A stretch of DNA of 64,000 nucleotides. Source: a virus. Numbering within the stretch: position 1 is the stretch's first letter; every line of letters begins with the position of its first letter. A model generated the notes under the pieces. That model worked only from the letters and a program-made list of their open reading frames with translations, was not told the origin of the DNA and did no database searches. The DNA lies in the IMG/VR virus record IMGVR_UViG_3300024289_000019, positions 48,302 through 112,301 of that record. One strand, written 5' to 3'. The translations under genes were made by a program, and so were the position numbers. Below are positions 1-64,000 of this stretch, piece by piece.

Positions 1-1668
1 ACTCGTGAAGATCCAAAAGATAAGGTATCTGGAAGAATTCCAGTGGTTGGTTATGAAATGGAAACCGTTGCAGACATAGGTTTGATTAAGATGGATGCTC
101 TTGGACTCAAGGCATTGTCTATTCTCTCAGACACTTTGTCATCAATTAAAGATAGATACGATAAAGACATTGTTCTTTCTGATTTAGACTTAGAAGATAA
201 AAAGGTTTATGAAAGTTTAAACCAAGGCTACACCAAAGGCATATTTCAGGCTGAAGCAACTCCGTATACAAACCTTCTAATTAAAATGGGCATAGATAAG
301 TTTGAGGATTTGGTAGCTTCAAATGCTTTGGTTAGACCTGGTGCAATGAATACTGTTGGAGCTTCCTATATTAACAGAAAAAACGGTAAAGAAGCAGTTG
401 AATATACGCATCCAATACTAGAGCCTTTTACAAAAAATACCTACGGTGTTATTATATATCAAGAGCAAGTTATGCAGGCTTGCGTACATTTGGGAGGCAT
501 GACTTGGTCTGAGGCTGATAAAGTTCGTAAGATCATTGGTAAGAAAAAAGATGCAAAAGAATTTGACCAATTCAAGGATAAGTTTGTTACTGGGGCTTCA
601 AAACACATTTCTAAGAAACAGGCAGAGGAACTCTGGCATACTTTTGAGGCTCATGCTGGCTATTCCTTTAATCGTTCTCACGCTGTTGCTTATTCCATGG
701 TATCTTATTACACTGCTTGGCTTAAGACTTACTATCCCCTTGAGTTTATGTTTGCGGTTCTTAAAAACGAAACTGATAAAGATGCTAGGACGGAATATTT
801 AATTGAGTCTAAAAGATTAGGCTTAAAGGTATTGTTGCCACATATTAACGAATCGGAAGTTGATTTTTGTTTGCAAAAAGACTCTATGCGATTTGGACTA
901 GCAGACATTAAATATATTTCAAATAATATTGCTAATAAGATTATAAAACATCGTCCATACATGAATTATGCAGATTTTACTCAAAAAGCTGCAATGAAGA
1001 ACAGTGGAATTAATAGTCGTGCAATTTCAGCATTAAATTCAATTGGTGGCGCTGCATTTAAAGATAATGAGCGTAGAGGAAATGAACAAGAAAACTTTTA
1101 TGAATATCTAGGTATTCCTCAGTTTAATCTGCAAGATTTACCTCCAAGAATTAAAGCTCAAGCAAAACCAATAGAGGATTTTGATGACCTAGGTTCTTTT
1201 GTAATGTTTGGTATGGTTAAAAACATTAAGCGTGGCACTGGCTGGGCTAGAGTTGAACTAGTAGATGAAACTGGTTCTATTGGGTTATTTCATAACGAAC
1301 AAACGCAAATAGAGACTGGACAGATGTACTTTGTGCTTGTTGGAGACAATCGCATTGCTAGATACGTAAAGGTTTCAGAAATAAATAAAGAAAATGACGA
1401 CGTATTTGTTGACTATTTGTATAGAAAAGAGTACGAAGATTTAGATGAAGACAAGTATCTGGTATTAAATTTTACTCCATATAAGACAAAGGCTGGGAAA
1501 ATGATGGCCCACATTGTTTTAACAAATAAAAATAAAGAGTTAAAAAGAGCTATTGTTTTCTCTACTATGTATAAAATTGCTTTGGCAAAAATGAGAGAGG
1601 GAATGGTATGCGACGTTGTTATCAATAAACTTGACGATGGAACACTAATGATAAAGGAAATAAAATGA
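1..1668 (+). CDS. dnaE: DNA polymerase III alpha subunit, C-terminal part (5' truncated by window edge)
   Basis: GLIKMDALGL, GIFQAE, RPG, YQEQVMQ, GYSFNRSHAVAYS motifs and OB fold; frame open from base 1. Confidence 0.96.
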   Translation, partial: TREDPKDKVSGRIPVVGYEMETVADIGLIKMDALGLKALSILSDTLSSIKDRYDKDIVLSDLDLEDKKVYESLNQGYTKGIFQAEATPYTNLLIKMGIDKFEDLVASNALVRPGAMNTVGASYINRKNGKEAVEYTHPILEPFTKNTYGVIIYQEQVMQACVHLGGMTWSEADKVRKIIGKKKDAKEFDQFKDKFVTGASKHISKKQAEELWHTFEAHAGYSFNRSHAVAYSMVSYYTAWLKTYYPLEFMFAVLKNETDKDARTEYLIESKRLGLKVLLPHINESEVDFCLQKDSMRFGLADIKYISNNIANKIIKHRPYMNYADFTQKAAMKNSGINSRAISALNSIGGAAFKDNERRGNEQENFYEYLGIPQFNLQDLPPRIKAQAKPIEDFDDLGSFVMFGMVKNIKRGTGWARVELVDETGSIGLFHNEQTQIETGQMYFVLVGDNRIARYVKVSEINKENDDVFVDYLYRKEYEDLDEDKYLVLNFTPYKTKAGKMMAHIVLTNKNKELKRAIVFSTMYKIALAKMREGMVCDVVINKLDDGTLMIKEIK

Positions 1669-1913
1669 TAGAAGTTATATTAACAGAGGATGAGGCAAAA
1701 GATCTAGAAGATACACTGATTCATCACATGGAGCAGTGCTATAACACTCTTTATGATTTAGAAGGAGTAGAAGAAAATTTTGAGCCGTATAATCCCTTTG
1801 ACGGTTGCTCAAATTGTGAAACAAGAGAATTTTTGATGAAAACTGTAGAATGGTTTAGAAATAACAAAGACCTAGCAATTTGGGTCGGAGAAAAGGAAAT
1901 AAAGCATGACTGA
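1665..1913 (+). CDS. hypothetical protein (CxxC)
   Basis: ATGA coupling to dnaE, RBS. Confidence 0.7.
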   Translation: MIEVILTEDEAKDLEDTLIHHMEQCYNTLYDLEGVEENFEPYNPFDGCSNCETREFLMKTVEWFRNNKDLAIWVGEKEIKHD

Positions 1914-2106
1914 AACAACAGAAATGTCGCAAGAGATAAACGTAACTAGCCTTCTCGTGGCTATATTAAAAACACTTAAGTCTGTAGAAGTTTCTTCAGA
2001 ACTGATTTTAAATCCAGCAAATGAAGATACTGGCTTAATGGTTACATACAATGAAGAAAATAGAACTTTTATTATATCGCTAGGAGAGATAAATGGGAGT
2101 AATTAA
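1906..2106 (+). CDS. hypothetical protein
   Basis: coupled ORF with AAGGA RBS. Confidence 0.65.
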   Translation: MTETTEMSQEINVTSLLVAILKTLKSVEVSSELILNPANEDTGLMVTYNEENRTFIISLGEINGSN

Positions 2107-2497
2107 GACAGATAATTTTAGAACACCACCAAATACAGAAAAAACTACTCAAACTGCATCAAGTGTGCTTTTAGATTATGGTTTAGATGCATTATCTGCA
2201 ATTTTGCATGAATCTGCAGTAGAAAAAGGTTTTTGGGATGGAGAATATGATTATGATAAGTTTGGAAATAAATTAGCATTAATTCATTCAGAAGTAACAG
2301 AAATGCTTGAGGCTATCAGAAAACAAAAGGGTAGCCGTGAAATTACTGAAGAAGCAGCCGATATTCTAATTAGACTTTTAGATCTATATGCGGCTCTAAG
2401 AAATGCTGGATTAATTGAAGATTCACTAGACGATATATTAGACTATAAAGTTGATAAAAATAGAGGTCGTCCAAGACTTCACGGCAATTTATTTTAA
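2093..2497 (+). CDS. MazG-like nucleotide pyrophosphohydrolase
   Basis: LALIHSEVTEMLEA...EEAADILIRLLD and KNRGRP motifs. Confidence 0.85.
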   Translation: MGVIKTDNFRTPPNTEKTTQTASSVLLDYGLDALSAILHESAVEKGFWDGEYDYDKFGNKLALIHSEVTEMLEAIRKQKGSREITEEAADILIRLLDLYAALRNAGLIEDSLDDILDYKVDKNRGRPRLHGNLF

Positions 2498-2530
2498 TGC
2501 TATACTATGTAAACAAAAGAAGGAAAATCA

Positions 2531-3529
2531 ATGGATATAGAAGAAATTTTAGCGGGACTGGATCCCAAAACTCGTAAAAGAGTTCAAATAGCAGTAGAAG
2601 TAGAAAATCATAAACAAAAAACTCCTAGCATAGGCCTATCGCTTGCGCTTAAAGGTGGATTTGGTTATGGCAGACAAGTCCTTGTATGGGGAAATAAATC
2701 TGCAGGAAAGTCTTCATTTTGTTTACAAATGATTGGTATGGCACAAAAAGAAGGAAAAACTTGTGCATGGATTGATTCTGAAGAGTCTTATGACCCACAG
2801 TGGGCAGAAAAACTAGGAGTTGATTCATCAAAGCTTATATATTCTACAGCTAAATCTGTAAACGATATGGTAGATGTTGCTACTCAATTAATGAATGCTA
2901 ATGTGGATGTTATAGTAGTAGACTCAATATCAGCGTTGCTACCAGCCATTTACTTTGAAAAAGATAGCGATGAATTGAAAAAGCTTGAAGATACTAAGCA
3001 AATTGGTGCTGAGGCAAAAGACATGACTCATGCAGTCAAAATGCTTAATTACGCAAATAAAAACACGCTGCTTGTTCTTATATCACAACAGCGTAATCAA
3101 TTTGGAAGTATGCATGCTTCACACATTCCAACTGGTGGAATGGCAGTCAAGTTCTTTTCTTCAACAGTTGTAAAGCTTTGGTCTTCTGAAGCTGAGGCTA
3201 ATGCTATCAAGTCTGGGGTTAAGGTTGGAGATAAAATTATTGAGCAAAGAGTAGGCAGACCAGTTAATTGGATTATTGACTATAATAAACAAGGTCCTCC
3301 AAATCTTTCTGGTCAATACGATTTTTACTTCCAGGGAGACGTACTTGGTATAGATCAAGTTGGAGAAACTTTAGACGTTGCAGAAATGTATGGCATCATA
3401 GAAAAAGGCGGAGCATGGTATACAATTGGAAAAGAACGTTTTCAAGGTAGAGCAAAAGCAGTCGAATATTTAAAGTCTAATCCAGATGTAGTTTCTGAGT
3501 TACAGGAGAAAATATATGCCAGATCTTAA
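2531..3529 (+). CDS. recA: RecA-like recombinase
   Basis: Walker A GNKSAGKS, WIDSE, IVVDSISAL, GGMAVKFFSS, KGGAWY..ERFQG. Confidence 0.95.
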   Translation: MDIEEILAGLDPKTRKRVQIAVEVENHKQKTPSIGLSLALKGGFGYGRQVLVWGNKSAGKSSFCLQMIGMAQKEGKTCAWIDSEESYDPQWAEKLGVDSSKLIYSTAKSVNDMVDVATQLMNANVDVIVVDSISALLPAIYFEKDSDELKKLEDTKQIGAEAKDMTHAVKMLNYANKNTLLVLISQQRNQFGSMHASHIPTGGMAVKFFSSTVVKLWSSEAEANAIKSGVKVGDKIIEQRVGRPVNWIIDYNKQGPPNLSGQYDFYFQGDVLGIDQVGETLDVAEMYGIIEKGGAWYTIGKERFQGRAKAVEYLKSNPDVVSELQEKIYARS

Positions 3530-3719
3530 TGATTTTTTAAATAATCAAAAAGAAGAAGTTGTTGAAAATTACATTGATTCTGATATTCCAACTATGGGTG
3601 GTTCTTTTATGTGCCAAGAGTGTGGAACTGAGGTTAATAATGCATTCTTTAGACACAAGGAGGAAAGACTTACTTGGACATGTCCAATTGGTCATGTTTC
3701 ATCAGTCCCATTTAAATAA
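3516..3719 (+). CDS. small Zn-ribbon protein
   Basis: CQEC...CPIGH. Confidence 0.65.
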   Translation: MPDLNDFLNNQKEEVVENYIDSDIPTMGGSFMCQECGTEVNNAFFRHKEERLTWTCPIGHVSSVPFK

Positions 3720-4027
3720 TGTCGGAAATATCGGAAGCAAAAAGAGACGGCGCAAGACAACATAAAAACAGCGGACGTGGTAATTATCAGAAGGGTGACG
3801 CTACGTGGAAAGATTTCGTGGTGGATTATAAAGAGTACGAAAAATCAATCTCTATTTCGCAAGATATCTGGGCTAAGATTTGTACAGACACTTTTAAAGT
3901 TAGTAGGGATAAATATCCAGTACTTAAACTCATCCTTGGCGGAGCTAGTAGCAAAACAAGGTTGGCGGTAATAGAATGGTCTTTGTTAGAACAATTAGTA
4001 GAAGAATGGGAGAAACGAAATGTCTAG
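3719..4027 (+). CDS. Holliday-junction-resolvase-like PD-(D/E)XK protein
   Basis: NSGRG..KGDA...VDYKE pattern; next to recA. Confidence 0.7.
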   Translation: MSEISEAKRDGARQHKNSGRGNYQKGDATWKDFVVDYKEYEKSISISQDIWAKICTDTFKVSRDKYPVLKLILGGASSKTRLAVIEWSLLEQLVEEWEKRNV

Positions 4028-4160
4028 CGGACAATATAAACCACATTATGGATTTAATAGTGTTCAAATTAAAAATGGAAGAATTGTAAGAATGAGAAAA
4101 GATGGAACAATCAAGGCGGATCTTGGTCCATATCCTAAAGAGAAAAGAGATAAAAAGTGA
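4020..4160 (+). CDS. small hypothetical protein (46 aa, not in ORF track)
   Basis: MSSGQYKPHYGFNSVQIKNGRIVRMRKDGT..., GGAG RBS, overlaps both neighbours. Confidence 0.6.
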   Translation: MSSGQYKPHYGFNSVQIKNGRIVRMRKDGTIKADLGPYPKEKRDKK

Positions 4161-4315
4161 GAGATGTTTTGTTGACCACTCTTGTTGGAGCAGTTGTTGG
4201 CGCAGTATTCAGTGCATTTAAATTGCCAATTCCTGCCCCGCCAGTATTTGCAGGACTAATGGGAATTGTTGGTTTGTGGATTGGATACGCTTTAATTACT
4301 AAGGTATTGGCATGA
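4157..4315 (+). CDS. XapX/DUF1427-like small membrane protein (52 aa, not in ORF track)
   Basis: GTG start; FSAFKLPIPAPPVFAGLMGIVGLWIGY signature. Confidence 0.75.
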   Translation: MRDVLLTTLVGAVVGAVFSAFKLPIPAPPVFAGLMGIVGLWIGYALITKVLA

Positions 4316-4399
4316 TTCAATTTTTGTTTGGCGTAATGCTTGGGTTTATTGTAGGATACCCCATGGGACTTTGGGCAATAGGATATACAAGGAGATTTA

Positions 4400-4735
4400 A
4401 TGAGCGACAAAAGTAGTCTGGAATTAATTAGTGATATAACAGAGTTTAACGATCTTCATGACTTTATGAAGGACGAACAACTTGATAGGGCCATGGCAGT
4501 AATAATTAATATTATTGCTAAGCCAGATATTCCTGCAGCAAAAGCACATTTATTGATTGTTGAGTTGCAGGGTATCTCTGCAAAATTCGGTGTTCTTGCA
4601 GCATACTACACAACAATAGCTAAAGACAAAGCTGGCACTATCAACAATAATAAAAAAAATATTTATTATTCAGTAAAGGAGTCGATAGACAAACTTGTAG
4701 ACGCTCTCAAGTATGTTGTTCGTTATAATGGCTAG
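4400..4735 (+). CDS. hypothetical protein
   Basis: AGGAG RBS, helical 111 aa ORF in operon. Confidence 0.75.
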   Translation: MSDKSSLELISDITEFNDLHDFMKDEQLDRAMAVIINIIAKPDIPAAKAHLLIVELQGISAKFGVLAAYYTTIAKDKAGTINNNKKNIYYSVKESIDKLVDALKYVVRYNG

Positions 4736-5522
4736 AGAAATAGTTAAAAATCTTAAATTTAAAAAATATGAAGGAAGCTTTGACGTTCAAGAGTTTTCCA
4801 GTCTTTTAGACGAGGCGTACCTTTCTACTAAACGACCAGATGGAGAGATGACAAAAAAATCTTTTAGCCCAAGCTCATTTGGTTATGGTCAAGGGAACTG
4901 TCCTAGGTATTGGTATATGGCTTTTAGTGGGGCTTATTTTATAGACAATAATGATGCTCAAGCCGTTGCAAATATGTCTCAAGGAACTCAAGCACACGAA
5001 AGATTGCAAAAATTAATATCTAGTCAATCTAGCGATTTATTTAAATCTACTAAAATAAACTCAGTTAGTACTGAAATTGAGATTACTAACGAGTATCCAC
5101 CAATTAGAGGTTTTATAGATCTATCAATTGATTGGGATGGCACACCAGTATTGGGAGAAATTAAAACAGCAAAACAAGAAGTCTGGGATACTAGACAGGC
5201 AGAAATGTCAGCATCATCCAATCACATTTTACAACTCCTTACATATATGAAATTAAAAAATGTTAAAGAGGGCTTCTTCTTGTATGAAAATAAAAATACG
5301 CAAGAGATTCTTATAATTCCAATTTATATGACACCAAAAAATGAAAAATTAATTGATGATTTATTTAATTGGCTATGCAAAGTTTATGACAATTTTAAAG
5401 CAGGATTACTCCCAGAAAGACCTTTTCAAAAGACATCCTATGCTTGCAAAAACTGCCCTATTAGAAAAGAATGCTGGAAAGGCAAAGACGGAGATGTTGT
5501 GATAGAGGCATATCAAACATGA
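4728..5522 (+). CDS. Cas4-like PD-(D/E)XK exonuclease with 4-Cys cluster
   Basis: CPRYWY, GTQAHE, GFIDL, EIKT, QLLTYM, CKNCPIRKEC. Confidence 0.85.
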   Translation: MAREIVKNLKFKKYEGSFDVQEFSSLLDEAYLSTKRPDGEMTKKSFSPSSFGYGQGNCPRYWYMAFSGAYFIDNNDAQAVANMSQGTQAHERLQKLISSQSSDLFKSTKINSVSTEIEITNEYPPIRGFIDLSIDWDGTPVLGEIKTAKQEVWDTRQAEMSASSNHILQLLTYMKLKNVKEGFFLYENKNTQEILIIPIYMTPKNEKLIDDLFNWLCKVYDNFKAGLLPERPFQKTSYACKNCPIRKECWKGKDGDVVIEAYQT

Positions 5523-5794
5523 TATGTTCAAATAAAGATTGCAAAAAAGAGTTCGAGAAGAAAACTCATAATCAAAAATATTGCTCTGATGAATGTTGTA
5601 GGGTTGCTACTAATAAACGAATCATGGAAAAATATTATGAGAAAAAAGCAATCCGAAATGGTGCTGTAAGGCTATGTAAATGTGGCAATAGGCTTAGTAG
5701 ATATACAGAAAAAACAGTATGTGTCATGTGTGTTGCTAAAAGTAAAAAAGAAACCAGGAAAAAATTAAAGGAAATGATTGATGGGATTAGCTGA
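5519..5794 (+). CDS. Cys-rich Zn-finger protein
   Basis: CSNKDC..YCSDECC..CKCG..CVMC; ATGA coupling. Confidence 0.7.
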   Translation: MICSNKDCKKEFEKKTHNQKYCSDECCRVATNKRIMEKYYEKKAIRNGAVRLCKCGNRLSRYTEKTVCVMCVAKSKKETRKKLKEMIDGIS

Positions 5795-6347
5795 TCTAGT
5801 AAAAACAAAAGCTCATAGAGTTTTAGGTATAGATGCCTCAACAAACTCTGTGGCTTTCTGTTTAATGGAAAATGATATTCCAATTAAGTGGGGAAAAATT
5901 GAATTTACTGGATCAGATATATATGAAAAAATATATGACGCAAAAATTAAAACCCATGCAATGCTTAATGAATTAAAGGCAGATTATATTGTTGTAGAGG
6001 GGGCAGTGTTTGTCAAATCCCCAGATGCTGTGATAAAATTGTCCTATGTATATGGTGTCATCATTGCTGAGCTTATGTCTACTGGGGCTAGTGTTATTAC
6101 TATATCTCCTACATCTTGGCAGGCTTATATTGGAAATAAAAACCCAACAAAGCTGGAGAAAGACAAACTTAGGTTTGAAAATCCAGGACATGCTGACTCT
6201 TGGTACAAAGCAAAAATGCGGGAGATCAGAAAGCAAAGGACTGTAGATTATTTTAATAAAAAGTATAACTTACAGTTAGACGATTTTGACGTAGCAGATG
6301 CATTCGGCATCGCTCATTATTCGAATACGGTGTTAACACAAAGATGA
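5778..6347 (+). CDS. RuvC-like resolvase
   Basis: VLGIDAST, IVVEG, DVADAFGIA. Confidence 0.85.
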   Translation: MMGLADLVKTKAHRVLGIDASTNSVAFCLMENDIPIKWGKIEFTGSDIYEKIYDAKIKTHAMLNELKADYIVVEGAVFVKSPDAVIKLSYVYGVIIAELMSTGASVITISPTSWQAYIGNKNPTKLEKDKLRFENPGHADSWYKAKMREIRKQRTVDYFNKKYNLQLDDFDVADAFGIAHYSNTVLTQR

Positions 6348-6490
6348 AATTGTATCAAAGCCAGACATGGTTATATAGAAGATATGTAGTTCAGAAAAAA
6401 ACTGTTACGGAAATTGCTGATGAGTGTAAAGTTTCAGCAATGACTATACAGAGATATTTAGAAAAATTTGGAATGATAAAGAGGAGATAG
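6344..6490 (+). CDS. small HTH DNA-binding protein (48 aa, not in ORF track)
   Basis: KTVTEIADECKVSAMTIQRYLEKFG. Confidence 0.7.
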   Translation: MKLYQSQTWLYRRYVVQKKTVTEIADECKVSAMTIQRYLEKFGMIKRR

Positions 6491-6491
6491 T

Positions 6492-6815
6492 ATGCTAGAG
6501 CCAGTATTTGCAGACATGAAGGAATTTAAGTGTGACGACCTTTATTTATTAACTGTTGGAACGGAAGCGGGTAGAGAAATTTATAATGCTTGCCACGAAA
6601 TTGCTCACATGCTAATTAAAAAGAACATTGCTTATGGCAACTCCGCCCTTGACCCAGTTAGAGTATTTTCAAAAGCGGGGCCACGAGAGCAGTTATATGT
6701 TCGTATTGATGATAAATTAAATAGGTTAATGAAGGGTACAGAATACCCAGGCGACAACGATATTGATGATTTGATTGGATATCTAATTCTGCTAAAAATA
6801 GCTAAATCGATTTGA
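6492..6815 (+). CDS. nucleotide-modification-associated domain protein (Nmad1/DUF1599-like)
   Basis: KKNIAYGNS...VRIDDKLNRL...DLIGYLIL. Confidence 0.7.
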   Translation: MLEPVFADMKEFKCDDLYLLTVGTEAGREIYNACHEIAHMLIKKNIAYGNSALDPVRVFSKAGPREQLYVRIDDKLNRLMKGTEYPGDNDIDDLIGYLILLKIAKSI

Positions 6816-6846
6816 TTTTTTAGTCGACTAAGATTATAATATTAAT

Positions 6847-7386
6847 ATGGAAATAGAATTAGCAGACCATTTTGATAAAATGAACAAGGTGGTTTCAGAA
6901 CTACTAAAGGGTAATAACCCAACTCAAATTGCTACAATAACTGGATACAAAAGAGCAGAAGTACTGGACTTAATAGACGAATGGAAGAGCGTTGTCCATA
7001 ACGACTCAAGCGCAAGAGAACGTGCTAAAGAGGCTGTCTCTGGTGCTGATCAACATTATGCAATGCTTATTAAAGAGGCATGGAGCACTGTAGAGGCTGC
7101 CGATGCTCAAGGTCAACTTAATGTTAAGGCTAATACATTAAAGCTAATTGCTGATATTGAAACAAAAAGAATTGGCATGCTTCAGCAGGTAGGGCTATTA
7201 GACAATGCAGAGTTGGCAAATCAAATTGCAGAAACTGAAAAGAAACAAGAAATTCTTGTAGGCATATTAAAAGAAGTTACTGCTGGTTGTCCAAAATGTA
7301 AACTAGATGTTGCAAAAAGATTGTCGCAGATTACTGGAGTGGTAGAACCAGTTGTAATTGATACAGAGGAAGCAAGTGGATCTTAA
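6847..7386 (+). CDS. probable terminase small subunit
   Basis: N-terminal HTH, helical, directly upstream of large subunit; TTGATT-N17-TATAAT promoter. Confidence 0.55.
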   Translation: MEIELADHFDKMNKVVSELLKGNNPTQIATITGYKRAEVLDLIDEWKSVVHNDSSARERAKEAVSGADQHYAMLIKEAWSTVEAADAQGQLNVKANTLKLIADIETKRIGMLQQVGLLDNAELANQIAETEKKQEILVGILKEVTAGCPKCKLDVAKRLSQITGVVEPVVIDTEEASGS

Positions 7387-9172
7387 TTTTAATGATCTTA
7401 TTGATATCCTAGACGGAGAGGAATTTGATGAAAGACCAGTCGATTTACGAACATTCGTTACAAGCCAAGATTTCCTTGGACTCCCTGAACTTTCGGAGTA
7501 CCAGTATACACTCATTGAGAAGAGCAGCCAGATCTACAAAGAATCCACACTTATCAAACTATTTGGACAAGAAGAAGGAACCCGCAGATACAAGCAAACT
7601 TGCAATGAAGTAATTGCACAATTGGGCAAGGGTAGTGGTAAAGATTATTGCTCAACAATATCTGTAGCGTATATAGTTTATTTACTATTATGCTTAAAAG
7701 ATCCAGCAACATATTATGGAAAACCAGCTGGAGACTCAATTGATATTATTAATATTGCTATTAACGCACAGCAAGCAAACAATGTTTTCTTCAAGGGATT
7801 TAGAACTAGAATTACTAGATGCGGGTGGTTTGCTGGGAAATATACAGAAAAAGCTTCCGAAATAAAATTTGATAAAAATGTAAATGTTTATTCTGGCCAT
7901 TCAGAGAGAGAAGCATTTGAAGGATATAACGTTATAGTTGTTGTTCTAGACGAGATAGCAGGCTTTGCGGTAGAAAATACAACTGGACACGATCAGGCTA
8001 AAACAGCAGATGCAATATATGAAATGTATAGAGGATCAGTTGACTCTCGTTTTCCAGATTATGGAAAAGTAATTCTTTTGTCTTTTCCAAGATTTAAGGG
8101 TGATCCAATTCAAAAGTTCTACGATCAAGCAATTGCTGAAAAAACTGTAACAATAAGAAAACATAAGTTTAAAATAGACCAAGACCTTCCAGATGGAATT
8201 ACTGGCAATGAATTTGAAATAGAATGGGAAGAAGACAATATAATTTCTTATAGAGTGCCTAAAGTATATGCTTTAAAAAGACCAACTTGGGAAATTAATC
8301 CAACAAGATCTTTAGAAGATTTTAAAATTCCTTTTTACAAAAATGCTTTAGACGCACTAGGGAGATTTGCATGTATGCCGCCAGAAATGGTTGATGCATT
8401 TTTTAAGTCTAGAGAAAAAGTAGAAAAAGCTTTCAACAAGGCACACCTTGCTGTGGATGGATTTGGAAGGATCGAAGAGTGGTTTATACCAGATCCAGAC
8501 AAAGATTATTTCATACACGTAGACCTTGCACAAAAACATGACCATTGCGCTGTTGCAATGTCTCATGTTAATAAATGGGTTAACGTAAAGGTTACAGATA
8601 ATTATTCTCAGCCAGCACCAGTAATTGAAGTTGATGCAATTAGATATTGGACGCCTACACCAGATAAGTCTGTAGATTTTACTGAGGTAAAAGATTTTAT
8701 ATTGGCTTTAAAAACTCGTGGATTTAAAATTCGTGTGTGCACATTTGATAGATGGAACTCTCATGACATGATGCAACAGTTAAAAACTTATGGCATCAAT
8801 ACAGAAATATTATCTGTTGCCAAAAAACATTATGACGATATGGCTATGGTAGTTTTAGAAGAAAGATTAAATGGTCCGCACATCCCTTTACTCATTGATG
8901 AATTATTACAGTTAAAAATTATGAGAGATAAAGTTGACCATCCAAGAAAAGGTTCTAAGGACTTGGCGGATGCTGTATGTGGATCAATATTTAATTGTAT
9001 AAGCATGAGCAGATTTGACACCAATCAAGAAGTAGAAATTCACACATACGAATCAATGAATTATAAAGCTGACTTTGGAGAAGAAAAAGAGGAATCTATT
9101 AATCTTATTAAGCCTCCAAAAGCAATGCCAAATGACTTACAAGACGCTATAGGAAGAATGATGGTTTTATGA
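7358..9172 (+). CDS. terL: terminase large subunit (likely GTG start at 7376)
   Basis: GKGSGKD Walker A, VVLDE Walker B, HVDLA nuclease, DHP..GSKDLADA. Confidence 0.9.
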   Translation: MIQRKQVDLNFNDLIDILDGEEFDERPVDLRTFVTSQDFLGLPELSEYQYTLIEKSSQIYKESTLIKLFGQEEGTRRYKQTCNEVIAQLGKGSGKDYCSTISVAYIVYLLLCLKDPATYYGKPAGDSIDIINIAINAQQANNVFFKGFRTRITRCGWFAGKYTEKASEIKFDKNVNVYSGHSEREAFEGYNVIVVVLDEIAGFAVENTTGHDQAKTADAIYEMYRGSVDSRFPDYGKVILLSFPRFKGDPIQKFYDQAIAEKTVTIRKHKFKIDQDLPDGITGNEFEIEWEEDNIISYRVPKVYALKRPTWEINPTRSLEDFKIPFYKNALDALGRFACMPPEMVDAFFKSREKVEKAFNKAHLAVDGFGRIEEWFIPDPDKDYFIHVDLAQKHDHCAVAMSHVNKWVNVKVTDNYSQPAPVIEVDAIRYWTPTPDKSVDFTEVKDFILALKTRGFKIRVCTFDRWNSHDMMQQLKTYGINTEILSVAKKHYDDMAMVVLEERLNGPHIPLLIDELLQLKIMRDKVDHPRKGSKDLADAVCGSIFNCISMSRFDTNQEVEIHTYESMNYKADFGEEKEESINLIKPPKAMPNDLQDAIGRMMVL

Positions 9173-9420
9173 CAAATATATATCAAGAGAGAGCAAAAGA
9201 GTGTAAATGTTGTGGAAAACATGTGCCACTACCAACTGTTTTACGTGAATATAATGGAGTAATGATGTGCCCAACTACCTATGCAAACGTTTTGGAGTAT
9301 ACTAGGATATGGAAGCAAATAGGTTCTAGACCAGCTGGGAGTATTAGAAAACATTTTTCTGAATATGTCCAACAAGTTGTTGAAACAACTATTGACATAT
9401 CTGATCAGACAAAGATATAA
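9169..9420 (+). CDS. hypothetical Zn-binding protein
   Basis: CKCC..CPT; coupled to terL. Confidence 0.65.
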   Translation: MTNIYQERAKECKCCGKHVPLPTVLREYNGVMMCPTTYANVLEYTRIWKQIGSRPAGSIRKHFSEYVQQVVETTIDISDQTKI

Positions 9421-9429
9421 TATTCCAAC

Positions 9430-9503
9430 GTGGCAGTAGCTTAGTTGGTTAGAGCCCCGAACTCATAATTCGGTAGTCGTAGGTTCGAGTCCTACCTGCC
9501 GCA
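9430..9503 (+). tRNA. tRNA with CAT anticodon (elongator Met; Ile2 not excluded)
   Basis: acceptor GTGGCAG/CTGCCGC, anticodon arm CCGAA-CTCATAA-TTCGG, T loop TTCGAGT. Confidence 0.92.
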
Positions 9504-9516
9504 CAAGGAGAAAGAA

Positions 9517-9825
9517 GTGGAAAACATGAATAACATGGAACACTATATTGAAATAGGCGCTATTGAAATAGAGGGCGTTGATGAAACTGGTGAATTAGTT
9601 CTTTCAATTAGTGAAAGGGCAAAAGATATTGCTCCAGAACTATGGGCTGCTCATGTTCAACATATTGACGAAACTCTTCTTGAGCTGTATAAGTCTGGTT
9701 ACATGGATGTAGAATACGATGAAGATCTTGAACCAAACTTTAAATTAAGTGATGAAGGAATAAAAATTGCAAAAGAAATGGGGTTAATTCCTATGGATAA
9801 ACAAAGGAATATCCCAAATAATTAG
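9517..9825 (+). CDS. hypothetical protein
   Basis: AGGAG RBS, acidic 102 aa ORF. Confidence 0.7.
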   Translation: MENMNNMEHYIEIGAIEIEGVDETGELVLSISERAKDIAPELWAAHVQHIDETLLELYKSGYMDVEYDEDLEPNFKLSDEGIKIAKEMGLIPMDKQRNIPNN

Positions 9826-9833
9826 GAGGAATT

Positions 9834-10079
9834 ATGCCTTGGAAAGTTGAAAAAGGTGCAGCAGGTTGTAATGGGTATGCAGTAGTAAAAGAAGATACTG
9901 GTGAGCTTGTTGGGTGTCATCCAACAAAAACAGCAGCAACAGCACATCTAAAAGCTTTATATGCAAATGAGGTAGAAAAGGCAAACCCTTGTTGGGACGG
10001 GTATGAAATGATTGGGTGGAAAACCCAAAATGGAAAAAGAGTTCCAAACTGTGTAAAAACAAAAAAAGTTTTTTCATAA
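9834..10079 (+). CDS. hypothetical phage protein with CWDGY..VPNCV motif
   Basis: AGGAGG RBS. Confidence 0.7.
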   Translation: MPWKVEKGAAGCNGYAVVKEDTGELVGCHPTKTAATAHLKALYANEVEKANPCWDGYEMIGWKTQNGKRVPNCVKTKKVFS

Positions 10080-10160
10080 TTGATTTAGTAATATAATTAT
10101 CCTGTAGGCGCTAACCCCCCTACGCATTCGGGCTCGCTACCTTGGGATGATTATGGTTAC

Positions 10161-10191
10161 GTAAAGGCTAACTTCGGTTAGCCTTTACTTA
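10161..10191 (+). terminator. terminator-like hairpin
   Basis: perfect 12-bp stem GTAAAGGCTAAC-TTCG-GTTAGCCTTTAC. Confidence 0.7.
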
Positions 10192-10192
10192 T

Positions 10193-10265
10193 GCCCTTGT
10201 AGCTCAGTGGATAGAGCGAGACTCTTCTAAGGTCTGCGTCGGAGGTTCGATTCCTTTCAGGGGCG
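10193..10265 (+). tRNA. tRNA-Arg(TCT)
   Basis: cloverleaf, anticodon loop CTTCTAA, T loop TTCGATT. Confidence 0.92.
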
Positions 10266-10339
10266 CTTTTTGGTATAATAGCTTTGGATCGCCATTAGGG
10301 GTCCATTAATTAACTTATTCGCTTAAAAGGAGGAATAAA

Positions 10340-10765
10340 ATGGTAACACAATTCGCAATGGATTTTTTTAATGATCCATTTTTTATCGGGTTCAATCGTG
10401 ATTTTGACAAATTGTCAAGAATTCACACCCATGCAGCAGGAACAAATTATCCACCATACAATGTAATCACAACAGACAATGAAGATAAATTCTTTATTGA
10501 AATTGCGGTTGCTGGATTTTCAAGAGAAGACCTTGATGTATCTGTAAAAGAACAGGTATTGACCGTAAAGGGAGAAATCAAGGATTCTAAAGAAGAGACA
10601 AAGTATGCTCACCGTGGAATTGCAGCACGTAAGTTTGTTCGTGAATTTGCCCTAGGTGAATTTATTGAAGTAACTGGTGCTACAGCGGAAAACGGAATGC
10701 TAAAAATTTCGTTGGAACGTATTGTTCCTGAAGACAAAAAGCCAAAATCAATTAGAATCAAGTAA
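10340..10765 (+). CDS. small heat-shock protein Hsp20
   Basis: YPPYN, EIAVAGF, HRGIAARKF, NGMLKISL. Confidence 0.95.
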   Translation: MVTQFAMDFFNDPFFIGFNRDFDKLSRIHTHAAGTNYPPYNVITTDNEDKFFIEIAVAGFSREDLDVSVKEQVLTVKGEIKDSKEETKYAHRGIAARKFVREFALGEFIEVTGATAENGMLKISLERIVPEDKKPKSIRIK

Positions 10766-10880
10766 TAGGTCTAGACAGACCTATTTGTTTGAGGTATAAT
10801 TATATTGTGTACCGCCTAAGTTGCGGACATAAGGGCCCTGGGCATGGCCAAGTAAACTGCCCATTTTATAATGGAGAGCC

Positions 10881-11615
10881 ATGGAGATTATTGATTTAGA
10901 GCAACCAAATGTATTAATCATTAAAAATTTCTTTTCTAAAGAAGAAGTTGAAAAAGTTTTAATTCCAATGAAAGAAACTTCTGAAGAAATTTGGAATCTT
11001 CAGGGTGAAGCCAAAAAAGAAGATTCTACTAGAATTAAAAGAATGTCAGAAAGACTTATTGAATCTGATAACATGAATTGGTATGGAATGACTATGGATA
11101 TTACAAGTCGTGTTGATGCCTATAGAATGTATTCACATCTCCCACATGCTTTTTTAATAGAAAAAGAGCAACAAATAAAAAAAATAATAACAAATAAATT
11201 TAAACAAAATGTTGTTTTACAGCTCTCTGGTCTTCATAGGTGGAGGCCAGGAAGAGAGCAAAAGCCTCATATAGATTATTATGATTCTAGTGAACAGCAT
11301 GATTTTGATATGTTAGAAAAATATAATCTGACAAAAGATCGTTTAGAAGAATTTGAGCATTCTTTTAATGACAAACATTATTCTTCATTAGTTTATTTTA
11401 ATGAAGATTATATGGGTGGAGAACTATATATGCCTCAATGGGATTGGGAAATAAAACCTGAGACAGGTATGTTAATTGCTTTTGAGGGAAATCAAAATCA
11501 TTTACACGGAGTAAAGATGATGGAAGAAGGAATAAGATATACTTGGTCTATTTTTTGGACAAGATTTGAGTGGGCTATGAAAAACAAAATTAAAGATAGT
11601 AAAGTGAGCATGTAA
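10881..11615 (+). CDS. 2OG-Fe(II) oxygenase (prolyl-4-hydroxylase-like)
   Basis: HID...YFNEDYMGGEL...HGV...RYT. Confidence 0.85.
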   Translation: MEIIDLEQPNVLIIKNFFSKEEVEKVLIPMKETSEEIWNLQGEAKKEDSTRIKRMSERLIESDNMNWYGMTMDITSRVDAYRMYSHLPHAFLIEKEQQIKKIITNKFKQNVVLQLSGLHRWRPGREQKPHIDYYDSSEQHDFDMLEKYNLTKDRLEEFEHSFNDKHYSSLVYFNEDYMGGELYMPQWDWEIKPETGMLIAFEGNQNHLHGVKMMEEGIRYTWSIFWTRFEWAMKNKIKDSKVSM

Positions 11616-11619
11616 TCTT

Positions 11620-11802
11620 ATGCCTATTTATGAATACAAATGTATTATTTGTGAACATATCAAAGAAATAAACAAATCAATTGATGAAGCAACAATGACA
11701 GAGATTTGTGAAAAATGTGGTGCCGCAATGGTTAAGCAATATGGATCTTTTGGTATTCAGTTCAAAGGTTCTGGTTTCTATAAAACAGATAACGCTAAGT
11801 AG
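11620..11802 (+). CDS. FmdB-family zinc-ribbon protein
   Basis: MPIYEYKC..C...C..CG...FKGSGFYKTD. Confidence 0.9.
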   Translation: MPIYEYKCIICEHIKEINKSIDEATMTEICEKCGAAMVKQYGSFGIQFKGSGFYKTDNAK

Positions 11803-11852
11803 TCCAATGATATAATTAATTAAGCAAACATAGTTTGCTTAGGAGATTATAG

Positions 11853-13814
11853 TTGACTAGAACTAAGTTATGGAGATTATCTTTAGCCGCCATTTTAGGA
11901 TTTGGTTGGCTATTTCTCACACCCGCTTCTTATAGCGACGATCCACTTGGAACTGCCGCTCAGCAGATAGATCAACTTGAGGTGGATGTTCAAAAACTCA
12001 ATGATAAGGTTTCAACACAGGCTAAGATAGATATAGCCAATTCAAAATATGATTCCGCCGTTGCTGCAAAGTCTGACATGGATTCTAAACAGGCAATTAA
12101 AGCAACGAAACAAACTGAATATGATAACGCAGTTTCTGCATTAGCAACAGCATTATCAGAAAAAAATGCAGCACAATCGGCAGTAGATGGACAAACTGTT
12201 GTAGTTGCTACAGCAAATACTAATAAGCAAAATAAAAAAGATACCTTAGATGCTGCTAACATAAATTTACAAACTCAAGCATCTGGCAATAGCTCACAAA
12301 CAAATACGCTAGATGCTTATTTATACGACTGTTACACTTGGTATAACAAATATAATTCTGCACCAGATCTTGAATGTCCAGATGGAAGAGGTGGCGGAAA
12401 TGCTATAGCAATGGGTCCTTGGTCAGGTATTAATTTTAATTTTGGTAGTGGTGGTCCAGCAGGGTTGTACGATGACTATCAAATTAAATGGGTAGGATAT
12501 ATTAAAACTACACAGCATTGGACTCCACAATTTAGATTATGTTCTGATGATGGAATGATATTAAAAATTAGTGGACTTACTGTTGTTAATAATTGGTATG
12601 ATCGTGGTGGTCAATGTGGAGCGTCAAACGGATACTATATGGCATCAAATGGGTGGGAGCCTATAGAAGTATGGTGGTATGAAAATGGTGGAGGAGCCAA
12701 TGGAAGCCTACAATGGAATATAGGTAATGGATGGACAGTTATTCCTGCTAATGTATTTTCAATTACATTACCACAAAATAGTCCAGAATATGAAGCAGCG
12801 TTAGCTGCACAAATTACTGCACAACAAGAGTATGCCGCTGCTCTTGCTACATATAATACTGAAAATGATAAATTAACTCAATATAATCAAACTCTTTCTA
12901 GTAAAACAACTGCATATAATACTGCTGTTACAGATAAAAATACTGCACAGACTTCTTTGGCTACTGCTACAACAAATTATAATAATTCAGTAACTACATA
13001 TAATACGTCAATTACTGAATTAAATACTGCAATTACTGATGCACAAAATGAATATAATAGTCAATGGAATTTAGAAGAGCAGCAGAGAATTCAAGCAGCT
13101 ATTGCACAGGCTTTAGCAAATCAACCACAGCCTACTCCAGAGCCAACTACTGAATCTACTCCAGAGCCATCGCCTGAGCAAACAACACCAGTCGATCCCA
13201 CTCCAACTCCAGATTCTGAAACCACAGATGAACCGAAGCCAGATATAACTGCTGATCCTGAGCCCACTGTTGAGCCTTCACCAGAACCTTCACCTCTGCC
13301 ATCGGATATAAATCCAGATCCAACTCCTGAACCAGAGCCAACTCCTGCTGAACCTTCTTCAAAACCATCTGCTAATACTATCACAGAAGAGACAGCAAAT
13401 CTAATTGCAGATTTAACAAGTAAAGATACATTAACTAAATTAACTCCAGAACAAAAGCAGGCGGTAGCACAGGGTCTTGGAATTAAAACAGAAGAATTAG
13501 CAAAGGTAGCAGCATTGGCAGCTACTGATAAAAATTTAGCAACAGCCTTACAAGAATTTGGCGATAGAATTAAAGAAAATACTAATGCTCCTATGCCATA
13601 TACATTAGCAGATGCAACAACAGAGGTTGCCACAGAAGCATTTTTATCAGACCCAATTGGAGCCATTACAGATATTGATTTTAAAAAATTACTTAGCCCA
13701 TCAGAATGGGGTAAGGATATGACAGATGACCAAAGAGAAAAAGCGCAGGAAGTAATTGTTCCTGTAGTTATTGCAGCAAATATTGTGGCAGCAGCCATGA
13801 CAAGGAGGATATAA
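11853..13814 (+). CDS. membrane-anchored PA14-domain protein with coiled coils and Pro/Glu/Thr linker
   Basis: signal peptide; PA14 motifs SDDG and WYENGGGA; (PE/PT)n tract; C-terminal hydrophobic anchor. Confidence 0.8.
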   Translation: MTRTKLWRLSLAAILGFGWLFLTPASYSDDPLGTAAQQIDQLEVDVQKLNDKVSTQAKIDIANSKYDSAVAAKSDMDSKQAIKATKQTEYDNAVSALATALSEKNAAQSAVDGQTVVVATANTNKQNKKDTLDAANINLQTQASGNSSQTNTLDAYLYDCYTWYNKYNSAPDLECPDGRGGGNAIAMGPWSGINFNFGSGGPAGLYDDYQIKWVGYIKTTQHWTPQFRLCSDDGMILKISGLTVVNNWYDRGGQCGASNGYYMASNGWEPIEVWWYENGGGANGSLQWNIGNGWTVIPANVFSITLPQNSPEYEAALAAQITAQQEYAAALATYNTENDKLTQYNQTLSSKTTAYNTAVTDKNTAQTSLATATTNYNNSVTTYNTSITELNTAITDAQNEYNSQWNLEEQQRIQAAIAQALANQPQPTPEPTTESTPEPSPEQTTPVDPTPTPDSETTDEPKPDITADPEPTVEPSPEPSPLPSDINPDPTPEPEPTPAEPSSKPSANTITEETANLIADLTSKDTLTKLTPEQKQAVAQGLGIKTEELAKVAALAATDKNLATALQEFGDRIKENTNAPMPYTLADATTEVATEAFLSDPIGAITDIDFKKLLSPSEWGKDMTDDQREKAQEVIVPVVIAANIVAAAMTRRI

Positions 13815-14011
13815 TGAAAATAATTAAAGGTTTCTTTAATTGGATATGGGAAGCGATCAAGGAAAGTATAGCCCAGCTATGGACCCTCCTCGGATTTTTC
13901 ATAGCCTGGTTGACCCTTACAGGGACAGCACAGGATGTAGTGGGCCTAGCAACAGTGATAGTTACTGTAATTTGGCTAATAACCATCCCTTTAAGAAAAA
14001 ATGAGGAATAA
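13814..14011 (+). CDS. small two-TM membrane protein
   Basis: two hydrophobic segments; coupled. Confidence 0.7.
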   Translation: MKIIKGFFNWIWEAIKESIAQLWTLLGFFIAWLTLTGTAQDVVGLATVIVTVIWLITIPLRKNEE

Positions 14012-14025
14012 GGTATAATAGTGGT

Positions 14026-14244
14026 ATGAAAAGAATAATTGCTATTGCTTTATCAGGTCTATTAATGCTATCATTAAGTAGCTGTGGCTTTCAGGGTTCA
14101 TACAGATACCCATGCCAAGACCCTGCGAATTGGGAGAAGGCGGAATGCAATCCTCCAATTTGTGAAGCAACAGGAACATGCACTAAAGATATAATTGGTA
14201 AAGCATCAACTACTACTACTGAAACAGGTACAACAAATGGCTAG
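14026..14244 (+). CDS. Cys-rich lipoprotein
   Basis: lipobox LSSC; YRYPCQDPANW..C.PP.C...C. Confidence 0.75.
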   Translation: MKRIIAIALSGLLMLSLSSCGFQGSYRYPCQDPANWEKAECNPPICEATGTCTKDIIGKASTTTTETGTTNG

Positions 14245-14677
14245 AGAAAGATTAAGTCCACAGGATTTGGACGCTAGATTAAAATTTATTTTAGGAATTA
14301 CATTAGGGTCTATTCTATTCCTTACAGCAGTAGGAATTTTATACGGACTTTTGTTTGTAACGCAACCAATCGGAGCACAGTCAGAAAATGATAAAATGTT
14401 TTTTAATGTGCTTGGATCTGTAGCAACTTTTATTACAGGAACGTTGGCTGGCCTACTAATTGGTCAATCAGGTGCTAAAGATATTATGAAAGCACAACTT
14501 GATAATAAAGAAATGGATGCTAAAAATACCCAAGCAGATAAAAAGCTTGAATCAGAATTATCAATTAATGAATTAAAGGCTGATGTAGAAGCAGACGCAG
14601 TTCGTGCTCGTCTTGCAGCAAAACCTGATGGTGCAATGCCAGCAGAGCAACCAGTTGATACAGAATGGGATAAATAA
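14237..14677 (+). CDS. two-TM membrane protein (possible holin-like)
   Basis: two TM helices and charged tail, upstream of amidase. Confidence 0.65.
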   Translation: MARERLSPQDLDARLKFILGITLGSILFLTAVGILYGLLFVTQPIGAQSENDKMFFNVLGSVATFITGTLAGLLIGQSGAKDIMKAQLDNKEMDAKNTQADKKLESELSINELKADVEADAVRARLAAKPDGAMPAEQPVDTEWDK

Positions 14678-14679
14678 TT

Positions 14680-15270
14680 ATGACAGATTTTCCAGTCCCA
14701 GCAGAAACATCTAAAGCGCCAGCAGGTACTGCTGCACGTTTAATCCAAGTTGCTAAATCCCAGGTAGGTTATATCGAGGGACCAAAAGACAACGAGACAA
14801 AATATGGAGCGTACACCAAGGCAAATTTCCAACCTTGGTGTGGAAGTTTTGTAATGTGGTGTGCAAACGAAGCAGGCGTCAAAGTTCCAAATACAGTTTA
14901 TACTCCAGGTGGTGCAGCGGCATTTAAAAAAGCTGGATCTTGGATTGACGGAGACATTGCTGATCCTGAGCCAGGAGATATTGCCTATTTTGATTTTCCC
15001 TCAGATGGCGTTGATCGTATATCTCATGTCGGAATTGTTATTGAAGATAATGAAGACGGGACCGTTTGGTGTGTTGAAGGAAATACTACTGGAGACGGTA
15101 AAAAAGGAAGTCAAAGGAATGGCGGAGAAGCCTGCAAAAAATTACGTGCATATAAGAAAAATAAGAAAAATGTACAAGTTTCAATTGTAGGTTTTGGAAG
15201 GCCAAAATTTAAATCTGGATTATCAACAACTAATGCATCTGGGGCAAAATGCCCTACTTGTGGAAAGTAA
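14680..15270 (+). CDS. CHAP-domain cell-wall amidase (endolysin-like)
   Basis: PWCGSFVMW, SHVGIV, EGNT. Confidence 0.88.
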   Translation: MTDFPVPAETSKAPAGTAARLIQVAKSQVGYIEGPKDNETKYGAYTKANFQPWCGSFVMWCANEAGVKVPNTVYTPGGAAAFKKAGSWIDGDIADPEPGDIAYFDFPSDGVDRISHVGIVIEDNEDGTVWCVEGNTTGDGKKGSQRNGGEACKKLRAYKKNKKNVQVSIVGFGRPKFKSGLSTTNASGAKCPTCGK

Positions 15271-15335
15271 TATAAAAATAGTATTGACAATGCCCTGTGG
15301 GAATATGTATAATGTATACCACAGGGTTTCCCCTT

Positions 15336-15408
15336 TGATCCATAGCTCAGTCGGCAGAGCGGGAAGCTGTTAACTTCTAGGTCCCTGGTTCGAGTCCAGG
15401 TGGATCAG
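15336..15408 (+). tRNA. tRNA-Asn(GTT)
   Basis: acceptor TGATCCA/TGGATCA, loop CTGTTAA; TTGACA-N18-TATAAT upstream. Confidence 0.93.
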
Positions 15409-15424
15409 CGAGAGAAAGAAAAAA

Positions 15425-15655
15425 ATGATTGCTCAAGAAAACAAAGTAAACAAGTTAATTAAAAACTTTAAAACAGATTACCAAGAAGCATTTTGGGACG
15501 GGTATACACTTGTAGTGTGGAAACGTGATCCTTCTGGCTTTTCAAATAAACGTGGAATGTTTAGAAATGAAACTTGGGGCTTAACAACTAGATTTAATAT
15601 GACAGACGGCGGAGTTTGGGATTTGCCTGAGCGTTATGTCAAATATATTAAATGA
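15425..15655 (+). CDS. hypothetical protein
   Basis: ORF in operon with whiB. Confidence 0.7.
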   Translation: MIAQENKVNKLIKNFKTDYQEAFWDGYTLVVWKRDPSGFSNKRGMFRNETWGLTTRFNMTDGGVWDLPERYVKYIK

Positions 15656-15947
15656 TCTAGGCGTAGACTCAGATGATTTTGAATGGTGGCATCTAGCGGC
15701 TTGTAATGGAATGGAAACAAATTTATTTTATGATAAATATGAGTCTGATTTCAATATAGCCAAAAATATAGATGAGATGTGTTTGAGTTGTCCAGTTATA
15801 CAAGAATGTCTGATTGCTGGATATCAAAACAATGAATATGGTGTATGGGGTGGAATATACTTAAATTCTGGTTCAACAGATAAAGCACGTAATGTGCACA
15901 AAAAACCAGAAATATGGAAAAGATTAAAAGATAAACATGGACATTAA
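15636..15947 (+). CDS. whiB: WhiB-family Fe-S transcription factor
   Basis: W...AAC...C..CPV..EC...YGVWGG. Confidence 0.92.
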   Translation: MSNILNDLGVDSDDFEWWHLAACNGMETNLFYDKYESDFNIAKNIDEMCLSCPVIQECLIAGYQNNEYGVWGGIYLNSGSTDKARNVHKKPEIWKRLKDKHGH

Positions 15948-16221
15948 TCAATGGACAGGTGAACTCAATAAGCCAGTTTTTTATACAAAAGAAATGGCTA
16001 AAAGAGTTAGAGAAATCAAACAACCAGTTTATGGATTGCAGATGGACATAGTGAAGTTCCCAGAGTTTTTAGCTATAAGATTATATGAAAATAATTTTAT
16101 GCAATACGGAGACGCAGAGAGAATTAGAATTATTGACTATATAGAAATGGTCAAAAAAGTTTTAGAATCTTATGGAGTTCGTGTTGAACTGGAGGGAGCT
16201 AAGGGTGAAAGAATACTATGA
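15937..16221 (+). CDS. hypothetical protein
   Basis: overlapping operon ORF. Confidence 0.7.
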   Translation: MDINQWTGELNKPVFYTKEMAKRVREIKQPVYGLQMDIVKFPEFLAIRLYENNFMQYGDAERIRIIDYIEMVKKVLESYGVRVELEGAKGERIL

Positions 16222-16399
16222 CAAGATACTTATAGTATGGTTGCATGAAGAGCAGGTATACGGAGATATAGAATCTCTTGGAACCTATGCTTCAAAAGTC
16301 AGGTGGTCAAAAAATGGAGTCGATCACGAAGAATTAATGGAAAATTCAGATTTCACAATAATGGATGAGTTTGTCATCTCACACGTAGAGGAAGAATAA
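16172..16399 (+). CDS. hypothetical protein (true start probably downstream)
   Basis: operon position. Confidence 0.55.
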   Translation: MEFVLNWRELRVKEYYDKILIVWLHEEQVYGDIESLGTYASKVRWSKNGVDHEELMENSDFTIMDEFVISHVEEE

Positions 16400-16635
16400 T
16401 GGAAAAAATATTATGCTATTCTTGCAGTAAAAGTAAGAATAAATTAAATACTAGACGTTCTGGTTTACTAACAATTAATTTGTTGATGTGCGAAACCTGT
16501 ATTGTCTCAAAATATGAACCTAGATGGGTAATTATTTTGGCTGGAAGACAATTTGGGCCAGATCATGTAAAAGATTATATAATTAAAAAAAGATATATTG
16601 GTCAACCAATTTTAGCAGATGAGCTATTAGTTTAA
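16399..16635 (+). CDS. Zn-finger hypothetical protein
   Basis: CYSC...CETC. Confidence 0.7.
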   Translation: MEKILCYSCSKSKNKLNTRRSGLLTINLLMCETCIVSKYEPRWVIILAGRQFGPDHVKDYIIKKRYIGQPILADELLV

Positions 16636-16663
16636 TAAACATTTTTGGTATAATTGTTATATT

Positions 16664-16960
16664 ATGATTCATATGACAATGACAGAAATGCTACTAATGC
16701 TGGCTATGGCGGTATTTGGTGGTTCCGCAGCAAGACTTATAGAAGTTTGGGGCAAAAGACAAAATAAAAAAAATTTTGATCTTGAAATTGAGCATGAGCG
16801 TACCAATTTAAGGCTAGAACTTGAAAAAGTAAAAAATGCTTTATTAGTTTCTGAAAATGAATTATTAGTCTGGCAAGCAAAATATTATGAAACGCTAGAA
16901 AAGCTTGCCAAAGTAAATTATGAATTATCCCAAATTATGCATAAACTTGATATAAAATAG
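16664..16960 (+). CDS. TM plus coiled-coil protein
   Basis: N-terminal hydrophobic helix, heptads; TGGTATAAT promoter. Confidence 0.65.
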   Translation: MIHMTMTEMLLMLAMAVFGGSAARLIEVWGKRQNKKNFDLEIEHERTNLRLELEKVKNALLVSENELLVWQAKYYETLEKLAKVNYELSQIMHKLDIK

Positions 16961-16998
16961 GGCTGGACAGTAAATTTTAATTATTATACAATAGGTAT

Positions 16999-17235
16999 AT
17001 GATATCTGAAAAAAGATTAAAGATGTACGCTTTTGGGTTTACTATATTGGTAAATCTTGGAATTGTTTGGTTTATGTATGAAAGATGGAAGTCTGGTCAA
17101 GATCTACTAGTACCAATAATTTTATTTCTAGTTTTAAAAATTAGAATTAACCAATATCTTCAAGAACAAAAAGTTCAGAACCTGATTGAACTACTAAATA
17201 AAACAAGCAACCTAAGAATCAGAAAGAATAGTTAA
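16999..17235 (+). CDS. small membrane protein
   Basis: two hydrophobic segments. Confidence 0.6.
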   Translation: MISEKRLKMYAFGFTILVNLGIVWFMYERWKSGQDLLVPIILFLVLKIRINQYLQEQKVQNLIELLNKTSNLRIRKNS

Positions 17236-17238
17236 TTA

Positions 17239-17799
17239 ATGACTTGTGTTGTTGGTCTCATAAAGAGTGGCAAAGTGTTCCTGGGTTCAGACTCTGCAGC
17301 AGTTGATGAAAAGGGCGGACATATATTTGCCCAAAAAAACCCTAAAGTTTTTACTGTTGGGCAGTATGGTATAGCGTTTATAGATAGTTTTAGAATGGGC
17401 CAAATTCTTCAATATGATTGGTCTCCTCCTAGATTTACTGGAAATGCAAAAGCTTTAGACAAATTTATGAGAACAAAGTTTATTGAATCTGTTAAAGATG
17501 CATTCAAAGCAGGTGGCTTTGGTAGCATCGGAGCAAACAATGGTGAGGAAGACACTGGCGGTATATTTTTGGTAGCAGTTAGAGGAACAGGTAGATTGTT
17601 TTACATTGATGAAGATTATCAAGTTGGAGAAAACATTATTCCATACTATGCCGAAGGCGCTGGCCAGGACTATGCTTTAGGGTCTTTATTTACTTCACAG
17701 AATATGCGTGATCCGTATAAAAGAATGGAGTTGGCTTTAAATGCAGCATCCCAATTCTCCACAGCAGTCTGTCCACCATATCATTTTATTGAACTATAA
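17239..17799 (+). CDS. Ntn-hydrolase (HslV/proteasome-beta-like) protease
   Basis: N-terminal MTCVVG, GSDS, KVF, GAGQDYALGSL. Confidence 0.8.
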   Translation: MTCVVGLIKSGKVFLGSDSAAVDEKGGHIFAQKNPKVFTVGQYGIAFIDSFRMGQILQYDWSPPRFTGNAKALDKFMRTKFIESVKDAFKAGGFGSIGANNGEEDTGGIFLVAVRGTGRLFYIDEDYQVGENIIPYYAEGAGQDYALGSLFTSQNMRDPYKRMELALNAASQFSTAVCPPYHFIEL

Positions 17800-17838
17800 C
17801 TATTGACAAGATCTATAAAATTTACTAGAATAGTACAC

Positions 17839-18765
17839 ATGAAAACTAAAATAGCTTTATCTTTAATTATCATATTGACAACTATAGCAGGATGTTCTGC
17901 TCTAAAAGCTCAGGCTACTGAGCCTATTAAGCCTTCCGTTGTGATTCTAGATACTTCTGTTAACTCGTCCTTGCCAATTTTTAAGGAAAGAATTATACAA
18001 GAGGTATGTACTTTAGAATGGCCAGTATGCTCAAATCAAACAGGATTCCAGGAAGGACCTGGATCAGCATCTAGCCTATCTTTGGACATTATGAAAACTA
18101 ACTCTTTTAAACATGGAACCATTATGGCTTCTATTTCAGCACAAACAAACGCCTATGTTAATATTGTTTTTGTAAGAATTGTAGGATATAAAGATGGTTA
18201 TAGATATAACCCAACTGCAAAATCTGTAATGCAAGCATTGGATTGGGTAATTGCAAATCAATCTAAATACAATATTGTTGCTGTTGCAATGAGTCAAAGC
18301 ACTCATGATAAATTAACTTTGGCAAAGCTTTGCCCAACAAATGAATTGTCTCCATATGTAGATAATTTAATTTCAAAAAATATTGCTTTGTTTTTGCCAG
18401 CAGGAAATGATGCAGATTTAAAAAATGTAGATTATCCCTCATGTATTCCTAATGCTATTACAGTAGGTGCTTTAGACAAAAAGGGTAACATTGCCACTTA
18501 TAGCAATGGAAATCCATCTAACGTAGATTTTTATGCTTTAGGACACATAACAACCGCTATTAACCCTACAGGTCAGGTAGAGGCTGTTGTAGGAACCTCA
18601 GCATCTACACAGATTGCTGCAATGCAGTGGGCCACCGTTAAAATGATGAAGCCTGCGTTAACATATAGTGAATTGTTAAATTTGTTAAATACTACCTCAA
18701 ATACTGTAATTAATGGTACAATTAAGGGTGGAAAATCAATTAACATAGAAAAGGCGATAAAGTAA
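17839..18765 (+). CDS. secreted subtilisin-like S8 peptidase
   Basis: signal peptide; ILDT, HGT, AGND, GTS catalytic motifs. Confidence 0.88.
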   Translation: MKTKIALSLIIILTTIAGCSALKAQATEPIKPSVVILDTSVNSSLPIFKERIIQEVCTLEWPVCSNQTGFQEGPGSASSLSLDIMKTNSFKHGTIMASISAQTNAYVNIVFVRIVGYKDGYRYNPTAKSVMQALDWVIANQSKYNIVAVAMSQSTHDKLTLAKLCPTNELSPYVDNLISKNIALFLPAGNDADLKNVDYPSCIPNAITVGALDKKGNIATYSNGNPSNVDFYALGHITTAINPTGQVEAVVGTSASTQIAAMQWATVKMMKPALTYSELLNLLNTTSNTVINGTIKGGKSINIEKAIK

Positions 18766-19019
18766 TGGAAAAAGATCCAGCAATAGAAAAGCAACAGTCA
18801 ATGCTTGAGGGTATTGTAGCCGATATTGTAGGAGAAGTATTTAGAAAGTGGTTTGACCAGTTGCCAGATGAACAAAAAAATAATGAAGAATCTGTGGCAA
18901 CTTTAGGTAAAAACGCTTCAGACGTTACCTATTTTATTGTTCAGCGCTTTATGGAAAAGTTTAATGAGGCAGCAGAACAGATAAAGAAAGAAGAAGAGCA
19001 AATAAATAATAATGCCTAG
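18765..19019 (+). CDS. hypothetical protein
   Basis: coupled ORF. Confidence 0.65.
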   Translation: MEKDPAIEKQQSMLEGIVADIVGEVFRKWFDQLPDEQKNNEESVATLGKNASDVTYFIVQRFMEKFNEAAEQIKKEEEQINNNA

Positions 19020-19194
19020 AATTGCTCTTGTAAATTCTGCGATATATGATATCCTAGAGCCTGATAGTTCTTTTGAAACAGAACTTGTTGATATTCCTCA
19101 ACAGATACTTGACAAGTATGATAAAGTTATGGAAGAATTTTGGGAAGTTCAAAACCAATTAGAACAGTACCAAAGGGCTCAGGAAACAGAATGA
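19012..19194 (+). CDS. hypothetical protein
   Basis: coupled ORF. Confidence 0.6.
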   Translation: MPRIALVNSAIYDILEPDSSFETELVDIPQQILDKYDKVMEEFWEVQNQLEQYQRAQETE

Positions 19195-19493
19195 TCATAA
19201 CAGATGAAAACTTTGATTCTGTTATAGAATCAAATCAATTAGTATTAGTAGATTTTTGGGCGGAATGGTGCGGTCCATGCCGTAAAGTTTCGCCAATACT
19301 TGATGAAATATCTCAAGAAAAGAATCTACTTGTGGCTAAGCTTAATGTTGATGACAATATAGTTAAGCCAAAAGATTATGGAGTGGTTTCAATACCGACC
19401 ATGATCTTGTTTAAAGATAGAACCCCAGTAATAAAAATTATCGGGGCAAAGCCAAAACATGTTTTGCTAAAAGAATTAGCAGAATATATATAG
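19191..19493 (+). CDS. trxA: thioredoxin
   Basis: DFWAEWCGPC, SIPT. Confidence 0.95.
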   Translation: MIITDENFDSVIESNQLVLVDFWAEWCGPCRKVSPILDEISQEKNLLVAKLNVDDNIVKPKDYGVVSIPTMILFKDRTPVIKIIGAKPKHVLLKELAEYI

Positions 19494-19536
19494 TCTCTAC
19501 GCTCAAATTGAGGTAGATTAAGAAGGAGAAAAAAGA

Positions 19537-20589
19537 ATGAAATCATTCAAGAAAATCGCTCTAGCCGTGGTTGCAGCCATGACAATGAGCACTCTTGTTG
19601 CAACATCTGCAAGTGCTGCACCTATGGTAGTAACTTCTGTCAAGAAGGCAGGAACAACCACTACACTGGGAACCGCAGCAACTACACCGATTACTTTGCC
19701 AGTACCAACAGATAACTCTGTTGATACAGCAGACACAGTCGAGTTTGTTGTAACAGTTGATACAGGAACAGTAGTTTCCGTAGTAGCAACAAATGCAGTA
19801 ATTATTGATGCCGTAGCAACAACTGCTGCACCAAAGACAGCGACATCTGGCGCTGCTACATGGTCACAGAATGTTGGAACAGGTACAACAGCAACGTTTT
19901 ATGTATATACTAAAACGACAGCAATTGGTTCAGTAGCCATTACAAATGGTGGAACTACAACAACATATTATGTACAAGGAATTGCAGGCGCTATTGATAA
20001 GCTTACACTCGCAGGTGTAGATGCAGCAGCAGCAGGCACATCCGTAACTGTTACAATTGGCGCAGTTGACGTATTCGGAAACAAGATTTCTGGAAAGTCG
20101 ATTTCAGCAATTGCTAATGGTGCAACTTTAGATACAGCAACAGTAACAACTGGATCTGGTCTAACTAATTTTGGTGTAGCAGACGTTAAGTTTGTTGCTC
20201 CAGCAACTGGTCCTGTAACAGTAGTTGCATATGCTGCTTCAGCAGATATGGCAACAGCAGTTACTGGTTTCAGTACACCTAATTCTTCAGCAGTCAAGGT
20301 AATCTCTGTTCGTGATATCACAGCAGAACTTGCTGCAGTAACCGCACAACTTGCAGCAGAGAAGGCTGCTCGTGCAACAGATAAGGCAGCAGCAGATGCT
20401 GCCCTTGCAGCAGAGAAGGCTGCTTCTGCTAAGGCTCTTGCCGATGCAGCAGCAAAATCTGCAGCAGATCTTGCTAAGGTAAAGGCAGACAATGATGCCG
20501 CTGTTAAGGCTCTAAAGGATGCTTTCAATGCACTCGCTAAGAAGTGGAATGCAAAGAATCCAAAGGCCAAGGTAACTTTGGTCAAGTAA
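19537..20589 (+). CDS. secreted Ala/Thr/Val-rich surface protein (Ig-like strands plus C-terminal coiled coil)
   Basis: signal peptide ending ASA-A; DVFGN Ig-like motif; basic C-terminus; strong RBS. Confidence 0.75.
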   Translation: MKSFKKIALAVVAAMTMSTLVATSASAAPMVVTSVKKAGTTTTLGTAATTPITLPVPTDNSVDTADTVEFVVTVDTGTVVSVVATNAVIIDAVATTAAPKTATSGAATWSQNVGTGTTATFYVYTKTTAIGSVAITNGGTTTTYYVQGIAGAIDKLTLAGVDAAAAGTSVTVTIGAVDVFGNKISGKSISAIANGATLDTATVTTGSGLTNFGVADVKFVAPATGPVTVVAYAASADMATAVTGFSTPNSSAVKVISVRDITAELAAVTAQLAAEKAARATDKAAADAALAAEKAASAKALADAAAKSAADLAKVKADNDAAVKALKDAFNALAKKWNAKNPKAKVTLVK

Positions 20590-20669
20590 TAGGTTTACCC
20601 TATTTACAATCAATTGGGGATATTGTATACTTGTTGTATGATATCCCCAATTTTAGTTAGAGAGAGAAA

Positions 20670-22256
20670 ATGAAACCAAGTCAAAAAATTGTTATTGTAG
20701 GTGGAGGATCTGCTGGCTGGATGGCAGCCTCATCATTGGTAAGTCAATTAGAATCAGCAGACATTACATTAATTGAAAGCCCTTATGTACCATCAATTGG
20801 AGTAGGGGAAAGCACACTTGCTGGGCTACCAGCCTGGTTAAGAGCAATAGGCGTAGACCATAAAGACTTTATGGAGTTTACTGACGCATCATATAAATTT
20901 AGTATTAGGTTTGTTGATTTCCATAAGCTTGGCGACGGAGGATTTCATTACCCATTTGGACATCCAACACTAGAAAATTGCCAACTTCCAGGCGCAAACG
21001 ATTGGCATGTAATGAAGTTACTTTTGCCAGAAACTACAACAACACAAAGTTATGTAGATTCATTATTTCCTCAATCGGTACTGTTTAACAACAGAAAGTT
21101 AAAAAATCCTAAAGACGGCGAACTTGGACCATTCAGATTAGACAGAGATTACGCATTGCATTTTGATGCAATTAAATTTGCTGAATGGCTTTCTGAAAGA
21201 TTTGCAAAGCCGAGAGGCGTCAAGCACATAGAAGCAAATGTAAATGATATTATTACAAATGAAAATGGAATTGAAAAAATAATTCTTGAAGACGGTACAG
21301 AAGTATTTGCTGACATATTTGTTGACTGTACAGGATTTAAGAGCATGTTGCTTGGAAAAGCAATGAATGAGCCTTTTGTAAGTTGGAGCGATAGACTTCC
21401 TGTAAATCATGCTTGGGCAGTACAATTACCATATGAAAATCCAGATGAAGAAGTAGATCTTTACACAAATTGTACAGCATTGGGGCATGGATGGGTATGG
21501 AACGCCCCTTTATATTCTAGAATCGGAACTGGATACGTATATTCGGATAAGTTTACTACAAAAGAAGAAGCCCTAGAAGAATTTAAAGTATATTTAGCTA
21601 AAGATAAGGGGGCTCATCGTGTCCCAGCAGATTCAGCATTTAGACATATTGATTTTAAAACTGGCACATATGCTAGAACTTGGGTAAAAAATGTTGTTGG
21701 AATTGGACTTTCTGCAGCATTCTTAGAGCCACTAGAGTCTAATGGTTTATTCTTTATTCATGAATCCTCAATGATGCTTGCAAGATTGTTGTCTAGAGGA
21801 TATGTTAATGCTATTGATCGTGATTTTTTTAATGGTATAACTAGAAAACACTTTGAATCATTTGCTACATTTTTAGAGTATCATTATTGTTTAAGTTCAA
21901 GAAGAGATACAAAATTCTGGGAATACATGACAACTATGGAAAGAGCTCCAGAACTTTGGAGTGCTCCACCAAATACTCCGTTCCTTGAAGAACTTATAGA
22001 TAAAACTCAAGGTCAGTCTTGGAGGGCAGCAATAGATAGCGGATTCCACTGTATTGCTGTAGGCCATGAGTACTATCCAATATTTAAAGCATCAATTCCT
22101 TATTGGGAGCATGCTAATCATGGAGCAAATTATGAACAAATTGCTGGAAACTTCTATATTAGAACAGAAAAACTACAAAAAAAGTGGAATGATTTTATTA
22201 AAAATGCACCAACTCATTATCAATTCTTAAAGGAGAATTATCATAATGAAAAATAA
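20670..22256 (+). CDS. flavin-dependent tryptophan-halogenase-family protein
   Basis: GGGSAGW, IGVGEST, catalytic-position Lys in ASYKFSI, FVDCTGF, GWVWNAPL, FLEPLESNG. Confidence 0.9.
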   Translation: MKPSQKIVIVGGGSAGWMAASSLVSQLESADITLIESPYVPSIGVGESTLAGLPAWLRAIGVDHKDFMEFTDASYKFSIRFVDFHKLGDGGFHYPFGHPTLENCQLPGANDWHVMKLLLPETTTTQSYVDSLFPQSVLFNNRKLKNPKDGELGPFRLDRDYALHFDAIKFAEWLSERFAKPRGVKHIEANVNDIITNENGIEKIILEDGTEVFADIFVDCTGFKSMLLGKAMNEPFVSWSDRLPVNHAWAVQLPYENPDEEVDLYTNCTALGHGWVWNAPLYSRIGTGYVYSDKFTTKEEALEEFKVYLAKDKGAHRVPADSAFRHIDFKTGTYARTWVKNVVGIGLSAAFLEPLESNGLFFIHESSMMLARLLSRGYVNAIDRDFFNGITRKHFESFATFLEYHYCLSSRRDTKFWEYMTTMERAPELWSAPPNTPFLEELIDKTQGQSWRAAIDSGFHCIAVGHEYYPIFKASIPYWEHANHGANYEQIAGNFYIRTEKLQKKWNDFIKNAPTHYQFLKENYHNEK

Positions 22257-22545
22257 TAAACATATGCAGTGGTTAGAAGCTTTAAAAACTATGAGACATA
22301 GAAAATATTGGACTAAAGCAAATACGGTTGAGTTTTTTGCTTTTGTTACTAAAGGAACTATTATTATTCCTGGACTACTTTTTGATATGTCAATATGGTG
22401 GCTATATATATTTGCTTTAGTTTCAAGTCTTGGCCTTATTTGGTCGTCAACTGTAAAAACAATACCAACTTTAATTTGGTTTAACATACTTTGGTCAGGA
22501 TTAGCAATAGCTTACATTGCTAAGCATTTTGGACTAATTTTGTAA
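22246..22545 (+). CDS. membrane protein
   Basis: three hydrophobic segments; overlaps halogenase stop. Confidence 0.65.
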   Translation: MKNNKHMQWLEALKTMRHRKYWTKANTVEFFAFVTKGTIIIPGLLFDMSIWWLYIFALVSSLGLIWSSTVKTIPTLIWFNILWSGLAIAYIAKHFGLIL

Positions 22546-22739
22546 TGAATGATATGCGTGGAGTACCCACAGCCGCTTGCCCAAACTGTGGGTCTACCAT
22601 GCTAAATATAAATGCTGTATTTGATCCAGAAACCTACTTAGTAGGATTTTATATGTTAGACTGTAAGTGTGCAGAATGCAATACTTTATTGACTGCACCT
22701 ACACCAGTAGATTTGGAGGAAAGAAGATTAGATGCTTGA
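22545..22739 (+). CDS. Zn-ribbon protein
   Basis: CPNCG...CAEC..LLTAPTP. Confidence 0.7.
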   Translation: MNDMRGVPTAACPNCGSTMLNINAVFDPETYLVGFYMLDCKCAECNTLLTAPTPVDLEERRLDA

Positions 22740-22894
22740 ATTAAAATCTCAGATAGAGATCCAGTCCTTTAATTATGATGTTTGTAGAATTAAAGGATGT
22801 TGGGGTCATGCAGAAGTTTTATGGAGCGGAAAAGAAACTCCAATTATAGATGTTTGTGTAGAACATAGAAAAAGACTTATGGAAGGAGATATAA

Positions 22895-23098
22895 ATGTCT
22901 GATACTAATAGAAAAACCTTGTTAAAAACAGCAAGTTGGGAAACATTTCACTTAGTTGGTGTTGCTGGAGTAATTTATTTATTTACTGGCGAATGGGAAT
23001 ATGCTAGTCTTGGAGCCTTGATATATATAGGTTGGGAAGCTCTTGGATATTATATTCATGAAAGAGTTTGGGCTAAATTTGGAAAGAAAATTAAATAG
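22895..23098 (+). CDS. DUF2061-like membrane protein
   Basis: KTLLKTASW...YYIHERVW. Confidence 0.75.
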   Translation: MSDTNRKTLLKTASWETFHLVGVAGVIYLFTGEWEYASLGALIYIGWEALGYYIHERVWAKFGKKIK

Positions 23099-23817
23099 TG
23101 ATTAAATCAAAAAAGCTTAAAGTCTCAACAGATTTTGATCATATTCCTAATTTAAAACCATCTAAAAATTACGTACCAGAATGGTACGCAAAGACACCCA
23201 TGTTTATAGGTGGCAAAATGGAATTTACTAAATGGGGAATGAATCCAGGATTAAGAGCATGTGTTCCTTTTATGGATGCATTTTTAACTGGATATACAGT
23301 AGAGTTATGGACTGATTTAGTTGTTGAACAAACTCAATATGGATCGATGATTAGATGGCCAGGGCAAACAGCAGAGCAGGGTCCAGATTATTGGGAGCCA
23401 TTGCAAGCAAGGGGTCCAGAAATTACACATCCAATGCCAGCACCAAATGGTTACGAAAATAAACATTATGCATGGCACAATCCACATTTAATTAAAGCTC
23501 CTCCTGGGTATAGCATTTTGATCACTCAACCGTTAAATCAATACGATTTGCCATTTTTTACAATGAGTGCTGTTGTAGATTGTGATGCTGATTTATTAGG
23601 TTCTGGAAGAATACCTTTCTACGTTAAAGAAGGATTTGAAGGACTTGTTCCTAAAGGCACTCCACTTTATCAGATTATTCCAATTAAAAGAGAGCGTTGG
23701 GAAACAGAAGATAGCCCAGAATTAAAAAAGGACAATAAGAGAAGGATATGGCAAGTAGGGTCTGTTTTGACTGGATGGTATAGAAATAACCTCTGGAACA
23801 AAAAAGAATACCACTAA
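23098..23817 (+). CDS. hypothetical protein (beta-rich)
   Basis: CVPFMDA..GY, PPGYSIL..P.N, KGTPL.QIIP. Confidence 0.7.
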   Translation: MIKSKKLKVSTDFDHIPNLKPSKNYVPEWYAKTPMFIGGKMEFTKWGMNPGLRACVPFMDAFLTGYTVELWTDLVVEQTQYGSMIRWPGQTAEQGPDYWEPLQARGPEITHPMPAPNGYENKHYAWHNPHLIKAPPGYSILITQPLNQYDLPFFTMSAVVDCDADLLGSGRIPFYVKEGFEGLVPKGTPLYQIIPIKRERWETEDSPELKKDNKRRIWQVGSVLTGWYRNNLWNKKEYH

Positions 23818-23880
23818 TGCTATAATTGTAGTAGACCAAAAGCATGCTGGTCTAATTAATAAAACCTATAGGAGAGAAAA

Positions 23881-24081
23881 ATGACAGACGGTATTAACAC
23901 CACAGGGTTTACAGACCCAAAGATTAACCCATCTTCGCCATGGGCAACAGAGTCTTATACAGAAGCACCTGCTTCGGCATTTCCAGCTAAGGATATGTCA
24001 ACTCAAGGTAATGCAGGATTGAACCAAGAAGGTTCTTCTGCTGCAGGAGAATCTGCTGGCGATTATTCGGAGTCACTATAA
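23881..24081 (+). CDS. low-complexity small protein
   Basis: AGGAG RBS, TGCTATAAT promoter. Confidence 0.65.
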   Translation: MTDGINTTGFTDPKINPSSPWATESYTEAPASAFPAKDMSTQGNAGLNQEGSSAAGESAGDYSESL

Positions 24082-24233
24082 TGTGCGACATGTGCGGATG
24101 CTCAACTGTATCATCACCAACAGTTTCTGATCAATCAATCCAAAATGAATCTTCAATTTATCTTGGAGCAATAATGGGAATTGATTCAGAGAACGTATTG
24201 GGTGCTGTCGGAGACGCCGCCAACCGTGGATAA
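24081..24233 (+). CDS. 50-aa peptide with N-terminal MCDMCGC (not in ORF track)
   Basis: TAATG coupling; CxxCGC. Confidence 0.55.
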   Translation: MCDMCGCSTVSSPTVSDQSIQNESSIYLGAIMGIDSENVLGAVGDAANRG

Positions 24234-24400
24234 CGGAACTGGCGTAACTCCGCCACCAAATAACGAATCTTCTGGAGCAACAACATCCAAAGACACTATT
24301 AATTTAAATGCTGATCAGGGTGGCAAGCGAAAGAAAAATTCGTTACATATTGGTTCAGTTTCAGATTCTATAAAGAATCCTAACTGATAGTATTAAAATG

Positions 24401-24427
24401 CGGCCCCATAGAGATATGGGGCTGTAT
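24401..24427 (+). terminator. hairpin, putative terminator
   Basis: GGCCCCATA-GAGA-TATGGGGCT. Confidence 0.55.
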
Positions 24428-24443
24428 TAATTTAGGGAGAAGA

Positions 24444-25037
24444 ATGAAATCTTTTTATAAAGAAAACCCATTTGGAGAAGATCTATTTAGCAGAATACTT
24501 TCTGAGTGTAATGAAATAGATAAAAGCTTTAATATTGGTCAGTACTCTACTAGATTTGGAAGATATGATTCTGTTTTTGAATTTAGCAAAGATATCGAGT
24601 CCAAACTTATTGAGATTGCTAAAAAAGAATTTAATGAACCAGATCTTGAAATTACATATAACCAAGTAACAAGATATCAAATAGTTGATGGGAATGTACC
24701 ACAATTATTTATGCACGTAGATACTCTTCCATCTACACATACAATAGATGTTTGTTTGGACACAACTGTTCCAGAATGGGGACTTGAGGTAAAAGATGGA
24801 GAAAATGTATTATTATTTAAAGATAAAAAAGGATCTGCAGTATTTTTAAAAGGCGATGAAGATGAGCATGGTAGACCACCGTATCCATCTCAAAGCCCAT
24901 CAGATTACTGTAAGATGTTGTTTATAAATCTTGCTCCATCTACACATTGGTCAGCAATAGCACGTAAAAAACTAGGGCCAACAGCGATAAAACAACAATA
25001 TTACCCTTTGAGTGTAACTCTTGACAGCCCTAAATAA
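24444..25037 (+). CDS. 2OG-Fe(II) oxygenase-like protein
   Basis: HVD...HGR; resembles 52527-53072. Confidence 0.65.
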   Translation: MKSFYKENPFGEDLFSRILSECNEIDKSFNIGQYSTRFGRYDSVFEFSKDIESKLIEIAKKEFNEPDLEITYNQVTRYQIVDGNVPQLFMHVDTLPSTHTIDVCLDTTVPEWGLEVKDGENVLLFKDKKGSAVFLKGDEDEHGRPPYPSQSPSDYCKMLFINLAPSTHWSAIARKKLGPTAIKQQYYPLSVTLDSPK

Positions 25038-25058
25038 ATAATATAAAATACTATAGTT

Positions 25059-25132
25059 GCGGATGTTGCATATTGGTAGTGCCTCTGCCTTCCAAGCAGA
25101 AGGGGTGAGTTCGATTCTCATCATCCGCTCCA
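25059..25132 (+). tRNA. tRNA-Gly(TCC)
   Basis: GCGGATG/CATCCGC acceptor, loop CTTCCAA, encoded CCA. Confidence 0.93.
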
Positions 25133-25133
25133 G

Positions 25134-25206
25134 GCCTTGTTAGCTCAGTGGCCAGAGCATCCGCCTTGTAAGCGGAGGGTCATCAGTTCGACTCTGATAC
25201 GAGGCT
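25134..25206 (+). tRNA. tRNA-Thr(TGT)
   Basis: GCCTTGT/ACGAGGC acceptor, loop CTTGTAA. Confidence 0.92.
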
Positions 25207-25224
25207 CGACCAGATAGGAATATA

Positions 25225-25578
25225 ATGAAAGATCTCAAAATAAATAAGACAAGAATAGTTCCACTTCGTTGGTTTGCGAATATGTGTGGTGATATTGCAG
25301 GTTGGGCAATTCTGCGTATTTCATATCAGGATGAATTAGAAGATTTTGGTTGGCGCTATAAATTTCATGCATTTGTCTGGAAGATTACATGGCCAGTGTA
25401 TTATAAGTTTGGCACATTCTATGAATTTGATTTTGATATGAGTGGAGATGGATGGAATGACTATGACGAGGATGGTGTTCCATACTGGGAAAAGACAGGT
25501 TTTGTAGATCCAGAATACGAAAAGCCATGGGACTTTATTGATGGCGATGGAGATGCATTTAGAATTATACATAAATAA
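25225..25578 (+). CDS. hypothetical protein
   Basis: AGGA RBS; aromatic/acidic ORF. Confidence 0.65.
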   Translation: MKDLKINKTRIVPLRWFANMCGDIAGWAILRISYQDELEDFGWRYKFHAFVWKITWPVYYKFGTFYEFDFDMSGDGWNDYDEDGVPYWEKTGFVDPEYEKPWDFIDGDGDAFRIIHK

Positions 25579-25972
25579 TAGTATGTTGATCGAATCTGGT
25601 AAATAGTGAAGCGAAAAGTGCGGCGGCAGAGAAGAAAAAATGCTAAAATATAATGACTACGTCAGGAGAATTATGAGGAAAAAGATGATTGCATCGTTGT
25701 TGCTGATATCCAGCATAATTGCAGGAATCTTCTATTTGTTTAATAGTTTAAAAAATTTGGATGACGCATTTGCTGTAGATTTCAGCGATGACGATGAATC
25801 TGATCTATGAGCGGATACCCGCTACCTAAAGATCCAGTACAGGCTGCCTATTTAGATTATTTAAGAAAGAAAAATATAGAAAAATCTAAATATTGTCAAT
25901 ACTGTAAAAATGAAACGGTAGGGATAAATTCGGACGGGTACAGAATAATATTTGTTTGTAAGGAGCACATAA

Positions 25973-26467
25973 ATGATATATCATAAGCATCTACTTGTAA
26001 ATGCTAAGGTAAAAGAGCCAATGAATAATGAAATAATGGCTGAGAATTTTTTACGTATTTTAGTTGACCAGATTAATATGAAGATTATAAAAGGACCATT
26101 TGCATCTTATGTAAATGTTGAGGGCAATAGGGGTCTAACCGCAATTGTTATGATCGAAACTAGCCATATTGCATTTCATATTTGGGATGAACCAGATCCA
26201 GGATTACTTCAATTTGATCTATATACTTGCGGATCTTTAGACCTAAATATAGCCCTATCAACCCTAAAGAAGTTCTTTAATGTTGTAGAACTTGATTATG
26301 TAGTCTATGACAGAGAGAATGGATTTGTAGTTGAACAAGAAGGATATGAAAGAGATGGCATATTCTATGCCAATCATCCACAAGGAAAAGGTCCAGGATT
26401 AATGGATCCATCTGTTGGTGGATTTTTAGGCGGGAAGACCGATATAGACGGTACTTACCATGATTAA
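25973..26467 (+). CDS. speD: S-adenosylmethionine decarboxylase-family pyruvoyl proenzyme
   Basis: HKHLLV, GLTAIVMIETSHIAFHIW, FDLYTCG. Confidence 0.85.
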   Translation: MIYHKHLLVNAKVKEPMNNEIMAENFLRILVDQINMKIIKGPFASYVNVEGNRGLTAIVMIETSHIAFHIWDEPDPGLLQFDLYTCGSLDLNIALSTLKKFFNVVELDYVVYDRENGFVVEQEGYERDGIFYANHPQGKGPGLMDPSVGGFLGGKTDIDGTYHD

Positions 26468-27040
26468 ACGTATCTTCAAGTGTAAGGAATGTAAAACTAT
26501 ATTATCTATAGAGACAGAATTACCAGAAGATAAGATCCATAAACATCCACCATGCATATGTGGCAAAGCTAGGATGATATCCTTGAATTCGCCAGAATAT
26601 GCATACAATCTCTGGGATTAGATCTCCTATTCCCCCTCCCATTTTCTCCTTTGTATAGGCCTTATAGAGCCTTTTAAAGTGGAGTATTGTGGAGTAAAGT
26701 GGAGAATATGACTACTGTATATATTTATAATACTATTGATTATTTAATTTAACATTATATGAGTATTTGAGCATATCATAAACTCCCCCGTAATGTCAAC
26801 ATGGGGCATTTGGGCCATATCATATTATATTGGGCATGTCAATACATTCCCGTGATATAAAAAATATGCCCGTAAATATGCATATTGGCCCGTATTTGTC
26901 AAGCATTTTCTGGTAAATTCTGACCAATTTATATATATTTATAATAGTTTTATTATACATTTTATATTATTCTGGTCAAAATTCCAGTGATTTTATTAGA
27001 TTTATCGTAAATGGGGAAATTGGCCCGTATTTTTAAAATA

Positions 27041-27068
27041 AAAAACCCCCTGGATTTCTCCAGGGGGA
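27041..27068 (-). terminator. terminator closing the minus-strand island
   Basis: CCCCCTGGA/TCCAGGGGG stem with T-tract on minus strand. Confidence 0.7.
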
Positions 27069-27082
27069 TCAATGATTAATTA

Positions 27083-27367
27083 CTAATACATCTCTAATTC
27101 CAATTGGTCATTCTCTGCAAGTAATCTAAACCAATCTCTTGCTTTGATTAGACCATAACTTGTTTCCGCCGAATTGTCCCAATCTTGGTTATATCTCATA
27201 TATTGATATGTGACAATTGCCTCAACGAGTTCCATTATTTTATCTTGTGTATAATGTGGAGAATGATTAATTAAATAATTAGCCACTAATGTAGCATTGA
27301 AGTTAACATCATTCATTGCTTGATACATGGCTTCCGCCAATTTTTGTTCAGGTATTCGTTTTGCCAT
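27083..27367 (-). CDS. hypothetical protein
   Basis: GGAG RBS; TTGCCA-N18-TACAAT promoter. Confidence 0.7.
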   Translation of the reverse strand: MAKRIPEQKLAEAMYQAMNDVNFNATLVANYLINHSPHYTQDKIMELVEAIVTYQYMRYNQDWDNSAETSYGLIKARDWFRLLAENDQLELEMY

Positions 27368-27457
27368 TTATCTCCATTCTCTTTCGTGGGGGTAATTGTA
27401 TCATTGGGTGGGGGAAGTTGGCAACGAAAGGGTAAGAACCAACCTCCCCCATGGATC

Positions 27458-27610
27458 CTACTTCTTACGGTTTGAAGTAGGCTTCTCAGCGGTGAACTGA
27501 ATGCCCTTTTGAGTTGCCTCTGCTAGGGCCTGCTTTGCTGCGGATGAAAAACGTCCACGGGCACCAACGGTGATGCCTTGAGCTTTTAGATAGTCACGCT
27601 TTGTTGTCAT
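27458..27610 (-). CDS. lsr2: Lsr2-like DNA-binding-domain protein (50 aa, not in ORF track)
   Basis: KRDYLKAQGITVGARGRFS matches the Lsr2 C-terminal RGR AT-hook; GAAAGGA RBS. Confidence 0.7.
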   Translation of the reverse strand: MTTKRDYLKAQGITVGARGRFSSAAKQALAEATQKGIQFTAEKPTSNRKK

Positions 27611-27701
27611 TTACTTGTCCTTTCTAGACAGTTTTATTTTGGTATATTTTACCAGTTTTTGGCGAATTTGTAAATACCCTCGTAAGAAGCTCCGCCTGCC
27701 C

Positions 27702-27836
27702 TTACGAATCCTTATTTTGTTCCATTCCATCATTGATTAATTTAGTAATGATCGACCTAGCCATGTCTTCATGACCATTTTGAATCCAGGCACGAGCCAG
27801 CTCCAGTTTAAACTTAGTTAACTCATCTCTAGTCAT
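27702..27836 (-). CDS. 44-aa single-TPR-like peptide (not in ORF track)
   Basis: KLELARAWIQNGHEDMARSII; overlaps upstream stop. Confidence 0.5.
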   Translation of the reverse strand: MTRDELTKFKLELARAWIQNGHEDMARSIITKLINDGMEQNKDS

Positions 27837-28173
27837 CTAGCCACCCGTCATCATCCAGAGCAACAATGAAGTCATTCTCCCTCATCCAATCTCTGATTGT
27901 CTCCTCCATGATTTCGCCGCCTGTGTCCATGCTAAGACCAAGGCTGTCGGAATCTTCATAGAACTTATCGAAGATTTGTTTTAATGTAACACCTTCTGTG
28001 ATTGCTTCATCATAGCCAGTATCAGTGTTGTCGTAGATATCTTTGATGATGTCAAAGCACCATGCCCAACATAACGACGGGAATAGGTCCAGATTGCTCA
28101 ACTGCTCATTAATAGATAACAATTGATTAAATGCATCGTCCCTACGTGTTGCTTCTTGTAGATCTAAACTCAT
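27829..28173 (-). CDS. acidic hypothetical protein
   Basis: coupled ORF. Confidence 0.7.
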   Translation of the reverse strand: MSLDLQEATRRDDAFNQLLSINEQLSNLDLFPSLCWAWCFDIIKDIYDNTDTGYDEAITEGVTLKQIFDKFYEDSDSLGLSMDTGGEIMEETIRDWMRENDFIVALDDDGWLDD

Positions 28174-28433
28174 TTCTTGTCCCTTTCTGCGATTGCAAAT
28201 GATAATGCATATGTAAGGCTATACACATGCGCTAGAGCGTCTACTTGGCCTTCCCAGTACTTCCGCTCCATAGATTCCATAGCGTCGTCATAGTCGTTTT
28301 CCTCTTCGGTCTCTTGGGCCATACGTAGTTCGTCTTCAGCGTCTACCATGAGCACCTTCAATGCACCGTGCAAGATGTCGAGCCCAGATGAACCGTGGTC
28401 CACTTGTCTCTGCAGGCTATCTGTTAGTTCCAT
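28170..28433 (-). CDS. hypothetical protein
   Basis: AGGAG RBS; promoter at 28455-28476. Confidence 0.7.
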   Translation of the reverse strand: MELTDSLQRQVDHGSSGLDILHGALKVLMVDAEDELRMAQETEEENDYDDAMESMERKYWEGQVDALAHVYSLTYALSFAIAERDKK

Positions 28434-28648
28434 TATTTCTCCTTTGTTTCTTCCATTATATCAAGAGCCACTGACAAAATGTGGTCACAAGCAGATACCT
28501 GGCCACTCGTCCAATTGTATTCAATATCTAATTCAGCAAAGTCTTTTGAGGCGGGGTCCAAAGCATCCATCTGATTAGATAATTGCTCTAAATCCTGGTT
28601 TAAAGACATTATATGTAGTTTGATATATTCAATTAGTTTATGAGACAT
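28433..28648 (-). CDS. hypothetical protein
   Basis: GGAGG RBS. Confidence 0.65.
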   Translation of the reverse strand: MSHKLIEYIKLHIMSLNQDLEQLSNQMDALDPASKDFAELDIEYNWTSGQVSACDHILSVALDIMEETKEK

Positions 28649-28773
28649 GGCCTTCCTCCATTAATCCAATTAAAAAGTCGGCGGCTAACCAAACTTCTTC
28701 CTTATCCCTAGAATCAGGTAAAGATTCATGTACATTCAATAAACCCTCAACCATTTCTTCTACATCTTTTAAT

Positions 28774-29028
28774 TTATAACCCAACATTAAAATACTCCTC
28801 ATCTTCAGGTGTTAATTCATAGAATAGATTAAACTTAGATTGTAAATATGGGTCTGATGACATTAAAGCAATTTGATAATCTGCATAAAATGTCCCTTCA
28901 TCTAAATTAGAACTATTCCATTGTTCAAATAGATGTTCAGATATTTCAGTAATGACAGCGTCAATTACCATTTGATTCTCATCATCTAAAAATGACCCAC
29001 GGTCATTTAGTTCCAGCCTATCAGCCAT
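28774..29028 (-). CDS. hypothetical protein
   Basis: coupled acidic ORF. Confidence 0.65.
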   Translation of the reverse strand: MADRLELNDRGSFLDDENQMVIDAVITEISEHLFEQWNSSNLDEGTFYADYQIALMSSDPYLQSKFNLFYELTPEDEEYFNVGL

Positions 29029-29773
29029 TTACTTGCTCCATTCTATAATCAGGGACATGCTCGGAATCCAAGTATATCTTATGGGTCTGACATTCTTTGA
29101 CACAATCAAGGTCTGCCTCGCCTAAATAATTACAAGCAGAGCAAATTTGACCACAATCATTATCGCAATAATCTAATGTATCTTCTGCATCACAATCTCT
29201 ACATTTAGATTCATATTCAGAACCTTCTAATTGTTCACCACGAAGGAACTCGCATTCGCCACCCCAACCTGTCTCTTCTTCATAACTAAGAGTAAATAGG
29301 AGTGCTGGATATTGTGCTGATAATTTAGCAATGGCAGGAAACGGTGGAGACCAAGCAGTATTGAAATTATAATAAACTACAAGGTTCTCTCCATTTTCAG
29401 TAGGACCCTCCATATATGTTTCAGGATATTCATCATCTGAAGATACAGCGACATCCCATTTTGTGCCCCATTCACGAACATTGAATGAATACCAGTCATT
29501 TGTTTGGAATTTCATTTGCTCTTCAATAGGCAATTTATGGTCGGGTTGCTGAAGATACTCATACTCAGTAATACCTGCTTGTAAATGATTATAGATATTA
29601 TGAAAAGCAAATACAGGATTAGGATATGTAGTTTGTTTCTTTTGCATTTGTCCAGTTTCCATGTTCCATGAATCATGGACCTGTGCAAATGGCTTATTCA
29701 ATTGTGCTACTAATGTATTGACAAGTTGTGGATTTCCCTCTATGGTCAATCCGTTATATACCCAGTTCGGCAT
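29021..29773 (-). CDS. YubB/DUF1281-like ferredoxin-fold protein with Cys-rich tail
   Basis: MPNWVYN, WYSFNVREWGTKWD, FNTAWSPP. Confidence 0.75.
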   Translation of the reverse strand: MPNWVYNGLTIEGNPQLVNTLVAQLNKPFAQVHDSWNMETGQMQKKQTTYPNPVFAFHNIYNHLQAGITEYEYLQQPDHKLPIEEQMKFQTNDWYSFNVREWGTKWDVAVSSDDEYPETYMEGPTENGENLVVYYNFNTAWSPPFPAIAKLSAQYPALLFTLSYEEETGWGGECEFLRGEQLEGSEYESKCRDCDAEDTLDYCDNDCGQICSACNYLGEADLDCVKECQTHKIYLDSEHVPDYRMEQVNG

Positions 29774-29955
29774 ATATATTCCTTTCGTTCGGTTATTGGC
29801 ATAATTATAATGCCTACCACCGACATTTGTCTATATGATGTGGATCACATAAAATGACTAATAGGTTTATTTATCTTATATATTGAGAATTTCAGTGAAT
29901 ATAGTTGACAAACGTAAAAAGATCAATCTATCCTCCGCTTTTACGGGCAGCTATA

Positions 29956-30000
29956 AAAAAAGCGGGGGCCCCAACAGTCTCTCCCTCTGTTGGGCCCCCT
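29956..30000 (-). terminator. intrinsic terminator
   Basis: long GC-rich hairpin followed by T-tract on minus strand. Confidence 0.7.
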
Positions 30001-30087
30001 GTGTTTGGCTGCATCCACACTATGCATATTTAAAGACTGGGGCGAAAGGAACCCTGAAAGCCTCACCAAACGTTATTTATCATTATA

Positions 30088-30453
30088 TCATACTGAGGCA
30101 GGTTCAAGAGGTGGTACAGTTATACCAGCATGATAAGCGATAAACTCTTCCCATGAATGTCCTTCAACGGTTTTGCCAACCATATCAACATCCACGGTAA
30201 AATCCCAAGCAGCAAAATTGCTAGGTTTAGATACTGCGCCAATGCCATAACCAGTTTCGTCCAGGACCTCATGCTGAATCATATGACTAATAATCATACG
30301 AATGCAATATGGTGTGTCATTCCACCTTGGACGAGCATGTGCTAATGCTGTAGCAAGTTTAACTTGCCATTCATCTTCTCCCCAATGTGAATATAACCAA
30401 ACTGCAGGCTCATTTTCGCCTTCGTTAAAAATATAATTAATTCGTGCTCCCAC
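30088..30453 (-). CDS. hypothetical phage protein
   Basis: MGAR...LYSHWG motif. Confidence 0.7.
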   Translation of the reverse strand: MGARINYIFNEGENEPAVWLYSHWGEDEWQVKLATALAHARPRWNDTPYCIRMIISHMIQHEVLDETGYGIGAVSKPSNFAAWDFTVDVDMVGKTVEGHSWEEFIAYHAGITVPPLEPASV

Positions 30454-30643
30454 TGATTTCCGCCTTTTCTCTAGTGTCCTCTTCGATTTTGTCCAATTCT
30501 ACTACTTCATAGGACCATTTGTCAAGGCCCTCTTTGAACTCGTTGTAGTGGTGTCCACAGAAAAATAAATCTCCAGCTAAACCTTTAGCCTGATACATTG
30601 CTTTTGCTGTAACACATTTATCACAATTTAATCTTTCTGTCAT
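30437..30643 (-). CDS. small Zn-binding protein
   Basis: CDKC...LFFCGHH. Confidence 0.7.
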   Translation of the reverse strand: MTERLNCDKCVTAKAMYQAKGLAGDLFFCGHHYNEFKEGLDKWSYEVVELDKIEEDTREKAEISGSTN

Positions 30644-30788
30644 AGTTTTCCGCCTTCTATCATGTCTGATAATCTATCTAAGATCCAAGAGTCGATATCG
30701 TTGATGTCAATCTCACGTAATTTCTCCATGATTTCATCACGGGCATATTTGTAACCATCATCCCAACCGCTCTTATAATCTGACATAT

Positions 30789-31001
30789 TTATCTCCTTGT
30801 GTATCCAGTTTCTTCGTATTCTGATACATAAGTTTCTGTTAAATTAAACTTATCACGAATACGACTTACTTTCTCTATGCTACCAGTTCCAATGTTGAAT
30901 GTCAATGGTGGCATGAAATGTGGGTCCAGTCCAATTACTTGTGCCTCCCAATAGGCCATCTCTAAAGACAGCCTATCAGGAGCGGTAAGTTCAAAGTACA
31001 T
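30789..31001 (-). CDS. hypothetical protein
   Basis: coupled ORF. Confidence 0.65.
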   Translation of the reverse strand: MYFELTAPDRLSLEMAYWEAQVIGLDPHFMPPLTFNIGTGSIEKVSRIRDKFNLTETYVSEYEETGYTRR

Positions 31002-31651
31002 TACCAGCGCACATCCGCATCTTCAACATCAAATGATTGAACAACAACATCTCCGTTGTATGCATCAAGAGTTAAAGTATCTTGTAAGAAGTAACGTGCA
31101 TCAAAATCTTCTACGTCCTCCATTGGAATATCGTATTCAACCTCAAATGACATGCTTCCAGTAATACGAACTGTTTGCTTTGGTTCATGACCAAGAATTT
31201 CGCAAAGGTCTCTAAGGACATCTTCCTTTTCAACGTTTGGGTTGTACCAGCCATCAGTATCTAGATTATTAATAATACGACGTATTTGGTCGTTACTAAT
31301 AGTTAGTTGTTTTTCAAGGCGGACCAAGGAATCTAATTTACCTTCTAGGTCCACAGTCTTGATACTTGGGTAAGTTATATCATAACCATTAATAGACTTA
31401 TATGTTGTAAGTGCATTAGGGTTATAGGTCTCAGGGACCGTTGATGTTTCTTGCATTTCTTTCCTTTCGTTAATTGGTGTAATTGTAGCAGGCTCCACCG
31501 ACAAAAGGTTGGGCCTACGTCCACATGGACATGTGACATTCATCACACTTCCAGATGGGAATCCGAATTTATCTGATGATGTTACTTCAATTAAAGTATC
31601 ACATTCATCAGGATCGCATGCATATGTATTTTTAGTCCAGGTTTCTGACAT
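31001..31651 (-). CDS. hypothetical protein with internal promoter, RBS and second start at 31456
   Basis: N-terminal Zn ribbon in frame; AACGAAAGGAAAGAAATG inside the ORF. Confidence 0.65.
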   Translation of the reverse strand: MSETWTKNTYACDPDECDTLIEVTSSDKFGFPSGSVMNVTCPCGRRPNLLSVEPATITPINERKEMQETSTVPETYNPNALTTYKSINGYDITYPSIKTVDLEGKLDSLVRLEKQLTISNDQIRRIINNLDTDGWYNPNVEKEDVLRDLCEILGHEPKQTVRITGSMSFEVEYDIPMEDVEDFDARYFLQDTLTLDAYNGDVVVQSFDVEDADVRW

Positions 31652-31869
31652 TAGACATCCGCCATTTGCTTGTGGTATGCTTTGAGGTCCATAACATTAA
31701 TGTTAAGTTCCTCTTCAGGGTACTCATTAATCAAGAAGTTTAATGCTTCTCCTGCTGACTTAAAGTCAGTATAATTAGTTGAATAACCATATCCATATAT
31801 GGTTGCTTCCCAGCAGTCTACCCCTCCAGGAGAGACAGAATATTCCATTTCATATATCTGTGCGTTTAT
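31651..31869 (-). CDS. hypothetical protein (start approximate)
   Basis: start must lie downstream of the promoter at 31880-31903. Confidence 0.55.
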   Translation of the reverse strand: MNAQIYEMEYSVSPGGVDCWEATIYGYGYSTNYTDFKSAGEALNFLINEYPEEELNINVMDLKAYHKQMADV

Positions 31870-32021
31870 CATGGCCCAAATTATACACGAGACGACTGAC
31901 ATTTACAAGCATTTCCAGGGATTTTTTCTAGATTCCCGTATTATCTACATCACATCCGTAAAAGCTCTGGGCGATCCTTAGTATATTGCGGGCGTCTCAT
32001 TATGTGAAACATTTTATCTTG

Positions 32022-32096
32022 CGATGCGTACGGGATTTGAACCCGTGATCTCCACAGTGACAGTGTGGTGAAATAACCAAGCTATTCTAACGCACC
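32022..32096 (-). tRNA. tRNA-Asp(GTC)
   Basis: minus strand GGTGCGT/ACGCATC acceptor, arm CCACA-CTGTCAC-TGTGG, T loop TTCAAAT. Confidence 0.9.
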
Positions 32097-32141
32097 AAAT
32101 AAAAACGGGGGAGATTTATCTCCCCCGCTAGTTTATCATTC

Positions 32142-33146
32142 TTAGAATGATTTTACTAACTTGAGAAGTTTATTTTTCTCAGCAGTAAGAATTGGGTCAA
32201 AGCCACTCGCACCCGCCATTAGCGTTTCAGAATTGCCACGACCAGAACGGAAATAATCAAGGCGTTCAGTAAGCGCATTGAAAGCACCCCATTTTGTTCC
32301 CTTGATATTAGCGTTAGTTGGTGAGTTATGATAAAGTTCATCAATCAAGATAACTTTATTTTCCCACTTTTTCAAAGCACCCTTAGCGTCTTTTTCAGGC
32401 TTAGGATAAATTGTGCGAATTAGTTTAGAGAATTCGGCATCAGTAATTTCCTGCTTGAAAAGTTCCTGCGCTTCTTTCTCGAATTCATCAAAGTATCCAA
32501 GAGCAAGACCCAAAGTTTCACGAGCAACTTGAATTCTGCCTTCGACAGATTGAGTATGGCGAATTTTGAATGATTGCTTAGCATTACGCATAGCAAGATT
32601 CAAAGTGTTTTGGCATACAACACGAACAGGTGTAATTGCTGCCTGAACAGCAACAGAACCATCATGTGAAGTCCATACGATTAGATAAAGTTTTGTTTGG
32701 TCATTAGCACCTTGTGGGTCTAACACCATAGTTCTAGGAACATCAACAGTTCCGAAAACTACTTTACCATTTTTGAGAGAACCAGCAGATTCCCAGCGAC
32801 ACTCAGGGTTAGCATCATGAATGTTATCTGCGAAAGCAAATAATTCTTCATTCTGAACAGGCTTGTATCGCTTACCAACAGTAGCGAGAACATCAGTTCC
32901 ACCATTGAATGGATTTGTGCGAATAACTAACTGAGCGTTAGATACATCATTCCAAGATTCTGAAATGTGGTCGGTCAATGGAGATAAGCGAACATTCCAA
33001 TTAGAAAGTTTTGCTTCATCGAGCATTGTTTGAGTAGTTACATTTTCATCTTGATTGAAAATGCGATTAGCGAGATTGTGCCATGCGGGTTTTCCACGCA
33101 AAGCAAAGGCAACTTCGTTGCCATTTGTTTCTAGGTTATGAGCCAT
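32142..33146 (-). CDS. DUF932 family (phage/plasmid-like) protein
   Basis: MAH..., PAWH, Y.PVQNEE.F, SHDGS, TPVRVVCQNTL, GTKWGAFNALTE. Confidence 0.88.
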   Translation of the reverse strand: MAHNLETNGNEVAFALRGKPAWHNLANRIFNQDENVTTQTMLDEAKLSNWNVRLSPLTDHISESWNDVSNAQLVIRTNPFNGGTDVLATVGKRYKPVQNEELFAFADNIHDANPECRWESAGSLKNGKVVFGTVDVPRTMVLDPQGANDQTKLYLIVWTSHDGSVAVQAAITPVRVVCQNTLNLAMRNAKQSFKIRHTQSVEGRIQVARETLGLALGYFDEFEKEAQELFKQEITDAEFSKLIRTIYPKPEKDAKGALKKWENKVILIDELYHNSPTNANIKGTKWGAFNALTERLDYFRSGRGNSETLMAGASGFDPILTAEKNKLLKLVKSF

Positions 33147-33385
33147 AGATTTTTCCTTTCATTAGTTAGATTGAGCCTAAGTATAACAGACCCCACCGAC
33201 ATTGTAAATAGTTAGATAGACATTGTGGGCAAATCGGACATGTGATCAATATCATAAATTCCTGTGGTTATCCACAGTTTGCCGTAACGCTGTGGATAAC
33301 CCCGCAAGTTGTTGCGGGCCACAAGATCGGGGAAGCTGGGGCGGGAATCTAGATGATTACACAGTTCAAACCCGCCCCAAGATTA

Positions 33386-33568
33386 TTACTTACCGACTTT
33401 TACCATAGCATAACGCAAACCGCTGCCAGTATCTAATCTTAATTTAGTTAGATTAGGTCTGATAGAAATTATTTCGCTAATAGTGCCAGTAATTCCTGAT
33501 TTACCAGTTGTAAAAACATCGCCTTTGCGATAGAAGCGACCTTTCTTGGTATCTAGAATTGGTGACAT
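33386..33568 (-). CDS. small beta-barrel-like protein, paralogue of 34140-34319
   Basis: Y.kGD.FTT.KS..TG.I.EI shared. Confidence 0.7.
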   Translation of the reverse strand: MSPILDTKKGRFYRKGDVFTTGKSGITGTISEIISIRPNLTKLRLDTGSGLRYAMVKVGK

Positions 33569-33633
33569 TTTATTTCCTTTCGTTTGTTGGTTGGTGAGTA
33601 GTTTATAGTCATACTCAGGACTTTGTTCGTTAT

Positions 33634-34056
33634 TTATAGATAACGAGCAATAGCGTTGTAAGTAGAAGTAGAAACTACTTCCTCATCGGTCATCTTGAGA
33701 ATACGAATAGCGTTCTCAATCTCCTCTACCATTTCGTTATACTGCCAATCGTGGAAAGTCTGAAAGTCTTTCTTTGGTTCAGCAGGTAGTTCAATAGCAT
33801 TAGCAGGAAGGTAGAAATCTACATTTATCCTTCCGTCATAACGCTTGTTAGCAGACAAGTTTTCTGCCTTAGAGATAGCAGTTAGAGCAAGTTTAGCGAC
33901 TTCCTTGTTCCACTTCTCTTGGGCTTTCTCAAACTTAGCCTCGTTAGTTGCTTGGTTCTCTCTATCCTTTTGGAGTTGAGCGAGTTTTGTTTCTAAGGCT
34001 TTGATAACCTTAGTTGTAGCGATTTTTACATTTATCGCTTTTCCGTTTCTTGCCAT
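33634..34056 (-). CDS. hypothetical protein
   Basis: CGAAAGGA RBS, own promoter. Confidence 0.75.
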   Translation of the reverse strand: MARNGKAINVKIATTKVIKALETKLAQLQKDRENQATNEAKFEKAQEKWNKEVAKLALTAISKAENLSANKRYDGRINVDFYLPANAIELPAEPKKDFQTFHDWQYNEMVEEIENAIRILKMTDEEVVSTSTYNAIARYL

Positions 34057-34139
34057 TTATTTATTTTCCTTTCGTTGTTTGTTTGGGAGTTTATTATAGC
34101 AGGGACTACCGACATTTTCGGTAATCCCTGCTTGTCTAT

Positions 34140-34319
34140 TTAGTTAGATAGACTTTCCGCTGAGATGGTTGTCCAGCGAGTTTCTTTTGTTGGTAGTTCC
34201 AACAAAACACGCACCGAGCCAGATGCGTTAGGCACAATCTCTTTGATTACGCCTGTTTTCTTTGACTTTAGGGTGGTGAATAAATCGCCAACCTTGTAAG
34301 TATAACCATTTATGGTCAT
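34140..34319 (-). CDS. small beta-barrel-like protein (59 aa, not in ORF track)
   Basis: MTINGYTYKVGDLFTTLKSKKTGVIKEI...; GAAAGGA RBS. Confidence 0.7.
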   Translation of the reverse strand: MTINGYTYKVGDLFTTLKSKKTGVIKEIVPNASGSVRVLLELPTKETRWTTISAESLSN

Positions 34320-34397
34320 TTTGCTTCCTTTCTGTTAGTAGTTGGGTTGTATTTTAGCATACCCCACCGACAATCGGCAAGGTATAGCGGTGTGAGA

Positions 34398-34664
34398 TTA
34401 GTCACACCAAGCCTCTAGGTGGTGCTGTTCGATAATAGCCCATGCGGGTGCGGTATCTCTGCCTTTATAGGATACGCCTTCGGGCATTGGTATCTCACGA
34501 TCAGTTTCGCCCTCATCATAAGCAAAAATAGCCTCAATACAAGGTTCTACCATGCTAGTAGGAACGGGCGGGTAATGATTAGCAGTTAGATGAATTGAGA
34601 TAGCAGTAGATAAATCTAATCCTAAATCATAGTCAGCTAAATCGTGTGCGAAATTACTTCCCAT
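34398..34664 (-). CDS. hypothetical phage protein
   Basis: HLTANHYPPVP...IIEQHHLEAW. Confidence 0.75.
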   Translation of the reverse strand: MGSNFAHDLADYDLGLDLSTAISIHLTANHYPPVPTSMVEPCIEAIFAYDEGETDREIPMPEGVSYKGRDTAPAWAIIEQHHLEAWCD

Positions 34665-34935
34665 TATTTTCCTCCAATACTGAGTTTTTCATTTGTTCCA
34701 TTTCGTCAATAGTTTCGATTAGTTCCCTGAATTGTGTTTCAGTTAGTAATACTTTAGTAATTTTATCAGTTGTAGCAGAAGCAATAGCAGTAGCATACAT
34801 AAACATAGCCCTAGCGAATTGTTCTTGGTCTAAGTCATGGCGAGAATGGACAATAAAAGAAGCGAGTTCCATTTGTTCATCGCCAATAATTCCCTCTTGA
34901 GTAGCCTCAAGTAGAGCAGAAGCAGTAGATAACAT
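34654..34935 (-). CDS. hypothetical protein
   Basis: CGAAAGGA RBS, own promoter. Confidence 0.7.
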   Translation of the reverse strand: MLSTASALLEATQEGIIGDEQMELASFIVHSRHDLDQEQFARAMFMYATAIASATTDKITKVLLTETQFRELIETIDEMEQMKNSVLEENNGK

Positions 34936-34990
34936 TTATTTCCTTTCGTTGTGGTAGTGGGCTAGATTATACACTAGCCCACCGACATTA

Positions 34991-35245
34991 TTAGGCTAGG
35001 GCTAAGATAGCCTGAGAAGCACCGTCATTTACACGGGCGAGTTCTGCCTCTAACTCATTACGAGTAAATTTGGCAGGATTACCGATAAGTTCTGATACCA
35101 TGCGAGAATTTTCCTCAACAAAGATACCTGCGGGCAGGCGCTTTACTGCTGAATAGAAAGAGCCTTGTGGGTCAAGCATAGAAACAAATTCTACGCCTGC
35201 AACGGAGAATGGGTACTTTACCCAGTTAGTTGTATCTAAAGACAT
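34991..35245 (-). CDS. hypothetical protein
   Basis: CGAAAGGA RBS, own promoter. Confidence 0.7.
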   Translation of the reverse strand: MSLDTTNWVKYPFSVAGVEFVSMLDPQGSFYSAVKRLPAGIFVEENSRMVSELIGNPAKFTRNELEAELARVNDGASQAILALA

Positions 35246-35504
35246 TTATTTTCCTTTCGTTTGTCGTTAGACTAGGAATTATACACGAAGCCTGCGACAT
35301 TTTACATTTGAGTATCGGCGTGTCGGGCATTTGTGAGATTTCTCACAAAATCCCGTGATTATCCACAGGCCCACTTAAACATGTGGAAAACCCCGCACAT
35401 ACTGCGGGCCTTTTATATTTTAAAAAATAAATATAAAAATAAAAGTAACGGAGAAATTAAAAAACCGATAAAGATCAACGTTGTCAGAGCTGCAAAAAAT
35501 TCTA

Positions 35505-36227
35505 TCATTTTTTACTCGCAGAAAATCTAACATCCGCTTTACCGTACACACATAAGCCGCATGATACGCATGCGCTGCCATTGGTGGAGATAAGTGGAAT
35601 TTGTTTATTATTTTCAGGACATTTTGCACCAGGCTTACCAATTAATTCTTTCATAGTATTTTCGGTGACTGCAAAAGTTTTACCTAGATACGCTAATTTA
35701 ATTCCAGAATTATTTTTGCGTAAGTCATGAGCAATTTCTTTATTCTCATCATCGGTAGAAAAATAAAGAGAGAGGTTAGAAATATCCTTAAGGATAAGCG
35801 CTGCAGACTTTACACGAGTATATACCCAAAATTGCACATCGGGATTATTTTGGATAACCGCTTTCCACGCATATGCATAGGTATCATTAAAGAAATCGCC
35901 ATCCCAGTGTATACGGAATAACTTTTCTGCATTACGCTTTTCACAATCTGCAACAAAATCAGCAATCATATCGCTAAGCAATAGAGACATGGTATCCATA
36001 TCTGCATTGCGTAGCAATTCCCAGTTATGCAGAAGAGTATTCTTTACTCCTTTGTATACTCTTTCAAGTTTTCCTGCATAGCAAACGCTTTCACAAACAC
36101 TAGTGGCACCAGGACACGAGAAATCTTTTCCAGCAGGTAATCCAAAAGTGTTAGCGATTGTTGGGGTTTTTCCATTTTTTGAGACAGCATTAGCGACCTT
36201 CCTATCATTAGACCTTTTTAGTTTCAT
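35505..36227 (-). CDS. Gp88-like (radical-SAM-related) protein
   Basis: FGLPAG..SCPGATSVCESVCYA, FRIHWDGDFF, FWVYTR, CVSCGLC. Confidence 0.75.
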   Translation of the reverse strand: MKLKRSNDRKVANAVSKNGKTPTIANTFGLPAGKDFSCPGATSVCESVCYAGKLERVYKGVKNTLLHNWELLRNADMDTMSLLLSDMIADFVADCEKRNAEKLFRIHWDGDFFNDTYAYAWKAVIQNNPDVQFWVYTRVKSAALILKDISNLSLYFSTDDENKEIAHDLRKNNSGIKLAYLGKTFAVTENTMKELIGKPGAKCPENNKQIPLISTNGSACVSCGLCVYGKADVRFSASKK

Positions 36228-36275
36228 TATACACCTTTCGTTATGGGCCCTATTGTAGCAGGGCCCACCGACATT

Positions 36276-36773
36276 TTACCAAGAGGACTGATAGTAGTAG
36301 GATAAATCCTTATACTCATCATTTTCTACTAGTGGGGCTATCTGCTTGATAGTGTCCTTGATATCAGACCAATAGTATTCATCGATATCATATGAGCCGA
36401 AAAAGAAACCAGCAGACGGCATTAGTTCGCTAGGGTCTTTCTTGAATAAGGCTTGACGGCAGGTAGTAAGTAATTCTTTTAGTTTATCACGAGATACATA
36501 GTATTCACCGCAATTATCTTCACCGCCTTGTACATTATCGACAAACCATTTGTGTATCTGATTAGCCTTACGCCAATACGCCACATTTACGCTAACATCT
36601 ACGCCATAGATACTTTCAGTATCTACAAGAGTATCAACACCAGCAGCATTTACTACATCATTCCATTGTGGATAAGTTGCAGCAGAGTATTTAGTGTCTA
36701 AATCTCTATCTAATTTAGACCAGTCAATTTTAGCAATATGCTTACGAGCAGAGAGGTACATATCTAAACCCAT
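36276..36773 (-). CDS. conserved phage hypothetical protein
   Basis: MGLDMYL...YWRKANQIHKWF...GFFFGS...YQSSW. Confidence 0.8.
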   Translation of the reverse strand: MGLDMYLSARKHIAKIDWSKLDRDLDTKYSAATYPQWNDVVNAAGVDTLVDTESIYGVDVSVNVAYWRKANQIHKWFVDNVQGGEDNCGEYYVSRDKLKELLTTCRQALFKKDPSELMPSAGFFFGSYDIDEYYWSDIKDTIKQIAPLVENDEYKDLSYYYQSSW

Positions 36774-36924
36774 TATTTTATTCCTTTCGTTAGGTTAGGC
36801 TGCTATTATAGCGGAAGCCACCGACAAATTCCACGACACGCCGAAAAAATTCCTGTGAAAAAAATCACATCTACTTAACGACACGCCCGACCCCGCAAGA
36901 TCTGCGGGCTTGTTGAAATTTCAA

Positions 36925-37071
36925 CTAATCCCAATTAGTTTTCAAACCAGCTGCGGTTTTTTTATGTTTTGTTTTTCTTGAATAAATTTTTTTAGATTTT
37001 ATTGGCGTTGCGGCATTTGACCTCCGCAATTCCAAAATTCTTTTTATTCTTTCTTTATTTGGTAATTTCAT
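36925..37071 (-). CDS. very basic 48-aa peptide (not in ORF track)
   Basis: ELRRSNAATPIKSKKIYSRKTKHKK; ATGA coupling. Confidence 0.6.
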   Translation of the reverse strand: MKLPNKERIKRILELRRSNAATPIKSKKIYSRKTKHKKTAAGLKTNWD

Positions 37072-37259
37072 TTTGTTCCTAACTTTGGTAATTTGTAATT
37101 TGAAGCGTCATAGAATTTATTTGCGTCAAATCTTGGATTATCTTTCGCAAACATTTCCGCAAAATCTATAACCATTTTTGAAAAAACGGCTGGGTGAGTT
37201 TTATCGCTAACATAGTTTAGAATTTTAGCGGTTTCAACATAGTGTTTTTTAGATGTCAT
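37068..37259 (-). CDS. hypothetical protein
   Basis: DNPRFD..KF motif; coupled. Confidence 0.7.
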   Translation of the reverse strand: MTSKKHYVETAKILNYVSDKTHPAVFSKMVIDFAEMFAKDNPRFDANKFYDASNYKLPKLGTK

Positions 37260-37462
37260 TTTTCCACGACCCTTCTGCCTTCACGATAAAAGATTTTGGT
37301 ATAGCATTTTCCGCTAGGTGTGTAGAGATTTACAGTTGAGTAATCCATAGCAAATCCCCAATCCACATAACTAGCAAAACTCTTGTGAGCCTCTAGTTCA
37401 TCAGCGATTTGTTGTGTGAAGTGTGGAGAATTTTCATCATAAGCAACAGTTATTTTATACAT
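37256..37462 (-). CDS. hypothetical protein
   Basis: coupled ORF. Confidence 0.65.
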   Translation of the reverse strand: MYKITVAYDENSPHFTQQIADELEAHKSFASYVDWGFAMDYSTVNLYTPSGKCYTKIFYREGRRVVEK

Positions 37463-37683
37463 TAGTTAGCCTCCTGAGTAGCAAAAATTGAAAGTTCATT
37501 TTCGGAAAGCAATCCGTTATCCCAAATCACATCTCCGTCATTATCTAAAATAAGTTCATAGGGATTACACTCGCAAGTTTCATAGTCAAAATAATCCTCG
37601 CCATTTCCCCAATAAATAGCACCCATACCACGACAGGCATCACAATTTTTTATTGCTCTTAGAGCAGTTTCAAGTTTATCCAT
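37462..37683 (-). CDS. Zn-binding hypothetical protein
   Basis: CDACRG...CECNP. Confidence 0.65.
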   Translation of the reverse strand: MDKLETALRAIKNCDACRGMGAIYWGNGEDYFDYETCECNPYELILDNDGDVIWDNGLLSENELSIFATQEAN

Positions 37684-37843
37684 TTTCTTTTTCCTTTCTT
37701 TCTTGAATTGTAGCAGTTAGCACCGACAACGCTTCCGCCTTAGAGGCTTCACGCTGGGCGTTGATAAAGTTTCTGAATTCGATCAAATCCATTTTAGTTT
37801 TCCTTTCGTTTATTGGTTAGATTATAGCGGAAGCCACCGACAT

Positions 37844-38056
37844 TTAGTCGGGAAGCCTAACCGCAACAGTAGCCCACTCATCTTTGAGCGAACCCGTAGG
37901 GCGGTAGCGAATTGAATAGGCTTCGTAGCCCTCAGATAAATAGACATCATCTCGCTTTTCCGCAAAGTTGATAATTCCGCCATTGTATCTCCTACGCATA
38001 GAAGTAGGCGCATAGTATTGGTCAATTAGTAAATCAACAATAGAATATGAACGCAT
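37844..38056 (-). CDS. hypothetical protein, paralogue of 39709-39903
   Basis: YSI.(D/N)LL...AEK...EAY...VAV shared. Confidence 0.7.
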   Translation of the reverse strand: MRSYSIVDLLIDQYYAPTSMRRRYNGGIINFAEKRDDVYLSEGYEAYSIRYRPTGSLKDEWATVAVRLPD

Positions 38057-38580
38057 TATCCTAGTATCCTTTCTCCATAGTAATTCTCAAAATCAGCAAT
38101 AGTCATCAGACCTTTATACTCATTACAAAATCCGCAGAATTTAGTATCCGCAGAGTATTCAGTTTCGCAGAAGCAACAAATTAGTTTCATTTAGTTATCC
38201 TTTCTAACTTTCTTGGCGAAAGTTTATCAGAAAGCACCGACATTTTCAAATCCAAATCGTAATTTCTCAAATAGTAAGACGGCGTGTCGTGTGATAAAAA
38301 TCACAAATTTTTTTTGTGATAAATCTCACAAAATTCCCGTGATTTTTAAAATTGGACATAAAAGACAAATCGCCCCCACACTACGTACGGGCGTGATCGA
38401 GCTTTGTCAAGACGACACGCCGCTTAGGCGGTGTGAGTTGCCTCACATTCCGCAGAGCATTCGGCGGGAAGGCTAAAGAGATACTTTAGCAGAGCCTTAC
38501 GCTCAGACATAGATATTTCAGGGTGATATTGTTTTACACCACCATGTTGATATTCAAAGATGATTTTATCTAAAGTTTTT

Positions 38581-38787
38581 TTAGTTAGCATTTACTTTAT
38601 TCCTTTCTAAATCTTTATGTGCGTAGTAGCAACGCATTTCGTGAAGTCTAATCCACTTTGAGATTTGAAATCTTGAACAGATGTAGCATTTATGCCACTT
38701 TTGTTTTAGCCAAATTTTATTGTTATCTGAATTGTATAAATCCAACATTGTGTGTTGTTTTTCGCATTTACATTTTTTGTTAGTCAT
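38581..38787 (-). CDS. Cys/His-rich hypothetical protein
   Basis: GAAAGG RBS, promoter at 38824-38845. Confidence 0.55.
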   Translation of the reverse strand: MTNKKCKCEKQHTMLDLYNSDNNKIWLKQKWHKCYICSRFQISKWIRLHEMRCYYAHKDLERNKVNAN

Positions 38788-39276
38788 TTTCTAAACCAAC
38801 CTTTCTAACTTTCTAATAACTGAAGTCTAGCAGGGGGGTCTGACATTCTACTGACCAGTATGCGTACAAATCGGACATTTCGTTTTGTGATTTACACCAC
38901 ATTTTCCAGGCATTTAGACAAAACGGACATAAGGGTACAAAACGCCCGCAAAAGACTGCGGGCAGCTGCCGATTTTGTCAAATCGACACGCCGCTTTTAT
39001 TTTATTTTTTTATTTCTTTTGTTGCCAATCTGATCGTGTAAATTACGCTAAGAATTAGCGCAATTTGAACAGCGGAAGTTAGAAGTCTATTCATTAGAAC
39101 ATTTCACCGCTTTCTAGTAGAGCATCAAACTCAGCATCAATTTCTTTTTCTAGCAGAACATCAAGAGAGATTTCATCTGCCTCATCATCAAAGTATTCAT
39201 TTACTACATAACTATCTTGAATACTTTCATATTTATATTCACTAGGGTTTCTTTCCCAACTCATAGCATACATTAT

Positions 39277-39426
39277 TTATTTTCCTTTCTTATTGCGGTA
39301 AATCTTATACGCTACCACCGACAAAATAACTAGACCTAGACCTAGCCAAGAAGCGTAGAAATCAAATTGAGCGGTCTCAAAGGCAATTCCATCTGACCCT
39401 AATTCTATTAGTAAGTATCTATCCAT
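39277..39426 (-). CDS. 49-aa membrane peptide (not in ORF track)
   Basis: AGGAG RBS; hydrophobic WLGLGLVILSVVAY. Confidence 0.55.
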   Translation of the reverse strand: MDRYLLIELGSDGIAFETAQFDFYASWLGLGLVILSVVAYKIYRNKKGK

Positions 39427-39708
39427 TTTAGTTATTCTCCTTTATACATTCGCAAGTTTCTACATCATAGTCTAAGTCATTACCCCAAAAGATAAGACCT
39501 ACGCCATTACATTCATCACATTCAATTCTAGTTAGAGAGTTTATCATTTATTTATTTCCTTTCGTTAGTGTGATAGTAGGTCTTATTTGCTAGGCTCACC
39601 TTTCGGATTATTTGCTAGGCTCATACCTACTATTCAATTTTGTTATGTCGTTAGACTATCAGACCTGACCGACATTTTCAAGCCGACACGCCGAAGCGTG
39701 GGTGTGAC

Positions 39709-39903
39709 TTATGCCACACTTACCGCTACTGAGCGGTAGGTATAACCTCCGCCATTCTTACGGATTTCTACAAGATACGCCTCAGCGTTTTCATACCATA
39801 CACAAGACGGATGTTTTTCAGCCGATACGATTTCGCCCTCAACGGAGCGGGAACGATAAGTTTTACCTACTAGGAGGTTTTCGATAGAGTATAGATTAGC
39901 CAT
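39709..39903 (-). CDS. hypothetical protein, paralogue of 37844-38056
   Basis: GAAAGGAG RBS. Confidence 0.7.
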   Translation of the reverse strand: MANLYSIENLLVGKTYRSRSVEGEIVSAEKHPSCVWYENAEAYLVEIRKNGGGYTYRSVAVSVA

Positions 39904-40620
39904 TATGGTAATCTCCTTTCATTAAGTTAATCGGTATTATTTCAGATTTATTAAGTTTTTTCAAGTCGACACGCCGTTAAGAGAGTGTGATTTGTATCAC
40001 TTGTGGATACAATCACTTTCAATCTCATGACCGAATTCATCTACTAATTCTTCATAGATTTCATCTAGATAATCAAGATAATCAGACATTATTTCTCCTT
40101 TCATTATGTATAGAATACTAACATAGACCACCGACATTTTGACCCGTTTTTCGGGCGTGTCGCAAAACTATTTTTGTGAGATACCTCACATTATGGGCGC
40201 ACTATCTATTTTTAAAAAATTTTAAAATAACGTGTATCATACAAATTAAAAATATATTAACATTTTAGAAAAATGAAATTACTAGTTGACTAAAATAATA
40301 TTAGCATGATAAGATTTATCCAATGTCAGCTAATAGAGTATATATCTGCGATAAATGCGGAGCGGAAATCCAAGTAAGATCTAATTTTGTGTTAAAAACA
40401 CACTACAATCACATCAGGGAATGTAAAGCTCAATAAAAGCGAAAATCCCTTCGGAGGCGGATCCTAGGGGATTTTCTAATGTAAGGGAGAATGGTGGTTC
40501 TCAACCAAACACTTCTATAATAATAACATATGTGTAATTTGTAGTCAACTAGGAAGAGTATCTGCTATATCAACTGCATCATCTATAGTACGTGGATGCT
40601 CTGATGTGCAATCTCCACAA

Positions 40621-40842
40621 TTACGACACATGCATCTCCTCTGGCCATTTATTTAATGGACAACTAGCATTTAATAGTTGTGTCTTTAATGGCATAATGC
40701 ACAAACATTCTTTACATTGTTTTGTTGGTTTAAAAAATTCGGGGCAGGAAGAACAAGTCTCCATTCTTCTCTCTTGCACATGTTTAGGAGCTCTAGGAGA
40801 ATTTGGATCTAATAAATCCCATGGTCTAACTTCTCTTGCCAT
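40621..40842 (-). CDS. Cys-rich small protein
   Basis: CSSC..CKEC.C....CPLNKW. Confidence 0.7.
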   Translation of the reverse strand: MAREVRPWDLLDPNSPRAPKHVQERRMETCSSCPEFFKPTKQCKECLCIMPLKTQLLNASCPLNKWPEEMHVS

Positions 40843-41016
40843 TTAGAATTCCCCAATTGGACAAGAGAAATCTATATCTGAATAATACTCCGAACTGTGC
40901 TTGTCTACCATAGTACATTTTAATTCTAGTTGACTAAATTCTAGACAAGATTGACAAGTTTTAGAACGAAATTCAGCTAGTAAGGTTTTCTGTAATTGTG
41001 GGTTCAGATTGTCCAT
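40843..41016 (-). CDS. Cys-rich small protein (57 aa, not in ORF track)
   Basis: CQSC...C...CPIGEF, similar spacing to 40621-40842. Confidence 0.55.
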   Translation of the reverse strand: MDNLNPQLQKTLLAEFRSKTCQSCLEFSQLELKCTMVDKHSSEYYSDIDFSCPIGEF

Positions 41017-41245
41017 TGTCTTCCTTCGGTTTAAATGCTGGCATTGGGCCTAGGATATGACCTTGTTCGTGCAAGTTGACTACATTCTGAATTAGTTCAG
41101 GCTTCTCTGTCATATGTGATGTCAAAATTGACAATAGGTCATAAATTCTGGCCAACATGATATATTGTGCCATTTGTAAATTATCTTCTAAATTGACGTT
41201 TTCTTCGCTCATTTTCGTAATACTTTCTAAGATGTCCTCTAGCAT
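40973..41245 (-). CDS. hypothetical protein
   Basis: YIMLARIYD...HEQG..LGP.P. Confidence 0.65.
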   Translation of the reverse strand: MLEDILESITKMSEENVNLEDNLQMAQYIMLARIYDLLSILTSHMTEKPELIQNVVNLHEQGHILGPMPAFKPKEDNGQSEPTITENLTS

Positions 41246-41354
41246 ATTTTCTAGAGTTTAAATGTTTTCGTATTTTAGTATAGCATATAAAGTTGACTCT
41301 TTCTAGTCCGCCGAGCACTTTTTTACTCACTATGCGGCTAAAAAAATTTTCATA

Positions 41355-41621
41355 TTATTTTTCAAGTATAAATATGGCTAATGTACAACCAGTATCGCCA
41401 AATGCATAAATTTTATCTTCTGGCCCAAGATCAACTTTAAAAAATTCTAAAGGTTCAAGTTTAACTCCATAGTTAGTTGGAGAAACATTTCCGTTTCCAA
41501 GATAAGCATGCTTTGAGTTGTCTACATTTTGGATGGATATAAAATTTGGACCATCTATAGCATCGTCAATAGTAAGTTCTACTGGTGTTGCAGACATGGA
41601 TACAAGTTTTGTTCTTAACAT
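41355..41621 (-). CDS. hypothetical beta-rich protein
   Basis: IQN...YLG...YG.KL; TGATATAAT directly upstream. Confidence 0.65.
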   Translation of the reverse strand: MLRTKLVSMSATPVELTIDDAIDGPNFISIQNVDNSKHAYLGNGNVSPTNYGVKLEPLEFFKVDLGPEDKIYAFGDTGCTLAIFILEK

Positions 41622-41628
41622 ATGTCTA

Positions 41629-41898
41629 TTATATCACTTTTTCTTCTGGCGCCGAAGCACTTTCAATTATTTCGTGTAGCAAAATAGCTGTATTACTGGC
41701 AATTACAGAATTATCTACATTCAGTCTTATCCAAGGACCGTAGGAATCCATTCTGGTAGATCCCTGGTATACCTGACCAGTTTCTTGGTCAATCAATATC
41801 CATTTTTCTGGAACTCTAGTTCTCACTAAAAGATTAATTGGAGTTTGTAAAGGGGTAAGACTTGTCCCGTCCTTCAATTTTCTTTTTGATGTTTTCAT
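41629..41898 (-). CDS. hypothetical protein, tandem paralogue
   Basis: RKL..G...P.KWILID.ETGQ.Y.G shared with 41834-42148. Confidence 0.7.
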   Translation of the reverse strand: MKTSKRKLKDGTSLTPLQTPINLLVRTRVPEKWILIDQETGQVYQGSTRMDSYGPWIRLNVDNSVIASNTAILLHEIIESASAPEEKVI

Positions 41899-42148
41899 CT
41901 TTAGTAACTTCTTTCAATATCTCAACAATATCTTGTGGTACATCAAAGTAAACGTTTTGAAGTTTCCATTCATGACATCTACGTACATTTAATCCTCTTG
42001 GACGAATTTCATCACAGCCACGATAAATTTGTCCTGTTTCAGAATCTATTAAAATCCACTTAGTAGGAGATTTTGTCTCTACCATCAATTGTACTTTATC
42101 AGATAGTTCTTCTGATGTTTTACCATTAACTAATTTTCTGTCCGCCAT
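41834..42148 (-). CDS. hypothetical protein, tandem paralogue
   Basis: KWILIDSETGQIYRG. Confidence 0.7.
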   Translation of the reverse strand: MADRKLVNGKTSEELSDKVQLMVETKSPTKWILIDSETGQIYRGCDEIRPRGLNVRRCHEWKLQNVYFDVPQDIVEILKEVTKDENIKKKIEGRDKSYPFTNSN

Positions 42149-42332
42149 GTTTTTCTATGTATTTTCCTATCTTTTCGTAAAGATCTAATCCAACATAATT
42201 TTTATATGAGCACGACAAACAATATAAAAATAGTTTGTCGTCATCTGTTAAATTTGGATACAGTTGCAGCTGATCCATTGGGCAAATCAGCGGAGGAACT
42301 TTTTGCTCCTCCGCTAACTTTTGATATGCCAC
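42126..42332 (-). CDS. Zn-ribbon hypothetical protein
   Basis: CPMD...CLSCSY. Confidence 0.65.
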   Translation of the reverse strand: MAYQKLAEEQKVPPLICPMDQLQLYPNLTDDDKLFLYCLSCSYKNYVGLDLYEKIGKYIEKHGGQKIS

Positions 42333-42345
42333 GACTAATTGTGTT

Positions 42346-42924
42346 TTAATTTACTGCCTCTATCTTGTTTTGTTTTGTTATTTTTAAACACGATTCAGGA
42401 AATTCATTTAAGAACTTCTTATATCTAACAGTTTGGTAGCTAGGCCAAGAACTCCAGTCTTTGCCACCTTTTGTCATTCTATATGCTATTTCAGCGTTTA
42501 AAATAGGGTTTAATAGGTTCGAATTGGAAGTGAGCCCATATTGGTCTCTTCTTTCAACTCCAAGGTTGCCAAGCATGTTAACTTGAAAAATCCCATATGA
42601 GTTGTCCCCTGTTTTTCTGTTTCCGTTATAAGCAAGCGGTCTTCCGTTGGACTCTGTTTTTGACACAGCCCACGCTTTTTTTAGAGCTTGACCTTCAAAG
42701 CCAGCAATGCTTAAAACATCTACTAGTTCGCAGTCACTTAAATCTGTTGCTACAGAATAAGCTTCTACTTTTTGCGCCAATAGTTCAGCAGATTTTTTCT
42801 GTTCAACCATTAAAGCGTACGCAGGTCCGTCTGTATTTGCTATTAAATATACCGCTACCATAAGTAGAACGAATATGGTAGAATTACTAAATAACTCGTA
42901 CAAACGTTTTATATTTTTCTCCAT
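42346..42924 (-). CDS. membrane-anchored lytic transglycosylase (SLT/lysozyme-like)
   Basis: N-terminal TM; ESNG catalytic Glu, SYGIFQVN, WSSW; TTGACA-N18-TAAAAT promoter. Confidence 0.85.
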   Translation of the reverse strand: MEKNIKRLYELFSNSTIFVLLMVAVYLIANTDGPAYALMVEQKKSAELLAQKVEAYSVATDLSDCELVDVLSIAGFEGQALKKAWAVSKTESNGRPLAYNGNRKTGDNSYGIFQVNMLGNLGVERRDQYGLTSNSNLLNPILNAEIAYRMTKGGKDWSSWPSYQTVRYKKFLNEFPESCLKITKQNKIEAVN

Positions 42925-43007
42925 AGGTGTTACCTCCTAAGAGACAGTAAATATAATTTTACTAAACAATGTAAGGTGTTGTCAAGCTAGTCAACCAGAA
43001 AGTTTTT

Positions 43008-44006
43008 ATGAATATTTCTTATTACACAGTAAAAGCAGGATTAAATCCTGCTGTTGGCTTTGGCTATGCTGGACAAAATATTGTAAAATCATTGCAAAGT
43101 TTAGGACACAAAGTAACTTTTGCGGATCCAAGAGCTCATGTACAATTAATGTTTACACAGCCAGATAATTTTAAATTTCATAGAAATCAATACCAAATTG
43201 GTTATACACCATGGGAATCAACATCTATGGATCCCGCCTGGGCAGATAAATTTAATCTATGTGATGAAGTTTGGGCTACATCACAATGGACTGCAGATGT
43301 TTTTAAACAAAACGGTGTAGAAAAAGATATCAAAGTATATCGTCATGGAATTGAAAGTTTATGGAAACCAAAGAAAAGAATTTTAAAAGATGATGGAGTT
43401 TTTAAATTTCTTCATATTGGTGAACCTTCTCCAAGAAAAGATGGTCAATTAGTTGTTGACACATTTATTAAATTGTTTGGTAATAACCCAAAATATCACT
43501 TAACAATCAAGGCGCATCTATTTAATACTATTAGAGTATATAATAATTATAATATATTATCTTTACCTAATATATATAATAATATATCTATTATAACAGA
43601 TGAATATGACACTAGTCAACTATTATTTTTATATCACTCTCATCATGCACTTGTTTATCCAACTTGGGGAGAAGGATTTGGATTTATTCCATTACAAGGT
43701 TTAGCAACTGGAATGCCAGTTATTTCAACTTATGATTGGGCAGATTACAAAGAATTTCTTGGACCTCTAAAGCTAAAGTCAACATTGACAGATGATTCAC
43801 TTCCAAAATCAGTAGGACATACTTATGTTGGGAAAATGTATCGTCCAGATAAACAACATCTTGAAGAATTAATGTTAGAGTGTGTTATAAATTATAAAGC
43901 TTATTCTGGTTATTATTTTGCTCAATCAGAAAAAGTACATGAAAAATATAATTGGATCCAGTTGACTAAGAATGCTTTTGAAGATTTAAATAAAAAATTT
44001 TCTTAA
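43008..44006 (+). CDS. GT-B (family 4-like) glycosyltransferase
   Basis: TPWEST, DEVW..S, RKDG, EGFGFIPLQGLATGMPVI. Confidence 0.88.
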   Translation: MNISYYTVKAGLNPAVGFGYAGQNIVKSLQSLGHKVTFADPRAHVQLMFTQPDNFKFHRNQYQIGYTPWESTSMDPAWADKFNLCDEVWATSQWTADVFKQNGVEKDIKVYRHGIESLWKPKKRILKDDGVFKFLHIGEPSPRKDGQLVVDTFIKLFGNNPKYHLTIKAHLFNTIRVYNNYNILSLPNIYNNISIITDEYDTSQLLFLYHSHHALVYPTWGEGFGFIPLQGLATGMPVISTYDWADYKEFLGPLKLKSTLTDDSLPKSVGHTYVGKMYRPDKQHLEELMLECVINYKAYSGYYFAQSEKVHEKYNWIQLTKNAFEDLNKKFS

Positions 44007-44093
44007 CTCTTGCCCTCTAAAAAATTTTTAGGTATACTTAGACTTACCCAAAAAACATAACAGTCGAAAATCGGCGGAAAGAGTATTTTAAAA

Positions 44094-46028
44094 ATGTCTA
44101 GAACTATTGATAACCCTTATGAAAACTTCATAGCCTTGTCTCGATATGCGAGATGGATTGAAGATGAAAATCGTCGTGAGACTTGGGGTGAAACCGTAGA
44201 TAGATATTTTTCTTTTATGCTTGATCATTTAAAGAATAACTACAACTATTCTCCTGAATCAAAATTTGTTGAAGAATTAAAAGAAGCAGTTTATAGCAGA
44301 AATGTTATGCCATCAATGAGGGCTGTAATGACTGCAGGAACAGCTCTTGCAAGAGACAATGTTGCAGGATATAACTGTTCATTTGTTCCAGTAGATTCTC
44401 CAAGATCTTTTGACGAAACAATGTATATACTAATGTGTGGAACAGGTGTAGGTTTTTCTGTTGAATACAAGTATGTTAATAAACTTCCTGCCGTCCCAGA
44501 ATCATTTGAAAAATCAACCACTACTATCGTTGTAGAAGATTCAAAGAATGGTTGGGCAAAATCTTATCGTGAACTTCTAGCAATGCTTTGGGCAGGACAA
44601 ATTCCTTCTATTGATGTTTCTAAACTTCGTCCAGCAGGTGCACGTCTTAAGACTATGGGTGGTAGATCATCTGGTCCACAGCCACTAATCAACCTTTTTG
44701 ATTTTACTATTGCTAAATTTAAGCAAGCAGCAGGACGTCAATTAAAGCCCATTGAAGCACATGACATAATGTGTAAGATTGGTGAAGTAGTAGTTGTTGG
44801 TGGAGTTCGTCGTTCTGCAATGATTTCTCTATCTAATATTAATGATATTGAAATGGCTGCAGCAAAATCTGGTAATTGGTGGGAACAAAATTCTCAACGT
44901 GCCTTGTCCAACAATTCAGTAGCATACTCTCGTAAACCAGCAATGGAACAATTTATTGCGGAATGGAAAAATTTATATGACTCAAAATCTGGTGAGCGTG
45001 GCATATACAATGTTGCCGCTGCTCAAAAACAAGCAGCAAGATGGGGACGTAGAGACCCTGAAATTCACTACGGAACTAACCCCTGTTCAGAGATTATTCT
45101 CAGACCTTACCAGTTTTGCAACTTATCTGAAGTTGTAATTCGTGAAAAAGATACAAAAAAGGATATTGAGCGAAAAGTTGTTTTAGCTACAATTCTTGGA
45201 ACATGGCAATCAACTTTAACTGACTTTAAATATCTTCGTAAAGTATGGAAAGATAATACAGAAGAAGAGCGCCTATTAGGTGTTTCTATTACTGGACAAT
45301 TTGGACATAAGTTTATGTCTGGTCAAGAAGGGCTTGATAAACTTGGAAAGTTCTTAAATGAACTCAGAGATCTTGCTAGAGCTTGGAATAAAGAAGAAGC
45401 AGAGTCTTTAGGCATTAATCCATCTGCTGCAATTACTTGTGTAAAACCATCAGGAACCGTTTCACAATTAACTGGAGTTTCTTCAGGAATGCATCCCTGG
45501 CATTCTCCATATTACATTCGCACAGTTCGTGGAGATAAAAAAGATCCACTTTCAACTTTCTTAAAAGAAGTTGGAATTCCATATGAAGATGATTTCATGA
45601 AGCCAAATGACACTTATGTATTTTCATTTCCAGTAAAAGCACCAGAAGGTGCAATTGTTCGTGATGATTTAACAGCCTTGGATCATTTGAATACTTGGCT
45701 TGTGTATCAACGTGAATGGTGTGAACATAAACCTTCTATTACCGTATCAGTAAAAGAAGATGAGTGGATGGAGGTAGGCGCTTGGGTTTATCATTATTTT
45801 GATGAAGTATCTGGTATTTCATTTTTGCCCCATTCCGATCATTCATATAAGCAGGCTCCATATCAAGAAATTACAGAAACAGAATACTTAGAGTTACTTG
45901 CTAAAATGCCTTCTAATATTCGCTGGGAAGATTTGTCTTTTTACGAGACAGAGGACGGGACAAGTGGCACACAGACGCTTGCCTGTACATCAGACGGTAA
46001 CTGTGAAATTGTAGATATTACCGCCTAG
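44094..46028 (+). CDS. nrdJ: class II (B12-dependent) ribonucleotide reductase
   Basis: YNCSF, GTGVGFS, TNPCSEI, FCNLSE, TCVKPSGTVSQL, C-terminal Cys pair; no beta subunit adjacent. Confidence 0.9.
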   Translation: MSRTIDNPYENFIALSRYARWIEDENRRETWGETVDRYFSFMLDHLKNNYNYSPESKFVEELKEAVYSRNVMPSMRAVMTAGTALARDNVAGYNCSFVPVDSPRSFDETMYILMCGTGVGFSVEYKYVNKLPAVPESFEKSTTTIVVEDSKNGWAKSYRELLAMLWAGQIPSIDVSKLRPAGARLKTMGGRSSGPQPLINLFDFTIAKFKQAAGRQLKPIEAHDIMCKIGEVVVVGGVRRSAMISLSNINDIEMAAAKSGNWWEQNSQRALSNNSVAYSRKPAMEQFIAEWKNLYDSKSGERGIYNVAAAQKQAARWGRRDPEIHYGTNPCSEIILRPYQFCNLSEVVIREKDTKKDIERKVVLATILGTWQSTLTDFKYLRKVWKDNTEEERLLGVSITGQFGHKFMSGQEGLDKLGKFLNELRDLARAWNKEEAESLGINPSAAITCVKPSGTVSQLTGVSSGMHPWHSPYYIRTVRGDKKDPLSTFLKEVGIPYEDDFMKPNDTYVFSFPVKAPEGAIVRDDLTALDHLNTWLVYQREWCEHKPSITVSVKEDEWMEVGAWVYHYFDEVSGISFLPHSDHSYKQAPYQEITETEYLELLAKMPSNIRWEDLSFYETEDGTSGTQTLACTSDGNCEIVDITA

Positions 46029-46074
46029 TGGTAGAATATATCTATGGGCCAAAAACCCATTAAGGAGAAAATAT

Positions 46075-46260
46075 ATGAATGAAAAACTAAAAGCAGTACT
46101 AGCATCATATGCACGTACAGCAGTATCAGCAGCATTAGCTGTTTACATGACTGGAAATACAGACGCTAAGGCAATGGCAACAGCTGCCCTTGCAGCAATT
46201 GTAGGACCTCTAGCAAGAGCATTGAATCCAAAAGACGGAGCTTTTGGCATTGTAAAGTAA
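46075..46260 (+). CDS. putative holin
   Basis: small 2-TM ending LNPKD.AFG. Confidence 0.6.
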   Translation: MNEKLKAVLASYARTAVSAALAVYMTGNTDAKAMATAALAAIVGPLARALNPKDGAFGIVK

Positions 46261-46272
46261 ATTACTTTAGAG

Positions 46273-46311
46273 TGGTCCCTGTGCTAAAATTGGCATAGGG
46301 ACCATTTTTTT
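46273..46311 (+). terminator. terminator with TGCTAAAAT (-10-like) in its loop
   Basis: TGGTCCCTGTGC/GCATAGGGACCA stem then T7. Confidence 0.75.
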
Positions 46312-46333
46312 AAATAAAATAAGGCAGGTTATT

Positions 46334-46678
46334 GTGGCATCAATAAAAAATTTTGACGTTGACCAAGGCGCAACTTTTACATTTCAAGTTGAGTATTTAG
46401 ACTCAACAAATGCCCCTATTGATTTAACTGGAAGTACGGCTAAAATGCAGATCCGTGATACAAAAGGCGGAAAACAATTGATTGCTACATTAACAACCCC
46501 ATCAACAAATGGAATATCTATAGTTGGAAATAAAGTAAATGTTACAGTCCCCGCATCTGCAACAAACAAGTTAATATTTCCAAAGTCTGCTTACGACATT
46601 CTTGTAACAGATACAAATGGAAATAAAATTCGTTTATTAGAAGGATTTTTAACTCTAGATAGGTCGGTAACGGTTTGA
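46334..46678 (+). CDS. virion structural protein (baseplate-upper-protein-like Ig fold)
   Basis: DQGATF, PIDLTG.TAKMQIR, YDIL, RLLEG. Confidence 0.7.
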   Translation: MASIKNFDVDQGATFTFQVEYLDSTNAPIDLTGSTAKMQIRDTKGGKQLIATLTTPSTNGISIVGNKVNVTVPASATNKLIFPKSAYDILVTDTNGNKIRLLEGFLTLDRSVTV

Positions 46679-47133
46679 TGGCCAACGAAAAAGTAATAGT
46701 TAATGAAACAGTAAATAAAGTTGTTATTTCTGGAACGGGTGCCCAGGGACCAAGAGGAAAAGGAATCCTAAATGGAAATGGGACTCCATCAAACAGCTTG
46801 GGTCTTCAAGGCGATTTTTATTATGATAAAGACACGACAAGATTTTATGGCCCAAAGCCAAACGATTTAAGTTGGCAAGGTGCTCCAAATTATCTATTGA
46901 ATACAGAGGTAGCCCTTGTATTTCCTTGGGAATTAGCTCAGGTTCATCCACCAGATGCACAACATCCAGGCGTTTATTGGGTTCCTATAGAACATAATTT
47001 ACAATTTCATCCAAATGTAACTGTAAAAGCTAGTAGCGGGGACGTATTGGAAACAGGAATAGACTATAATAGTATTAATATGCTGACATTAACCATGACG
47101 CAACAATTTTCTGGGACAGCCTACCTGTCCTAA
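46675..47133 (+). CDS. virion structural protein
   Basis: GAQGPRG, GDFYYD...YGPK, HNL.FHP.VTV, FSG.AYLS. Confidence 0.7.
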   Translation: MMANEKVIVNETVNKVVISGTGAQGPRGKGILNGNGTPSNSLGLQGDFYYDKDTTRFYGPKPNDLSWQGAPNYLLNTEVALVFPWELAQVHPPDAQHPGVYWVPIEHNLQFHPNVTVKASSGDVLETGIDYNSINMLTLTMTQQFSGTAYLS

Positions 47134-47150
47134 AAGAGGAGTAACAAAAT

Positions 47151-48653
47151 ATGGCAAGAAAATTTTTAGTTAGTTTAGATCTCTCAAAGAATGAGCTTTT
47201 GAATGCTCGTATTCAAAACCTTCCTTCTGCATCTAAACCACAAAATCCAGTCACTGGTCAAATTTATTATGATACCACTGACAACTTCCTCTATTTCTGG
47301 AATGGCACAACATGGCTAAGAGCATCAGGTGATTTTGGAAACGGTGGACTCACATCCTCTCTATTCTTTGGTAATACAAATTCCGACGGCGTAGCAACAT
47401 CGGTTGCTCGTGCAGATCATACACACGATATTCCAGACGTACTAGGTACAGCTGGTCAAATTGATGTTTCTAAAAATGAAATTACTGGAGATGCAACATT
47501 CTCTCTTATTAATACTGGCGTAACAGCTGGTACTTATGGTGCAGTAGATACATCAGTAACATTTACAGTTGATGCTAAAGGTAGAATTACTTCTGCATCA
47601 CAAGCAGCAATTTCAATTTCAACAGATCAAGTAAATGGACTTCAAGAATATATTGAAGACAAGGTTGGAAATCTTGTTGTTGCTGGAGAAGGCATTGATG
47701 TAACTTATGATGATGCCGCAGGACATTTTACAATTGATGCAGAGCTTGCAACAGATACCAATAGAGGTGTAGCTAGCTTTGATGCAACAGATTTTACAGT
47801 AACATCTGGCAATGTAACTCTTAATTCAGAAAGAGTGCAAGACATTGTTGGCGGAATGGTTACTGCTCCAAATACCGAATCAGGTATTACAGTCACATAT
47901 GACGATGCAAATGGAAAACTAGATTTTAATGTAAACGATCCTACAATTACAATAAGCGGTGACGTATCTGGTTCCGCAGTAATGACAAACCTTGGAAATG
48001 TAGAAATTACTACAACAATCCAGCCAAACTCCGTAGCTCTTGGAACAGACACTACAGGAGATTATGTAGCTGGTATTCAAGGAACTGCAAATGAAATTGA
48101 AGTAACAAATTCAGGCGGAGAAGGATCAGTAGTTACAATTGGTCTTCCAAACGATGTATCAATTGCTGGAACTCTTAATGTTGGTGGCAGCCTAAACGTA
48201 CAGGGCTCAATTAACTCTGTAAATACAACTCAAGTAAATATCTCTGATAATAAGATTAATCTTAACAGCGATATGCCACACAACCAGGCCCCAAGCGTTG
48301 ATGCTGGAATTATTGTTCATCGTGGACAAGAAGCTGATGCACTTTTAACATGGGATGAAACACAAGATGCTTGGACCACTGGTCTTGATGGCGGTAGACA
48401 ATATGCTGTAGCACGTAAATTTGCTGCAGATCTTTCAGACTCAGCACAATATGTAACAGTAAGTAATGCTGGAGCAGTCTTTGTTGTTAATCATGGATTA
48501 AATAGTAGAGATATTGCAATTCAAGTTTATGAAACTGCAGCTGAATGGAATAACGTTGAAGTTGATACAGAAAGAACCACTGCTAACACAGTAACAATAA
48601 GATTTGCAACTGCGCCAGCAAACGGAGCATACAGAGTAGTTATAACAGGATAA
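47151..48653 (+). CDS. tail fibre/structural protein
   Basis: GQIYYDT, ARADHTH, TVDAKGRITSAS, YRVVITG. Confidence 0.75.
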   Translation: MARKFLVSLDLSKNELLNARIQNLPSASKPQNPVTGQIYYDTTDNFLYFWNGTTWLRASGDFGNGGLTSSLFFGNTNSDGVATSVARADHTHDIPDVLGTAGQIDVSKNEITGDATFSLINTGVTAGTYGAVDTSVTFTVDAKGRITSASQAAISISTDQVNGLQEYIEDKVGNLVVAGEGIDVTYDDAAGHFTIDAELATDTNRGVASFDATDFTVTSGNVTLNSERVQDIVGGMVTAPNTESGITVTYDDANGKLDFNVNDPTITISGDVSGSAVMTNLGNVEITTTIQPNSVALGTDTTGDYVAGIQGTANEIEVTNSGGEGSVVTIGLPNDVSIAGTLNVGGSLNVQGSINSVNTTQVNISDNKINLNSDMPHNQAPSVDAGIIVHRGQEADALLTWDETQDAWTTGLDGGRQYAVARKFAADLSDSAQYVTVSNAGAVFVVNHGLNSRDIAIQVYETAAEWNNVEVDTERTTANTVTIRFATAPANGAYRVVITG

Positions 48654-48657
48654 CAAC

Positions 48658-48957
48658 ATGGCAAGACAATTTCTAGCAACTCTGTCACTGCCAACACTTC
48701 CAAGTCATCCGACTGACGGACATGCTGGATCTTTATATTACAATACATCAATGAGTGCATTGATGATGCATACTGGTTCAACTTGGATGCCAGTAAATTC
48801 TAATCAATATGTTTTAGAAGACCATATTCATACATATGATGGACCAATACATACTGTCATTGCTGGATCTTATAACCCTAATTTAACAATATTTGATGGT
48901 GGCGATGGCGGAACACAATATTCTTCAGATACAAATCTTGATGGAGGACTTTCATAA
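48658..48957 (+). CDS. small structural protein
   Basis: GSLYYNT...W motif like the upstream fibre N-terminus. Confidence 0.65.
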   Translation: MARQFLATLSLPTLPSHPTDGHAGSLYYNTSMSALMMHTGSTWMPVNSNQYVLEDHIHTYDGPIHTVIAGSYNPNLTIFDGGDGGTQYSSDTNLDGGLS

Positions 48958-50444
48958 TGGCAATTAGAATTCAACTACGTAGAGATACTGAAGCAAACTG
49001 GATTTTAAAAGACCCAATTCTAAAACCAGGAGAACTTGCATTATCACTTGATAAAGGAAGATTTAAATGTGGATTTTCTGAAACATCAAAATGGTCTGAT
49101 TGTTATTATTTGAATGTATTGCCTTCAGAATTAGCTGAAGCAGCTCAGGATGCAATAGGGCTTGCAGTAAATCATAATGATCATTCTCATATTACAGTAA
49201 CATATAATGACTCTACCAATAAATTTGTATTTGCCACAGCCCCAGAAGTAGTTTTAAGTGGTGGACTAAATGATACTTTAGAAGATTATGTAACTTTAGC
49301 ATATTTTACTGGATTAATTGATGAAGCAAATGGAATTCCATCTTTAGATAATAATTCTTTAATTGATCCAGCACAAATACCACCATCCATTGCTAGATTA
49401 GCGTCTCCAACTTTTACTGGAACAGTTTCTGGGATTACAAAATCTATGGTAGGACTTTCAGATGTAGATAACACATCTGATGCAAATAAACCAATATCTA
49501 CAGCAACGCAAACCGCCCTTAACTTGAAAGCTCCATTAGCATCTCCAACATTTACAGGAACTACAACAACAGGAAACTTATCTGTATCTGGAAACCTTAC
49601 AGTTACTGGTGCAACAACAACTCAATCAACACAAAATCTTTCTGTTGCTAATCCACTTATCTACGTTGGAGAAAATAATCAATCAAACATTATTGACGTA
49701 GGAATAGTTGGAAGTTTTAATGATGGAACTTATCAACATACAGGCCTTGCAAGAGATCATACTCAAAATAAATGGAGACTTTTTAAAGGGGTTTCTACCG
49801 AACCAACAACAGTTATTAATTGGACTCAGGCAGTAGCAGATGATTTAATTGTTGGTGGCTTAAATGCATCTACAGTATCCGCAACTACATCAATTACTAC
49901 ACCCTCGTTGACAGCATCCACACTTATAACAACTGCAGGACTTACAGTAACAGGAACATTGACAATTCCAACAGAATCAATTAAAAGTTCTGATTTAGAA
50001 TGGGAACACTATGCAAATGAATCAGACCTTCCTTCCGCAGCAACAAAGCATGGAATGTTTGCACATGTTCATGGCACTGGAGCGGCATACTATGCTCATT
50101 CTGGATCCTGGTACAAGCTTGCTAAGGTTACAGATATATCAGACAATAACTTAACTACAATATCTCAACAAACAGCATCATATACCCCAGGCTTAATGGA
50201 TGCTTTTAAATTAATTGAAATGACAACAGGAACACTCACCTTGCCAAATGATGCAACAGTAAATTTCCCAGTTGGAACATATATAGAGGTTTTACAAACC
50301 ACAACAAATCAAATAACAATCAACGGAACAGGCTTTACCCCAAATGCAACACCTGGATTAAAGTTAAGAACTCAATGGAGTAGCGCAACCTGTTTAAAAC
50401 GTGGCGCTAATTCGTGGGTGGTATTTGGAGACTTGGTTGCATAA
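48957..50444 (+). CDS. tail fibre with Mtd-N-like N-terminus
   Basis: IQLRRDT..NW...P.L..GE; GL.DVDNTSDANKP.S; LASPTFTG repeats; W...GDL end. Confidence 0.8.
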   Translation: MAIRIQLRRDTEANWILKDPILKPGELALSLDKGRFKCGFSETSKWSDCYYLNVLPSELAEAAQDAIGLAVNHNDHSHITVTYNDSTNKFVFATAPEVVLSGGLNDTLEDYVTLAYFTGLIDEANGIPSLDNNSLIDPAQIPPSIARLASPTFTGTVSGITKSMVGLSDVDNTSDANKPISTATQTALNLKAPLASPTFTGTTTTGNLSVSGNLTVTGATTTQSTQNLSVANPLIYVGENNQSNIIDVGIVGSFNDGTYQHTGLARDHTQNKWRLFKGVSTEPTTVINWTQAVADDLIVGGLNASTVSATTSITTPSLTASTLITTAGLTVTGTLTIPTESIKSSDLEWEHYANESDLPSAATKHGMFAHVHGTGAAYYAHSGSWYKLAKVTDISDNNLTTISQQTASYTPGLMDAFKLIEMTTGTLTLPNDATVNFPVGTYIEVLQTTTNQITINGTGFTPNATPGLKLRTQWSSATCLKRGANSWVVFGDLVA

Positions 50445-51529
50445 TGAAAAAATCAAGTAAAAGATCTAAATTAACATCCAGAACATACGTACCAGATTTA
50501 ACTGGTTTAACAAGAGCTCAAGCTGAAGCTGCATTAACTGCAGCAGGACTTAAATTTACTTCCTCAAGTATTGTTACAAATTATTCAAACGAAGATCAAA
50601 AATTTACTTCTTTGCCAACATATACAACTAATCAAGTTGTTCCACGTGAAACAACAATTGATTTTGTTTATAAAGCTTATCAAGGAATAGCCGTTCCAAA
50701 CGTTAATGGCCTTTCTCAAACTGCTGCCACAACAGCAATTACTGGCGCTGGATTAGTTGTTGGTACAGTTTCTGGAACAACAGGCTCAGACTCCAGTCTT
50801 GATCAAAAAATTACAGGTCAAAGCGTTTCGGCAGGAAGTTTAGTTGATAGAGGAACAACTATTAATTTAACTTTATATACATATGTGGCGCCATACAATA
50901 ACCCATATAGTAATCCGCCGCCATATGGAAACTACAGCAATTATAGTAATTATGATAATTATAGTAATTATGGTAATTATAATAATTATAGTAATGTGCC
51001 AGCAGATCCACCTTCAACTCCACCTGCAGATCCACCAATTAGCGTCACATGGAAAAGCTTAGGAGTACACACACTTGTCAGAACGCCAGAAGGTTTGGTT
51101 GCTGCTGGAAGTTTAAAAGTAGGAGATGTTTTAATTTCTGCAAATATTGAAGGCGTTCCATATATGTCTACACCAGAATCTTTTCAGAGTATTTATAATT
51201 GGACTGACTCAAATCCAAATATTGAATATACAACAACAACTGTTGTAATGGTTCACAAAAAAATTGGAGATACGGTTGTAGCAATTAATGGAGATATATT
51301 TTCTCAATACCATTATGTTTTAGTAAAAAGAGACGGACTTGCAAGATTTATAGCAACAGGAGATATTGTTGAGTCTGATCAAATATATAGTTATGCATCG
51401 AATTCGTTTGTGCCAATAACAATGCTTCAATCCGTTCCAGTTTCTCATGAAATTATTTCTATAGACTGTGAACCATATGACATATTTTTTACTTCAGAAA
51501 TGTTGGTACACGACTCGGTTTCGATTTAA
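50444..51529 (+). CDS. PASTA-domain protein with (NYx)7 repeat and C-terminal Hint domain
   Basis: VPDLTG..AEAAL..AGL and VPNVNG..A...I..AGL; Hint blocks SLGVHTLV..PEG...LKVGD, SQYHYVLV, FFTSEMLVHD. Confidence 0.8.
   Translation: MKKSSKRSKLTSRTYVPDLTGLTRAQAEAALTAAGLKFTSSSIVTNYSNEDQKFTSLPTYTTNQVVPRETTIDFVYKAYQGIAVPNVNGLSQTAATTAITGAGLVVGTVSGTTGSDSSLDQKITGQSVSAGSLVDRGTTINLTLYTYVAPYNNPYSNPPPYGNYSNYSNYDNYSNYGNYNNYSNVPADPPSTPPADPPISVTWKSLGVHTLVRTPEGLVAAGSLKVGDVLISANIEGVPYMSTPESFQSIYNWTDSNPNIEYTTTTVVMVHKKIGDTVVAINGDIFSQYHYVLVKRDGLARFIATGDIVESDQIYSYASNSFVPITMLQSVPVSHEIISIDCEPYDIFFTSEMLVHDSVSI
50930..50995 (+). repeat. seven tandem 9-bp units (AAYTAYRRY) encoding Asn-Tyr-x
   Basis: aactacagc aattatagt aattatgat aattatagt aattatggt aattataat aattatagt. 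Confidence 0.95.
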
Positions 51530-51530
51530 A

Positions 51531-52022
51531 ATGTTATTGAAATGGCCAGATGTACTAAACGGATATTGGATGCAAGTCACTAAGTTTGATAATCATCCTA
51601 CTTTAAATTACTGTGGATCACTTTATAAAAATAATAAACATAAAAGTGGAACAATAATTTTATCAAATTATATATTAAATGATTATCCAGACATCTATGC
51701 AACTTTAGATAAAAATAATGAGTTAAACAGGGTATATACAAATCCCTCTTTAAGACCTTCACATGTTTGGGAATGGTTGGGAGTTGTTAGTAAACTTTTT
51801 TTTATTAATAATTTGAAAGATGATTTTCAGGCACCAAAAATAAGAAATAAAACAGCTCAAAATGGATATTTTAGATCTCAAAAAATAATGAATCAGTTAG
51901 ACAAGTATAGTCTTGATGAATTGACCTTTACAGACCATATTGAAGAACCACCAAGAGATTTTATGTATCCTACCATATGGTACAATAAAAGAATAAAAGA
52001 GGTAATTAATGAAAAGAATTGA
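51531..52022 (+). CDS. hypothetical protein
   Basis: follows the Hint protein directly. Confidence 0.65.
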   Translation: MLLKWPDVLNGYWMQVTKFDNHPTLNYCGSLYKNNKHKSGTIILSNYILNDYPDIYATLDKNNELNRVYTNPSLRPSHVWEWLGVVSKLFFINNLKDDFQAPKIRNKTAQNGYFRSQKIMNQLDKYSLDELTFTDHIEEPPRDFMYPTIWYNKRIKEVINEKN

Positions 52023-52530
52023 TTATTTAAATGGTATAGCATGTTTTGAAGAAGTCTCTAATGGAATAGATTTTTCTTTGGTTACTTATGAAAAAACAAA
52101 TAATTTTTTTGGAAATGAAATATATGAAGCAAGTTTTAATTTTGGCAAAAACGATAATAATTTAAAAATAAAAACATTTTTTTATAAAAGCATTTTTACA
52201 GCAGTAAATGATTATTGTAAAAATAATTTAATTGAAATAAAAAAAGATATGTGGATCAAATTTGAAAATCATTTAATACAATTTCCAGGAAATGAAGATC
52301 CGCAATTAAACAAAAGGTGTGCTGACTTAAATGAAGGAAAATATGTCATGTTATATTGTTTAGATACAATAAATGATGGAGGATTTATTACAATACCAAA
52401 TCAAAACTTTTCTATTCATTTGCAACAAAATTCAATGTTAGTTTTTCCAACTGGTAAAGATTATGAATATAATATTCATAAAATTGGTGGCAATAAAGAA
52501 AGAAAATTTATAGAAATGGTTATTGGATGA
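52009..52530 (+). CDS. degenerate 2OG-Fe(II) oxygenase-fold protein
   Basis: DGG.I..P, MLVFP, terminal R; HxD not evident. Confidence 0.5.
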   Translation: MKRIDYLNGIACFEEVSNGIDFSLVTYEKTNNFFGNEIYEASFNFGKNDNNLKIKTFFYKSIFTAVNDYCKNNLIEIKKDMWIKFENHLIQFPGNEDPQLNKRCADLNEGKYVMLYCLDTINDGGFITIPNQNFSIHLQQNSMLVFPTGKDYEYNIHKIGGNKERKFIEMVIG

Positions 52531-53072
52531 ATGTATTTAAAGTTGAAAAAGTTTTTGAACAATCCTATTTTGAATATGTTCAAGACTATTTTAAAAATCA
52601 TCATTTTTTAAACAATGCAGAATATGATTTTTATAACAGCAAAAGAATAGATTCTTTTGATGATTCAGTTTTAAAAAGTATATTACACACATTACATGAA
52701 CCAGCAAAAAAATGGTTTAATAATGAATCAATTGTTCCAACATATGCAATATTTTCAGAATACTCTGGACAACAAGCGCATCTAAATCCGCATAAAGATT
52801 CTGGTCCATGCACATATACTTTAGATATAGGTCTTTATCATGATACCCCATGGCCTTTGATAATTGAAGGAAAAGAATATTTATTTTTAGAAAACGAAGC
52901 TATTGGATTTTATGCCAACGATCAAGATCATTGGAAAAAAGAATTCCCAGACCCTGAAAAAAATAAAGTTGGAATATTATTAGTTCATTATGTTGACCCA
53001 GACCACATTTGGCTTACATTAAAGCCAGAAGTTCAAAAAATTGTAAGACAAAGAATTAAAACATTATCATGA
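52527..53072 (+). CDS. 2OG-Fe(II) oxygenase-like protein
   Basis: HKD..CTYT, WPL.IE, HW, HYV. Confidence 0.7.
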   Translation: MNVFKVEKVFEQSYFEYVQDYFKNHHFLNNAEYDFYNSKRIDSFDDSVLKSILHTLHEPAKKWFNNESIVPTYAIFSEYSGQQAHLNPHKDSGPCTYTLDIGLYHDTPWPLIIEGKEYLFLENEAIGFYANDQDHWKKEFPDPEKNKVGILLVHYVDPDHIWLTLKPEVQKIVRQRIKTLS

Positions 53073-53614
53073 TAACAAAAAACATTAATGTAGAAGGAAT
53101 TTCAAAAGCAATTGATGTTGTTAAAAATAATTTTGACAGTATTTATTTATTTGAGTCTGGAGATAGGGCAAAGTTACTAGATCAGATTGTCACATATGAT
53201 CCAAGACAATTTAATGTTTTTGGCATATATGATCAAGCAATATACCTAGCTTACAAGGACATAGTCGACTGCTTGATAGAAGAATGCAGTAATAAAAATG
53301 TTAATATTAAAAAATGTGAATATTATATTTCTTCTGAATATTTTAATTCAAAGGTTGATCCCAAATTTCTTTATGATTTTGGTGGGGTGTCAATTCCATG
53401 TTTTAATGGGCTAATTTCTTTACAAAATAAAGAAATTGTTGTATACTTAAATGGAAAAGAGCAGGCCTTATCGCAAGGTACCATGCTATTTTTTGAGTCT
53501 GGGAAAAGTATTAAATATGATGCTACAGAATTAGAATGTATATATTTTAATATTGCACCAAGATTCATGATTCAAGATCAATATCCATTCAAATGGATAC
53601 CTATAGGAGTATAA
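53069..53614 (+). CDS. hypothetical protein (possible double-stranded beta-helix fold)
   Basis: G.MLFFES, FNIAP; within the oxygenase cluster. Confidence 0.55.
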   Translation: MITKNINVEGISKAIDVVKNNFDSIYLFESGDRAKLLDQIVTYDPRQFNVFGIYDQAIYLAYKDIVDCLIEECSNKNVNIKKCEYYISSEYFNSKVDPKFLYDFGGVSIPCFNGLISLQNKEIVVYLNGKEQALSQGTMLFFESGKSIKYDATELECIYFNIAPRFMIQDQYPFKWIPIGV

Positions 53615-54250
53615 ATGGCAATTCAAGATATCACTGTTATATACAACTTTATATCTGAAGAGGAAAGAGTTATGCTTTTAGATTATGAAAAAAGCTTAAC
53701 CGAAAGGGATCTTTGGGAAAAAAGAAATTATGCTGATCCAGATAATCAGTGGACAAATAGGCATCTTTCTATAATTCATTTAACAATGCCAGAACATGGC
53801 TTTGGAACAGAGTACGATATTTCAATTGCTAAAAAAATGTGGGAAATAGAAAGCAGAATTAGAGAGCAGATAAAGAAGTCTTGGAATTTAAATAAAGAAA
53901 TTTGGCCAGACTGTTTTAATTTAATTCGTTGGCCACATGGTCAAGCGCAGCCACCTCATTCAGATTATGAAAACTTTGGAAGACTGCCTCATATATGGAA
54001 TTGGAGAGACATAGGTTGCGTATTGTATTTAAATGATGATTTTGAAGAAGGACATATTTACTTTCCACAACATAACCGTGAAATAAAAATTGTAGGTGGA
54101 ATGTTAGCATTTTTCCCAGGAGATATTCATCATGCTCATGGCGTGAAAGAGGTAAAAAATGGAACAAGGTATACGTTAAACACATTTTATACTTTTACAG
54201 AAGAACACAAATTTGAAGTAGATTTTAATAGAAAGTATCTTCCCTGGTAA
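53615..54250 (+). CDS. prolyl-4-hydroxylase-like 2OG-Fe(II) oxygenase
   Basis: HSD, LYLNDDFEEG, HGVKEV..GTRYT. Confidence 0.88.
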   Translation: MAIQDITVIYNFISEEERVMLLDYEKSLTERDLWEKRNYADPDNQWTNRHLSIIHLTMPEHGFGTEYDISIAKKMWEIESRIREQIKKSWNLNKEIWPDCFNLIRWPHGQAQPPHSDYENFGRLPHIWNWRDIGCVLYLNDDFEEGHIYFPQHNREIKIVGGMLAFFPGDIHHAHGVKEVKNGTRYTLNTFYTFTEEHKFEVDFNRKYLPW

Positions 54251-54642
54251 TGGCACACGATATAAAAGTTGAAACAAAAAGGTGGCAGATTAGAAAAATT
54301 GTTGACCTTGGCATAATGTGCATAAGAGTAAATACAATTATAAATGCTGCTCAAAGATATGAGACTGCAGTCTTTCAAACAGACATAGAGGGTAGAATGA
54401 GAGACATTGGAATTAAATATTATAAGCTTCATGGGTCTATGCAAGAAGCAATAGATTTTAATGAATTTTTTGTTAAAACCTTAAAATCTCAAGATTTTTC
54501 TGGTTTAGACGAAATACAGGTGTTTCAGAAATTAGATACCATATTTGCCGATTTTAAATATAATGATGGGCCATATCGTTGGTTTATGCCTGCTAAAAAT
54601 CCTCCAAATGTTGCTATTGGCCAAAAGCAAGAGGACATGTAG
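54250..54642 (+). CDS. hypothetical protein
   Basis: TAATG coupling. Confidence 0.6.
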   Translation: MAHDIKVETKRWQIRKIVDLGIMCIRVNTIINAAQRYETAVFQTDIEGRMRDIGIKYYKLHGSMQEAIDFNEFFVKTLKSQDFSGLDEIQVFQKLDTIFADFKYNDGPYRWFMPAKNPPNVAIGQKQEDM

Positions 54643-54672
54643 CGCTAACCAACAGCTTGGTATAATTGTAAT

Positions 54673-56409
54673 ATGGAAACGCTTTATCCAAGTCAAATTG
54701 ATACCTACGTCCAACCGAATGCAACCGATTCGGTTCAAACCGTTTCCCACTCAGCACAACATAGACGTTTAAATGATGCAATTTATAAACTACAGCTAAA
54801 AGTTGGAATCAATAACTCTCAAGACGTTAGTTCTATTGAAAATAGATTAACAACTTTAAAAAACTTTGTTGATGCAAGAGCTGTAGATTTAGGACAGCTA
54901 GAAGACAGCCTTGACGAGTATGTTACTTTAATTCAATACGAAAACGATAAAGGTGTTGCAATAGCAACCCTAGGCGTTGATGGAAAGCTTGATCCAGATC
55001 AAATACCTTCATCAATTGCAACAGATGCACAATCTAGAGCAGATGCAGCATTGTCTGCAGCAGGATTGTATACTGATCAAAAAATTGCCAATCTTGTAGA
55101 TTCAGCACCTGGAGCATTAAATACTCTTAATGAATTAGCTCAAGCATTAAATGATGATGCTAATTTTGCCTCAACAATGACAACTGCGCTGGCAGGAAAA
55201 TCTGCAGTAGGGCACACACATACTTCTTCTAATATAACAGATTTTGTTGAGGCTGCTCAAGATGCGGCTGGACTGTTATTTGGCCATTCTAATCATAATA
55301 ATGTTACTGCAACATATGATGATGAAAATAATAAAATAATTTTAAGCGTAACTCCACAATTAACACAAGAACAGGTTCAGGATTTTATTGTTCCGCTTTT
55401 CCAGAGCGCTAATAATAAAAATATGAATATCCTTTATGATGATGATAACAATACATTAATTTTAGAAGCAATTACAGAACCTTCTAAAGCGGTAATGTCT
55501 CCAACAGCTCCAGCAAATCCAGCAAACGGAGCATTTTGGCTTGATACAGATGAATTAAGATCTGGAGACGTACTTGCTCTTAAGATTTGGAATGCTACAG
55601 CAAATAAATGGGAGTATGCAGCATCAGAACTCAGCCTTGCAACAACAAATGTTTGGACATCTAAAAATACATTTACTCAAGGCGTTATTATTGGAACAAA
55701 CACCGCTCCATCAAATCCAGTAGAGGGTCAAATATATTATAACTTATTAGCAGAAAAATTAAGAGTGTTTGATGGTCTAGTTTGGAAAGATGTTTCTGGT
55801 GGCGCAGGTGGAGGCGGAGGACTTCCAAGCATTTCAACAGATGGAACAGCAACTCCAGCAACTTTATTTTTTGGAATGATAGCTCCACCATCAGCGGCAG
55901 CTTTAGAGGGAGACATTTGGTTTGATGTTGACGATCTTGGAACTCCATTTAATCAATTTTTTACTGGAACCACTGCTCCAGATCCAACTCAATATGAATT
56001 TTGGGTAGACCCAAATCCAGCTCCTGGAGAATTAATATATTCAGCAAATGAACCAACAACACCACAATATGAGGGTGAACTTTGGATAGACACAGATGAT
56101 TATGAAGGCCAATTGGTTGAAGTTGGGGCAACCGCTCCAAATCCAGACAACGTCCAGCTTTGGGTAGATGTAAATGATTTAGACACTCCATCTTATTATT
56201 CAAATTTAGTTTTTACAACATACGTAAATTATGCAGCTTTTCCAGTGGCTGGCTCAAAACCAGGAATGTTGGCAGTAGATAGTTCTACTGGCATAGTTTA
56301 TATATCAATCAATAATTTATGGGTTGCCCAGCCTCTTAAATTAGATCAAGACAAAATTAATAGACAATCTCAAAGTAATCAAGCCCTTATATGGATGGGC
56401 TTTTTATAA
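54673..56409 (+). CDS. tail fibre/structural protein
   Basis: LVDSAPGALNTLNELA.AL.DD.NFA; repeated AP..G..W.D motifs. Confidence 0.78.
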   Translation: METLYPSQIDTYVQPNATDSVQTVSHSAQHRRLNDAIYKLQLKVGINNSQDVSSIENRLTTLKNFVDARAVDLGQLEDSLDEYVTLIQYENDKGVAIATLGVDGKLDPDQIPSSIATDAQSRADAALSAAGLYTDQKIANLVDSAPGALNTLNELAQALNDDANFASTMTTALAGKSAVGHTHTSSNITDFVEAAQDAAGLLFGHSNHNNVTATYDDENNKIILSVTPQLTQEQVQDFIVPLFQSANNKNMNILYDDDNNTLILEAITEPSKAVMSPTAPANPANGAFWLDTDELRSGDVLALKIWNATANKWEYAASELSLATTNVWTSKNTFTQGVIIGTNTAPSNPVEGQIYYNLLAEKLRVFDGLVWKDVSGGAGGGGGLPSISTDGTATPATLFFGMIAPPSAAALEGDIWFDVDDLGTPFNQFFTGTTAPDPTQYEFWVDPNPAPGELIYSANEPTTPQYEGELWIDTDDYEGQLVEVGATAPNPDNVQLWVDVNDLDTPSYYSNLVFTTYVNYAAFPVAGSKPGMLAVDSSTGIVYISINNLWVAQPLKLDQDKINRQSQSNQALIWMGFL

Positions 56410-56442
56410 AAACTTTGGTATACTTTGTAAAGGAGTAGATAC

Positions 56443-57072
56443 ATGTCACTAAAAAGATGGGATGGCTCGTCTTGGGTCGTCGTTGCAGGTTCTAGACCAG
56501 GTCCACAGGGTCCACAAGGTGCTCAAGGTGTACCTGGAGTTAATGCAACAATTTCCGTTGGCACTGTAAATACTACAGACGCAGGAACAAATGCAACTGT
56601 AACAAATAGTGGAACTTCTTCTGCTGCAATTCTTAATTTTAATATTCCAAGAGGAGCAACAGGACAGCAAGGTAACATTGGTCCACAAGGTGTACCAGGA
56701 TCTAGAGGAAGTAAAATTTTTACTGGGATTAATGCTCCGACATCTTCTAATCCTTCTCCAACAGGTTTGCTAGGTAACGATCAATATCTAGCAACTTCAA
56801 ATGGTAATTGGTATATTTATGATGCTTCTGGTTCTGGCGCTTGGTCATTACAAGGAAACATCAAAGGTCTGCAGGGTGAAAAAGGAGATAAGGGCGACAC
56901 TGGCCCAACTGGTCCTTCTGGAAACGTAACTGCAAATGAATTATATGCAAAGACAGATGCTCTACAAGTAGATGCACTTCTTAATCTTGGAATATATTAT
57001 CCAAAATATACTTCAACGTTAACACAAACTCAGTTAAACAGTAGATTTGCAGCAAGCAGCTTTTTATTTTAG
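56443..57072 (+). CDS. collagen-like (GXY) tail protein
   Basis: GPQGPQGAQG, GEKGDKGDTGPTG, LNFNIPRG. Confidence 0.8.
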   Translation: MSLKRWDGSSWVVVAGSRPGPQGPQGAQGVPGVNATISVGTVNTTDAGTNATVTNSGTSSAAILNFNIPRGATGQQGNIGPQGVPGSRGSKIFTGINAPTSSNPSPTGLLGNDQYLATSNGNWYIYDASGSGAWSLQGNIKGLQGEKGDKGDTGPTGPSGNVTANELYAKTDALQVDALLNLGIYYPKYTSTLTQTQLNSRFAASSFLF

Positions 57073-57083
57073 GAGAATAACAT

Positions 57084-60000
57084 ATGGCAAGACGACAAAT
57101 AGAGGAAACATACTACACGTTTGACCCTACTACAAATACGGTAACTATTCCTAGAGTAATTAAGGCTGAACGCCTAATGCTTATTACAAACGTTACCAAA
57201 AATATTGTTATCTATAATTTTTCCGACCCAAATCTTGGATATGTAACTCTTACGCAAAACAATACTTCTGTAAATAAGCCAACAACCACAATAGTATTAG
57301 AATATAATTGCTCATCAATGCTTTCTTCAGATAAGCTTGCAATTGTTTATGATGAAATAAATGAAACAACATCATTTGAACCAGCACTTCTCGATGCTGT
57401 ACAAAAATTAAGAACAGCCCCACCACAATCATTGATGGATACCGACTTTGAGTACGGAGTTCAGCCATCAAAATGGGAAGCTTTAGTAGTATGCGGTAAT
57501 TATCCAACATTTTTTTCGAGAACAACTGGCGGAAACTCATATGACATTATTACAATTTCAGCAGACGGAGCATCTCCAAGATCTACAGTATCTGTAACAA
57601 CTGCATCTAATCACGGACTTGCAAATGGAGATGTTGTTTCGGTTCAGGAAACATCTTCTGGAGGAGTTGCTGATGGAACTTTCCCAATAACAGTTGTAGA
57701 TGCAACAACATTTTCTTATGTTGCAAAAGGTGTTGTTTCTGGAACATTAAAAGATGGAAACATGACTGGTGTTTATGGCGGAGGAATTTATGACAATGCT
57801 CATATTCCAGGCGGAGTCCCAGGTTCATTTGGCGCTTGGTCAGCAATTTCAGATCAAGCTTCTTATTCAACTATTACAGTAACAACTCCAAGACCACACG
57901 GACTGTTGCCAGGAACACCAATTTTGATTAACGATTTAAGTTCACCAATTGGTGGAATTCAATTTATTAATAACGTTTCAACTCCAAATCAATTTAAATT
58001 TACATTAACTTCACAAACCGCAGTTAATAATCCAATCAATACTGTAAATATTGGATTGTACACTAGACCAGAAGGTTATGTAGACCACAGACCTTTTGAT
58101 GGCGGAGTTATTTTAACAACAGCAAATAACGTTTGCGGAGTTCAAACAATTCGTCAAACACGTCGTTATTTCCGCTATCAATCAGGAAAATCAATTCAGT
58201 TTTCTACAGGCGCTAAATTAACTCCTACATATGATATTGATACAATATTTGCAGATAACAATGCTGTAGGTATTGCATTGGTAACAGTTACAACAAGACA
58301 GGATCATGGATTGCAGCCAGGAGCTGTCGTTAGAATTGAAGGCGCTACAGTCACTGGAACTTATAACCCATGGAATGGAGATTTTCCAGTTACAGAAATT
58401 TTAGGAACAAACTCATTTAAGTATCAAATGAGCTTAAATCAAGTTATGCCTTCAACAGATCAATTCCCAGGTGGAACAGACGTAAAAGCAACAGTAGTTC
58501 GTTGGAAAGGTGCAGCAACTCGTTGCGGAATGTTTGATGATCAGAACGGCTTCTTTTTTGAGTATGACGGAAAATCATTCCACTGTGTTCGCAGATATAC
58601 AAAGAAAGAACTGTTTGGTCGTTTAAATCTTACACAATATTCAAACTACGTATTTGGTACAAATACAAGATTTAGAAAGCAGCTAGTTGTTGGAGATCAA
58701 ATAACAATTAGAGGTGCACATTATAAAGTTATTCAAATAAATAATGATACCGAAATGTTTATTTCTCCAGCTTATAAAGCTTCAACAACAACTTCTGCAA
58801 GATATTTGAAGATGGAAACAATTAAGGTTCCACAGGATCAATGGAATATTGATAAAATGGATGGAACTGGTCCATCTGGATATGTATTAGATCCAGGCCG
58901 TATGCAAATGGTTTATATTGACTATACATGGTATGGTGCTGGATTCATTAGATTTGGATTTAGAGCAACTGATGGAAATATTTATTATTGCCACAAGATG
59001 CCTAACAATAACGCAAATACTGAAGCGTATATGCGTTCAGGTAACTTGCCAGCACGTTATGAAGCGGTAAATGAACCAACTAAGTTTGCTCGTTTAGTTG
59101 CTGGTGGAACTGCAATAAGTGGAGCATCTTTAGCACCAACAGAAATTGCAATGTATGTAGATAATGTTGATTTTTGGCCAGATTCTGGATACTTAATGAT
59201 TAAAGATGATCAAAATTGCGAAATAGTTTCTTATTCATCAATTGGCGCATATAATTCTGTAGCTAGAGGTTACTTAGTAAATATTGCAAGACGTCAACCA
59301 ATGCCAATTAATTATACTGGCTCAATGGTTAATTTAACTGGAACAAGTGCATCAGTTGTATTTACTCCAGATGCTACGGTTCCTGGTGGTGCTGGTACTG
59401 CACAAGTTTCAGTTCAACCAATTTCTCAACAATGTGCTCCAGTAATTTGTCACTGGGGATCTTCAGTTATTATGGACGGAAGATTTGACGATGATAAAGC
59501 CTACATCTTTACGGCTGGTATGCAGAGATTTATGCAAATTACTGGTTCTGGTACATTTACAGCTAAAATTTCATCACGTTCGGCATCAGGCGGTGTTGTA
59601 ACTCTTACAACACAGTCTTCACATAGCATTCAGCCTGGATATAATGTTTCTATATCTGGTGTTAATACAGTAGCATCAATTACAAATGCTTCTATTACTT
59701 CCAGCGTAGCAACAATTACAACAAGCGGTGCACATAATTTACAGCAGGGACAAACAGTTACAATTACAAACGTAATAACTTCTGCAAACACAATATTTAA
59801 TGGAACATATACAATTACATCTGTTCCTACATCAAATACATTTACATATGTAAGACCATATCCATCAAACGTAACTTATGCTAATCTGTCTGGTACAGCA
59901 ACAGAATCTTCAACATTTAATGGAACATTTTCTGTATCTTCTGTAACATCAAATACAATAGTTTACTCAATTCCAAATACTGCAACATTTAGCTCAGCAG

Positions 60001-60584
60001 TTGTTGCAGCAGGAAATGCAACGCAATCATTTGGTTCATCTTCAACACCAAGACCACTAGTTTCAATTAGAATTGCTCCTTCCGTAGATAACGGACTTGG
60101 AAGAAACTATGGAATTCGTGAAGTTGTCAACCATATGCAGCTAAACTTATCATCAATTGGTATTCTTTCTTCTGGACAGTTCTTGATTCAAGGATTCCTA
60201 AATCCAGCATCACTAATTGGACCATCAATTCCTGGAGATTGGGAAACAGTTAGAGTTCCAGGTGGATCTTTAGCACAGGTTATTTATCATGATGGCTCTG
60301 GTGTTCCAGGTTCAACAATCACTAACCCAACAAATACCATTTCAGGCGGAGACCAGGTGTTTGCGTTCTATACAGAAAACTCTGGTGGTGAAAACTTGTC
60401 TGTTACAAACTTGGATCTTTCAAAAGTAAGAGATCTTGGAACATCAATTCTTTCTGGAAATGGAAATACTTCATCTCCAGGGTATCCTAATGGACCAGAT
60501 ATTCTTACAATTGTTGCAACAAACCTTGGTGCAACTACAGGTAATATTTCTTGCCGCTTGTCTTGGACAGAGGCTCAGGCTTAA
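57084..60584 (+). CDS. large virion structural protein with repeated TT..HGL beta modules
   Basis: DTDFEYG.Q..KWE; five T.T...H.L..G..V repeats; WYGAG. Confidence 0.75.
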   Translation: MARRQIEETYYTFDPTTNTVTIPRVIKAERLMLITNVTKNIVIYNFSDPNLGYVTLTQNNTSVNKPTTTIVLEYNCSSMLSSDKLAIVYDEINETTSFEPALLDAVQKLRTAPPQSLMDTDFEYGVQPSKWEALVVCGNYPTFFSRTTGGNSYDIITISADGASPRSTVSVTTASNHGLANGDVVSVQETSSGGVADGTFPITVVDATTFSYVAKGVVSGTLKDGNMTGVYGGGIYDNAHIPGGVPGSFGAWSAISDQASYSTITVTTPRPHGLLPGTPILINDLSSPIGGIQFINNVSTPNQFKFTLTSQTAVNNPINTVNIGLYTRPEGYVDHRPFDGGVILTTANNVCGVQTIRQTRRYFRYQSGKSIQFSTGAKLTPTYDIDTIFADNNAVGIALVTVTTRQDHGLQPGAVVRIEGATVTGTYNPWNGDFPVTEILGTNSFKYQMSLNQVMPSTDQFPGGTDVKATVVRWKGAATRCGMFDDQNGFFFEYDGKSFHCVRRYTKKELFGRLNLTQYSNYVFGTNTRFRKQLVVGDQITIRGAHYKVIQINNDTEMFISPAYKASTTTSARYLKMETIKVPQDQWNIDKMDGTGPSGYVLDPGRMQMVYIDYTWYGAGFIRFGFRATDGNIYYCHKMPNNNANTEAYMRSGNLPARYEAVNEPTKFARLVAGGTAISGASLAPTEIAMYVDNVDFWPDSGYLMIKDDQNCEIVSYSSIGAYNSVARGYLVNIARRQPMPINYTGSMVNLTGTSASVVFTPDATVPGGAGTAQVSVQPISQQCAPVICHWGSSVIMDGRFDDDKAYIFTAGMQRFMQITGSGTFTAKISSRSASGGVVTLTTQSSHSIQPGYNVSISGVNTVASITNASITSSVATITTSGAHNLQQGQTVTITNVITSANTIFNGTYTITSVPTSNTFTYVRPYPSNVTYANLSGTATESSTFNGTFSVSSVTSNTIVYSIPNTATFSSAVVAAGNATQSFGSSSTPRPLVSIRIAPSVDNGLGRNYGIREVVNHMQLNLSSIGILSSGQFLIQGFLNPASLIGPSIPGDWETVRVPGGSLAQVIYHDGSGVPGSTITNPTNTISGGDQVFAFYTENSGGENLSVTNLDLSKVRDLGTSILSGNGNTSSPGYPNGPDILTIVATNLGATTGNISCRLSWTEAQA

Positions 60585-60598
60585 AAGGAGGGGCATAA

Positions 60599-61270
60599 AT
60601 GCCTAATTACGCTACACTATCTAATCAGATTGATGTATTTAAAACTAAAGTAGATGCTTTATATGCTACAGGTAATTTAGATGCCAATTCATTGCTACTT
60701 CTTGCCGAAGCGCTAGAGACTTTATCCAATGCACTTGGCGTCAATGATATTGTTGGCGCAACCGCAGCAGCAATAACACAATTAAACACTGCAAGAGATG
60801 CAGCAATTACTGTTGTAAATGGAACTGCAAATGGAACTGCCGTTACTAATCTTCAAAACTCTTACAACACCTTAAATACCGCTTATCAAAATTATGGCTC
60901 TAGAATCACTTCTCTTGAATCAACAAGCACATCTCAGCAATCAGCAATTGCTACAGCTTCTGCTCTAGCAGCGCTTGGCGGGTGGAATACATGGGTTATT
61001 CATAGTAGTGGAAATAGATCTTTATCTGGAAACGATAGAATTTTTGTTATTCCAGCAGCAAATATGACATTGACTTTACCAACAACGCCATCTCTAGGAA
61101 CTGCTGTAAGAATTGTAGATGCGGCTGGAACAGCAGCAACAACAAACTTTACAGTTGCAAGAAATGGTTCAAATATTATGGGGCAGGCCCAAGATTTGAT
61201 TGTTAACACAAATAGTGCAAGATTGCATCTGGTATATGTAGATGCAACTCGTGGATGGAGACTTGTATAA
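60599..61270 (+). CDS. tail fibre-associated protein
   Basis: TLTLP..P..G..V...D...ARNG..I.G...LVY.D...GW. Confidence 0.7.
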   Translation: MPNYATLSNQIDVFKTKVDALYATGNLDANSLLLLAEALETLSNALGVNDIVGATAAAITQLNTARDAAITVVNGTANGTAVTNLQNSYNTLNTAYQNYGSRITSLESTSTSQQSAIATASALAALGGWNTWVIHSSGNRSLSGNDRIFVIPAANMTLTLPTTPSLGTAVRIVDAAGTAATTNFTVARNGSNIMGQAQDLIVNTNSARLHLVYVDATRGWRLV

Positions 61271-61665
61271 TGCCAATTTATTATGATGATGTTGTAAATT
61301 CTACAATTAATTTTAGAAATATTTCAACAACAGGACAAACTCTTTCTGGCTATAGAACTGGAAGACTAGATCTTGGCACAACAAGCGGCACAGTAAATCT
61401 AGATCTATCTTTATCAAATGATTTTACATGTACATTAAACGGAAATACAACATTTAATATTACTAATACTCCAGCAACTGGGGTTGTTTCTTTTTCTTTA
61501 CAATTAACTGGCGGAGGATCTTATACAGTTAGTTTTACAAATGCAAAATATCCAGGAGCTACTGCTCCTTCTTTAACCTCTGGAGGAATTGACGTTATTA
61601 CGTTTGTTACATACGATAACGGAACTTCTTGGAGAGGCCAAGTCGCAATGAAGGACTCAAGATAA
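61270..61665 (+). CDS. tail fibre-associated beta protein
   Basis: AP.LT..G.DV..F.T.D.G..W.G. Confidence 0.7.
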   Translation: MPIYYDDVVNSTINFRNISTTGQTLSGYRTGRLDLGTTSGTVNLDLSLSNDFTCTLNGNTTFNITNTPATGVVSFSLQLTGGGSYTVSFTNAKYPGATAPSLTSGGIDVITFVTYDNGTSWRGQVAMKDSR

Positions 61666-62165
61666 TGTACGCACAAGTTATAGATGAAGAAATTGTACAA
61701 ATTGTTGATGAACAATCTTTAAGAGAGCTTTATCCATCAACACATTTTCCATCACCAATTGAACAACGCCATTTAGAAGGTTTTGACAATTGGTATGTTG
61801 TACAAGACGATCCAACCACACCAGAATATGATTTTAAAACTAAAAAAATTGAATTTGTTAGAGAGTGGAATGCTGGAGCTGTTGTTGGTTACTATAAAAT
61901 ATTAAATTTAACAAATGCAGAAAAAGATGCTTTAATTGAATCAAGATGGGCTCAAATTAGATATCACAGAGACAATACAATTATTTCTACTGACTATCTT
62001 ATGATGCCAGATGTATTTAGTTCTTTTTCAGATTCAGATAAGGCTAAGGTAATATCTTATCGTCAAGCTCTTAGAGACATTACAAATCAAGAAGACCCAT
62101 TTAATATTGCATGGCCTTCTCTGGGAATTGAGTCTATTACATTAAGATATAATGTGGAGATTTAA
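61665..62165 (+). CDS. tail fibre assembly chaperone
   Basis: W..IR..RD....TD...PD...YRQALRDIT...P..I.WP. Confidence 0.85.
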   Translation: MYAQVIDEEIVQIVDEQSLRELYPSTHFPSPIEQRHLEGFDNWYVVQDDPTTPEYDFKTKKIEFVREWNAGAVVGYYKILNLTNAEKDALIESRWAQIRYHRDNTIISTDYLMMPDVFSSFSDSDKAKVISYRQALRDITNQEDPFNIAWPSLGIESITLRYNVEI

Positions 62166-63098
62166 ATGCCTTTTCCACAAAATAGATATCTGTCTGCTCC
62201 AGGTGGTACAAAACCATTTTTGTTAAGACAAATTATCACAACTGGATATGTTTTAGCTGGATATCAAAATAGCAGCCCTTGGACAAACGTTAATCAAGTT
62301 GCTCATTCTACAGATACAACTACAGATTTAGGAAATTTATTAAATAACTCTTCTGGATATCCAGGAGGAATGTGTGACGACACATTTGCTTATTTGTTAA
62401 AGGCAAATAATGGCGTTGGAGGAACATCTACTCAAACAAATAAATTTAGTATGAGAACAAACTCTTCTGTTGTCGGACCATCCTCTCCATACAATTGTGG
62501 AAATAATGGAACAATAATGCACAAGGAGCAATCCTACGCATATGGTAAACCTTTTGATGGCTCTGCGGCTATTATGAGATTTAATTTTGCAACACAATCT
62601 TGGATGTCTAGCCTTAGCTCTTCATATGGAACAAACGGCGGTTCAGGCGGTTCTGCTTTTTATCATGAGTTTGCTGGATGGCATTATGGAGATGGAAACG
62701 GAACTGGAGCTGGTGTAAAATTAACCTTTTCAACAGAAACACAGTCTACTGGAACAATGTATGGCGCACATGGTCAGCAAAAAGCAATCTCTTCAAAACG
62801 AACTTATCTTTATGCTGGCAATGAAGGAGATTACGCTGGAGGATATAATTTAAGGCGGTGGAATGTTTCTACAGAAACAAACGTTGGAACCGTTTCAAAA
62901 CCAATTGGAAATTGTGGAGAAGAAAATTTTGATATGGGCCAAGATTGGCAATTCATGCTAGGGAATTATAATGGTTCTCAAAATAACAGATCTTGGAGAT
63001 TTAATTACACAACAGATAGTGGATATGAAGGCGGCGGCTCAATGCAGTCAAAAGGCCCTGGAGGCAGAAGCTCGGCATATTCAGCTTATCGTTCTTAA
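62166..63098 (+). CDS. Gly/Ser-rich beta-propeller-like virion protein
   Basis: repeated GY..(A/G)G and F.T(D/E)T units. Confidence 0.6.
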   Translation: MPFPQNRYLSAPGGTKPFLLRQIITTGYVLAGYQNSSPWTNVNQVAHSTDTTTDLGNLLNNSSGYPGGMCDDTFAYLLKANNGVGGTSTQTNKFSMRTNSSVVGPSSPYNCGNNGTIMHKEQSYAYGKPFDGSAAIMRFNFATQSWMSSLSSSYGTNGGSGGSAFYHEFAGWHYGDGNGTGAGVKLTFSTETQSTGTMYGAHGQQKAISSKRTYLYAGNEGDYAGGYNLRRWNVSTETNVGTVSKPIGNCGEENFDMGQDWQFMLGNYNGSQNNRSWRFNYTTDSGYEGGGSMQSKGPGGRSSAYSAYRS

Positions 63099-63113
63099 TA
63101 GATAGGTAAATTA

Positions 63114-63842
63114 ATGAGATATATAAACGATTTAACGTCGGACGTTTCTGGCTACACAAAAGAGCAAAAAGACATTCTTCTTTATGCTGCAAATAGGCAA
63201 TGGGGCACCCCAGTATTTAAAATAGATAATTTTGTTGGCGGCGCACAATTTACACCATTTGGAAAATTAAGACAATTACTTCTAGAGTTAGGTTCACGAG
63301 AAAATCTTATTTCAGAACAAGAGCTAAAAATTGAAAGAACTAAACTTGAAATTGAATTAGAGAAAGAACTTATTTTACAAACAAATTTGATTGCACAAAG
63401 AAAAATTCACGAATTAAATATTAAAGAAAAAGAACGTGTTCTTCAAAATCAAAAAATTATGATTAGTTTAACATATGAAGAACGAGACAAGTTTATGATG
63501 CTTATAGACAGATTCAATAATTCTGAAGAGGGTAAATTGCCAGATGGAAGAAAAATAATGGACATTATTGGCAATCATGAAGAAGAAGAAAGGCTAGAGG
63601 CAGAACTTTGGGCTGTGAGACTTGGAGCTCAAGCTGGATACGATTTGTTATTTTACGGCAGGGTTAATAATGGTAATATGGAAGCAATTGATCAGTTGCC
63701 AAAAGATATTCGGGAACTTGCCCTAGACAATGCTATGTCAAAGGCTTTGCAAACAAATGAAAAATTGGAGGCTTTACAAAATATTGTTAAAACTCGTTTA
63801 GAATTAGATAAACCAACTGGAGTTTGGGAGTCTCTTGAATGA
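63114..63842 (+). CDS. coiled-coil hypothetical protein
   Basis: TP...LRQ.LLEL..RE, heptads. Confidence 0.65.
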   Translation: MRYINDLTSDVSGYTKEQKDILLYAANRQWGTPVFKIDNFVGGAQFTPFGKLRQLLLELGSRENLISEQELKIERTKLEIELEKELILQTNLIAQRKIHELNIKEKERVLQNQKIMISLTYEERDKFMMLIDRFNNSEEGKLPDGRKIMDIIGNHEEEERLEAELWAVRLGAQAGYDLLFYGRVNNGNMEAIDQLPKDIRELALDNAMSKALQTNEKLEALQNIVKTRLELDKPTGVWESLE

Positions 63843-64000
63843 TATATTTTTTATATGATGTTGAAGATAGGAATCCTTATATTAATGAGGTTGGAGAATA
63901 TTCTAGTTGTTTAATTGGAGCTATTGATGAGGCTAACCTGCTATATATAAGATTACCAAAAGTTCTTATTGTTCCTAAAAACGTAGCCATGGCATGGAAA

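Follow-up and report, generated by a model that had tools for sequence, protein, structure and literature searches.

A one-strand array of PafBC-like promoters in a small-gene island of an uncultured freshwater phage

The small-gene island and its promoter array

The DNA analysed here is a stretch of 64,000 nt (the window) from the 112,301-bp (~112 kb) genome of an uncultured phage of lake or river origin. The phage is apparently lytic and belongs to a group that is frequent in lake and river metagenomes, with a single-gene query matching 277 contigs. The window contains an island of about 45 small ORFs that bears the entire promoter array, and the only island products with a recognisable family are the DUF932, GP88/PF17338 and DUF1281_C-like proteins. 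The features of the island and its flank, together with a WhiB-like gene found elsewhere in the window, are as follows.

15636..15947, plus strand: WhiB-like gene, marker of an actinobacterial host
28455..40136, minus strand: island of ~45 small ORFs, bearing the entire promoter array
29021-29773, minus strand: DUF1281_C-like protein gene (island)
32142-33146, minus strand: DUF932 gene (island)
35505-36227, minus strand: GP88/PF17338 gene (island)
40115..40136, minus strand: promoter 1 (TGTCGGTGG...TAGTAT), array start; upstream CGACACGCC box and CRP-like palindrome
39653..39674, minus strand: promoter 2, TTGAAA at the -35 position
39302..39323, minus strand: promoter 3, upstream of the 59-aa ORF 39273..39094
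38824..38845, minus strand: promoter 4, TGTCAGACC subclass
38221..38242, minus strand: promoter 5, TTGAAA at the -35 position
37821..37842, minus strand: promoter 6, TATAAT
37707..37728, minus strand: promoter 7, within the short ORF 37792..37676
36805..36826, minus strand: promoter 8, TATAAT, upstream of a 165-aa ORF
36252..36273, minus strand: promoter 9, upstream of the GP88-family gene; -10 flanked by a 7-bp inverted repeat
35278..35299, minus strand: promoter 10, one-mismatch variant TGTCGC
34966..34987, minus strand: promoter 11, TATAAT
34351..34372, minus strand: promoter 12
34093..34114, minus strand: promoter 13, upstream of a 140-aa ORF
33180..33201, minus strand: promoter 14, upstream of the DUF932 gene
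31880..31901, minus strand: promoter 15 (TGTCAGTCG), without a clear ribosome-binding site or ORF directly after it
31482..31503, minus strand: promoter 16, upstream of a 151-aa ORF
29804..29825, minus strand: promoter 17, upstream of the DUF1281_C-like gene
29071..29092, minus strand: exact but weak match inside ORF 29773..29021
28455..28476, minus strand: promoter 19, array end
40621..42985, minus strand: motif-free block upstream of the island, 8 ORFs including an SLT-lysozyme-like protein
42956-42985, minus strand: canonical promoter TTGACA-18-TAAAAT ahead of the motif-free block

The pattern TGTCRG-N10-TANNNT has 18 exact matches in the window, compared to 1.04 expected from shuffled sequences (maximum 3). 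All of them are on the minus strand and within 28455-40136, and the rest of the genome adds just two matches, both without the extended consensus. Spacers of N9 and N11 gave no matches at all, and on the coding strand of the island 18 of the 21 TGTCRG words have TAnnnT at exactly 10 nt. Around 16 sites are located 40-55 nt upstream of an ATG with a (C)GAAAGGA ribosome-binding site. The original prediction, which had described a one-strand array with a constant 10-nt spacer, confined to the island and mostly followed by (C)GAAAGGA, is borne out by these counts. Its list of 18 positions, each given as the upper coordinate of the site minus 8, was right for 17 exact sites; the entry at 35291 is the one-mismatch variant (promoter 10), and the exact weak match at 29071-29092, which may be a chance occurrence or an internal promoter, was absent from the list. 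In total the array has 18 exact sites and the one variant.

TATAAT is the -10 of 8 of the 18 exact sites, and TTGAAA stands at the -35 position in promoters 2 and 5 only. Across the island, -35/-10 sites of the general sigma-70 type number 65, compared to 57.9 expected, and so show no enrichment. In four runs of river metatranscriptomes, 49-61% of the sampled words of 31000-40400 were present. Contigs from the RNA libraries extend over the flanks as well as the island and cross some of the promoters, though contigs of this kind cannot reveal transcript starts or ends.

Conservation in related and unrelated phages

In 80 related IMG/VR contigs the motif matches 1148 times on the gene strand and 6 times on the opposite strand. 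The confinement claimed for this genome extends to its relatives, as the array lies in one 10-12-kb island in each of the five that are near complete (96-100% complete). Each genome has 17-25 sites; more distant relatives, at 40-60% amino-acid identity, have 25 in 15 kb. The gene content of the island differs between relatives while the promoters persist. When each position was freed in turn (leave-one-out), every position of TGTCRG was at least 98% invariant across the relatives, and in 35 distinct orthologous regions upstream of the DUF932 gene (promoter 14) both TGTC and the -10 are invariant and the spacer varies. Among the 787 distinct sites the -10 consensus is TAtAAT, 76% have a G at -14 and 62% a T at -15, and the logo holds no information at -36 to -31, where a -35 consensus would lie. 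A 'TG' after the hexamer is frequent in the phage sites. The near-consensus, TGn-extended form of the phage -10s is a point that the original prediction did not make.

The motif was also found in a phage (G066) whose terminase, portal and capsid are of different families, with 8 sites on one strand; TTGACA occurs as a usable -35 at G066 sites. The two phages share almost no genes, except for one gene common to both islands. This gene would allow the transfer of a cassette, which makes G066 less than fully independent as evidence. The Streptomyces cluster BE relatives (BillNye and Francob) have no sites with either pattern, so the array does not derive from that backbone, and no cultured phage matched the island by megablast.

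The likely host and its PafBC promoters

In Actinobacteria, mycobacteria among them, DNA damage is answered mainly through the regulator PafBC. The phage terminase shares 62% identity with its counterparts in Streptomyces phages, and the nearest relatives of terminase and WhiB are from phages of Streptomyces, Rhodococcus and Mycobacterium. The presence of WhiB and a terminase closest to those of actinobacteriophages indicate that the host is an actinobacterium. A match of a structural protein had first suggested a cyanophage, a host that was dropped after the WhiB and terminase results. The low GC content, the freshwater or river origin and WhiB are the basis for placing the host probably in the order Nanopelagicales (acI); the genome scan with the phage WhiB was empty and the protein search returned phage orthologues only. 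We infer this host identity and keep it apart from the demonstrated points. The likely hosts rank among the most abundant freshwater bacteria.

The original prediction had expected pafBC in the hosts, and orthologues are indeed present in the candidates. Tandem WYL genes occur in five of five Nanopelagicaceae genomes, and the pair of Ca. Planktophila versatilis matches that of M. smegmatis over the full length (PafB E 6e-34, PafC E 9e-27). The ERMFERDK segment, which judging from its position carries the two arginines that read the DNA, has hardly changed. TGTCRGTG-N8-TAnnnT is found in 59 of 61 Nanopelagicales genomes, with ~247 matches compared to ~45 for the reversed control. In three acI genomes TGTCAGTG-N8-TAnnnT lies upstream of recA and is followed directly by a LexA box, and the motif is also upstream of other genes with SOS boxes. 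The host -10s are weak, with TATAAT in 1 of 150 among the host sites listed. In the candidate hosts, PafBC-type promoters also precede a variable region that encodes a protease, a DNA methylase and TPR proteins.

PafBC-dependent promoters of Mycobacterium and other Actinobacteria are read by 'sigma adaptation' (PMC8635444, PMC11804915, PMC6789036), and their motif, termed RecA-NDp, is tGTCgg(N10)tA(N3)T, in which the -26 element spans -28 to -23, the -10 is canonical and a -35 is absent (PMC8635444). The phage sites have a tGTCRG(tg) box at -28 to -23, centred at -26 and exactly 10 nt before a SigA-type TAnnnT, and they lack a -35 consensus except in the two TTGAAA sites and the TTGACA sites of G066. 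The candidate host order uses the same motif at recA. The original claim of likeness to PafBC promoters thus holds for both motif and geometry (PMC8635444). The phage sites differ from those promoters in forming a one-strand array of ~17-25 copies before small genes of unassigned function, in their near-consensus -10s with TGn extension where host -10s are weak, and in the lack of an overlapping LexA box: none (TCGAAC-N4-GTTCGA) was seen at the phage promoters read. In the TGTCAGACC promoter subclass the hexamer is not followed by 'GTG' as it is in RecA-NDp.

Possible readings of the array

The sequence data indicate that the repeats are real promoters for the host RNA polymerase with the housekeeping sigma SigA. 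We lean towards the reading that they depend on, or are boosted by, host PafBC. Since their sequence and spacing equal those of host PafBC promoters, the phage probably borrows the host switch. The whole phage genome, and not just the window for which the original prediction had claimed it, lacks genes for WYL, sigma70_r2 and sigma r4_2 domains, has nothing above cut-off for HTH_11, and has no clear helix-turn-helix regulator, in a search that was not aimed at the MotA/AsiA families. With no recognisable PafBC-like protein or sigma in the phage, it is host PafBC that most likely binds the sites. In the proposed mechanism, the -10 (TAtAAT, usually TGn-extended) and TGTCRG as a '-26 element' in place of the -35 would be read by host RNA polymerase with SigA, and with PafBC, a WYL-domain heterodimer activated by ssDNA, placed between the DNA and sigma domain 4. 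Host PafBC would bind ~17 phage sites, and ssDNA in the infected cell would lead it to switch on or boost the island of small accessory genes. We infer the binding of PafBC to the phage sites, their dependence on DNA damage or ssDNA and the timing of their expression. The promoters may also have basal activity or fire without PafBC, because near-consensus TGn-extended -10s, unlike the weak host -10s, may let RNA polymerase start without an activator. As for the original interpretation, its motif, geometry, actinobacterial host and candidate-host pafBC are supported in silico, while the use of PafBC by the phage, the early timing of the island and the titration of PafBC by the sites remain predictions.

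The same -10s could support a different use of the box. The sites could be constitutive extended -10 SigA promoters, for which a near-consensus -10 with TGn suffices without a -35, and TGTCRG could be either an operator through which a phage or host repressor shuts the island off or a decoy that soaks up PafBC and blunts the DNA-damage and defence response of the host while the phage genome is copied. The box sits between -35 and -10, which is a common operator position, and 17-25 sites per genome would be multiplied by replication. Titration of PafBC could also pay off for the phage, given the PafBC-type promoters before the variable region of the candidate hosts. However, matching a host activator site in sequence and also in its exact 10-nt register is more than an operator requires, and no candidate repressor was found; a decoy would still require PafBC binding and thus overlaps with the PafBC reading. 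We consider the operator or decoy account unlikely. Quite unlikely, in our view, is a PafB mimic encoded by the phage itself, a factor of unrecognised family (for instance a WhiB-based sigma adaptor or a small DNA-binding protein) that recognises TGTCRG. On that account the island would form a middle class under the phage's own control, as with T4 MotA/AsiA. There is room for such a factor, as family matches are missing for most ORFs, both in the island and in the upstream block with the canonical promoter, a 48-aa helix-turn-helix ORF lies at 6344-6490, and the phage has a WhiB, a type of protein that binds sigma domain 4. Cultured relatives on another host genus also lack the motif. Yet those motif-free relatives also encode WhiB, the genome has no WYL, above-cut-off HTH_11 or sigma domain, and the box, which equals that of the host, recurs in G066, a phage of unrelated backbone with hardly any genes in common with this one.

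It is very improbable that the repeat is a conserved joint of mobile gene cassettes, kept as recombination homology, with the PafBC likeness a coincidence. RNA-library contigs of related strains do join and diverge at the promoter and ribosome-binding-site repeats, with short flanks, and island genes vary between relatives where promoters stay. But only the hexamer and the -10 are conserved and the 10-nt spacer varies freely, which is the footprint of a bound protein and not recombination homology. An 11-bit box at one exact register would arise by coincidence at ~1 in 10,000 to 1 in 1,000, a rough estimate that allows for several candidate motifs.

The PafBC reading can be set beside known phage systems. 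T4 middle promoters (MotA box and -10, AsiA/MotA 'sigma appropriation') likewise use the housekeeping sigma and a normal -10 with a non-canonical upstream box replacing the -35. T4, however, supplies both activator and co-activator, and none is recognisable in this phage; its box is at -30, whereas here the host's DNA-damage box is at -26. The SPO1 host-takeover module and the T4 early promoter cassettes (PeSL) are also compact blocks of small genes of variable content with a strong promoter for (nearly) each, but they have canonical -35/-10 early promoters without the host activator box seen here. Phage and prophage genes wired to LexA/SOS are similarly coupled to host DNA-damage signalling; there the control is by relief of a repressor, mostly in temperate phages, while here an ssDNA-sensing activator is proposed in an apparently lytic phage.

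A wider reading, which we offer only tentatively, is that abundant lytic phages of freshwater actinobacteria wire an exchangeable accessory island, possibly for counter-defence, to the host ssDNA-alarm activator PafBC, with the defence-like variable region of the host under the same activator. A connection between WYL regulators and phage defence is now emerging. If the wider reading is true, phage and host would compete over one damage-sensing switch. The phage would be the first to use sigma adaptation by a host WYL regulator, a new way to time phage genes via the host ssDNA alarm and not a phage-made factor, and would provide hundreds of natural promoter variants for studying sigma adaptation. 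Our literature search, in line with the original claim of novelty, found no published description of PafBC-type promoter use in a phage.

Two other readings of the repeat were rejected. Inverted repeats of 5-8 bp surround the -10 in three promoters of this phage, and a hairpin that would place the -10 in the loop was considered; over 693 sites the mean stem was 1.92 compared to 1.91 for permuted arms, so the hairpin is not a feature of the family. In a WhiA-type reading the box would be GTGTC, which it is not, since TGTC is preceded by A or T and hardly ever by G. The word GTGTC does occur in the separate GGCGTGTCG boxes.

The promoter array and its conservation

The island was originally predicted to carry an array of PafBC-type promoters, on one strand and with a fixed 10-nt spacer, and the motif, its strand and its spacing were borne out. 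TGTCRG-N10-TANNNT has 18 matches in the window, where 1.04 are expected, all on the minus strand and all within 28455-40136. The remainder of the 112,301-bp genome (CheckV completeness 100%) adds only two, both weak. Spacing in the island is N10 at 18 sites and N9 or N11 at none, and 18 of the 21 TGTCRG words on its minus strand have an in-register TAnnnT. About 16 sites are followed, 40-55 nt further on, by an ATG with (C)GAAAGGA ahead of it. The minus-strand block upstream of the array, from 42924 to 40621, has zero such sites and a canonical TTGACA-18-TAAAAT promoter in front. The predicted list of sites was correct except on two points:

29071-29092, minus strand: exact but weak match within a gene, missing from the list
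35291: one-mismatch variant of the box (TGTCGC), listed as a site

At three promoters (36252-36290, 34966-35004 and 29804-29840) inverted repeats of 5-8 bp place the -10 hexamer in a loop. We rejected this as a general trait, as it is not a feature of the whole promoter family.

Relatives were collected with the DUF932 protein of the island, giving 277 IMG/VR contigs. Counts of the motif over the 80 best loci were 1148 on the gene strand vs 6 on the opposite strand. As a logo, 787 distinct sites give WWW-TGTC(A>G)G-T-S-S-N4-(T)G-N-TAtAAT, in which the box spans -28 to -23, the -10 is extended and a -35 is lacking. When each position of the box was left free in turn it proved at least 98% invariant, position 5 being A or G. 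The promoter in front of DUF932 was compared in 35 distinct versions, which differ in the spacer but not in the box or the -10. Confinement to an island holds in five relatives that are 96-100% complete, where the sites form one single-strand island of 10-12 kb. Distant relatives, with 40-60% amino-acid identity in shared genes, have 25 sites in 15 kb; the Streptomyces phage relatives searched have zero. Additionally, the 62-kb phage contig G066 (44% GC), whose terminase, portal and capsid families differ from those of the window phage, carries eight, all on the same strand, and a TTGACA hexamer adjoins several of them.

Candidate host lineage and its PafBC-type promoters

The window covers bases 48302-112301 of its IMG/VR virus record and has a GC content of ~36%. 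Among its products are a DnaE-type polymerase, a terminase, a ribonucleotide reductase, tail and virion proteins and six tRNAs. Two further ORFs are:

15636-15947: phage gene with a WhiB-family match
6344-6490: 48-aa ORF with a sub-threshold helix-turn-helix signal

The terminase is ~62% and the WhiB ~50% identical to those of Streptomyces cluster BE phages (Stanwilliamsviridae), and the cultured-phage matches to WhiB are actinophages in every case. The WhiB gene and these kinships identify the host as an actinobacterium, and the low GC and the presence of the island sequence in river metatranscriptome runs point to a low-GC aquatic lineage.

Nanopelagicaceae genomes were retrieved as plausible hosts, using an acI 16S probe sequence, to see whether the PafBC likeness has meaning there. 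An adjacent pair of WYL genes is found in 5/5 of them, and the pair of Ca. Planktophila versatilis gives full-length matches to M. smegmatis PafB (E 6e-34) and PafC (E 9e-27). The stretch ERMFERDK, taken by its position to hold both DNA-reading arginines, is nearly unchanged between the two species. Across the order Nanopelagicales, TGTCRGTG-N8-TAnnnT occurs in 59 of 61 genomes, with ~247 matches vs ~45 for a reversed control. It lies 5' of recA in three acI genomes (L173 of G001, L165 of G004 and L309 of G010), where the -10 of the -26/-10 promoter is followed at once by a LexA box (TCGAACAGATGTTCGG), which places both DNA-damage controls on one promoter. The motif also precedes carD as well as two genes with SOS boxes, one LysM and one DUF6504. 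Its enrichment in the order and its placement at recA and SOS genes argue that the box is the working DNA-damage promoter of Nanopelagicales.

Regions of ~25-45 kb with 5-8 PafBC-type promoters also occur in the order, for example G010:C1:443341-467143 (L306, L307), with similar clusters in the candidate-host genomes G007, G009, G026 and G005. Several of these promoters give leaderless starts, and the genes behind them encode TPR proteins, a trypsin-like peptidase, a C-5 DNA methylase and an OGG-like glycosylase. Such a cluster could be a stretch of variable or defence genes under PafBC control.

How the phage sites may be used

The in-vivo PafBC motif is tGTCgg(N10)tA(N3)T, with the PafB helix-turn-helix contacting -23 to -28, a canonical -10 and no -35 (PMC8635444). 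The phage sites share all three of these sequence features. The probability that an 11-bit box matches by coincidence at one exact register is roughly estimated at 1 in 10,000 to 1 in 1,000, allowing for several candidate motifs, which argues for predicted binding of the phage sites by PafBC or a protein with PafB's specificity. WYL, sigma70_r2 and r4_2 have zero matches in the whole phage genome, extending what had been said of the window. The 48-aa ORF, flanked by a RuvC-like gene and the small terminase subunit, gives the sole helix-turn-helix signal and the only regulator-like one besides WhiB; family searches with the upstream-block and island ORFs returned no informative family. The simplest reading would be that host PafBC and RNAP-SigA use the phage sites.

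The effect of PafBC binding is less certain than the binding itself. The -10s of host PafBC promoters are weak, with TATAAT in 1 of 150 listed sites, whereas those of the phage are near-consensus with TGn, with TATAAT in 8 of 18. The phage sites may fire unaided, with PafBC no more than a booster, or may serve as decoys. We lean slightly towards promoters driven or boosted by host PafBC, a reading that is supported at the level of sequence. Calling the island early is by analogy only, with small-gene blocks of other phages. PafBC is activated by single-stranded DNA on its WYL domains (PMC11804915); if this is required here, the island could be switched on once processing or replication of the DNA has begun, and not by injection. 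Our literature search on PafBC or RecA-NDp in connection with phages yielded work on how WYL proteins regulate defence systems and on pafBC in relation to mycobacteriophage resistance, and no description of PafBC-type promoters in a phage genome, in agreement with the novelty first suggested.

Cargo and other elements of the island

An 88-aa island protein (34398-34664) has a 52%-identical homologue at G066:21625-21843, inside the motif-bearing region of that contig, which suggests that island cargo is exchanged between phage backbones. Contigs of related strains from RNA libraries join or diverge at promoter and ribosome-binding-site repeats (34041-34316, 34044-36805, 37741-39574 and 34347); with their short flanks, these are weak hints of gene-cassette gain and loss by recombination at the repeats. 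Further elements of the island are:

35325, 36842, 36887, 38289, 38421, 38992, 39692, 39975, 40162, minus-strand reading: nine GGCGTGTCG / CGACACGCC boxes
31547, 34406, 35347, 36869, 38305, 38330, 38447, 40190: eight perfect TGTGA-N6-TCACA palindromes
32021-32129, minus strand: tRNA-Asp with adjoining hairpin
32104-32129: the hairpin, strong, bidirectional and terminator-like
37462-37683 and 39428-39547: two small proteins

The nine boxes contain the WhiA-type word GACAC, and some of them precede a PafBC-type box by 15-50 nt; in G066 (L303/L304) the same box lies upstream of three composite promoters, ~45-50 nt from the PafBC-type box. The palindromes have the CRP/GlxR consensus and are intergenic, mostly upstream of promoters. 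The two small proteins have a common zinc-ribbon-like CxxC...CxC pattern (...C(D)xC.G.G.I.WGN..DY...ETCEC...) and are paralogous cargo.

Follow-up and report, generated by a model that had tools for sequence, protein, structure and literature searches.

Fibre and tailspike proteins of phages can carry the C-terminal domain Peptidase_S74, an intramolecular chaperone and self-cleaving domain with a Ser-Lys dyad protease. Among the BIL domains of the Hint superfamily (Amitai 2003, Dassa 2004, as far as summarised in PMC7765530) is that of C. thermocellum (PDB 2lwy). BIL2, from the BUBL locus of Tetrahymena (PDB 6tmm/6y75), attaches its N-extein to lysines. The Hint domain activates this extein at its C-terminus and hands it over to lysine amines without ATP (PMC8616854). 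Cyanomyoviruses possess multi-copy arrays of 2OG-Fe(II) oxygenases near structural genes (PMC3037559), and the PHROG matched by one of the oxygenase-like genes described below (o3) carries the label 'ferrochelatase domain' in cyanophage papers.

The window analysed here, 64,000 nucleotides of DNA from an uncultured phage, contains the following cassette: a gene with PASTA repeats and a C-terminal BIL-like Hint domain is followed by six genes (o1-o6), several of them with an oxygenase fold. We found no description of this cassette layout in the searchable literature, and it may represent a new route to mature or attach phage surface proteins.

The precursor gene and its setting

The adhesin precursor gene (50444-51529; like all features below on the + strand) encodes 361 aa from an ATG at 50444 and has 98 relatives by sequence search. 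Its architecture recurs in 188 viral contigs, and its features are not due to chance. The ATG overlaps the stop codon of the upstream tail-fibre gene (TAATG). Between 48957 and 54642 each gene overlaps or directly adjoins the next, and nothing resembling a terminator is present in 48600-55000; expression of the cassette is therefore probably coupled to that of the tail-fibre genes. The original prediction had placed the cassette between tail-fibre genes, and the flanking genes of 495 and 578 aa indeed match many tail-fibre and minor-tail PHROGs. This gene position suggests that the precursor is associated with the virion; distant relatives bear the label 'virion structural protein' (PHROG, GenBank), which is a label only. 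The phage genome encodes WhiB, which points to a Gram-positive actinobacterial host and agrees with the PASTA head of the precursor.

The two PASTA repeats, the Y-x-N/N-Y-x tract and the PADPP units of the original prediction are all present. A short basic N-terminal peptide (50444-50485) precedes the two PASTA repeats (approximately residues 15-145, 50486-50878), which Pfam PF03793 recognises in two stretches (E 6e-17, 61.8 bits, cut-off 23.2 bits); the NCBIfam model PknB_PASTA_kin matches them with its C-terminal part, and the family profile matches PknB PASTA structures (E 7e-15). The low-complexity spacer (residues 146-204, 50879-51055) ends in W-K204. Its translation contains ten Y-x-N and seven N-Y-x units, four of the latter N-Y-S, as well as two PADPP units, and its DNA holds 6.3 tandem copies of a 9-bp unit (50939-50995). 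The Hint domain (Ser205 to Asp357, 51056-51514) is followed by a tail of four residues, S358-V-S-I (51515-51526), i.e. a '+1' Ser and mini C-extein.

Among the relatives, the N-terminal cargo consists of one to four PASTA repeats, FN3, PKD-like, collagen-like or unknown domains, while the Hint domain and the lysine preceding it (Lys-1) are constant, which fits a domesticated processing module. A survey of related phages had been expected to reveal differing low-complexity tracts, and it did: the spacers of other lineages are of FNPG, FFPP, TPFGF, GAF or poly-Pro type. The spacer type depends on the lineage, yet Lys is always the last spacer residue. With 300-950 aa, these precursors are modular, adhesin-like proteins and not peptides of the RiPP type; the idea of a RiPP-like cassette is not supported.

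Fold and conservation of the Hint domain

The Hint domain starts with block A (S-L-G-V-H-T) at the Ser205 codon (51056), possesses block B (S287-Q-Y-H290) and terminates in V-H356-D357 before S-V-S-I, in agreement with the start, the block-B His and the ending that had been read from the sequence. No Pfam Hint model matches the domain, even at E 10. Structure prediction confirmed a genuine Hint fold: the AlphaFold2 model (pLDDT 89) matches Tetrahymena BIL2 (6tmm, VIA Z 17.1), a bacterial intein-like domain (2lwy, Z 16.7) and the Hedgehog autoprocessing domain (1at0, Z 16.5), and Foldseek reports a match with E 4e-8. About 30 intein/Hint chains reach a Z of at least 8, compared with 2.7 for the best unrelated chain. 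In the superposition, Ser205 coincides with the first residue of inteins and Asp357 with their terminal Asn.

Conservation was counted over 60 distinct family members that are only 40% identical. Ser1 (Ser205), Thr210, Ser287, His290, Glu343, Pro344, Asp346, Thr350 and Asp357 are conserved in 60/60 and Lys-1 in 59/60. His356 and Ser358 are each retained in 55/60 and change jointly to Tyr and Gly, Gly replacing Ser358 only in members with Tyr at the position of His356. Given the genuine Hint fold and the conservation of its catalytic residues, self-processing at the W-K/S junction is likely. The terminal Asp is atypical, and the C-terminal step may therefore differ or be absent.

One could argue that the mature protein retains the Hint domain, which would serve in structure or docking without being catalytic, and that the neighbouring genes are assembly chaperones: inactive Hint-like domains are possible, Asp stands in place of the terminal Asn, and the partners o2 and o4 are themselves pseudo-enzymes. 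We regard this as improbable, as precisely the catalytic positions (Ser1, block-B Ser/His, terminal Asp) are invariant in so divergent a family, and His356 and Ser358 are lost together. Hardly credible is a conventional selfish mini-intein that has entered a tail protein close to its end. The fold is intein-like, and the domain has Ser1, a block B, a penultimate His and a +1 Ser, but a homing endonuclease is absent, and in cargo proteins unrelated to each other the domain always lies at the extreme C-terminus, where it follows a low-complexity spacer. Moreover, no Hint-less allele was found among the relatives searched, Asp is invariant at the intein Asn position, Lys-1 is near-invariant, and the partner genes are fixed.

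The downstream genes and their linkage to the Hint gene

The six ORFs 3' of the Hint gene (51531-54642) overlap or abut and have a GC content of 22.6-33.1% versus 36.2% for the window, as expected from their description as coupled and AT-rich. The first, o1 (51531-52022), encodes a divergent GNAT-fold protein, as judged from its AF2 model (pLDDT 86.6; the top-50 VIA matches are all GNAT folds, Z 6-7.2) and from transitive Pfam hits, distant members of the o1 family passing the Pfam GNAT cut-offs. In its R-x-x-G motif, His replaces the Gly found in most relatives. A GTG at 51468 offers an alternative start for o1.

Four genes with an oxygenase fold follow. The second gene, o2 (52009-52530), falls together with o5-family proteins when HMM searches are iterated and is a paralogue of o5 that has lost the H-x-D...H triad. 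The 2OG-Fe(II) oxygenase-like o3 (52527-53072; PHROG 2954) aligns with the o5 family (hhalign 76%) and has an intact motif, H89-x-D91...H135 plus K147. For o4 (53069-53614), a double-stranded beta-helix (oxygenase/cupin) fold is indicated by alignment with the o5 family in register (hhalign 54%) and by Atlas structural neighbours in 2OG-FeII_Oxy_5 and cupin clusters (TM 0.65-0.73); the protein contains no His at all. An intact prolyl-hydroxylase-type 2OG-Fe(II) oxygenase is encoded by o5 (53615-54250), with a complete H-S-D...H...R motif and 37.6 bits against Pfam 2OG-FeII_Oxy_3 (PF13640, cut-off 27). The claim of at least two intact oxygenases thus holds for o3 and o5, and the iron-binding triad is absent from the other two of the four (o2, o4). 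The last gene, o6 (54250-54642), encodes a 130-aa protein of unknown fold found in close relatives and L034 only.

Linkage of such downstream genes to Hint proteins in other genomes, on which the original prediction depended, is strong. In 76 of the 78 loci with downstream sequence o1 lies immediately 3' of the Hint gene, a reverse search with o1 recovered an upstream Hint gene in 51/51 testable loci, and genes of the o4 family are located downstream in nearly all loci. The linkage persists on differing genomic backbones. Active oxygenases range from 0 to 6 per locus. Contrary to the proposed dedicated oxygenase cluster, the strict partners of the Hint gene are o1 and o4 rather than the active oxygenases; the GNAT fold of o1 and the metal-less oxygenase fold of o4 had both been overlooked.

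The o5/o2 family profile matches P3H1 (E 1e-14), the P4H of B. anthracis (2e-13) and of PBCV-1 (2e-9), and PHD2 structures. Its best relatives are hydroxylases acting on prolyl and lysyl residues of proteins, which makes the Pro-rich spacer a sensible substrate. Alternatively, and we consider this possible but doubtful, o2, o3 and o5 are unrelated auxiliary genes gathered at a hypervariable spot by the tail-fibre genes, as in cyanomyoviruses, and have nucleic acids, small molecules or host proteins as targets instead of the spacer. The copy number is variable and does not correlate significantly with the Pro content of the spacer (rho 0.29, p 0.16), which is compatible with this, as are similar multi-copy arrays in cyanophages without this Hint family (PMC3037559) and an island AT-richer than the remainder of the locus in 64/65 loci. 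The co-variation of spacer type and oxygenase set that the survey had been predicted to show was not significant, and several Pro-rich lineages have no adjacent active oxygenase. Against it stand the kinship with protein hydroxylases, their location between o1 and o4, the strict partners, inside one and the same operon of overlapping genes, and the three Pro-free (GAF-repeat) lineages, all without oxygenases. The proposed glycosylation is without support, because the glycosyltransferase at 43008 co-travels with a conserved 644-aa backbone gene and not with the cassette; the N-Y-S sequons are confined to the lineage of the window.

Proposed processing and comparison with known systems

On balance we favour a tail-fibre-module adhesin whose Hint domain activates Lys204-Ser205 and is itself lost from the mature product, with o1 and o4 as accessory factors and hydroxylation of the spacer by o3 and o5. 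The analysis shows the folds, the conserved residues, the gene linkage and the operon structure; the whole of the chemistry, like the association with the virion, we infer as follows. A late-expressed precursor would consist of a peptidoglycan-binding PASTA head, a disordered aromatic/Pro-rich spacer and the BIL-like Hint domain, which would perform an N-to-O acyl shift at Lys204-Ser205 to form an ester. Water could resolve this ester and release head and spacer; Ser358 could take them over, splicing them onto the four-residue tail with Asp357 in the role of the intein Asn; or an external acceptor could receive them. The Hint domain would be missing from the mature product in all three cases. 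The dedicated factors o1 and o4 would assist the processing step or the precursor, and o3 and o5, both intact and of the prolyl-hydroxylase type, would most likely hydroxylate the spacer.

A special case of such autoprocessing, which we think unlikely, is ligation: the Lys204 ester would be passed with GNAT-fold help to an amine or hydroxyl acceptor, hypothetically host peptidoglycan or a lysine residue in the baseplate or tail fibre, instead of being hydrolysed, and o1 would take a protein ester instead of acyl-CoA. Ester donors are known from GNAT-fold enzymes, for example the Fem transferases. The tight linkage of o1 in both search directions argues for ligation, as does the near-invariance of Lys-1, a residue dispensable for inteins, and the nearest structure, BIL2, makes Lys isopeptide conjugates (PMC8616854). 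However, the GNAT assignment is built on Z values of 6-7 and transitive hits, the R-x-x-G motif of the window's o1 is degenerate, and the conserved +1 Ser and His356 point to in-cis resolution of the ester in many members.

Returning to autoprocessing in general, the BIL domains share the fold (rmsd 1.7 over 130 residues for that of C. thermocellum), a weak match to the phage family profile (E 5e-4), the N-terminal nucleophile and block-B His, the absence of an endonuclease and the occurrence in variable, non-conserved, surface-type proteins. The phage domain differs in Ser1 instead of Cys, an invariant His-Asp instead of His-Asn end, the near-invariant Lys-1, its constant position at the extreme C-terminus (with a tail of 4-5 aa in most members), and its phage-borne setting, in which GNAT-like and oxygenase-fold partner genes are fixed. 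BIL2 is the best structural match, and conjugation to lysines would be a hypothetical activity of the phage protein; unlike the latter, BIL2 is eukaryotic, with ubiquitin-like cargo, Cys1, a terminal Asn and no known partner enzymes. Hedgehog likewise has a functional N-terminal domain and a C-terminal Hint (Hog) domain that removes itself via an ester at its first residue, as proposed here for the phage protein. The latter stops four residues past the Hint fold and hence lacks the sterol-recognition region, and it possesses an intein-like +1 Ser and penultimate His.

The oxygenases resemble those of PBCV-1 (5c5t) and B. anthracis (3itq/5hv0), which the o5/o2 profile matches in the range of E 2e-9 to 1e-14, and the multi-copy arrays of cyanomyoviruses (PMC3037559), but here they lie within an operon that also encodes a Pro-rich candidate substrate, and half of the copies have lost the iron site. 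A search of 50,697 sequenced phage records gave a single relative (E 2e-6), a collagen-like 'virion structural protein' of Erwinia jumbo phages (Alexandravirus, e.g. NC_061447.1 gp111), also a fibre-type protein from a tail gene cluster with a terminal Hint domain and short tail. In contrast to the window's protein, it has a canonical Cys1, T-x-x-H, His-Asn and +1 Thr and a weak Pfam PT-HINT match (26.3 bits), and its gene has no GNAT-like or oxygenase-fold neighbours. Peptidase_S74 differs entirely in fold and chemistry from a Hint domain with its acyl shift, yet it is likewise a C-terminal domain of phage fibre proteins that removes itself once its job is done, as we propose for the Hint domain.

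A Hint-capped precursor among tail-fibre genes

The IMG/VR virus record is 112 kb long, and the window makes up its right-hand 64 kb. A gene for a WhiB protein is present in this genome (PF02467, 43.9 bits, cut-off 23.6). This gene (G000:C1:63985-64158, about 15684-15857 in the window) is a marker of actinobacterial phages and would fit an actinobacterial host. The Hint gene (50444-51529, plus strand) and the six ORFs downstream of it (o1 to o6, 51531-54642), together the cassette, belong to a same-strand run with a 495-aa gene (48957-50444) and a 578-aa gene (54673-56409), both of which have many tail-fibre and minor-tail PHROG matches. From this position we infer that the precursor encoded by the Hint gene is associated with the virion.

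The most likely start codon of the precursor ORF is ATG 50444, overlapping the stop codon of the upstream fibre gene (TAATG); from this start the protein comprises 361 residues. Its two PASTA repeats, recognized as PASTA-like in the original prediction, were borne out by Pfam (PF03793, two stretches, E 6e-17, 61.8 bits against a cut-off of 23.2), and the family profile matched PknB PASTA structures. Beyond residue 145 no Pfam or NCBIfam model matches the precursor. Residues 146-204 form a spacer with ten Y-x-N units, seven N-Y-x units (four of them N-Y-S) and two PADPP units, and its last residues are W-K. The N-Y part is encoded by a 9-bp tandem DNA array, and the repeat number of the spacer varies among close relatives. 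The N-terminal cargo is interchangeable among the relatives, featuring one to four PASTA repeats, FN3, PKD-like, collagen-like or unassigned regions in proteins of 190-950 aa total length. The spacer in front of the lysine that precedes the Hint domain (Lys204, Lys-1) is of low complexity in every lineage, and its types comprise N-Y, FNPG, FFPP, PPADPP, poly-Pro, TPFGF, GAF and PPPIIAS. Precursors of this kind are modular proteins of 300-950 aa with folded binding domains, unlike the short leader/core precursor peptide of a RiPP cluster with its small modified product, which speaks against the RiPP-like cassette proposed earlier.

The Hint fold predicted from position 51056 onward was confirmed by structure prediction. 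The AF2 model of residues 196-361, based on an alignment of 56 relatives, reached a mean pLDDT of 89 and a pTM of 0.85, and its top matches in Foldseek and in an exhaustive structural scan (VIA) alike were Hint-superfamily chains only. The closest was the Tetrahymena BIL2 domain (6tmm; Z 17.1, rmsd 2.2, 138 residues aligned), followed by the bacterial intein-like (BIL) domain of C. thermocellum (2lwy, Z 16.7), the Hedgehog autoprocessing domain (1at0, Z 16.5) and many inteins (Z 12-16); about 30 Hint chains scored Z>=8, and the first unrelated chain scored Z 2.7. Superposition places Ser205 (model residue 10, base 51056) on intein residue 1 and Asp357 (model residue 162) on the terminal Asn. 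Given this pairing, Ser358 takes the +1 position and S-V-S-I constitutes a four-residue C-extein. The domain spans 153 aa and carries no insert. None of the curated Hint models (Pfam Hint, Hint_2, PT-HINT, Intein_splicing, Vint) matches it at E<=10, and 2lwy was reached by the family profile only (E 5e-4).

Conservation was assessed in 60 distinct proteins, many of which are only about 40% identical; 80 loci were kept out of 188 IMG/VR contigs with relatives. Ser205 (Ser1), Thr210, Gly217, Gly227, Asp228, the block-B residues Ser287 and His290, as well as Ile340, Glu343, Pro344, Asp346, Thr350 and Asp357, are each present in all 60, and Lys-1 in 59. His356 and Ser358 are each found in 55 of the 60 and are jointly swapped for Tyr and Gly in one lineage. 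To judge by this pattern, the Hint domain is probably catalytically active, with a universal reaction at its N-terminal junction, and most members may carry out a C-terminal reaction as well. The terminal residue is Asp in all 60 proteins and Asn in none, despite the fact that a single base change would suffice, which argues that Asp itself is selected. In most members 4-5 residues make up the C-terminal tail; a few carry about 12-13, and one clade has tails of more than 40. A class 3 intein, with a block-F Cys as nucleophile, was considered and rejected: Cys342 occurs in just 49 of the 60 proteins, compared to Ser1 in every one. Some TPFGF-repeat phages (loci L072, L076 and L080) possess two Hint genes per fibre cluster, with tails of more than 40 residues; here o1 and o4 follow the second Hint gene only.

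The probable GNAT-fold partner and the oxygenase-type genes

The gene o1 (51531-52022; its start codon is uncertain, ATG 51531 or GTG 51468) lies directly 3' of the Hint gene in 76 of the 80 loci; of the four exceptions, two loci stop at the Hint gene (tblastn with the window proteins). A reverse search from o1 yielded 55 loci, and a Hint gene is located immediately upstream in all 51 that have upstream sequence. The gene order Hint, o1, o4-type gene and then a variable number of oxygenase-type genes recurs on several unrelated genomic backbones; the expected linkage of oxygenase-type genes to such repeat proteins in other genomes is upheld. Relatives of the Hint gene were found on 188 viral contigs in the IMG/VR scan, compared to a single contig among 185,579 prokaryote genomes. 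That contig, L083 (JBBRXZ010000043.1, 9.6 kb), comes from a Saccharimonadales MAG bin and has Hint, o1, o4 and o3 in this order; it is probably of phage origin. The Hint subfamily is essentially restricted to viruses. Among sequenced phages, neither a megablast search with the region nor tblastn with o1 and o4 returned a match, and a Hint relative occurs in Erwinia jumbo phages only.

The assignment of o1 to the GNAT fold is made with moderate confidence. All 50 best VIA matches of the o1 model (pLDDT 86.6) are GNAT-fold acyltransferases, with modest scores (Z 6.0-7.2, rmsd 3-4 A). Foldseek gave no match for this model at E<=0.001, the window copy itself has no Pfam match, a PDB sequence search with the o1 profile returned nothing meaningful, and an ESM Atlas features search produced noise only (zf-BED clusters at 0.89). 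Only 47 o1 clusters came out of 1.84 billion representatives in an exhaustive profile search. The protein P0198, matched by the o1 profile at E 4e-8, passes both Acetyltransf_7 (33.2 against 27) and Acetyltransf_1 (28.6 against 20.7); seven other distant family members show sub-threshold GNAT matches, P0198 alone exceeding the curated cut-offs. The family motif R-x-Y-T-N-P-x-x-R-R-x-G is reminiscent of GNAT motif A (R/Q-x-x-G-x-G/A, CoA pyrophosphate): Arg75 is present in 37/37 members and the Gly in 31/37 (His in the window copy), and the final position is mostly Trp or Leu. Most o1 relatives share a C-terminal tail E-P-P-R-D-P-x-Y-P-x-I-W-x-x-Q-R-I-G-G, and those of the window's lineage end otherwise (K-R-I-K-E-V...).

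The claim of intact oxygenase motifs in at least two of the downstream ORFs holds for o5 and o3, whereas o2 and o4 lack the iron triad. The o5 protein (53615-54250) passes Pfam 2OG-FeII_Oxy_3 (PF13640) with H-S-D...H...R intact, and o3 (52527-53072) retains H89-K-D91...H135...K147 and aligns to the o5 family with 76% hhalign probability. Upon HMM iteration o2 (52009-52530) merges into the o5 family; it has Leu and Tyr in the two His columns and no Asp in the Asp column, and the triad is likewise lost in 14 of the 48 o5/o2 family members. The o4 protein (53069-53614) contains no His whatsoever and hence no H-x-D/E...H triad, yet its fold is still oxygenase- or cupin-like: it aligns in register to the o5 family (hhalign 54%), and a structural comparison in the ESM Atlas places it next to 2OG-FeII_Oxy_5 and cupin clusters (TM 0.65-0.73). 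A PDB sequence search with the o4 profile returned nothing meaningful. Among solved structures the o5/o2 profile best matches prolyl 3-hydroxylase 1 (1e-14), B. anthracis P4H (2e-13) and PBCV-1 P4H (2e-9), and it also matches PHD2 and collagen lysyl hydroxylases. The last gene, o6 (54250-54642), occurs only in close relatives and in one further locus, L034. NCBIfam gave no match for any of o1 to o6.

Several unassigned genes of longer arrays from other lineages (L019:10358-11050, L072:9786-11999, L073:9456-10166) match Pfam DUF6065 (best E 5e-28), which indicates at least one further recurrent family in the arrays. In 64 of 65 loci o1 to o4 have a lower GC content than the remainder of the locus (median 31.7% vs 39.3%), and in o2 of the window it amounts to only 22.6%. 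Also AT-rich is the gene for a GT4-like glycosyltransferase at 43008-46028, constantly found just upstream of a 644-aa gene (orf644) that retains 85-90% identity across lineages with far more diverged fibre genes.

Possible reactions and substrates

Going beyond the observed folds, invariant residues, operon structure and synteny, we infer a chemistry for the Hint step in which Ser205 would attack the carbonyl of Lys204, assisted by the block-B His290, and form an ester. An intein-like reaction that joins head and spacer to the short tail could then follow in most members, carried out by Ser358 together with His356 and Asp357; otherwise the ester might be resolved by water or by an external nucleophile. 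Plain self-cleavage explains neither the near-invariant Lys-1 nor the obligatory GNAT-fold partner, and this suggests that Lys-1 is modified or that transfer of the activated C-terminus is catalysed. BIL2, the closest structure, hands its N-extein to lysine amines (PMC8616854).

A more far-reaching possibility, which we regard as unlikely, is that the Hint domain and the GNAT-fold protein act as a two-component protein ligase that fixes the adhesin covalently, an ester replacing acyl-CoA. The Hint domain would form a protein ester at Lys-1, the GNAT-fold protein would take this ester as acyl donor, the acceptor could be a tail-fibre or baseplate lysine or the amines of host peptidoglycan, and the hydroxylated aromatic/Pro spacer might serve as a tuned tether. 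If true, phage surface proteins would be attached by a sortase-like system that needs no ATP.

As prolyl-hydroxylase-type enzymes are encoded in the same overlapping operon, the Pro-rich spacer is the obvious candidate substrate. A nearby enzyme of this type is absent in three Pro-free GAF lineages, and also in four Pro-rich lineages. As to the predicted co-variation of spacer type and oxygenase set, across 26 lineage representatives, which are not phylogenetically independent, the rank correlation of oxygenases with Pro content is not significant (Spearman rho 0.29, p 0.16), and that with aromatic content is rho 0.38 (p 0.05). Glycosylation of N-Y-S by the glycosyltransferase at 43008 finds no support, because the sequons are lineage-specific and the enzyme is tied to orf644, which it accompanies in 13 loci, all from a single phage group.

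Should our reading of the cassette be right, these phages possess a distinct Hint subfamily (Lys|Ser ... Ser-x-x-His ... His-Asp|Ser) that is missed by curated models. Its pairing with a fixed acyltransferase-fold gene, which we did not find in the literature searched, would suggest a new acyl-transfer chemistry. Environmental phages carry multi-copy 2OG-Fe(II) oxygenase arrays, for which a role in DNA repair or in 2OG sensing was put forward in cyanophage genome papers (PMC3037559); the spacer would give these arrays a first concrete candidate substrate. Protein engineering could also benefit from a cap that removes or ligates itself on swappable receptor-binding heads.

Comparison with known Hint systems

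In its fold and its nucleophile (Ser1, with block-B Ser-x-x-His) the phage domain belongs to the Hint superfamily. A canonical (class 1) intein ends in His-Asn followed by Cys, Ser or Thr at +1, whereas the phage domain has Asp, and class 1 inteins are inserted at conserved positions within conserved host proteins, in contrast to the C-terminal location of the phage domain in unrelated cargo proteins. No Hint-less alleles of the phage adhesin genes were found among the loci examined. Literature searches on phage structural proteins with Hint domains, on PASTA repeats in phage tails and on a terminal Asp in inteins returned ordinary inteins or unrelated work only; no paper was found that describes a Hint domain of the Ser / His-Asp kind, a GNAT partner or the setting in a phage adhesin.

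The relative in the cultured Erwinia jumbo phage pEa_SNUABM_33 (NC_061447.1 gp111; L082:4002-5441) is a collagen-like "virion structural protein" with canonical Cys1, T-H-E-H, His-Asn and +1 Thr and a 10-residue tail. Unlike the cassette it has no GNAT or oxygenase neighbours, and it offers a tractable analogue of the Hint cap.

BIL domains, of A- and B-types, occur in variable bacterial proteins (PMC7765530), and like them the phage domain sits in variable, non-conserved, surface-type proteins and lacks an endonuclease. Its His-Asp end matches neither the A-type His-Asn nor the B-type C-terminal motif as described there (PMC7765530). In Hedgehog (Hog) proteins a sterol-recognition region follows the Hint fold, whereas the phage protein has just four residues past Asp357. 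Judged from its predicted structure and conserved residues, the phage Hint domain would work like a BIL or Hog autoprocessing cap.
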